Below, piece after piece: positions 1 to 3,007 of a stretch of DNA of 3,007 nucleotides. The number at the start of each line of letters is the position of its first letter. Within the stretch, counting starts at the first letter, position 1. The notes beneath the pieces were generated by a model. The model was not told the origin of the DNA, ran no database searches, and saw nothing but the letters and a program-made list of their open reading frames with translations. Source of the DNA: Naegleria gruberi (Eukaryota); NCBI GenBank assembly GCA_000004985.1, contig GG739238.1. The stretch is one strand, 5' to 3'. Both the position numbers and the translations under genes were made by a program.

Positions 1-147
1 CAAATCCAGATCAATAGCGACATTTGTAATTCCAGAATGGAGCTCCTCGATTTGGTGGCCTCTACTCTTAAAGCTATTAAAGAAGAGAAAAAGTATCACA
101 AGAAGGAGAAACGGATAGGTACATTTTGGACTGAACAAGCAAAATAA
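1..147 (+). CDS. 3' end (48 codons) of an ORF entering from upstream; unknown product with a K/E-rich tail
   Basis: Frame 1 is open from position 1 to TAA at 145-147 and reads QIQINSDICNSRMELLDLVASTLKAIKEEKKYHKKEKRIGTFWTEQAK*. No motif recognised. It could be the end of a host gene or of an upstream element ORF. Confidence 0.3.
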   Translation, partial: QIQINSDICNSRMELLDLVASTLKAIKEEKKYHKKEKRIGTFWTEQAK

Positions 148-476
148 GCAAGGACGTACAAATTGATTTTGGATGTCCAAAAACTTGTTAAGGTAAAATT
201 AAGATTTGTCCAAAAAGTTTGTTTATGAGTTTTTAATGAGTAAATCATTGAAAAATCACAATTAAATACCTAATAAGTGGAAATGATCAATGAAACTCCA
301 CTTCTCCTGTTTTTATTGTCATTTCTTTGTTGGATTTGTTGCTGGAGAATTTTTTTTCTTGAATTTGTCCTCAACATCTCTTGAATTGAATCTTTCGAGC
401 ATCATTAAAAGCACAAACAAAATGTTGCTGGCCTGTTTGTTTAAGGGTGGGCTAGCAAATTGATGTTGAACGTTCA

Positions 477-518
477 AAATGGACGTGTTGGTCCAGAGAT
501 TTTCTGGGCGTCCAATAA
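477..518. repeat. Copy A of a ~42-bp imperfect direct repeat containing palindrome TGGAC-gtgttg-GTCCA (480-495)
   Basis: aatggacgtgttggtccagagattttctgggcgtccaataat aligns to 558-598 aatggacatgttcgtccaaaatgtttctggaccaacaattt at roughly 75% identity. The 5-6-5 inverted repeat is conserved in both copies. Confidence 0.6.
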
Positions 519-557
519 TCAGTAAGCAAAATACGTTTGGGCCGTATTATTTATCTT

Positions 558-598
558 GAATGGACATGTTCGTCCAAAATGTTTCTGGACCAACAATT
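558..598. repeat. Copy B of the ~42-bp direct repeat containing palindrome TGGAC-atgttc-GTCCA (561-576)
   Basis: See copy A. The palindrome arms TGGAC/GTCCA are perfect, and the shared flank is (A)AAT ... TTTCTGG. Confidence 0.6.
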
Positions 599-668
599 TG
601 TATTTTGGACGACATAATGTACCTATCTGTTTCTCAAGGATGCTTTTAATCAAACCATTATCCGAATT

Positions 669-1394
669 ATGGAACAAATTCGAAGGAACGACGTTCATAA
701 TTGCTCATCTGGATGGAAACTTATACTTCAAACCAGAGATTTAGGGATGTTGGTTTCGATTAAGGAAGAAACCTTCAAACTTTACACTAGAAACTATAAT
801 GGTTTCTTATGGTTTATTACTGCATTCAATATTTCAATGGATGACACTTATGCTATTGAGTATTATGCAGCTTATCTTACAATTCAAGGTCAAACATCTC
901 GTGTTGAAGCCTTGAGACCATCCCTTCAATTTTGGGCCAATATTGAGAGAAGAGTTTTTCCAATTTCATGGTCTTATGATAAGATTAAAAGAGGAATTAT
1001 TTTTATTTGGTCCTTGATTGATAGAAAAGCTTTGAAACGTGATCCAATTTTCTATCATCATATTGAAGGTTTCATTCAGAGAAAAGATCATTATGATCCT
1101 TTCATTTTCAAACTCACTAGTGCCATGTTAGTCATTGGTTTCAGACTTTTCGCTAGACCAGGTGAATTAGCTAGACTCAAGTGGTGTTATGTTACAAAGC
1201 TTAGAAATGGTAACATCAAATTAGATCTCAGTGGTCACAAAACAGATTTCTTTCTACTAGAAAAGCCGATGACTATTGACAAGCATCTTGAAAATCCTTT
1301 AGTGTGTCCAGTGAAATTGCTTTTTGATTACATGTCTAATTCTGAGCGAAGTGAAGAATGGACTTGTTTTCATTGTAAACTTAATAAAATATAA
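669..1394 (+). CDS. Tyrosine recombinase-like protein (core-binding-like N-terminus plus first half of the catalytic domain; C-terminal HxxR / Tyr half absent). Possibly truncated or a pseudogene.
   Basis: 241-aa ORF. The frame is closed upstream by TAA at 615-617 and has A at -3 of the ATG. TYAIEYYAAYLTIQGQTSRVEALRPSLQFW resembles the YR N-terminal core-binding/SAM-like helix pattern. LVIGFRLFARPGELARLKWCYV matches box I (G-x-R-x-x-E-L-x-x-L-x-W, catalytic Arg-I). NIKLDLSGHKTDFFLLEKP fits the beta-hairpin Lys segment. CPVKLLFDY matches the CPVxALxxY(L) motif seen in phage-integrase, DIRS and Crypton YRs. The ORF ends 18 aa later (TAA 1392-1394), and the downstream frames up to 1523 contain no HxxR...Y pattern. 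Confidence 0.5.
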   Translation: MEQIRRNDVHNCSSGWKLILQTRDLGMLVSIKEETFKLYTRNYNGFLWFITAFNISMDDTYAIEYYAAYLTIQGQTSRVEALRPSLQFWANIERRVFPISWSYDKIKRGIIFIWSLIDRKALKRDPIFYHHIEGFIQRKDHYDPFIFKLTSAMLVIGFRLFARPGELARLKWCYVTKLRNGNIKLDLSGHKTDFFLLEKPMTIDKHLENPLVCPVKLLFDYMSNSERSEEWTCFHCKLNKI

Positions 1395-1429
1395 GTTGAG
1401 TATTTTTCCATGCTCAAAAAATTATCACA

Positions 1430-2518
1430 ATGGCCCCAACACCAACTACACCAAAGAACAACAAGAAAACGAAAGACCTTAGCTCACCTTCTGCAGGTAG
1501 CGAGCAACGAGTCATTGTTCTAACTCCTTCCACCTCAAATTCTTCTGATAGTTCTGCTATGCCTTCACCTCCTCCTGTTCAAGACACAAAGAAGAACAAG
1601 AAGAACAATCAACAAAAGATATCACCTGGCAAAGACTCAAACAACGCCAAGGTTGGTTCACAAGGTGCTTCTGCTCTCGCTTCTTCGATGGAATTGTTTG
1701 AGTCCAACCCATCTGAAGAGGTTTCTGGTAAAAGAGCAAGAGTTGCTGATGAACCAGATGATTGGTTTAAAAACCACGTCATCGACTCTTACCAAAGAAT
1801 GTTTGGTGAGTCATTGAAAGAAGATTTGCCGTTGGAAGAAGCTGTTTCTCTTCTATTCGAAACAGCCAATGCTCCATACGCTGACAACTTGGAATTCAAG
1901 AATAGAATGGCTGCTCTTGAATTGTTGTTCAGAAAAGAAGTAGACACTCCCATTCCAGATTCATCTGGTATAAAAGATATTAAAAGTAAAGGTTATTCTT
2001 TACTTTTAACAAACTCTTTTATCATCTCTCAAATCTGCAAGCGTTTGAGAGAGAGTGATACCCTTGATTTACCGCTTATTCTTCAAGGATTTGAATTTAT
2101 TCAGAATATTTCTGAGTTAAATCTAGTCTGTATTCGAATGGGCATTAAAAATGGCTTTGAAGCAGCTGAAAACTTCTCTAACAGCTACAAATCAGGAGGT
2201 TCACTTGACCAAATCACCTCCAAACAACAAGAGAAGGCGATTAAATCTGCTGAAAAAGTAAAAGCAGCAGAAACCATTGAAAAAGTCAGCAAATGGGCAA
2301 GCAGAACCCCTAATTTTCGTAAGTTCCCCACTAGATACGATAATAGACAAGCTGGTTACAACAACTACAACAACAACAACCACAACAACAACAACTTCAA
2401 CCAAGGACAAGGTAATAGTTACCAATCCAACAATCAAGGCTTCAGAAGATTCAACAATGCTCACCAAGCAAGTGGAACCGCTTCAAATTCCTCCAACTCA
2501 AACAACAACAATAAATGA
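1430..2518 (+). CDS. Gag-like structural protein candidate. It has a low-complexity S/P/K-rich N-terminus, a central ordered segment, a K/E-rich segment and an Asn/Gln-rich C-terminal tail. There is no CCHC zinc knuckle.
   Basis: 362-aa ORF with A at -3 of the ATG and yeast-like codon use. It lies immediately upstream of, and overlaps by 257 nt, an RT-encoding ORF in the +1 frame, which is the typical gag-pol arrangement. No recognisable catalytic or zinc-finger motif, so the gag assignment is positional. A host N-rich gene abutting the RT cannot be excluded. Confidence 0.5.
   Translation: MAPTPTTPKNNKKTKDLSSPSAGSEQRVIVLTPSTSNSSDSSAMPSPPPVQDTKKNKKNNQQKISPGKDSNNAKVGSQGASALASSMELFESNPSEEVSGKRARVADEPDDWFKNHVIDSYQRMFGESLKEDLPLEEAVSLLFETANAPYADNLEFKNRMAALELLFRKEVDTPIPDSSGIKDIKSKGYSLLLTNSFIISQICKRLRESDTLDLPLILQGFEFIQNISELNLVCIRMGIKNGFEAAENFSNSYKSGGSLDQITSKQQEKAIKSAEKVKAAETIEKVSKWASRTPNFRKFPTRYDNRQAGYNNYNNNNHNNNNFNQGQGNSYQSNNQGFRRFNNAHQASGTASNSSNSNNNNK
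2360..2401 (+). repeat. Imperfect (AAC)n trinucleotide repeat, 14 units with 3 variant units
   Basis: aac aac tac aac aac aac aac cac aac aac aac aac ttc aac encodes NNYNNNNHNNNNFN in the gag frame and poly-Thr in the pol (+1) frame. The antisense strand gives a spurious poly-Val ORF (2201-2467, minus). Confidence 0.8.
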
Positions 2519-3007
2519 TGCCAACATTCCTCTTGGTGGTCGTCTCTCTCGTTTTCACAGCCGATGGCAAGAATTCGGTGTTTCCAACACGATTCACGAT
2601 TGGATTCAAAACGGAATTCCAATAGATTCCGATTCAAATCGTTGGAAAAATTACCATCAGAGGAAATTCTCTACTACAGAGAAACAATGGATCCAAAAAG
2701 AGATTGGTTCCATGTTGAAAGAAGGAGTAATTGTTCACTCCCCAAACATCGTTATCAACCCTATAAACGTAGTTCCAAAGAAAGGGTCAGACCAATTCAG
2801 ATTCATTTTGGATCTAAGAAAGGTCAACGATGGAATAGATCCAGATTCCTTCAAAATGGAATCAGTGCAGAAAATCATGAAATTCCTATGCAAAGGAATG
2901 TGGGCATGCAAAATAGACCTAAAGAAAGGTTATTTTCACGTTCCCATCAAGGAGGAACATCAACACCTCCTAGGGTTCATATTCGAAGAAGAATTCTACC
3001 AATTTAC
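2457..3007 (+). CDS. Pol ORF, 5' partial: reverse transcriptase N-terminal region and RT domains 1-3, DIRS/Ngaro/gypsy-type. It continues beyond the window.
   Basis: Frame 0 is open from 2262 (stop TAA at 2259-2261) to the window end, with its first ATG at 2457 (A at -3). Translation: ...MLTKQVEPLQIPPTQTTTINDANIPLGGRLSRFHSRWQEFGVSNTIHDWIQNGIPIDSDSNRWKNYHQRKFSTTEKQWIQKEIGSMLKEGVIVHSPNIVINPINVVPKKGSDQFRFILDLRKVNDGIDPDSFKMESVQKIMKFLCKGMWACKIDLKKGYFHVPIKEEHQHLLGFIFEEEFYQF. Recognised motifs: GGRLxxFxxxW...W(I)xxG(I)xIxF pre-RT motif; VPKKxGxxRxIxDLRxLN (RT domains 1/2); IDLKKGYFHVPI (RT motif A with the catalytic Asp); LxFxxxxxxYQF preceding the expected LPFG. There is no protease (D-T/S-G) motif anywhere in the open frame between 2262 and the RT. 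Confidence 0.85.
   Translation, partial: MLTKQVEPLQIPPTQTTTINDANIPLGGRLSRFHSRWQEFGVSNTIHDWIQNGIPIDSDSNRWKNYHQRKFSTTEKQWIQKEIGSMLKEGVIVHSPNIVINPINVVPKKGSDQFRFILDLRKVNDGIDPDSFKMESVQKIMKFLCKGMWACKIDLKKGYFHVPIKEEHQHLLGFIFEEEFYQF

Follow-up and report, generated by a model that had tools for sequence, protein, structure and literature searches.

A 530-bp insertion with inverted-repeat ends occupies positions 106-635 of the window, defined here as the whole 3,007-nucleotide stretch of Naegleria gruberi contig GG739238.1 that was analyzed. The insertion is MITE-like and is probably (at a probability of roughly 0.7) a non-autonomous cut-and-paste DNA transposon that carries subterminal transposase-binding sites and depends on a transposase supplied in trans. 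It lies within the coding sequence of a tyrosine recombinase (YR) retroelement and is missing from the five related loci that were compared (L001, L002, L003, L012, and L013). Under this reading, a supposed region of regulatory or recombinase sites becomes a transposon nested in retrotransposon coding sequence.

The boundaries of the insertion were set by comparison with L003, a metagenome contig (ENA ERZ929261) of 4324 bp that contains gag, pol, and a YR. This contig was found through protein P0014, which was returned by a protein search with the peptides of the excised sequence. The window and L003 are 100% identical over positions 1-107 and 98% identical over positions 636-1334, and the two aligned segments overlap on L003 by AAGGA (blastn). 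The empty site in L003 reads ...cacaagaag|gatgctttt..., with no sequence between the two sides and a single AAG. In the window, this AAG is present as a target-site duplication, with the left copy at 103-105 and the right copy at 636-638. The four more distant relatives (37-56% amino acid identity) are gap-free across the site in both reading frames. A YR profile search of JGI metagenomes returned only two short contigs, which serve as further empty sites. Because the five relatives are uninterrupted, the difference is a gain in the copy in the window and not a loss elsewhere. Judged by these alignments, the 530-bp insertion is specific to the retroelement copy in the window.

The ends of the insertion form a terminal inverted repeat (I2) of 23 nucleotides. 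The left copy, GAGAAACGGATAGGTACATTTTG, is at 106-128 on the plus strand. The right copy is at 613-635 on the minus strand, with the reverse complement GAGAAACAGATAGGTACATTATG, and is complementary to the left copy at 21 of 23 positions (91%). Both copies start exactly at the boundaries that were set independently by L003. The inverted repeat opens with GAGAAACRGATAGGTACATT, so that the insertion termini are GAGAAAC...GTTTCTC. A 3-bp target duplication is the most parsimonious length on alignment; 4 or 5 bp is less likely but compatible with the sequence, because the first two bases of the element and the two bases that follow the right AAG are both GA. Assuming a 4- or 5-bp duplication would leave the inverted repeats unequal.

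The window itself is, on the basis of its coding content, part of a DIRS-order YR retrotransposon of the N. gruberi type, because it contains a YR ORF, a gag-like ORF, and a reverse transcriptase with an RVT_1 domain. The ORF at 669-1394 encodes 241 amino acids and is 95% identical to an N. gruberi “predicted protein” (P0001). It is also 37-58% identical to proteins with the phage-integrase domain PF00589, and is identified as a YR because its relatives carry this domain. Downstream are the gag-like ORF (1430-2518) and then the reverse transcriptase in an overlapping frame. No Pfam domain was found in the ORFs at 1-144 and 669-1391 or in gag. A published count gave seven DIRS-like copies for N. 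gruberi, without classifying them further (PMC3266345).

Two overlapping ORFs of this retroelement are split by the insertion. The C-terminal part of the pol ORF is located at 2-105 and continues at 639-744 on the plus strand, in frame 2 before the insertion and frame 1 after it. The YR ORF is located at 639-1394 on the plus strand in frame 3, with an N-terminal extension at 1-105 in frame 1, and is truncated after ...LLFDY. Removal of positions 106-638 restores both overlapping reading frames. The C-terminus of pol in the excised sequence ends in IATFVIPEWSSSIWWPLLLKLLKKRKSITRRMLLIKPLSELWNKFEGTTFIIAHLDGNLYFKPEI followed by a stop and is 100% identical to the pol of P0014 and L003. The excised YR reading, with KKYHKKDAFNQTIIRIMEQ in its N-terminal extension, is 100% identical to L003 over 104 amino acids. 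The pol ORF of L001, a related metagenome contig, ends in ATFVVPDWPSSIWYPILLKLSERIVPVTRKMLTITPLSELSDKFETSSFLVAHLHGKWYKQ and a stop, and the window encodes the two halves of this end at 2-105 and 639-744. Both restored ORFs align without gaps to the five related loci at 37-100% amino acid identity, and also to the pol proteins P0014 and P0015. In P0007, the YR N-terminal extension spans the insertion point, with ...KKYHKK joined straight to DAFN....

The pol C-terminus and the YR N-terminal extension overlap in two frames in the window (1-105 plus 639-760), in L001 (2644-2955), and in L003 (2940-3251). Approximately 35 codons are under dual coding constraint, because both of the overlapping peptides are conserved across the five loci at 37-100% identity. 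Three N. gruberi RefSeq gene models (P0001, P0003, and P0004) are YRs of these retroelements. In P0004, a peptide of the pol frame (MLIITPLSEL...) is fused to the YR body by a predicted intron, and this fusion has the look of an artefact of annotation. A 9-nucleotide indel is present in the YR near window positions 985-1005 and L003 positions 3395-3402, where the window encodes KRGIIFIWSL, P0001 reads KRGITLIWSL, and L003 reads KS--LIWSL. This indel is copy-to-copy variation inside the retroelement family. At the other end of the window, pol is read in frame 3, which is open from approximately position 2262, and gag in frame 2, which stops at 2516-2518, so that the two overlap. Expression of pol might involve a frameshift or an internal start at the ATG near 2455. 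This gag/pol overlap crosses a ACAACAAC repeat tract at 2358-2401 that encodes poly-Asn in gag.

The insertion contains a dense cluster of one short motif. A first-pass annotation had noted copies of this motif, and all were found where it had placed them: TGTCCAAAAACTTGTT at 174-189, TGTCCAAAAAGTTTGTT at 207-223, GTCCAAAATGTTT at 572-584, GGACGTACAAATT at 152-164, GGACGACATAATG at 607-619, and GGATGTCC at 171-178. The copies at 174-189 and 207-223 form a near-identical direct repeat, 33 bp apart, with 15 of 17 positions identical and one indel. The likeness between GGACGTACAAATT and GGACGACATAATG that it also reported is weak (8 of 13 positions).

Its view that the clustering is non-random is borne out by the counts. 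Positions 150-625 contain 11 copies of GGAC/GTCC, against 1.79 ± 1.24 in shuffled sequence. None of 5000 dinucleotide-preserving shuffles reached 11, and since the motif was picked post hoc from the sequence, P-values from the shuffles are optimistic. The same 5000 shuffles gave an expectation of 0.81 for TGGAC/GTCCA, which is present nine times in this range, and of 0.07 for GTCCAAAA/TTTTGGAC, present four times. The density of GGAC/GTCC is 22.6 per kb in the insertion (106-635), whereas the remainder of the window has 2.0 per kb and the related 4.3-kb contig L003 has 2.1 per kb. This excess of approximately tenfold over two independent backgrounds is not due to chance. A twelfth core, TTTTGGAC at 124-131, is located just left of the range 150-625.

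The motif is concentrated near the ends of the insertion. All 12 cores are inside 106-635, and 11 of the 12 are no more than 151 bp from an end. The left end has four cores in its first 102 bp and the right end has seven in its last 151 bp, which leaves a single core for the 200-bp center. The core of the motif is GTCC and its fullest form is GTTC(A)GTCCAAAATGT, with some copies arranged as TGGAC-N6-GTCCA palindromes. A long form, GTCCAAAA(A/T)(G/A/C)T, is common to five copies, at 128 and 607 on the minus strand and at 175, 208, and 572 on the plus strand.

The left arm contains an extended copy, GTTCAGTCCAAAATGT, at 121-136 on the minus strand, located where the left inverted repeat meets the interior of the insertion. 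This copy matches GTTCGTCCAAAATGT at 567-581 in 15 of 16 positions with one indel. It is followed by a GGAC core with a weak flank at 152-155 on the minus strand. The plus-strand segment at 167-189 is composed of the palindrome TTTTGGA-TG-TCCAAAA (167-182) and the sequence ACTTGTT, and covers the copies noted above at 171-178 and 174-189. The copy TTTGTCCAAAAAGTTTGTT at 205-223 on the plus strand is the direct repeat (D17) of 174-189, 33 bp downstream. A further direct-repeat family (D1) pairs 159-182 with 456-479 at 83% identity. The motif-poor center of the insertion contains a lone GTCC on the plus strand at 367-370, which is 261 bp from the nearest end.

The right arm contains a 39-bp unit in two plus-strand copies, at 478-516 and 559-597. 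These are 74% identical as direct repeats (D3) and 80% mutually complementary (I4), and each is composed of one TGGAC-N6-GTCCA palindrome and one TGTTGGTCCAGA copy. Unit 1 contains the palindrome TGGAC-GTGTTG-GTCCA (480-495), TGTTGGTCCAGA, and GCGTCCAAT, with sites at 481, 491, and 510. Unit 2 contains the palindrome TGGAC-ATGTTC-GTCCA (561-576), GTCCAAAATGT (572-582), and TCTGGACCAACA, with sites at 562, 572, and 587. The last copy, GTCGTCCAAAATA at 603-613 on the minus strand, adjoins the right inverted repeat and is 25 bp from the right end. Outside of the insertion, a half-site at 1356-1368, GAATGGACTTGTT, matches the left half of a palindrome (558-570) in 12 of 13 positions. This half-site was dismissed as a genuine motif copy, with one or two chance matches estimated for the window.

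The inverted symmetry of the insertion extends beyond its terminal repeats. Alignment of the left half with the reverse complement of the right half gives a score of 27.5, against 12.4 ± 2.0 for shuffled sequence. With the terminal 25 nucleotides removed, the score is 19.5, against 12.0 ± 2.0. As single-stranded DNA, the insertion folds with a free energy of −83.2 kcal/mol (shuffles −52.4 ± 5.0 kcal/mol, z = −6.2), and the first 20 nucleotides pair with the last 20. Its GC content is 34%. The insertion contains no ORF longer than 62 amino acids, and the longest (62 amino acids) is partly composed of flanking sequence. No homologue of its ORFs was found among 5.8 billion proteins, where a query with six ORF translations matched only the pol/YR flanks.

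No Rfam family and no tRNA was found in the window, and an origin as a SINE or structured RNA was rejected on this basis. A 20-mer of the inverted repeat gave no match in JGI metagenome contigs, IMG/VR, or GTDB genomes, which are collections without the N. gruberi genome. A pattern for the palindrome (15 fixed and 2 two-fold degenerate positions) gave eight matches in IMG/VR, which by a rough estimate is no more than expected by chance.

A second junction, unrelated to the insertion, is located at 1334/1335. Here the similarity to L003 (98% identity) stops inside the YR ORF, at ...GATTACATG|TCTAATTC..., and a different YR-retroelement family starts. The sequence past this junction begins with a 95-bp leader whose homology to the leader of L003 is weak (score 21, against 11.3 ± 2.0). 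The leader is followed by a gag that differs from that of L003 and by a reverse transcriptase that is only 68% identical to that of L003. From these similarities, it appears that the second family either inserted into the first or recombined with it, and a short ACATG/TG common to both may have been the site. The half-site at 1356-1368 is beside this junction. The window, as read from the alignments, is a nest of three elements: the 3' part of retroelement A, the MITE-like insertion within A, and retroelement B joined to the truncated YR of A.

The termini of the retroelement family can be described from L003. This contig contains a direct repeat of 246 bp (61-306 and 4079-4324) with 239 of 246 positions identical, which starts with TGTTCTTATCG approximately 30 bp past the YR stop. 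The start codon of gag is part of the repeat; the 5' copy has ATG at this place, whereas the 3' copy has ATA. By its layout, this arrangement looks like split direct repeats (PAT-like) or LTR-like ends rather than DIRS1-type inverted repeats. These direct-repeat termini are relevant to the N. gruberi elements of PMC3266345, whose classification is unsettled.

Reiterated subterminal sites are a feature of class II elements, where they are recognized either by the transposase or by an accessory protein that binds DNA. Examples are the TnpA 12-mers of En/Spm, the AAACGG repeats of Ac, and the sites of the Myb-like protein of Harbinger. The insertion has the classic layout of transposon ends, because an inverted repeat is combined with reiterated subterminal sites in both orientations. 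In the favored reading, a 530-bp element would have inserted into the overlapping pol/YR coding region and duplicated AAG. A transposase supplied in trans would bind the reiterated GTCC sites and pair the two ends. The short target duplication would then result from cutting at the inverted repeats followed by staggered integration. The enzyme that mobilizes the element and binds the GTCC sites is presumably a DDE-type transposase, and the element would be expected to be multi-copy.

The target of PIF/Harbinger elements is usually TWA. A 3-bp duplication is canonical for both Harbinger and EnSpm, and the terminal signature of CACTA elements is 5'-CAC(TA)...GTG-3' (PMC12730594). The length of the duplication found here points to PIF/Harbinger or CACTA-type enzymes. 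The element is not assigned to a superfamily, because its termini are GAG...CTC and not CAC...GTG, its triplet is AAG and not the usual TWA, and no autonomous partner, other copy, or related DNA was found in the collections searched. A literature search on Naegleria MITEs, introners, and DNA transposons returned nothing specific, and no description of a MITE in N. gruberi was found. The element may belong to an undescribed family, but it is of an ordinary kind, and its likely mechanism is a textbook one. The result is a precisely bounded candidate MITE family for N. gruberi, for which the inverted repeats, the target duplication, and an empty site are available, together with a motif that is a candidate for protein binding.

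The explanation from which the first-pass annotation started is that the cluster is part of the retroelement, as a promoter or UAS, as arm- or core-type sites of its own tyrosine recombinase, or as degenerate terminal repeats. The cluster directly precedes the first ATG (669) in the YR ORF, which agrees with this, and the TGGAC-N6-GTCCA palindromes at 480-495 and 561-576 resemble recombinase core sites. However, the region described there as upstream non-coding sequence is an insertion that splits two conserved, overlapping ORFs. Conservation among retroelement copies was the annotation's own proposed check; the whole region is missing from L003, whose flanks are 98-100% identical, and from the four more distant relatives, and the non-coding leader and 3' region of L003 contain zero GGAC/GTCC. 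A role as promoter, UAS, or arm sites of the retroelement is therefore extremely improbable. The general idea of a binding-site array or degenerate terminal repeats does fit, but the sites belong to a different element from the one that encodes the ORFs. The interruption of coding sequence could also reflect a spliceosomal intron or introner-type element spliced from the pol/YR transcript, as P0007 joins ...KKYHKK to DAFN... and the right end of the segment is a pyrimidine tract followed by AAG. This is barely credible. The starts that would restore the frame (103-108) give AA, AG, GG, GA, AG, or GA, and none is GT, GC, or AT. The nearest GT...AG pair (119...638) would remove 520 nucleotides and shift the frame, and the segment is missing from L003 at the DNA level. 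A one-off, non-mobile event (filler DNA taken up when a break was repaired, a palindromic duplication of local sequence, or an artefact of assembly) would account for the single copy seen in the protein search and in the metagenome, IMG/VR, and GTDB collections, which lack the N. gruberi genome. Such an event is unlikely, since an inverted repeat of 21 out of 23 positions at the exact boundaries and a precise 3-bp duplication are a signature of transposition and not of filler DNA, and the subterminal repeats are organized internally in the way that is typical for the ends of transposons.

A different mode of transposition was also considered, in which the insertion was moved by a tyrosine recombinase in the manner of DIRS1. 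The inverted ends would be circularized, a 3-bp identity would be shared with the target, the GTCC palindromes would be YR core sites, and the element would land preferentially in YR retroelements. Inverted terminal repeats and a 3-bp identity at both junctions match the DIRS1 integration model, the host locus consists of nested YR retroelements, and the palindromes of the insertion have a 6-bp spacer. The triplet on the minus strand, CTT, fits the NTT termini of DIRS1-like elements (PMC3266345). The insertion, however, has no internal complementary region. The best internal match to the circle junction of the right and left ends scores 12.5, against 9.7 ± 1.4 (maximum 19) for shuffled sequence, and is confined to the GTCCAAAATGT motif without crossing the junction. 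The local retroelement family has direct and not inverted terminal repeats (L003 61-306 and 4079-4324), a preference of target is not demonstrable from one insertion, and a DDE transposase explains the 3-bp duplication and inverted repeats more simply. Movement in the manner of DIRS1 is accordingly very unlikely. The related proposal that the YR of the surrounding retroelements, and not a DDE transposase, moves the insertion as a 530-bp ITR-type, DIRS-like, non-autonomous parasite by AAG/CTT identity is highly improbable. If this proposal were true, no YR-binding site of a eukaryotic YR retroelement system would have been defined by sequence before the TGGAC-N6-GTCCA palindromes and the GTCCAAAA repeats.

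The insertion shares individual features with several known systems. The core sites loxP, FRT, and dif have inverted binding elements around a 6-8 bp spacer. The palindromes TGGAC-N6-GTCCA (480-495 and 561-576) and TTTTGGA-TG-TCCAAAA (167-182) are similar in sequence to these tyrosine-recombinase core sites, although their arms are only 5-7 bp. The element that contains them also has inverted repeats and a target duplication, and YR recombination does not produce these. The insertion is like DIRS1-like retrotransposons in its inverted terminal repeats, its 3-bp CTT/AAG identity (PMC3266345), and its site inside a YR retroelement, but it has no internal complementary region and no RT or YR coding sequence. 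The host element is like the PAT-like and DIRS-order YR retrotransposons in its gag, RT, and YR (PF00589 in relatives), in the overlap of its pol and YR ORFs, and in the direct repeats of L003 at the 5' end and after the YR. The motif cluster, in contrast, is no part of this host retroelement. The insertion has the 3-bp target duplication and subterminal repeats of CACTA/En-Spm elements, but its termini are GAGAAAC...GTTTCTC and not CAC(TA)...GTG. The length of the duplication also fits PIF/Harbinger elements (Tourist-like MITEs), with the triplet AAG in place of the usual TWA. In its size (530 bp) and its AT-rich, non-coding sequence, the insertion is like MITEs and other non-autonomous class II elements, such as dSpm of CACTA/En-Spm and the Tourist-type derivatives of PIF/Harbinger. 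It also resembles MITEs in its terminal inverted repeats, short target duplication, subterminal motif in both orientations, and strong fold-back potential.

Follow-up and report, generated by a model that had tools for sequence, protein, structure and literature searches.

We analyzed a 3,007-nt stretch of DNA (hereafter, the window) and, by sequence comparison, identified it as the meeting point, in a Naegleria gruberi-type genome, of two retrotransposons of the DIRS order (tyrosine-recombinase, YR) that belong to different families. The window contains three co-oriented open reading frames (ORFs) on the plus strand, at 669–1394, 1430–2518 and, as an open frame, 2262–3007, as an earlier note on this DNA had described. 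Its parts are as follows.

2–107, plus strand: pol of copy A (family A), C-terminal methyltransferase-like part; frame 2, ...IATFVIPEWSSSIWWPLLLKLLKKRKSITRR; interrupted at 105/106
106–635, no strand assigned: MITE-like non-autonomous TIR element inside copy A pol, 530 nt
636–744, plus strand: final 35 codons of copy A pol; frame 1, RMLLIKPLSELWNKFEG...KPEI; stop TAG at 742–744
669–1334, plus strand: YR remnant of copy A, with the N-terminal DNA-binding region and the first half of the catalytic domain; cut after codon 222
1335–1429, plus strand: left terminus (start 1335/1336) and 94-nt 5′ leader of copy B (family B)
1430–2518, plus strand: gag-like ORF of copy B, 362 aa; stop TGA at 2516–2518
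2457–3007, plus strand: N-terminal part of copy B pol; frame 3, +1 relative to gag; runs past the window end
2519–3007, plus strand: second long frame (frame 2, the gag frame), which re-opens right after the gag stop and overlaps pol

The earlier note had placed the start of the feature at 669, but pol sequence of an upstream copy is already found at 2–107 and 636–744: the first 744 nt are the pol tail of copy A, divided by the MITE-like insertion. Window 2–107 matches nt 2940–3046 of contig L007 at 100% and aligns with the pol C-termini of L001, L003, L006, and L007; in L007, pol residues 499–592 match Pfam Dam (E 7.8e-4). The insertion is bounded by inverted repeats at 106–128 and 613–635 (91% complementary; TIR sequence GAGAAAC[G/A]GATAGGTACATT[T/A]TG) and by a target-site duplication, AAG, at 103–105 and 636–638 (AAGGA under an alternative partition). 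Its GC content is 34%, it contains no ORF longer than 75 aa, and the five GTCCAAA/TTTGGAC motifs all lie within it. Taking out 533 nt lets the pol frame run on without gaps when set against L001 and L003. We preferred a TIR insertion over a GT-AG intron, a choice later confirmed by L007, which shows the empty site CACAAGAAGGATGC; the candidate intron, 119–638, was rejected, being 520 nt long, out of frame and retaining a TAG. Neither Rfam nor tRNA scans gave any match in the window. Two further similarities were judged to be due to chance: a weak tblastn match (E 0.002 against a 3-kb database, with a stop inside) between the P0001 N-terminus and the MITE minus strand, and a 13-nt motif, GAATGGACNTGTT, that occurs in both MITE and leader (BLAST E 0.75).

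The first ORF (ORF1) was annotated at 669–1394, encoding 241 aa; beyond 1334 it stays open by read-through into the copy B leader, which accounts for its last 20 codons. The YR gene and the pol end of copy A overlap by 76 nt. Codons 1–222 are 96% identical to P0001 (XP_002679188.1, N. gruberi), and the ORF1 DNA is 98% identical to L007. The recombinase residues pointed out in the earlier note, the box-I Arg (ARPGE) and the Lys (GHKTD), are indeed present and occupy columns invariant among relatives. Complete YR members carry R..K..HxxR..H/W..Y; ORF1 lacks the HxxR, the His/Trp and the catalytic Tyr, that is, three of the five catalytic positions. A Pfam search matched no model at E ≤ 10, an outcome that the earlier note had named among those that would refute its reading; YR ancestry is nevertheless secured by complete homologues that are 96–98% identical. 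Such complete homologues match Phage_integrase (PF00589), mostly under the Pfam gathering scores; P0009 reaches 28.6 bits, the cut-off being 27.1. ORF1 is a YR remnant, catalytically dead to judge from its residues. Apparent YR homology past 1334 (LFSL, QKIITM) was dropped after comparison with L007 and L006.

Copy B begins with a leader containing two conserved boxes, at 1351–1389 (GTGAAGAATGGACTTGTTTTCATTGTAAAC...) and 1410–1423 (ATGCTCAAAAAATT). This leader is 81% identical to L006 117–212, with a 39-nt core at 97% versus 66–74% for coding DNA, and the box ATGCTCAAAAAA is conserved across families A, B, B′, and C. The intact ORF at 1430–2518 encodes a protein with disordered Ser/Asn-rich ends and an all-alpha core (approximately residues 112–292); identity is 99% both to the L008 gag and to N. 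gruberi XP_002668143.1, and 56% to the L003 gag. It matched nothing in Pfam, and its AF2 model, with seven helices, was poor (pLDDT 43); we designate it gag-like by position and family conservation alone. Its stop codon is UGA, conserved in position and followed by C (UGA-C) in three of the four families. The pol frame of copy B is open from 2262, with its first ATG at 2457. The reverse transcriptase (RT) and pre-RT motif noticed earlier were borne out: LGGRLSRFHSRW, the GGRL...F...W motif, lies at 2532–2567, and the encoded fingers and palm extend to just before YIDD. The partial RVT_1 match (E 1.2e-4) stays under the cut-off, the domain being cut short by the window end. This third ORF is 99.1% identical to L008, whose full pol matches RVT_1, and 75% identical to P0014, and it aligns with five full pols.

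The two halves of the window match different sequences. The family A part corresponds to L007 (window 1–107 at 100%; window 636–1334 to L007 3042–3731 at 98%), and the family B part, window 1389–3007, corresponds to L008 from its first nucleotide at 99.1%. Since the best contigs are L007 for ORF1 and L008 for gag and RT, and the RTs of these contigs are only ~65% identical, ORF1 and gag/RT belong to different families. Similarity to L003 is also split: its YR (P0009) is 37% identical to ORF1, and its gag, as noted above, 56% identical to that of the window. The earlier assignment to the YR retrotransposons thus stands for the genes, which are of the DIRS order, but the three ORFs do not form one unit (L007 at 98% versus L008 at 99%). 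The identity of each part, the breakpoints and the origin from two families are shown by these comparisons. A budding-yeast host, suggested in the earlier note from codon usage, is replaced by Naegleria, because N. gruberi proteins match the window products at 95–99% identity and the GC content of the window is 36.7%, compared with 35% for the N. gruberi genome (PMC6125883). The context sequences, L001–L009, are short metagenome contigs; a metagenome scan with the YR alignment gave two contigs of ~1.7 kb each, and the RT fragment had four matches in a k-mer-limited search for homologues.

Gene order is gag–pol–YR in 6/6 related contigs (L001, L003, L006, L007, L008, and L009). The YR–gag–RT layout read from the window is accordingly not that of an element; the YR in the window is the truncated 3′ end of another family. 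As deduced from these contigs, the canonical Naegleria unit is ~4.0 kb and consists of a leader, gag, pol (RT–RNase H–methyltransferase), YR, and a 30–55-nt trailer; units of 3980–4018 nt are wholly taken up by gag, pol, and YR. RVT_1 was matched by 5/5 full pols (E 1e-23 to 3e-26), which also carry YIDD and the DAS..E..D RNase H motifs, the Pfam RNase H match (RVT_3) being weak. Dam (PF05869) was matched by 4/5 (E 1.9e-5 to 7.8e-4), in each case under the 28.1-bit cut-off, and a methyltransferase-like motif, VDRFA...NSW..DAF..YCVPP..VVPDW..W, is conserved in the pols; a profile of this domain found nothing meaningful in the PDB (factor XIII, E 0.06). A profile of the five pols had the Ty3 RT 4OL8 as its best solved-structure match (E 3e-27). 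In Pfam searches the five full pols matched RVT_1, RVT_3, and Dam alone, and neither rve nor RVP. The observation that no protease lies between gag and RT therefore held, and a DDE integrase was likewise absent there and, with the protease, from the full-length relatives. The domains that the earlier note proposed to seek further 3′ were looked up in these relatives: RNase H is present (weakly), as is a methyltransferase (sub-threshold), and there is no DDE integrase. The AUGA at the pol stop, a stop-start, is also conserved.

Homology to family A breaks off sharply after nt 1334, where L007 reads on GACACTG... and the window reads TCTAATTC...; from codon 223, the copy A YR would read GACACTGTACAGCATT.... 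The left terminus of copy B is defined independently by an L006 insertion with an unrelated upstream flank. ACATG stands at the break in the window, and natural trailer–leader junctions of relatives likewise read ...ACATG/T (slash, junction). At the join, families A and B have ACATG in common and no long identical stretch. We consider it highly probable that copy A is a dead 3′ remnant and that copy B starts at 1335/1336, probably through integration. Most likely, copy B would have integrated into an ...ACATG site within the copy A YR gene, with GATTACATGGACACTG as the candidate target; no target-site duplication would be expected from YR joining of an element junction to a short matching target. 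Nested and tandem copies are common among YR elements (PMC6681497). The target-mimicry argument has one case behind it; the two other left junctions at new targets read differently (L006, ...GATCG/C; L007 5′ flank, ...TTGG/TG).

The integration of copy B is something we infer, and because the window holds neither copy B's right end nor the remainder of the copy A YR, insertion is inseparable from deletion or ectopic recombination. In this unlikely alternative, (possibly YR-mediated) recombination or deletion between neighbors in a DIRS cluster or tandem array would have removed the 3′ third of the copy A YR together with intervening sequence, and copy B would never have integrated into A. In its favor, the relatives L007 and L009 sit head-to-tail, the N. 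gruberi gene models XP_002669634.1 (family A YR) and XP_002669638.1 (family B gag) are scaffold-mates four gene models apart, the L001/L002 YR ORF ends after HSLRIGAT with a new ORF 18 nt on, and tandem and chimeric copies are known in other YR elements (PMC6681497). Against this, the break coincides to the nucleotide with the copy B left terminus defined by L006, which would be rare by random deletion, although a site-specific event at that terminus would give the same precision and blurs the distinction from insertion.

Far less probable is an assembly chimera at 1334/1335 of reads from the two repeat families. Both families are repeated and have closely related copies, and short-read assemblies break at termini, with contigs L001–L009 all ending nearby; however, an assembler needs at least k identical bases, only ACATG is common at the join, and the join falls exactly on a biologically defined terminus. 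Least credible of all is a single novel element in which a short recombinase of 241 aa precedes gag and RT. For it speak the shared orientation and close spacing of the three ORFs, with 36 nt between ORF1 and gag, and the YR ORF of Dictyostelium DIRS-1, which bears the number ORF2, ahead of pol (PMC3266345). This reading is contradicted by the separate contigs and families matched by ORF1 and by gag/RT, the missing catalytic positions of ORF1, the abrupt end of its homology at 1334, the gag–pol–YR order of every related contig, and the pol tail of another copy directly upstream of ORF1.

In L007, nt 61–306 recur at 4079–4324 with 97% identity, after the YR and 32 nt; in L009, where the two ends share exactly 127 nt, the unit is 3980 nt long, and the contig looks circular or tandem. 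In L008, no second leader was found within 516 nt after the YR. Trailer and leader together form a junction of ~100 nt that is an imperfect hairpin or inverted repeat, and the L007 and L009 junction hairpins fold better than shuffled sequences (z = −5.7; 0/200 shuffles fold as well). In these two contigs, base-pairing links the trailer to a sub-terminal stretch of the leader, over 25 nt at 80% in one case and 40 nt at 70% in the other. When L007, L009, and composite copy B were each compared with themselves, the left end did not recur internally in inverted orientation (no ICR), in a search that could miss short or gapped ICRs. The ICR is essential in classical DIRS-1 replication (PMC7192593), and, as none was found in L007 or L009, the classical scheme may not apply unchanged. 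Following the established DIRS model (PMC3266345), the element would be transcribed and pol would make cDNA, the ends of which would join, trailer to leader, into a hairpin junction; the YR would then recombine this junction with a short matching target.

The frame shared by gag continues beyond the gag stop. Within 2519–3007 it has 0 stops in 162 codons, versus 8.3 expected and a minimum of 2 in 2000 synonymous shuffles. In L008, L001, L003, and L006, the pol-overlapping frame is open for 591–920 codons, with 0 stops versus 28–37 expected, and in relatives this ~900-codon frame runs through all of pol into the YR. At synonymous third positions, identity is 0.51 where pol is overlapped, against 0.52 for gag and 0.55 for YR; protein-level comparison of the overlapping frame thus revealed no extra constraint, at sites near saturation that limit its power. 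A stop-free nested frame without extra protein conservation could mean that ribosomes must traverse it. Read-through of the UGA would give a Gag–X–YR fusion; alternatively, the YR could be expressed by stop-start (AUGA) reinitiation at the pol stop. Tentatively, and with more doubt than confidence, we propose that the Naegleria DIRS/PAT-type elements may be a distinct compact (~4 kb) lineage with unusual expression (a shared gag/YR frame and a nested pol) and hairpin-junction replication, in which units would be linked head-to-tail or in circles by the ~100-nt hairpin in place of the classical ITR and ICR. If the frame design does reflect read-through or reinitiation, it would bear on how overlapping YR ORFs are expressed across the whole DIRS order.

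DIRS elements have already been described in Naegleria, since DIRS1-like sequences were reported in N. gruberi in 2011 (7 copies, status ‘uncertain’, ‘too degenerate’; PMC3266345) and 89 annotated DIRS fragments in N. lovaniensis in 2018 (PMC6125883). The presence of such elements is thus not undescribed: the window represents an established class in an ordinary form, and parts of its anatomy are instructive. With a yeast YR family of YR–gag–RT layout set aside, nothing surprising is left at that level. The useful yield is the anatomy of the Naegleria elements (gene order, exact left termini, unit length, junction hairpin, leader box, and pol/YR overlap), which adds detail to elements left as ‘uncertain, too degenerate’ by the only survey mentioning them (PMC3266345). 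The window also offers a clean case in which one YR element directly adjoins a second at a defined terminus, plus a MITE with its empty site.

Finally, we compared the Naegleria elements with known systems. Among relatives of 600–700 aa, the RT is nearest to RT–RNase H–methyltransferase pols (36–41% identical), the nearest matches being environmental proteins; gypsy-type polyproteins follow at 28–32%, and rve occurs only in these (e.g., P0036). With Ty3/gypsy, the Naegleria elements share an upstream gag, a pol in the +1 frame and the Ty3 RT as best structure match, but they lack the protease, rve integrase and LTRs. The features that define the DIRS order (PMC3266345) are all found: an RT/RNase H pol, an element-encoded YR (in the window, a remnant) and neither protease nor DDE integrase. 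Ngaro-like and VIPER/TATE-like elements are likewise YR-encoding retroelements without protease or integrase, and the VIPER/TATE hosts are kinetoplastids (Discoba), of the same supergroup as Naegleria. Ngaro and VIPER have no methyltransferase domain and usually no ORF overlaps (PMC3266345), whereas the Naegleria pols carry a methyltransferase-like domain and overlap the YR completely. This C-terminal domain, the end of which is encoded by window 2–107, separates DIRS1 and PAT from Ngaro and VIPER.

[quoted passage not shown] In L007 the left end recurs as a direct repeat behind the YR and a short spacer, a layout that would fit the split direct repeat A1-...-B1-A2-B2 of PAT and Ngaro; however, B2 is never seen (L007 ends first), A2 would reach at least 246 nt into gag, L008 shows no second A in the 516 nt behind its YR, and a plain tandem arrangement accounts equally for the repeat. 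Relative to DIRS1-like elements, the Naegleria inverted repeats are short (~25–40 nt) and imperfect, versus 66–316 bp in published elements, with one terminus in the window; no ICR was detected in L007 or L009, the units are compact (~4.0 kb) and occur head-to-tail, and the termini do not start with the usual NTT/ATT. In common with DIRS1-like elements (Dictyostelium DIRS-1; Piednoel et al. 2011, PMC3266345), they have a gag-like ORF, a YR and a pol that joins RT and RNase H to a degenerate Dam/PCIF1-type methyltransferase, and they lack protease and DDE integrase. Further common traits are an RT closest to Ty3/gypsy-type RTs, a tendency to sit inside or beside other copies, a short inverted repeat from the right terminus to the left leader, like an ITR with a ‘left extension’, and an extensive overlap between the YR ORF and pol, as in about half of the described DIRS1-like elements.

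The three plus-strand ORFs and the RT claimed in the earlier note proved real, as judged from ORF calls and an RVT_1 match in ORF3:

669-1394, plus strand: ORF1, 241 aa
1430-2518, plus strand: ORF2 (gag), 362 aa
2262 to the window end, plus strand: ORF3, open in the third frame, first ATG at 2457, partial RVT_1 match

A Pfam search of these ORFs returned nothing for ORF1 or ORF2, and the ORF3 match (E 1.2e-4) is to a domain cut by the window end; the identity of ORF1 as a tyrosine recombinase (YR) had to come from homologues. The N. gruberi proteins XP_002679188.1 and XP_002668143.1 match ORF1 at 95-96% and ORF2 at 99% identity, respectively, so the budding-yeast host suggested from codon usage was wrong. 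Other relatives of the window ORFs come from N. fowleri and metagenomes. The GC content of the window is 36.7%, and that of N. gruberi is reported as 35% (PMC6125883).

Six related metagenome contigs (L001, L003, L006, L007, L008 and L009) share the gene order gag, pol, YR. Complete ORF1 homologues span 297-353 aa and carry the YR catalytic set (the ARPGE Arg, the GHKTD Lys, the GHSLRIGA His-x-x-Arg, the His/Trp and the Tyr), and several match PF00589. ORF1 can be aligned to them in codons 1-222 only (nt 669-1334), with complete divergence thereafter. The YR Arg and Lys motifs previously read in ORF1 are present, but homology ends at codon 222; ORF1 is a recombinase remnant that cannot be active.

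In place of the single YR-gag-RT element proposed earlier, the window holds parts of two copies, the first represented by its 3′ end and the second, after it, by its 5′ end. Window positions 1-107 and 636-1334 match L007 (2940-3046, 100% identity; 3042-3731, 98%), and 1389-3007 matches L008 (1-1616, 99.1%). Since these matches differ, and L007 and L008 share only about 65% RT identity, ORF1 and the upstream pol tail belong to family A (copy A) and gag and RT to family B (copy B). The window sequence across 1334/1335 is GATTACATG/TCTAATTCTGAG, and that of L007 at this point is GATTACATG/GACACTG (slashes mark boundaries). From 1336 onwards the window is 81% homologous to the leader of L006, whose upstream flank is unrelated, so the real left end of family B lies at 1335/1336. 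A 39-nt leader core (window 1351-1389; L006 132-170) is 97% identical, compared with only 66-74% for coding DNA.

Natural joins between trailer and leader read ...ACATG/T in L007 and L004 and ...ATATG/G in L009, and the ACATG used at the window junction lies within the YR gene of copy A. On the DIRS model of integration (PMC3266345), copy B would have entered at this ACATG by YR recombination across a short stretch of matching sequence. The main rival explanation is that deletion or recombination between neighbouring elements made the junction. In L001 (3600-3740, equivalent to L002 2416-2556), a YR ORF is truncated after HSLRIGAT and a new ORF (MSNKLAPSASVDDISDSDSS...) follows 18 nt on; this site may be a second element boundary within a YR gene.

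Upstream of the junction, the pol of copy A is split by an insert:

2-107 (frame 2) and 636-744 (frame 1), plus strand: end of copy A pol (methyltransferase-like domain and tail)
106-635, within copy A pol: MITE-like insert of 530 nt, with terminal inverted repeats, target-site duplication and empty site

The insert is a MITE-like DNA transposon. It has 23-nt terminal inverted repeats (GAGAAACGGATAGGTACATTTTG, 91%), an AAG or AAGGA target-site duplication (site 103-638) and no coding capacity, and the window's five GTCCAAA/TTTGGAC motifs all fall within it. The empty site is visible at L007 3029-3050, and deleting 533 nt regains a gapless pol frame. With this insert in pol and a truncated YR, copy A is doubly inactivated. 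L008, a close relative of copy B, is also decayed (2806-2932 and 3700-3860): its pol and YR are shifted into one frame, its YR stops early at ...ELTSKG, upstream of the catalytic Tyr, and 3928-4239 holds a minus-strand ORF, apparently of the host.

ORF2 is conserved across families and is the first gene every time. It has no Pfam match and its structure model is all-alpha at low confidence; "gag-like" is a label by position. The gag C-terminus (window 2340-2515) is an Asn/Gln-rich low-complexity tail encoded by imperfect (AAC)n, with direct repeats at 2358-2401, and the pol frame over the same stretch is a poly-Thr tract. Two N. gruberi models, XP_002668143.1 and XP_002669638.1, match the window gag as far as PTRYDN (window ~2343, gag codon ~305) and then share a different C-terminus, LSSTVSVLPSCNKHRKFIYVFNNKS, encoded in none of the compared sequences, which points to a subfamily that is rearranged or interrupted, or to a splice model common to both.

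Gag ends in all families with a UGA whose position relative to pol is the same, within the codons of a conserved Asn-Asp immediately before GGRL. The gag frame re-opens directly after it and remains free of stops over 591-920 codons, spanning the whole of pol (+1 frame) and reaching into YR:

window 2516-3007, plus strand: re-opened gag frame
L003 959-3721; L001 997-3645; L006 1177-3879; L008 1128-2903: the same frame

Synonymous-codon shuffles of pol predicted 28-37 stops in the overlapping frame, and none was observed; for the 162 overlapping codons of the window, the expectation was 8.3, the lowest count among 2000 shuffles was 2, and again none occurred. The overlapping frame is kept open. 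Synonymous third-position identity (overlapped pol 0.51, gag 0.52, YR 0.55) revealed no detectable extra protein-level conservation of this frame. At the pol/YR boundary, three families have an ATGA stop-start overlap, and read-through or reinitiation are candidate routes for YR expression. DIRS1-like elements are known for such long overlaps of pol and YR (PMC3266345, PMC3783388).

The unit ends were visible in relatives. A 32-nt trailer separates the YR stop of L007 from a second left end, leader and gag (61-306 = 4079-4324, 97%). The ends of L009 (1-127, 3981-4107) share exactly 127 nt, which equals the k of the assembler and points to a 3980-nt unit in circular or tandem form. Head-to-tail arrays, split direct repeats and extrachromosomal circles are candidate arrangements. 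Trailer and leader together fold as an imperfect hairpin of ~100 nt in the families of L007 (4044-4145) and L009 (76-200) (z = -5.7, 0/200 shuffles), with the element left end near its apex; because they fold in this way, the right terminus repeats a sub-terminal part of the leader in inverted orientation. All families have a box, ATGCTCAAAAAA(A)TT, 7-10 nt before the gag ATG (window 1410-1423; L006 187-200; L007 and L009 leaders). Such leader boxes are conserved much more than coding DNA and are probably cis-acting.

DIRS elements in Naegleria are known, contrary to the undescribed family that had been anticipated: Piednoel et al. 2011 listed seven DIRS1-like sequences in N. gruberi, unconfirmed owing to frameshifts and indels (PMC3266345), and Liechti et al. 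2018 reported 89 DIRS fragments, 0.32% of the N. lovaniensis genome (PMC6125883). The literature searched apparently holds no description of their structure. There is nothing exceptional about this partly degraded retrotransposon locus: both its order and its host lineage are known.

Intact related pols (637-668 aa) carry RVT_1, YIDD and RNase H motifs and, at the C-terminus, a Dam-like domain (PF05869 in four of five, E 2e-5 to 8e-4, under the gathering score); Pfam detected neither a protease nor an rve integrase in them. Their profile best matched, among solved structures, the Ty3 RT 4OL8 (E 3e-27), consistent with the affinity to gypsy already known for DIRS RTs (PMC3266345). Among 1.8 billion representatives searched, the closest matches outside the Naegleria type were 610-710-aa pols at 36-41% identity, several with a Dam domain, whereas rve-bearing gypsy polyproteins reached only 28-32%. 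Unlike classical DIRS-1, which has an internal complementary region, the L007 and L009 units showed none. As the groups are defined in PMC3266345, PMC3783388 and PMC6681497, the Naegleria elements fall outside both Ngaro and VIPER and belong with DIRS1 and PAT within the DIRS order.

What the first reader, a model, noticed from the sequence alone, without database searches (positions are those of the whole stretch)
669..2518. Non-canonical ORF order: recombinase ORF sits immediately upstream of gag (35-nt spacer)
Known orders are gag-[YR overlapping]-RT/RH/MT in DIRS and gag-RT/RH-YR in Ngaro, PAT and VIPER. Here the YR ORF stops at 1394 and gag starts at 1430, leaving no room for terminal repeats between them. 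Either this is a permuted or new architecture (YR-gag-pol), or the YR ORF belongs to a different, adjacent or nested element copy such as a Crypton-like DNA element. Both are interesting.
Basis: inference. Interest (0 to 1): 0.7.

Follow-up and report, generated by a model that had tools for sequence, protein, structure and literature searches.

The report
Junction of two Naegleria DIRS-like retroelements
The recombinase ORF next to gag is not a new gene order: it is the broken-off front part of one Naegleria DIRS-like retrotransposon, joined to the 5' end of a second, different DIRS-like element, and both kinds normally read gag-pol-recombinase.

Summary
Both ORFs exist at the stated coordinates, but they do not belong to one element.

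**Left part (1-1334).** This is the 3' part of a Naegleria gruberi-type DIRS-like element, here called family 1. It holds the end of pol and the first 222 codons of the tyrosine recombinase (YR). It is 98-100% identical in DNA to metagenome contig L004, which reads gag-pol-YR.
- The match stops at 1334. The catalytic HxxR and Tyr (about 105 codons) are missing.
- The last 60 nt of the ORF are read-through.
- The pol end is also split by a 530-bp MITE-like insertion (106-635). L004 shows the empty site.

**Right part (1335-3007).** This is the 5' leader, gag and start of pol of a different lineage, family 2. Its pol is 70-75% identical to L002/L005 and only 48% to L004.
- It also carries the start of its own long YR reading frame over pol (2519 onward).
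- The break lies at the position where other copies and families have their 5' element boundary.
- The break shares ACATG with the target.

**Relatives.** Five relatives are all gag-pol-YR. In three lineages a full YR is followed by only about 130-170 nt before a leader (and, in two of them, gag) reappears. A short YR-gag spacer therefore says nothing about order.

**Verdict.** This is an ordinary nested or adjacent insertion of one transposable element next to another. Interest is low.

The parts
1..105 (+). Family-1 pol, 3' end (C-terminus of the methyltransferase-like domain, '...ATFVIPEWSSSIWWPLLLKLLKKRKSITRR', frame 2). Frame 1 here is the overlapping long YR reading frame of the same element.
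   Evidence: 100% DNA identity to L004 2940-3046. Aligns with the pol C-termini of L001 and L002.
106..635 (.). MITE-like insertion of about 530 bp. It has 23-nt terminal inverted repeats (106-128 and 613-635) and a target duplication AAG (103-105 and 636-638; 3 to 5 bp, ambiguous). It interrupts both pol and the long YR frame of family 1.
   Evidence: Inverted repeat I2, 91% complementary. L004 has the uninterrupted site AAGAAGGATGC. Folds far better than shuffles as single-stranded DNA, z = -6.2.
636..744 (+). Family-1 pol, last 35 codons ('MLLIKPLSELWNKFEGTTFIIAHLDGNLYFKPEI', frame 1), stop codon at 742-744.
   Evidence: Continues the match to L004. The rejoined pol C-terminus is about 99% identical to L004 pol.
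669..1334 (+). Family-1 tyrosine recombinase, first 222 of 326 codons (frame 3, open from 618). Contains the ARPGE Arg and the HKTD Lys. Lacks HSLR, the second His/Trp and the catalytic Tyr.
   Evidence: 95% identity to P0001/P0116 over residues 1-222. 98% DNA identity to L004 3042-3731, ending at 1334. Invariant residues from alignment A1.
1330..1334 (.). Junction. ACATG is shared by the interrupted family-1 YR gene (L004 'GATTACATG|GACACTG') and by the sequence that precedes the leader in relatives (L003 'TAACATG|T', L004 'AAACATG|T', L008 'CATG|G').
   Evidence: Direct comparison of sequences.
1335..1429 (+). Family-2 5' leader. Contains a dyad ATTCT-N11-AGAAT (1339-1359), a 31-nt block identical to L002 (1351-1381), and CATGCTCAAAAAA (1409-1421) just upstream of the gag ATG. 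Positions 1335-1394 also form the read-through tail of the truncated YR ORF.
   Evidence: 81% identity to L002 117-212. Alignment A2 of leaders from four lineages. Dyads listed.
1430..2518 (+). Family-2 gag (362 aa, frame 2).
   Evidence: 99% to N. gruberi P0007, 56% to L002 gag, no blastp match to L004 gag.
2457..3007 (+). Family-2 pol, N-terminal part of the reverse transcriptase (frame 3). The ATG at 2457 overlaps gag by 62 nt. Runs off the window.
   Evidence: 70-75% identity to L002/L005 pol, 48% to L004 pol. Weak RVT_1 match, E 1.2e-4, below the Pfam cut-off because only the start of the domain is present.
2519..3007 (+). Start of family 2's own long second reading frame over pol (frame 2, beginning right after the gag stop). 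In relatives this frame ends in the recombinase domain.
   Evidence: 163 codons with no stop, against 9.4 expected; 0 of 2000 synonymous shuffles are stop-free. Aligns to residues 11-149 of P0123, a 907-aa long-frame-plus-YR protein.

Best explanation
The window spans the boundary between two different DIRS-like tyrosine-recombinase retrotransposons of Naegleria gruberi or a very close relative.

The left element (family 1) is represented by the end of pol and the front two thirds of its recombinase gene. It is dead twice over: a MITE-like transposon sits in its pol/YR overlap, and its recombinase gene is cut at codon 222.

The right element (family 2) starts at nt 1335 with its normal 5' leader and continues with gag, pol and the start of its own long recombinase reading frame.

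Both families have the usual DIRS1-like gene order: gag, then pol (RT/RNase H/methyltransferase-like), overlapped by a long second frame whose non-overlapping 3' end encodes the recombinase.

The most likely history is inferred, not shown. A circular DNA copy of family 2 was integrated by its recombinase into the recombinase gene of a resident family-1 copy, with crossover inside a short identical sequence (ACATG) and no target duplication. This is as in the published DIRS1 integration model.
For: (1) Window 1-107 and 636-1334 match L004 2940-3731 at 100% and 98%. The match ends at 1334, while the L004 YR runs on to 4046.

(2) The full-length N. gruberi YR is 326 aa. The window copy aligns only to residue 222 and lacks invariant H269, R272 and Y304.

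(3) The two halves have incongruent relatives.
- Window YR: 95% to L004 YR, 37% to L002/L005 YR.
- Window pol N-terminus: 70-75% to L002/L005, 48% to L004.
- Window gag: 56% to L002 gag, no match to L004 gag.
- Pol C-terminus upstream of the YR: about 99% to L004.

(4) All relatives with enough sequence are gag-pol-YR: L002, L003, L004, L005 and L009, plus L001 with pol-YR.

(5) From 1336 the window matches the leader upstream of gag in L002.
- The point where similarity starts is homologous to the 5' edge of the 246-nt direct repeat in L004 (61/4079).
- It is also homologous to the point where L002 stops resembling the post-YR regions of the other elements.
- Contig L008 starts at the same point.

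(6) The right element has its own long stop-free second frame from 2519.

(7) ACATG is shared between target and element junction. PMC3266345 describes DIRS1-like integration as recombination between a 3-bp junction sequence and an identical genomic sequence, without target duplication.
Against: The 3' end of the family-2 copy lies outside the window, and the N. gruberi genome could not be reached with these tools. So it is not shown that the rest of the family-1 recombinase gene resumes beyond the insert.

The 5' flanks of L002 (GATC) and L004 (TTTGG) do not carry ACATG, so a strict target core is not established.

The evidence for the 5' terminus rests on three junctions plus one contig end.

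An assembly chimera at a 5-nt overlap cannot be excluded without reads.
Confidence: 0.88

Rival explanations
1. A single element with a permuted or new gene order, YR-gag-pol.
For: The ORFs are adjacent and on the same strand. In circular or head-to-tail form, every DIRS-like unit has YR just upstream of gag. Relatives show this with spacers of about 130-170 nt.
Against: The YR ORF lacks its catalytic third. It is preceded by its own pol 3' end. It belongs to a different lineage from the gag-pol that follows. The gag-pol element carries the start of its own long YR frame. All relatives are gag-pol-YR.
Confidence: 0.02
2. An internal head-to-tail junction of one family (a tandem array, or the B1-A2 junction of split direct repeats) that has suffered a deletion. 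The deletion would have removed the YR 3' end and the short trailer.
For: L004 has its leader plus the start of gag repeated 32 nt after the YR stop (97% over 246 nt). L009, L010 and L011 are circular permutations of one 4097-nt unit. L003 and L006 show the leader after the YR stop.
Against: The leader, gag and pol to the right of the junction are not those of the family on the left. L004's own leader and gag differ completely from window 1335-2518.
Confidence: 0.03
3. Two neighbouring elements in a transposon cluster were joined by a non-integrative event (deletion, illegitimate or microhomology-mediated recombination), or by a mis-assembly, rather than by recombinase-mediated insertion.
For: Only 5 nt of shared sequence lie at the break. 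N. gruberi scaffolds carry family-1 YR and family-2 gag models a few genes apart (EFC36890 and EFC36894 on one 196,593-nt scaffold), so such clusters exist. Other gag models are rearranged (P0007/P0008 tails).
Against: The break coincides with the homologous 5' boundary seen independently in L004, L002 and L008. A random deletion endpoint would not be expected to do this.
Confidence: 0.15

Closest known systems
DIRS1-like retrotransposons (DIRS order; Dictyostelium DIRS-1 and relatives; Piednoel et al. 2011, PMC3266345)
   Same: Gag ORF. Pol with RT, RNase H and a Dam-like methyltransferase-like domain. A long second ORF overlaps pol, and its non-overlapping 3' end encodes the tyrosine recombinase. 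Integration occurs at a short identical sequence without target duplication (inferred here). DIRS1-like elements were already reported in N. gruberi (7 sequences, 6 families, too corrupted for their tree).
   Different: No inverted terminal repeats or internal complementary regions of the usual size (tens to hundreds of nt) were seen. Relatives show only 25-30-nt inverted arms around the YR-stop/leader junction and about 130-170 nt of non-coding DNA in all. Units are about 4.1 kb, at the small end of the reported range (3974-6283 bp).
PAT-like elements (Pat1, Toc3, kangaroo) with split direct repeats (Szitenberg et al. 2014, PMC4157794)
   Same: Methyltransferase-like domain present. In L004 the 5' leader plus the start of gag is repeated in direct orientation just after the YR, as expected for A1...B1-A2.
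   Different: The B2 repeat and the true 3' end were not seen. The same picture would arise from a tandem array. RT-based placement was not done.
Nested DIRS-1 insertions in Dictyostelium centromeric clusters
   Same: One YR retroelement sitting inside or against another, leaving truncated ORFs side by side.
   Different: Here two different families are involved. That DIRS-1 piles up in centromeres is in PMC7192593; that it does so by nested insertion is from my own knowledge, not tested here.
Crypton DNA transposons
   Same: Encode a eukaryotic tyrosine recombinase.
   Different: Cryptons have no RT. Here the YR ORF is contiguous with, and overlaps, a pol gene.

Membership tests
DIRS order (tyrosine-recombinase retrotransposons) | Reverse transcriptase / RNase H pol | tested here: met
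   RVT_1 matches at E 3e-26 (L004), 9e-20 (L002) and 3e-24 (L009). The window holds only the first part of the domain (E 1.2e-4, below the cut-off), but it is 70-75% identical to L002/L005 pol.
DIRS order (tyrosine-recombinase retrotransposons) | Tyrosine recombinase with Arg...Lys...HxxR...Tyr | tested here: met
   Met for the family: R163, K191, H269, R272 and Y304 are invariant in 8 sequences. Phage_integrase match is weak, E 1.8e-4, below the cut-off. Not met for the copy in the window, which stops at residue 222.
DIRS group sensu stricto (Dirs1-like + PAT), as against Ngaro/VIPER | Methyltransferase-like domain after RNase H | tested here: met
   Dam (PF05869) matches at E 7e-6 to 8e-4, all below the curated cut-off, at residues about 500-600 of pol in L002, L004 and L009. 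The window keeps only the last 70 or so residues.
Dirs1-like | Long overlap of the YR ORF with pol, catalytic domain in the non-overlapping 3' end | tested here: met
   A stop-free second frame of about 620 codons over pol, ending in the YR, in L002, L003, L005 and L009. In the window it is 163 codons from 2519. 0 of 2000 synonymous shuffles are stop-free.
Dirs1-like | Inverted terminal repeats plus internal complementary regions | tested here: inconclusive
   Only 25-30-nt inverted arms (73-80% complementary) flank the junction in L003 and L004, and none were found in L009. No complete integrated copy with both ends was available.
PAT-like | Split direct repeats A1...B1-A2-B2 | tested here: inconclusive
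   L004 61-306 equals 4079-4324 at 97%, which fits A1/A2. The contig ends before any B2. A tandem array gives the same picture. L009-L011 assemble as a circle.
Crypton | YR-only DNA transposon with no reverse transcriptase | tested here: not met
   The pol 3' end is contiguous with, and overlaps, the YR ORF in the window and in L001-L005.
MITE (for the 106-635 insert) | Short non-coding insert with terminal inverted repeats, a target-site duplication and an empty site elsewhere | tested here: met
   23-nt inverted repeats. AAG duplicated, and L004 shows the empty site. Multiple genomic copies and the transposase superfamily could not be tested.

The most novel reading that the evidence does not exclude
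In Naegleria-type DIRS-like elements, the natural replicating unit may be a 4.1-kb circle or head-to-tail array with only about 135 nt of non-coding DNA. The recombinase gene would then natively end about 35-75 nt before a palindromic (A)ACATG(T) crossover core, followed by a conserved dyad-bearing leader. The recombinase would insert copies at look-alike ACATG sites, including inside other DIRS-like elements. Gag, a roughly 600-residue product of the second frame and the recombinase could be made as one read-through protein, because the long frame starts directly after the gag stop in the same frame.
Probability: 0.2. Interest if true: 0.45.

Novelty: new member of a known kind. Interest (0 to 1): 0.15.

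Why it matters
The main value is as a correction. ORF adjacency in a 3-kb slice is not evidence for a new retroelement architecture, and this candidate 'YR-gag-pol' class can be dropped.

The side results are modestly useful:
- They give a first structural outline of the Naegleria DIRS-like families, which the 2011 survey could only list as corrupted sequences. The outline covers gene order, a very short leader and trailer, a probable crossover position, and a 1.9-kb dual-coding stretch.
- They identify a MITE-like element with a matching empty site.

Tried and rejected
**Exact-protein look-ups that failed.** Look-ups for the window's gag and YR ORFs and for N. gruberi proteins P0001, P0002 and P0007 found no contig. 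ENA contigs carrying P0120 (family-2 gag, 4239 nt) and P0123 could therefore not be fetched.

**Collection scans.**
- A scan of JGI metagenomes for the 25-nt leader block found nothing.
- A YR-profile scan of the same collection found only two short contigs (L006, and L007 = L001).
- Scans of bacterial/archaeal genomes (gag, YR) and of viral contigs (YR) found nothing.

**Searches that were empty or uninformative.**
- Pfam on the window's YR fragment and gag gave nothing usable.
- Rfam and tRNA searches of the window were empty.

**Ideas considered and dropped.**
- That 106-635 might be an intron or a natural pol-YR spacer. Rejected because L004 has the uninterrupted site and the insert has inverted repeats plus a duplication.
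- That the 13-nt similarity GAATGGAC(A/T)TGTT between the insert and the leader (D10) is meaningful. By my own estimate it is at chance level for a 3-kb AT-rich window.
- That consecutive GenBank accessions EFC35398/EFC35399 mean an adjacent YR and gag. Rejected because the two scaffolds differ in length (2202 vs 2227 nt).
- That the odd C-terminal tail of P0007/P0008 is encoded by the insert or elsewhere in the window. I did not see it when reading the three plus-strand translations and the minus-strand ORF 519-698; no systematic six-frame search was run.

Full report
**What is in the window.**
ORF listing confirms 669-1394 (241 aa) and 1430-2518 (362 aa) on the plus strand, 35 nt apart. The first is 95% identical to N. 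gruberi predicted proteins of 326 aa, XP_002679188 and XP_002669634. The second is 99% identical to N. gruberi XP_002668143. The sequence therefore comes from Naegleria gruberi or a very close relative. DIRS1-like elements were already reported there, as 7 corrupted sequences in 6 families (PMC3266345).

**The recombinase ORF is a fragment.**
The full-length protein carries the invariant residues R163 (ARPGE), K191 (HKTD), H269-x-x-R272 (HSLR) and Y304. These were read from an alignment of eight family members. It also gives a weak Phage_integrase match.

The window copy aligns only to residue 222 ('KLLFDYM'). It then reads 'SNSERSEEWTCFHCKLNKI*', which is not recombinase sequence. At the DNA level the match to the best relative stops at nt 1334.

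**The recombinase fragment has its own pol upstream.**
- Window 1-107 is 100% identical to L004 2940-3046.
- Window 636-1334 is 98% identical to L004 3042-3731.
- L004 is a 4324-nt metagenome contig with gag (159-1277), pol (1237-3150) and YR (3153-4046) in that order.
- Frame 2 of 1-105 joined to frame 1 of 636-744 gives the pol C-terminus '...IPEWSSSIWWPLLLKLLKKRKSITRRMLLIKPLSELWNKFEGTTFIIAHLDGNLYFKPEI*'.
- This aligns with the pol ends of L001 and L002, where the YR start overlaps the pol stop.

**The pol end is split by an insertion.**
The 530 bp in between (106-635) are absent from L004, which reads AAGAAGGATGC across the site. The insert has 23-nt terminal inverted repeats (I2) and a duplicated AAG. 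It folds much better than shuffled versions, z = -6.2. It is a MITE-like insertion, not a spacer or an intron.

**The right-hand part belongs to another lineage.**

| Window part | Closest relatives | Other relatives |
|---|---|---|
| YR fragment | 95% to L004 YR | 37% to L002/L005 YR |
| Pol C-terminus upstream of YR | about 99% to L004 pol | 42-45% to L002/L005 pol |
| Leader 1336-1433 | 81% DNA identity to L002 117-212 | not the L004 leader |
| gag | 56% to L002 gag | no detectable similarity to L004 gag |
| Pol N-terminus | 70-75% to L002/L005 | 48% to L004 |

(Figures.) The two halves thus have opposite nearest relatives. A single element would not show this.

**The canonical order.**
Every relative with enough sequence is gag-pol-YR: L002, L003, L004, L005 and L009. 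L001 and L006 show pol-YR. Pol carries RVT_1 and a weak Dam-like methyltransferase match. This places these elements in the DIRS group proper rather than Ngaro/VIPER, using the criteria in PMC4157794.

A second reading frame is free of stops over the whole of pol, about 620 codons, and ends in the recombinase domain. It usually starts right after the gag stop in the gag frame.
- Synonymous-codon shuffles expect 31-34 stops there.
- None of 2000 shuffles is stop-free.

In the window the same frame is open from 2519 to the end: 163 codons, 9.4 stops expected. It aligns to the start of a 907-aa long-frame-plus-YR protein of a related family. The right-hand element therefore carries the beginning of its own recombinase ORF in the normal place.

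**Why YR and gag are so close, here and elsewhere.**
In relatives, a complete recombinase gene is followed after a very short stretch by a leader, and by gag where the contig reaches that far.
- L004: a 32-nt trailer, then a 97% copy of its own leader and first 148 nt of gag (61-306 = 4079-4324).
- L003 and L006: the leader follows the YR stop. L003 ends, 150 nt after the stop, in the conserved motif that precedes gag; L006 ends at the start of the leader.
- L009, L010 and L011, from three sequencing runs, are 100% identical circular permutations of one 4097-nt unit, with 137 nt between YR and gag.

This could reflect tandem arrays, split direct repeats collapsed by assembly, or circular DNA. 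I could not tell which. Either way, a short YR-gag spacer is normal for head-to-tail junctions in this group. It does not show a permuted element.

**The junction itself.**
An alignment of leaders from four lineages shows a shared layout:
- (A)ACATG, then T;
- a short dyad (window ATTCT-N11-AGAAT at 1339-1359; L003 GTTCT/AGAAC; L004 TTATC/GATAA; L009 GTTCTTC/GAAGAAC);
- a block that is 31/31 identical between the window and L002 (1351-1381);
- CATGCTCAAAAAA, then the gag ATG.

Three observations place the 5' element boundary at the same aligned position as the window's switch from family 1 to family 2 (1334/1335):
- the 5' edge of the L004 direct repeat;
- the point where L002's 5' flank stops resembling the post-YR regions of the other elements;
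- the start of contig L008.

The interrupted target reads GATTACATG|GACACTG in L004. The window reads GATTACATG|TCTAATTC. ACATG is thus common to the target and to the element's presumed circle junction.

This fits the published DIRS1 model of recombination at a short identical sequence without target duplication. I therefore favour a real integration of a family-2 copy into a family-1 recombinase gene.

This last step is inference.
- The 3' junction lies outside the window.
- The N. gruberi genome could not be reached.
- L002 and L004 do not have ACATG in their 5' flanks.

**Verdict.**
The ORFs are real, but the recombinase ORF is a truncated, doubly disrupted remnant. The 'new architecture' reading is refuted. 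The 'different adjacent element' reading is right, except that the neighbour is another DIRS-like retrotransposon and not a Crypton.

This is an ordinary junction of two transposable elements. The elements are poorly described members of a known kind.

Noticed in passing
window 106-635: A MITE-like insertion of about 530 bp with 23-nt terminal inverted repeats (GAGAAACGGATAGGTACATTTTG...), a 3-5-bp duplication (AAG/AAGGA) and internal GGAC-N6-GTCC-like palindromes. An empty site is present in L004. The transposase superfamily is unknown.
   Followed up: partly
window 2519-3007 (frame 2); L003 1201-3981, L005 959-3721, L009 1040-3850, L002 1177-3881: A second reading frame runs stop-free over all of pol and ends in the recombinase. 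It usually starts directly after the gag stop in the gag frame, so a Gag-X-YR read-through product is conceivable. It matches the known 'long ORF overlap' of DIRS1-like elements but is very long here (about 1.9 kb).
   Followed up: partly
L009 1-4127, L010, L011: Three Logan contigs from different runs are exact circular permutations of one 4097-nt gag-pol-YR unit, with a 30-nt end overlap. This means a tandem array, collapsed terminal repeats or extrachromosomal circles.
   Followed up: partly
L001 1712-1735, L003 about 3960-3981, L004 about 4026-4046, L005 about 3722-3745, L006 about 1656-1677, L009 about 3850-3870: A nucleotide motif ATCTCGGGACAATACCCATT is conserved at or just after the recombinase stop codon, across lineages whose proteins are only 35-50% identical. 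In some it is coding and in others non-coding. It is a likely cis-acting site. It is absent from the window because the YR 3' end is missing.
   Followed up: no
L003 3991-4020 / 4085-4114; L004 4042-4066 / 4119-4143: Inverted arms of 25-30 nt (73-80% complementary) bracket the YR-stop/leader junction. This resembles joined short terminal inverted repeats around a circle junction.
   Followed up: no
window 1351-1381 and 1409-1421; L002 134-164; L008 1-100: The leader block GTGAAGAATGGACTTGTTTTCATTGTAAACT is 31/31 identical between elements whose gag is only 56% identical. In L008 (and L002) the leader is open and in frame with gag, encoding 'NSEQREEWTCFHCKLNK'. In the window it is out of frame with gag. 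CATGCTCAAAAAA precedes the gag ATG in four lineages (a variant, CATCGCTAAAAAA, in L009).
   Followed up: partly
window about 2342 (gag codon 'RYDN'): Two N. gruberi gag gene models on different scaffolds (P0007, P0008) share another C-terminal tail, 'LSSTVSVLPSCNKHRKFIYVFNNKS', after RYDN. I did not see it in the window's reading frames. It is either a shared rearrangement or insertion in other copies, or a shared predicted intron.
   Followed up: no
L004 46-60 versus L004 3441-3455 (= window 1044-1058): The 5' flank of the L004 element is complementary over 15 nt to a stretch of the family-1 recombinase gene (E 0.29, not significant). If real, it would be another insertion into a recombinase gene.
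   Followed up: no

What the first reader, a model, noticed from the sequence alone, without database searches (positions are those of the whole stretch)
669..1394. Recombinase ORF ends before the HxxR / catalytic-tyrosine half: truncated, split or degenerate
The ORF has a core-binding-like N-terminus, the catalytic Arg-I box (ARPGELARL) and a Lys hairpin (SGHKTD). It terminates 18 residues after the CPVKLLFDY motif. The catalytic His-x-x-Arg, His/Trp and Tyr are missing in all downstream frames before gag. It cannot be an active recombinase as encoded. It may be a decayed copy, a frameshifted or intron-split gene, or a DNA-binding-only derivative.
Basis: partly seen in the sequence, partly recalled or inferred. 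Interest (0 to 1): 0.55.

Follow-up and report, generated by a model that had tools for sequence, protein, structure and literature searches.

The report
Retrotransposon recombinase gene cut by another retrotransposon
The "half recombinase" is a dead copy of a Naegleria DIRS-like retrotransposon's tyrosine-recombinase gene: its catalytic end is missing because the start of a second, different DIRS-like retrotransposon lies exactly there, which is ordinary transposon decay and not a new kind of protein.

Summary
ORF 669-1394 is a tyrosine-recombinase (YR) gene that keeps the N-terminal domain, Arg-I and the Lys hairpin. It lacks HxxR, His/Trp and Tyr, and no frame of the window encodes them.

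The cause can be read from related sequences. The ORF is 95% identical to 326-aa Naegleria gruberi proteins that carry the full catalytic end. At DNA level, window 1-107 and 636-1334 match a gag-pol-YR element on an ENA contig (L004, "family A") at 100% and 98%.

That match stops dead at 1334. From 1335/1336 the window is the 5' leader, gag and pol of another DIRS-like family ("B", 99% identical to contig L006). B's pol is 49% identical to A's, and YRs of B's lineage are about 37% identical to this ORF. So the last 19 codons and the stop of the ORF are read-through into B's leader.

A second lesion lies upstream: a 530-bp MITE-like insertion (106-635, 23-nt inverted ends, AAG duplication). It cuts A's pol and the long YR frame. 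All five substitutions against intact copies are non-synonymous.

Best reading: element B inserted into, or was joined to, A's YR gene. Intron-splitting, a correctable frameshift and a DNA-binding-only derivative are not supported. This is a new member of a known kind, of low interest.

The parts
1..105 (+). Element A (L004-like DIRS-like family): 3' part of the pol ORF (frame 2, ...ATFVIPEWSSSIWWPLL...), with the overlapping long YR reading frame in frame 1 (...DICNSRMELLDLVASTLKAIKEEKKYHKK)
   Evidence: Window 1-107 = L004 2940-3046 at 100%. Frames compared.
103..105 (.). AAG, left copy of the 3-bp target-site duplication of the MITE-like insertion (the right copy is at 636-638)
   Evidence: L004 has a single AAGGA where the window has one copy on each side of the insert. 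Only a 3-bp duplication makes the two inverted ends symmetrical.
106..635 (.). 530-bp non-coding insertion with 23-nt terminal inverted repeats (GAGAAACGGATAGGTACATTTTG / CATAATGTACCTATCTGTTTCTC) and repeated subterminal GTCCAAAA/TTTTGGAC motifs. It looks like a MITE-like DNA transposon and interrupts A's pol and the YR frame.
   Evidence: Inverted repeat I2, 91% complementary. Absent from L004, which is 98-100% identical on both sides. None of the six possible excision registers gives GT...AG, read directly from the sequence. Folds as a long hairpin, z = -6.2. No other copy found.
640..744 (+). Element A: last 34 codons and stop of pol (MLLIKPLSELWNKFEGTTFIIAHLDGNLYFKPEI*), displaced from the rest of pol by the insertion. 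It overlaps the start of the ORF in the finding.
   Evidence: Identical to the pol tail of L004.
669..1334 (+). Element A: YR gene fragment, aa 1-222 of the 326-aa protein. It holds the helical N-terminal (core-binding-like) domain, Arg-I (R163, nt 1155-1157) and the beta-hairpin Lys (K191, nt 1239-1241). Homology to intact copies ends at the ATG 1332-1334.
   Evidence: Window 636-1334 = L004 3042-3731 at 98%. 95% identical to P0001 over aa 1-226. Family alignment. YR fold.
1335..1394 (+). Foreign tail of the ORF: 19 codons (SNSERSEEWTCFHCKLNKI) plus TAA. This is read-through into element B's 5' leader and is not recombinase sequence.
   Evidence: No match to L004 beyond 1334. It matches the L005 leader instead.
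1335..1429 (+). Element B (L006-like DIRS-like family): 5' leader, from the element's 5' end to the gag ATG. It contains conserved blocks GTGAAGAATGGACTTGTTTTCATTGTAAAC and ATGCTCAAAAAA(A)TT.
   Evidence: Window 1336-1433 = L005 117-212 at 81%, with unrelated DNA upstream in L005. Window 1389 onwards = L006 from nt 1 at 99%. The leader is 95 nt here; in L004 the repeat start lies 98 nt before the gag ATG.
1430..2518 (+). Element B gag ORF (362 aa), ending in TGA at 2516-2518
   Evidence: 99% identical to N. gruberi P0022 and 56% to the L005 gag. No blastp hit to the L004 gag at E <= 1e-3.
2262..3007 (+). Element B pol frame (+1 relative to gag). The conserved pol sequence begins just after the gag stop, and the Pfam RVT_1 match covers about 2772-2987 (aa 82-153 of the translated fragment 2529-3005). 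The frame runs off the window.
   Evidence: RVT_1, E 4.5e-5, on the 159-aa fragment. 76% identical to L003 pol, 72% to L005 and 49% to L004.
2519..3007 (+). Element B: stop-free frame in phase with gag and overlapping pol. This is the start of B's own long ORF, which in relatives ends in the YR domain.
   Evidence: Stop avoidance tested in relatives.

Best explanation
The window holds the junction of two different DIRS-like (tyrosine-recombinase) retrotransposons of Naegleria. Both have the layout leader - gag - pol (RT/RNase H/methyltransferase-like) - YR.

Element A occupies window 1-1334. It has been inactivated twice.

(1) A 530-bp MITE-like DNA transposon (106-635) inserted 34 codons before the pol stop. 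It separates the YR domain from the long upstream reading frame that overlaps pol.

(2) A's YR gene is cut after codon 222 (nt 1334), between the Lys hairpin and the HxxR box. The exact 5' end of element B, from a distinct family, lies there.

The most likely event is integration of B into A's YR gene. B would have entered through the break-and-join site at its leader start, as DIRS-type elements are thought to integrate: recombinase-mediated and without a target duplication. In that case the remaining 315 nt of A's YR lie one B-length further downstream, outside the window.

It is a pseudogene fragment with no catalytic His-x-x-Arg, His/Trp or Tyr.

Shown: the identity of both elements, both breakpoints to within 1-2 nt, the absence of the C-terminus from the window, and the existence of intact paralogues.

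Inferred: that the junction arose by insertion of B rather than by another rearrangement, and that the fragment has no function.
For: A is identified by blastn: window 1-107 and 636-1334 match L004 at 100% and 98%, and nothing beyond 1334 matches apart from a weak 68% pol hit.

L004 has gag 159-1277, pol 1237-3150 and YR 3153-4046. Its pol shows RVT_1 at E 3e-26 plus weak Dam and RVT_3 hits.

Intact 326-aa paralogues with GHSLRIG/RHK/PYQR exist. They have YR sequence and fold.

B is identified by window 1389-3007 = L006 1-1616 at 99.1%. B's gag is 99% identical to N. gruberi P0022.

B differs from A. Pol is 49% identical to L004 but 72-76% to L003 and L005. The window YR is 93.5% identical to L004's YR but only 37% to the L003 and L005 YRs.

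B's 5' end is supported three ways. Window 1336-1433 aligns to the L005 leader while the upstream flanks are unrelated. The conserved leader blocks are shared by the L004, L005 and L007 leaders. The distance from the junction to the gag ATG is 95 nt, against 98 nt from the L004 repeat start to its gag ATG.

No C-terminal remnant exists in any frame.

Decay is visible: 5 of 5 substitutions against L004/P0001 are non-synonymous. The MITE has TIRs and a TSD and is absent from L004.

Piednoel et al. 2011 (PMC3266345) already reported DIRS1-like copies in N. gruberi carrying many frameshifts and indels.
Against: The window ends inside B's pol, so B's 3' end and the predicted remainder of A's YR were not seen. 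The insertion is therefore inferred from one junction only.

The only other copy of family B (L006) starts at window position 1389. B's first 54 nt are therefore supported only by homology to other families (L005, L004, L007).

The N. gruberi genome itself could not be read with these tools. Two metagenome scans found nothing.

Five substitutions are too few to distinguish neutrality from weak constraint statistically.
Confidence: 0.72

Rival explanations
1. The junction was made by a rearrangement and not by insertion of B into A. One route is a deletion or ectopic recombination between two neighbouring elements in a transposon cluster. Another is a chimeric cDNA: reverse transcriptase copying B's RNA reaches its 5' end and switches to the middle of an A RNA. 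In either case A's YR 3' part does not exist downstream of B.
For: Only one junction is visible. Other copies also have YR genes truncated or rearranged at other positions: L006 ends after HxxR next to non-transposon DNA, L001/L002 diverge after GHSLRIGA, and L008 has an internal deletion. So 3' damage to the YR is common. A switch at the 5' end of B's RNA would also put B's exact 5' terminus at the junction.
Against: A random deletion would have to end exactly at B's first nucleotide. That position is the one where L005 homology and the L004 repeat begin. No homology longer than a few bases is shared at the breakpoint. The 12-nt TTGTTTTCATTG shared by B's leader and A's YR is 30-37 nt away and out of register.
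Confidence: 0.17
2. Assembly chimera: the A|B junction does not exist in the organism and was created when repeated elements were assembled.
For: Both elements are multi-copy repeats. Related contigs come from short-read assemblies, and one shows k-mer-length identical ends (L007).
Against: A and B share no long identical word at the junction on which an assembler could cross over. The junction falls on a biologically meaningful point, B's 5' terminus.
Confidence: 0.05
3. A retained, truncated recombinase that works as a DNA-binding-only protein. It would keep the core-binding domain and part of the catalytic domain, in the way ALOG domains derive from DIRS-type recombinase N-termini.
For: The ORF is intact for 241 codons and keeps the helical N-terminal domain. 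There is precedent for domesticated YR N-terminal domains (PMC3537659).
Against: The C-terminal 19 residues are accidental leader sequence. The cut falls inside the catalytic domain, not at a domain boundary (secondary structure). All 5 differences from intact copies change amino acids. The upstream frame is broken by a transposon. No identical protein is recorded anywhere. The locus is about 98% identical to active-looking copies, so it is young.
Confidence: 0.03
4. The gene is intact but split by an intron, or shifted by a sequencing error, so the catalytic half is recoverable near 1375-1430.
For: GT dinucleotides at 1375 and 1395. A faint LFSL-like string in another frame at about 1364-1375.
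Against: No frame of the window encodes the C-terminus (best E 1.1). Only 35 nt separate the stop from the gag ATG. The LFSL-like 12-mer belongs to a 30-nt block conserved in the leader of an unrelated family's copy (L005). Intact copies have no intron there (L004).
Confidence: 0.02

Closest known systems
DIRS1-like / PAT-like retrotransposons (order DIRS), as surveyed by Piednoel et al. 2011 (PMC3266345), which lists 7 sequences in 6 families for Naegleria gruberi
   Same: Gag, then RT/RNase H/methyltransferase-like pol, then a tyrosine recombinase. There is a long overlap of the YR frame with pol, with the catalytic domain in the non-overlapping 3' end. Short complementary segments lie around the 3'UTR/leader junction. 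Many copies are damaged.
   Different: The related contigs show a direct repeat of the leader and gag start after the YR (L004), or a circular/tandem assembly (L007), and not clear inverted terminal repeats. Whether these families are DIRS1-like (ITR + ICR) or PAT-like (split direct repeats) could not be settled. The window copy is a dead fragment.
Dictyostelium DIRS-1 clusters, where copies insert into one another and form the centromeric repeat arrays (own knowledge; cluster/centromere statement in the abstract of PMC3950715, listed)
   Same: One DIRS-type element interrupted by another, giving truncated recombinase, pol and gag fragments side by side.
   Different: Here the two elements belong to different families (49% pol identity). 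Nothing is known about chromosomal location. Only one junction is seen.
Cre / XerA / XerC-D / lambda Int tyrosine recombinases
   Same: Intact paralogues share the two-domain fold and the R...K...HxxR...H/W...Y catalytic set. SGHSLRIGA...RH...Y aligns with Cre SGHSARVGA...GW...Y.
   Different: The window ORF keeps only R and K. It lacks HxxR, H/W and the nucleophilic Tyr, so it cannot cleave DNA.
MITEs (non-autonomous TIR DNA transposons)
   Same: The 530-bp non-coding insert has 23-nt terminal inverted repeats, subterminal repeated motifs, a hairpin-forming potential and a short target duplication.
   Different: No second copy and no autonomous partner were found. The superfamily is unassigned: a 3-bp AAG duplication fits none uniquely.

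Membership tests
Tyrosine recombinase (Phage_integrase, PF00589) catalytic domain | Significant sequence or profile match to the family | tested here: met
   The window ORF alone gives no Pfam hit. Its 95%-identical full-length paralogue P0001 gives PF00589 at E 1.8e-4, 21.8 bits, below the 27.1-bit cut-off. Relative P0009 gives 28.6 bits, above the cut-off. The family profile hits XerA at 9e-5 and Cre at 3e-4.
Tyrosine recombinase (Phage_integrase, PF00589) catalytic domain | Two-domain YR fold | tested here: met
   The model of P0001 (pLDDT 65) has as its top 50 PDB matches only Cre, Tre, XerA, lambda Int, XerD, IntI and a staphylococcal integrase. E reaches 4.5e-7 with about 320 aligned columns. 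TM-scores are low (about 0.3), as expected for a mediocre two-domain model.
Tyrosine recombinase (Phage_integrase, PF00589) catalytic domain | Complete catalytic set: Arg-I, Lys, His-x-x-Arg, His/Trp and the nucleophilic Tyr | tested here: not met
   The window ORF has R163 and K191 only. HxxR, H/W and Y are absent from the ORF and from all six frames of the window. The intact paralogues have all of them.
DIRS-order retrotransposon (element A and element B) | Gag + RT/RNase H pol + tyrosine recombinase in one unit, with no DDE integrase | tested here: met
   L004 (family A) has gag 159-1277, pol with RVT_1 at 3e-26, and YR 3153-4046. L006 (family B) has gag, pol and YR. The window shows A's pol end + YR and B's gag + RT.
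DIRS1-like / PAT-like (as opposed to Ngaro / VIPER) | Methyltransferase-like domain in pol, and a long pol/YR ORF overlap | tested here: inconclusive
   The Dam (PF05869) hit in L004 pol is weak: E 7.8e-4, 19.6 bits, below the 28.1-bit cut-off. A faint Dam hit is recorded for L001. The long overlap is clearly present: 1-3 stops observed against 33-42 expected, 0/2000 shuffles.
DIRS1-like sensu stricto | Inverted terminal repeats plus internal complementary regions | tested here: inconclusive
   No complete integrated copy with both ends is available. L004 shows a 246-nt direct repeat (61-306 = 4079-4324, 97%) and a 25-nt arm complementary to the leader. L007 assembles as a 3980-nt circle or tandem. 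This is compatible with split direct repeats or tandem copies. ITRs were not seen.
MITE / TIR DNA transposon (insert 106-635) | Terminal inverted repeats, a target-site duplication, an empty site in a homologous sequence, and multiple copies | tested here: inconclusive
   TIRs of 23 nt at 91% complementarity, a 3-bp AAG duplication and an empty site in L004 are met. Multiple copies were not shown: no other copy in the loci held or in JGI metagenomes.

The most novel reading that the evidence does not exclude
The junction may not be an accident. B may have been integrated by its own recombinase at a preferred target inside another DIRS-like element's recombinase gene. This would be self-targeting nesting, as in Dictyostelium DIRS-1 arrays. 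It would both build transposon clusters and knock out a competitor's integration enzyme.

Weak hints: the exact use of B's leader start, an ACATG shared by this junction and by the L004 3'UTR|leader junction, and a second possible YR-interrupting element in L001/L002.
Probability: 0.12. Interest if true: 0.45.

Novelty: new member of a known kind. Interest (0 to 1): 0.15.

Why it matters
For the finding itself, very little. It is a pseudogenised transposon copy, and DIRS1-like elements with many lesions were already reported for N. gruberi.

It has three practical uses.

(1) It warns annotators that the "predicted proteins" of Naegleria in this family are transposon recombinases.

(2) It gives base-level 5' termini, and the 3'UTR|leader junction, for at least two Naegleria DIRS-like families.

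(3) Relatives collected on the way show a striking coding layout: gag, then one TGA, then a ~900-codon in-phase ORF ending in the recombinase, with pol in the +1 frame. If that layout is real, it makes the expression of the recombinase in DIRS-like elements experimentally approachable.

Tried and rejected
(1) Pfam and PDB sequence searches with the 241-aa ORF alone gave no family and only noise. The YR assignment needed the full-length paralogues.

(2) Exact look-ups of the window ORF, P0001, P0003 and P0022 in the contig collection found nothing on record. The N. gruberi genomic context of this copy therefore could not be read.

(3) The metagenome scan for B's conserved leader 23-mer gave 0 hits. 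The scan for the MITE terminal repeat also gave 0 hits.

(4) I searched with the missing C-terminal 105 aa, hoping for a contig with B's 3' end joined to A's YR remainder. It returned only L008, an unrelated YR pseudogene with an internal deletion.

(5) Intron hypothesis for 106-635: none of the six excision registers allowed by the AAGGA duplication gives GT...AG. Rejected.

(6) Intron or splice-donor hypothesis at 1375-1400: rejected, because that DNA is conserved leader of another element.

(7) The LFSL-like string at 1364-1375 as a frameshifted YR remnant: rejected, because it lies in a 30-nt block identical in the L005 leader. The 12-nt identity with A's YR is out of register and is treated as coincidence, not proven.

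(8) Rfam and tRNA scans of the window found nothing.

(9) A literature search for how DIRS recombinase ORFs are translated found nothing specific.

Full report
**1. What is in the window**

The 3007-nt window is AT-rich eukaryotic DNA. ORF 669-1394 (+) encodes 241 aa.

- ARPGELARL at aa 162-170
- SGHKTD at aa 188-193
- CPVKLLFDY at aa 213-221

The ORF stops 20 residues after the last motif, not 18.

**2. Is it a tyrosine recombinase?**

On its own the ORF matches no Pfam family and nothing meaningful in the PDB.

A search of the large protein collection gives 13 relatives. The best is Naegleria gruberi "predicted protein" P0001 (XP_002679188, 326 aa), at 95% identity and E 8e-144. A near-identical paralogue is P0014. 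These proteins run on past the point where the window ORF ends, with ...SGHSLRIGATTE...GTRHKDVKSLQPYQR...

In an alignment of 11 family members, R163, K191, H269, R272 and Y304 (P0001 numbering) are invariant or nearly so.

A profile of the alignment finds XerA (E 9e-5) and Cre (E about 3e-4). The match is on SGHSxRIGA...W/H...Y, which aligns with Cre's SGHSARVGA...GW...Y box.

PF00589 is hit weakly by P0001 (21.8 bits, below the 27.1 cut-off) and above the cut-off by P0009 (28.6 bits).

An AlphaFold model of P0001 is of moderate quality (pLDDT 65). It retrieves only tyrosine recombinases from the PDB, aligned over about 320 columns, with E down to 4.5e-7.

So the family is a genuine YR family. 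The window ORF keeps its N-terminal helical domain, Arg-I and the hairpin Lys. It lacks HxxR, His/Trp and Tyr.

tblastn with the missing 105 residues finds nothing in any of the six frames of the window (best E 1.1).

**3. Why it is truncated**

A member of the same 90% cluster (P0017) lies on an ENA contig, L004 (4324 nt). That contig carries a complete unit: gag 159-1277, pol 1237-3150 and YR 3153-4046. Its pol has RVT_1 at E 3e-26 plus weak RNase H-like and Dam hits.

blastn of the window against L004 is decisive:
- Window 1-107 = L004 2940-3046 at 100%.
- Window 636-1334 = L004 3042-3731 at 98%.
- Nothing else matches, apart from a 68% match in the RT region.

I call this family A. Two things follow.

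First, window 106-635 is an insertion relative to A.

Second, A's homology stops at nt 1334. That is the ATG of ...LLFDYM, 315 nt before the YR stop.

**4. What lies beyond 1334**

Window 1389-3007 is 99.1% identical to the first 1616 nt of another ENA contig from the same sample, L006. L006 carries gag, pol and its own YR. The window gag is also 99% identical to N. gruberi P0022. I call this family B.

B is not A:
- B's pol fragment is 76%, 72%, 59% and 49% identical to the pols of L003, L005, L001 and L004.
- The window YR is 93.5% identical to L004's YR, but only 37% to the L003 and L005 YRs.
- B's gag gives no blastp hit to the L004 gag at E <= 1e-3.

The stretch 1336-1433 aligns with the leader upstream of gag in L005. 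This includes a perfect 30-mer, GTGAAGAATGGACTTGTTTTCATTGTAAAC. The sequences upstream of that point are unrelated in the two loci.

A second block, ATGCTCAAAAAA(A)TT, sits just before the gag ATG. It is shared by the leaders of L004, L005, L007 and the window.

In L004 the direct repeat that includes the leader starts 98 nt before the gag ATG. In the window the A|B junction is 95 nt before the gag ATG.

The junction therefore coincides, within one or two bases, with the 5' terminus of element B. Residues 223-241 of the ORF (SNSERSEEWTCFHCKLNKI) and its stop codon are B's leader read in A's frame.

**5. The upstream lesion**

The 530-bp insert at 106-635 has these features:
- 23-nt inverted ends, 91% complementary.
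- Repeated subterminal GTCCAAAA/TTTTGGAC motifs.
- A strong hairpin-forming potential, z = -6.2.
- A flanking AAG duplication, where L004 has a single copy.

None of the six excision registers permitted by the duplicated AAGGA yields GT...AG, so it is not an intron. It looks like a MITE. No second copy was found, so that label stays provisional.

It cuts A's pol 34 codons before its stop. The displaced tail, MLLIKPLSELWNKF...KPEI*, is at 640-744.

It also cuts the YR reading frame. In relatives that frame does not begin at the ATG corresponding to 669. It is open for 348-619 codons upstream, across pol.

That overlap is not chance. The YR frame contains 1, 1, 1 and 3 stops inside pol in L001, L003, L005 and L004. 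Shuffling pol's synonymous codons gives 33-42 expected stops, and 0 of 2000 shuffles reached the observed value.

Long pol/YR overlap, with the catalytic domain in the non-overlapping 3' end, is a described feature of DIRS1-like elements (PMC3266345).

**6. State of the copy**

Against L004 the YR segment differs by five substitutions and one 9-nt in-frame indel. All five substitutions change the amino acid. At all five, P0001 agrees with L004, so the changes are private to the window copy.

Five events are too few for a formal test. They do fit relaxed constraint and give no sign of a conserved new function.

**7. Interpretation**

The best explanation (about 0.7) is that element B integrated into the YR gene of element A. 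That leaves A's codons 1-222 upstream and, by prediction, A's last 105 codons beyond B's 3' end, outside the window.

DIRS-type elements are thought to integrate by recombinase action at the joined-ends site without a target duplication (PMC3266345). In Dictyostelium they pile into one another (own knowledge). A junction at B's exact leader start is what that model predicts.

Rivals:
- A deletion or a template-switch chimera ending at B's 5' end (about 0.17).
- An assembly chimera (about 0.05).
- A retained DNA-binding-only derivative (about 0.03).
- An intron-split or frameshifted but intact gene (about 0.02).

The last is effectively excluded.

What I could not do is read the source contig past the window, or the N. 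gruberi genome itself. The insertion therefore rests on one junction.

**8. Comparison with what is known, and novelty**

Piednoel et al. 2011 list 7 DIRS1-like sequences in 6 families for N. gruberi. They note too many frameshifts and indels to place them.

The window adds a well-resolved example of two such families, and nothing categorically new.

Whether these families have ITR/ICR termini (DIRS1-like proper) or split direct repeats (PAT-like) is unresolved. L004 shows a 246-nt direct repeat and a 25-nt arm complementary to the leader. L007 assembles as a 3980-nt circle or tandem.

Verdict: a real feature, correctly observed, with an ordinary cause. It is a new member of a known kind, and interest is low (0.15).

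**9. Side observation worth a note**

In the relatives that look intact (L007, L001, L003), gag and the roughly 900-codon ORF ending in the YR are in the same frame, separated by a single TGA. The same holds in L004 apart from two extra stops, and in window element B as far as it is visible (TGA at 2516-2518). The codon is TGA-C in four relatives and TGA-T in B.

Pol is in the +1 frame. Its conserved N-terminus begins a few codons after that TGA.

This suggests read-through for the recombinase and a +1 shift for pol. I found no paper addressing this. It is untested.

Noticed in passing
window 2516-3007; L007 202-4056; L001 193-3642; L003 2-3718; L004 120-4043: Gag and the ~900-codon ORF that ends in the recombinase are in one frame, separated by a single TGA (TGA-C in four relatives, TGA-T in the window). 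Pol is in the +1 frame, and its conserved start lies a few codons after that TGA. This suggests stop read-through for the recombinase and a +1 shift for pol.
   Followed up: partly
L001 917-2845, L003 810-2816, L005 1100-3037, L004 1237-3150: The recombinase frame overlapping pol is almost stop-free: 1-3 stops against 33-42 expected from synonymous-codon shuffles, 0/2000. The other alternative frame has more stops than expected. This is the 'long ORF overlap' known for DIRS1-like elements, shown here statistically.
   Followed up: yes
window 106-635: A 530-bp MITE-like insertion with 23-nt inverted ends, an AAG target duplication and repeated GTCCAAAA/TTTTGGAC motifs. The superfamily is unknown and no other copy was found.
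   Followed up: partly
window 1364-1375 and L004 3768-3779: The 12-mer TTGTTTTCATTG occurs in B's conserved leader and also in A's YR gene, where it encodes the conserved LFSL. It lies 30 and 37 nt from the breakpoint, so out of register. Probably coincidence, but not explained.
   Followed up: partly
window 1329-1335; L004 4074-4080: The A|B junction (TTACATG|TCTAATTC) and L004's own 3'UTR|leader junction (AAACATG|TTCTTATC) both read ACATGT. This could be a short recombination core or could be chance. L005's junction (GATCG|CTAATTC) does not share it.
   Followed up: no
L004 4042-4066 vs 101-125 and 4119-4143: A 25-nt segment just after the YR stop is complementary (80%) to a segment of the leader. 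An inverted repeat therefore brackets the 3'UTR|leader junction, reminiscent of DIRS1 terminal/internal complementary regions. By eye, L007 has similar complementary wording.
   Followed up: no
L007 1-127 and 3981-4107: The contig has 127-nt ends that are 100% identical, equal to the assembler's k. The element therefore assembles as a 3980-nt circle or tandem repeat: YR stop, then about 150 nt, then the gag ATG.
   Followed up: no
L006 3700-4239; L001 3600-3740 (= L002 2416-2556); L008 200-330: Other copies also have damaged recombinase genes. L006 (family B) ends after HxxR next to non-transposon DNA that carries a minus-strand ORF. L001/L002 diverge after GHSLRIGA and are followed by what looks like a new gag start. 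L008 has an internal deletion that removes Arg-I.
   Followed up: partly
L004 4177-4179 vs 159-161: In the second copy of the L004 leader/gag repeat, the gag start ATG is ATA. The downstream repeat is therefore not a functional gag start.
   Followed up: no
window 2340-2515: The C-terminal tail of B's gag is an Asn/Gln-rich low-complexity run (NNYNNNNHNNNNFNQGQGNSYQSNNQ...). No zinc knuckle and no Pfam domain was detected in gag.
   Followed up: no

What the first reader, a model, noticed from the sequence alone, without database searches (positions are those of the whole stretch)
2262..2518. Gag/pol overlap of 257 nt with pol in the +1 frame; first pol ATG at 2457
Gag (frame 2) ends at TGA 2516-2518. 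The RT frame (frame 0) is open from 2262, so pol is +1 relative to gag, as in Ty1/Ty3-type programmed +1 frameshifting. Alternatively pol is initiated independently at ATG 2457, which has good context (A at -3) and lies 25 codons upstream of the conserved GGRL motif. Independent initiation would suit an element lacking a protease to process a Gag-Pol fusion, as in hepadnaviruses and possibly DIRS. No canonical Ty1 (CTT-AGG-C) or Ty3 (GCG-AGT-T) heptamer was seen in the overlap.
Basis: partly seen in the sequence, partly recalled or inferred. Interest (0 to 1): 0.55.

Follow-up and report, generated by a model that had tools for sequence, protein, structure and literature searches.

The report
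Gag stop doubles as recoding site
In a Naegleria gruberi DIRS1-like retrotransposon the reverse-transcriptase gene sits one base forward of gag in every related lineage found, and the evidence favours ribosomes changing frame at the gag stop codon itself, a codon that is also the only stop between gag and the recombinase gene far downstream.

Summary
Gag (1430-2518) ends at TGA 2516. The pol frame is open from 2262. ATG 2457 is the only pol-frame ATG in the overlap.

The +1 arrangement is not a defect of this copy. It recurs in five lineages: window/L011, L012, L001, L002/L013 and L003.

- The 257-nt overlap is what the Asn-rich gag tail gives by chance (85% of synonymous shuffles do as well).
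- ATG 2457 is not conserved in position, is absent in one lineage, is expected by chance (39%), and lies behind 11 upstream ATGs.

What is conserved is the gag stop. It is always TGA and always overlaps the same pol Asp codon (xxT GAY). Conserved pol sequence begins at that Asp, 6-9 codons before GGRL. Three lineages share AAT AAA TGA.

Not noticed before: the gag frame reopens after this TGA and stays stop-free across all of pol (0 stops against 8-32 expected), running into the tyrosine recombinase.

Best model (about 45%): a +1 frameshift at the UGA makes Gag-Pol. Readthrough, or restart at the conserved ATG 2564, serves the recombinase frame. No stimulatory RNA structure was found, and nothing has been tested experimentally.

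The parts
1..1335 (+). 3' part of a different, older DIRS-like element. It holds a pol C-terminus (frame mod 3 = 1, ending at the stop at 742-744) and the N-terminal two-thirds of its tyrosine recombinase (frame mod 3 = 0, about 636-1335). The recombinase is cut off before the HxxR and Tyr motifs.
   Evidence: tblastn of ORF 669-1394 against the L002 recombinase: 36% over 222 aa, E = 4e-51. Only about 85% nucleotide identity over 35 nt to the recombinase of L011, so it is another family. The pol tail 'SELWNKFEGTTFIIAHLDGNLYFKPEI*' matches the pol end of L002.
106..635 (.). About 530-bp insertion bounded by 23-nt inverted termini, inside the older element. It looks like a miniature DNA transposon and may be flanked by AAG on both sides.
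   Evidence: Inverted repeat I1, arms 106-128 and 613-635, 91% complementary. Removing it joins the flanks into a reading frame that aligns with the N-terminal recombinase frame of L002; this was judged by eye.
1336..1429 (+). 5' end and leader of the focal element.
   Evidence: L002 and L013 are 99.4% identical copies at different loci, and their homology begins at CTAATTCT, which corresponds to window 1336. Homology of the window to L012, L013 and L002 starts at 1330-1336.
1430..2518 (+). gag ORF (362 aa), ending in an Asn/Gln/Gly-rich tail (about 2345-2515) with a conserved G-F-R-R-F-N-N motif.
   Evidence: 99% identical to N. gruberi XP_002668143.1. The tail motif is conserved in P0009, L001, L002 and L003.
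2262..2516 (+). Pol frame open upstream of the gag stop. It reads as Thr-rich low complexity, the mirror image of the AAC-rich gag tail. It is probably not translated in this frame.
   Evidence: Shuffle tests. No codon periodicity in either frame between the window and L012.
2457..2459 (+). Only pol-frame ATG in the overlap. Its position is not conserved among relatives.
2510..2519 (+). AAT AAA TGA T: the gag stop and the proposed recoding site. The +1 reading is ..K|GAT GCC.. = D-A-N-I-P-L-G-G-R-L.
   Evidence: TGA lies at the same pol Asp codon in all five lineages. AAT AAA TGA is identical in window/L011, L012 and L002/L013; L001 has AAT AGA TGA and L003 has AAT GGC TGA.
2517..3007 (+). Conserved pol (N-terminal GGRL region and the start of the RT domain). 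It runs off the window end.
   Evidence: 60-71% aa identity to L002 and L003, with pol-frame codon periodicity. RVT_1 match. Relatives P0001-P0004.
2519..3007 (+). Continuation of the gag frame (called 'X' here). It is stop-free, overlaps pol in pol's -1 frame, and in relatives is continuous with the tyrosine-recombinase ORF.
   Evidence: Stops observed against expected under synonymous shuffling of pol: window 0 vs 8.2, L002 0 vs 31.9 (open for 901 codons into the recombinase), L003 0 vs 9.2, L011 0 vs 28.2; no shuffle did as well (0 of 2000-3000). X amino-acid identity is only 33-46%.
2564..2566 (+). First ATG of the gag/recombinase frame after the gag stop, 16 codons downstream. It is formed by xxA TGG, where TGG is the conserved pol Trp.
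   Evidence: Present 16-17 codons after the TGA in all seven loci.

Best explanation
The window holds the 5' half of a DIRS1-like tyrosine-recombinase retrotransposon of Naegleria gruberi, inserted into an older DIRS-like element. Its coding plan uses two frames. Frame 0 carries gag, a single UGA, a long stop-free spacer (X), and then the recombinase. Frame +1 carries pol (RT/RNase H/methyltransferase-like), whose conserved sequence starts at the gag UGA. Proposed mechanism: most ribosomes terminate at AAU-AAA-UGA and release Gag. A minority shift +1 while the UGA sits in the A site and read GAU (Asp) as the next codon. This gives a Gag-Pol fusion whose joint lies 6-9 residues before the GGRL motif. 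The site works like the antizyme or yeast OAZ1 site (a stop codon in the A site) or the Euplotes AAA-stop site, not like the Ty1 or Ty3 heptamers. The same stop is the gate to the recombinase frame, entered either by UGA readthrough or by restart at the conserved AUG 16 codons downstream. X is kept free of stops only so that ribosomes can reach the recombinase. Shown: the frame relationships, their conservation, the position of the stop, the stop-free X frame, and the lack of constraint on the X protein sequence. Inferred: that a frameshift happens at all, that it happens at the UGA, and how the recombinase frame is entered.
For: (1) Pol is +1 relative to the gag tail in five lineages with gag identity down to 25%. 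The 99%-identical copy L011 differs in the overlap only by an in-frame 3-nt indel. (2) The gag stop is TGA at the same pol Asp codon in all five, and pol conservation begins there. AAT AAA TGA is identical in three lineages whose gag tails are otherwise about 46% identical. (3) The upstream overlap and the ATG need no selective explanation. (4) Leaky scanning to ATG 2457 is implausible, with 11 ATGs upstream of it. (5) The gag frame is stop-free across pol, 0 against 8-32 expected and no shuffle (0 of 2000-3000) doing as well, in four loci and in the distant L004. X shows no amino-acid constraint, which fits a frame kept open for ribosome passage. The stop-free state reaches right up to the TGA (product of chance probabilities 0.013). 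(6) More distant single-ORF relatives (P0070, P0109, P0128) carry an R/G/F-rich tail directly in front of GGRL, so a fusion at this joint exists naturally. (7) There is no protease domain and no room for one.
Against: There are no experimental data. The P-site codon is not conserved (AAA, AGA, GGC), so tRNA re-pairing in +1 cannot be the common mechanism. No conserved or unusually stable RNA structure lies 3' of the stop (consensus -3.2 kcal/mol; window z = -0.17), and there is no Rfam match. The fixed position of the stop could follow simply from the conserved Asp codon plus the lack of any back-up stop downstream. The only lineage without a pol-frame ATG (L001) is a degenerate copy. In L002 and L013 the gag body lies in the pol frame, separated from it by TAA ACA TAA, and this model does not explain that. 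The N-terminal parts of the single-ORF relatives show no detectable homology to this gag.
Confidence: 0.45

Rival explanations
1. Pol is translated on its own from an internal start in the overlap (ATG 2457 here). This could happen from a subgenomic transcript, by internal ribosome entry, or by backward re-initiation after gag termination, as the first reader proposed by analogy with hepadnaviruses.
For: Four of five lineages have at least one pol-frame ATG in the overlap. ATG 2457 has A at -3. Gene callers start many DIRS-like pol proteins 7-25 residues before GGRL. DIRS proteins can act in trans (PMC7192593), so a fusion is not strictly required.
Against: The ATG positions are not homologous (20, 50, 25, and 52/48/2 codons before the Asp), and L001 has none. 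Chance alone gives an ATG in 39-83% of shuffles. Eleven ATGs precede 2457, so scanning ribosomes would not reach it. The pol-frame sequence upstream of the stop is low complexity with no pol-frame periodicity. No promoter or transcript evidence is available.
Confidence: 0.22
2. A +1 (or -2) frameshift occurs at a hungry-codon site somewhere inside the overlap, for example at CGT AAG TTC CCC ACT AGA TAC (2318-2338), and not at the stop.
For: The pol frame is open for 48-89 codons before the stop in all lineages. In L003 this is somewhat longer than codon shuffling of the tail predicts (P = 0.023; 0.19 with synonymous shuffling).
Against: In the window the open stretch is explained by composition. 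There is no Ty1 or Ty3 heptamer. No motif in the tail is conserved across lineages. In L002 and L013 the pol frame opens downstream of the spot homologous to 2318-2338. Conserved pol sequence starts only at the stop.
Confidence: 0.13
3. The frame difference is a disabling mutation of this copy or family, and pol is not expressed from it.
For: Many N. gruberi DIRS-like copies are degenerate (PMC3266345). L001, L011 and L013 each carry indels in pol. The annotated N. gruberi gag models are truncated.
Against: The same +1 relation with the same stop position is seen in five lineages that diverged to 25-60% protein identity. Pol is intact for 620 codons in L002, and stop avoidance is strongly maintained in the overlapping frame.
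Confidence: 0.03

Closest known systems
DIRS1-like tyrosine-recombinase retrotransposons (Dictyostelium DIRS-1 and relatives), including their 'long ORF overlap' between pol and the recombinase ORF
   Same: The gene set matches: gag, RT, a Dam-like methyltransferase domain and a tyrosine recombinase, with no protease or DDE integrase. The recombinase ORF overlaps pol extensively, and the catalytic part lies at the non-overlapping 3' end (description in PMC3266345). DIRS1-like sequences were already reported in N. gruberi but were judged too degenerate to analyse.
   Different: Here the recombinase ORF overlaps the whole of pol. It is in the same frame as gag and is separated from it by a single conserved UGA. 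None of the papers I could read describes that, or how the three ORFs are translated. The terminal repeats (ITR/ICR) could not be examined.
+1 frameshift sites with a stop codon in the A site: antizyme (UCC-UGA-U), yeast OAZ1 (GCG-UGA-C), Euplotes AAA-UAA/UAG (recalled from my own knowledge, not from tool output)
   Same: A 0-frame UGA lies at the point where the conserved +1 product begins. In three lineages the P-site codon is AAA, as in Euplotes. The next +1 codon is always GAY.
   Different: No 3' pseudoknot or stem-loop was detected. The P-site codon varies (AAA, AGA, GGC). The product would be a retrotransposon Gag-Pol fusion. The 0 frame also continues beyond the stop.
Ty1 and Ty3 Gag-Pol +1 frameshifting
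   Same: A retrotransposon Gag-Pol made by a +1 shift. Ty3/Gypsy RT is the closest RT clade to DIRS (PMC3266345).
   Different: The Ty1 and Ty3 heptamers are absent. The slow A-site codon would be a stop and not a rare sense codon. There is no protease to process the fusion.
Gammaretrovirus (MuLV-type) gag-pol stop-codon readthrough (recalled from my own knowledge)
   Same: A single stop separates gag from a long in-frame downstream ORF (gag-UGA-X-recombinase). A residues at -1 and -2, and C at +4 in three of five lineages, are contexts generally regarded as leaky.
   Different: The in-frame downstream ORF encodes the recombinase, reached through a roughly 600-codon unconstrained spacer, and not pol. 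No downstream pseudoknot was found.

Membership tests
DIRS1-like retrotransposon (order DIRS) | Ty3/Gypsy-related reverse transcriptase | tested here: met
   RVT_1 at E = 8.2e-20 (71.8 bits, cut-off 29.6) on L002 pol. The window fragment scores 22.3 bits, below the cut-off, because it is truncated. 8663 relatives were found with E <= 0.001.
DIRS1-like retrotransposon (order DIRS) | Tyrosine recombinase in place of a DDE integrase | tested here: met
   The ORF downstream of and overlapping pol in L002 hits Phage_integrase at E = 1e-4 (22.5 bits, below the cut-off of 27.1) and carries LARPGDL...GHKTD...GHSLR motifs. The focal copy in the window ends before this region.
DIRS1-like retrotransposon (order DIRS) | Methyltransferase-like domain after RNase H (separates DIRS1/PAT from Ngaro/VIPER) | tested here: inconclusive
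   Dam (PF05869) at E = 6.3e-5, 23.1 bits against a cut-off of 28.1, on L002 pol residues 484-574.
DIRS1-like retrotransposon (order DIRS) | Inverted terminal repeats plus an internal complementary region (as opposed to the split direct repeats of PAT/Ngaro) | not testable with these tools
   No complete element was recovered. Only the 5' end could be mapped, at about 1336.
DIRS1-like retrotransposon (order DIRS) | No aspartic protease between gag and RT | tested here: met
   The gag stop lies 6-9 codons before the conserved GGRL start of pol. No protease family was hit.
Programmed +1 ribosomal frameshift at a stop codon (antizyme/Euplotes type) | A 0-frame stop at the point where the conserved +1-frame product begins | tested here: met
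   TGA overlaps the first conserved pol codon (GAY) in five lineages.
Programmed +1 ribosomal frameshift at a stop codon (antizyme/Euplotes type) | Conserved shift-site sequence | tested here: inconclusive
   AAT AAA TGA in three lineages, AAT AGA TGA in one and AAT GGC TGA in one.
Programmed +1 ribosomal frameshift at a stop codon (antizyme/Euplotes type) | Stimulatory RNA structure 3' of the site (antizyme) | tested here: not met
   RNAalifold consensus -3.2 kcal/mol with no convincing covariation. MFE z-score -0.17 for 2513-2640. No Rfam hit.
Programmed +1 ribosomal frameshift at a stop codon (antizyme/Euplotes type) | Demonstrated trans-frame protein | not testable with these tools
   This needs proteomics, ribosome profiling or a reporter assay.
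Ty1/Ty3-type +1 frameshift | CUU-AGG-C or GCG-AGU-U heptamer | tested here: not met
   0 matches in the window.
Independent pol initiation (hepadnavirus-like) | Conserved pol-frame start codon upstream of the conserved pol domain | tested here: not met
   ATG positions are not homologous and one lineage has none. Chance expectation is 39-83%.

The most novel reading that the evidence does not exclude
One UGA codon is decoded in three ways on a single retrotransposon mRNA. Termination gives Gag. A +1 frameshift gives Gag-Pol. Readthrough gives Gag-X-recombinase. X is about 600 codons overprinted on pol and is under selection only to contain no stop. This would explain the long-unexplained 'long ORF overlap' of DIRS1-like elements as a translational corridor that lets a protease-less element, with one mRNA, deliver ribosomes to its 3'-most gene.
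Probability: 0.2. Interest if true: 0.85.

Novelty: new variant of a known kind. Interest (0 to 1): 0.6.

Why it matters
In none of the papers I could search or read is it described how DIRS-order retrotransposons, which have no protease and three overlapping ORFs, translate pol and the recombinase from one transcript. The purpose of the long overlap between pol and the recombinase ORF is also unexplained there. This family gives a compact, conserved and testable answer: a 10-nt site (AAU AAA UGA U) where pol begins in +1 and the recombinase frame continues in 0. If confirmed, it would add a +1 frameshift at a stop codon to the known routes to Gag-Pol. It would also be a first recoding site in a heterolobosean, as far as the searched papers show. 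Finally, it would be an example of an overprinted frame kept open purely as a ribosome corridor. If it is not confirmed, the result is still useful: the 257-nt overlap and ATG 2457 are compositional by-products.

Tried and rejected
1. Exact look-ups of the window gag and of the N. gruberi proteins P0005, P0006 and P0160 found no contig on record, so other copies in the reference genome could not be read.
2. P0001 also has no contig on record.
3. The third homology search, with a gag profile, was swamped by low-complexity words and added only P0158.
4. The metagenome scan returned mostly plant Ty3/Gypsy elements (L005-L010), which are irrelevant. The viral-contig scan found nothing.
5. An HMM of this gag did not detect the N-terminal regions of the single-ORF relatives, so their status as gag is inferred from position only.
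6. Termination-reinitiation for pol was rejected. The ATGs overlapping the stop in the window (2515, 2518) are in the third frame, and only L003 has a pol-frame ATG next to the stop.
7. A short intron that would fuse the frames (GTAATA at 2411) was considered and dropped: it would be only about 30 nt long and is not conserved.
8. An alternative genetic code (TAA/TAG as sense codons) was considered for the TAA ACA TAA of L002 and dropped, because the gag, pol and recombinase ORFs contain no other in-frame stops.
9. Codon-position substitution counts in the overlap (window against L012) show no periodicity in either frame, so they cannot tell which frame is read there.

Full report
**What the window is.** The gag ORF of the finding (1430-2518) is 99% identical to an N. 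gruberi 'predicted protein' (XP_002668143.1). It is 87% identical to a second one (XP_002669638.1). The frame downstream of gag is a reverse transcriptase. I recovered related contigs from metagenomes:
- L011, 99.1% identical to window 1389-3007.
- L012.
- L001, a degenerate copy.
- L002 and its 99.4% copy L013, which sits at another locus.
- L003, the most distant, with gag 25% and pol 57% identical.

L002 shows the full gene order. It has gag, then pol with RVT_1 (8e-20) and a Dam-like methyltransferase domain (6e-5, below Pfam's cut-off). A tyrosine recombinase follows (Phage_integrase 1e-4; GHSLR motif). This is the DIRS1-like plan. Piednoel et al. 2011 had detected such sequences in N. 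gruberi but found them too degenerate to analyse (PMC3266345).

**Check of the observation.** All coordinates are right:
- The gag stop is TGA 2516-2518.
- The pol frame is open from 2262, after TAA 2259.
- The overlap is 257 nt and pol is +1.
- ATG 2457 is the only pol-frame ATG in the overlap, with A at -3.

The Ty1 and Ty3 heptamers are absent.

**Is it specific to this copy?** No. In window/L011, L012, L001 and L003 the gag tail is in frame f and pol is in f+1. In L002/L013 the Asn-rich tail and pol have the same relation. L011 differs from the window in the overlap only by an in-frame 3-nt indel in the AAC repeat.

**What is chance and what is not.**
- The gag tail is Asn/Gln/Gly/Ser-rich, and its codons rarely create +1-frame stops.
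- With the gag protein fixed and synonymous codons permuted, 85% of shuffles keep the +1 frame open for at least 85 codons.
- Shuffling the last 120 codons gives 54%. The length of the overlap therefore carries no information.
- The Thr-rich pol-frame reading there is the mirror image of AAC repeats.
- A pol-frame ATG in the overlap is expected in 39% (window) to 83% (L003) of shuffles.
- The real ATGs lie 20, 50, 25, and 52/48/2 codons before the conserved Asp, and L001 has none.
- Eleven ATG triplets, starting with a well-placed gag ATG, precede 2457. Scanning ribosomes would not reach it.

**What is conserved.** The gag stop is TGA in every lineage, and it overlaps the same pol codon pair, xxT GAY:

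| Lineage | Sequence at the gag stop |
|---|---|
| Window and L011 | AAT AAA TGA TGC |
| L012 | AAT AAA TGA TGC |
| L002 and L013 | AAT AAA TGA CAA |
| L001 | AAT AGA TGA CGA |
| L003 | AAT GGC TGA CTC |

Read in +1, the next codon is always Asp. Recognisable pol conservation (D-x-x-(x)-x-P-L-G-G-R-L...) starts there, 6-9 codons before GGRL. The nine bases AATAAATGA are identical in three lineages whose gag tails are otherwise only about 46% identical in protein.

After TGA 2516 the gag frame has no further stop to the end of the window. The table compares observed stops in that frame with the number expected when the synonymous codons of pol are shuffled. No shuffle did as well as observed (0 of 2000-3000) in any locus.

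| Locus | Pol codons | Stops observed | Stops expected |
|---|---|---|---|
| Window | 163 | 0 | 8.2 |
| L003 | 252 | 0 | 9.2 |
| L011 | 560 | 0 | 28.2 |
| L002 | 620 | 0 | 31.9 |

- In L002 the frame runs on for 901 codons into the recombinase domain.
- So gag and the recombinase ORF are one frame interrupted by a single UGA, and pol is nested in +1.
- The overprinted stretch, which I call X, has no Pfam match.
- X evolves like an unconstrained alternative frame. Substitutions follow pol's codon periodicity (pol position 3 at 0.45-0.57 per site, as high as position 3 in gag).
- X protein identity is 33-46%, against 60-71% for pol. Selection seems to act only against stops.
- An ATG in this frame lies 16-17 codons after the UGA in all loci. 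It is formed by the conserved pol Trp codon preceded by an A.
- The 15-16 codons between the UGA and that ATG are also stop-free. The product of the chance probabilities over lineages is 0.013, which is weak support because the lineages are not independent.
- The distant, GC-richer DIRS-like contig L004 shows the same plan with no stop at all after its Gly/Lys/Phe-rich gag-like tail (0 stops against 12.7 expected).
- The older element at the left of the window also has pol at +1 relative to its recombinase frame.
- Long pol/recombinase ORF overlaps are known in about half of DIRS1-like elements (PMC3266345). None of the papers I could read explains them or says how pol and the recombinase are translated.

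**Mechanism.** The best-supported reading is a +1 frameshift at the gag stop. With UGA in the A site, termination is slow enough for a fraction of ribosomes to take GAY as the next codon, which gives Gag-Pol. Points in favour:
- The site is conserved.
- Conserved pol sequence begins exactly there.
- There is no selected start codon.
- There is no protease.
- Single-ORF relatives (P0070, P0109, P0128) have an Arg/Gly/Phe-rich tail running straight into GGRL. Their N-terminal parts are not detectably homologous to this gag.

The same UGA gates the recombinase frame, either by readthrough or by restart at ATG 2564. A residues at -1 and -2, and C at +4 in three lineages, are contexts I recall as leaky.

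Points against:
- The P-site codon varies (AAA, AGA, GGC), so tRNA re-pairing cannot be general.
- No conserved or stable 3' structure was found and there is no Rfam hit.
- The fixed stop position could be explained by the conserved Asp plus the absence of any back-up stop.

I put this model at about 0.45. Independent initiation is at about 0.22, a shift elsewhere in the overlap at about 0.13, and a dead copy at about 0.03. The remainder is unassigned.

**Unexplained.** In L002 and L013, two loci from two samples, the gag body lies in the pol frame and ends at TAA ACA TAA. The Asn-rich tail is one base back. A single indel near 'AKLS' would account for it. Yet the element kept an intact pol and transposed or was duplicated afterwards. 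It may be mobilised in trans, as DIRS-1 proteins can be (PMC7192593).

**Surroundings.**
- The focal element starts at about 1336. L002 and L013 homology begins at CTAATTCT, and the window's homology to relatives starts at 1330-1336.
- Everything to the left is a different DIRS-like element. Its recombinase gene was cut at that point, so 'ORF 669-1394' is a chimera.
- That older element in turn carries a roughly 530-bp insertion with 23-nt inverted ends (106-635).

**Verdict.** The most likely site is the stop codon itself. This is a new variant of known kinds (a +1 recoding site at a stop codon; DIRS1-like ORF overlap). It offers a testable hypothesis for an open question about how DIRS elements express their genes.

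Noticed in passing
window 106-635: About 530-bp insertion with 23-nt inverted termini (GAGAAACGGATAGGTACATTTTG / CATAATGTACCTATCTGTTTCTC, 91% complementary). It has internal copies of a TTTGGACGT/ACGTCCAAA-like motif and possibly an AAG duplication at both flanks. It interrupts the pol/recombinase overlap of the older element and looks like a miniature inverted-repeat transposon.
   Followed up: partly
window 1-1335 joined to 1336 onward: The focal element is inserted into the recombinase gene of a different DIRS-like family (36% aa identity between the two recombinases). As a result, ORF 669-1394 is a chimera of a truncated recombinase and the 5' leader of the focal element ('EEWTCFHCKLNKI'). 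Nesting of DIRS elements in one another is reminiscent of the DIRS-1 clusters in Dictyostelium.
   Followed up: partly
L002 1000-1060; L013 1340-1400: Two 99.4%-identical copies at different loci, from different samples, share a gag body that is in the pol frame and ends at TAA ACA TAA. The Asn-rich tail is in the -1 frame. This could be a single inherited indel in a still-mobile lineage, or a different recoding arrangement.
   Followed up: partly
L004 1-1240: A distant, GC-richer DIRS-like contig in which the gag-like ORF (tail GGFKGGFKGSFKGGWKGGRGKG) continues with no stop at all in the -1 frame of the RT for more than 300 codons (0 stops against 12.7 expected). This suggests the two-frame plan is widespread and that the gag stop is optional.
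   Followed up: partly
window 1980-2009: A perfect 12-bp hairpin (TTAAAAGTAAAG / CTTTACTTTTAA, 6-nt loop) lies on the most conserved gag motif, IKSKGYSLLL. It is extended by an outer stem (-15.2 kcal/mol for 54 nt). It is identical in L011 but only weakly present in L012, L002 and L003.
   Followed up: partly
N. gruberi proteins XP_002668143.1, XP_002669638.1, XP_002668677.1: Three annotated 'predicted proteins' of N. gruberi are gag genes of this element. Their models diverge from the window after residues equivalent to about 2343 or about 2255, so those copies are interrupted or mis-modelled. In L011 the gene caller annotated the overprinted X ORF (1173-2903) instead of pol.
   Followed up: no
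window 2345-2515 and relatives: The gag tail is a low-complexity Asn-rich domain with a conserved aromatic/basic core (QGFRRFNN; GRRTFNS; GRKFNNNN; QPFQRRPYNN). It occupies the position where retroviral Gag has its nucleic-acid-binding zinc knuckles. More distant relatives have RGG/FKGG-type tails there.
   Followed up: no
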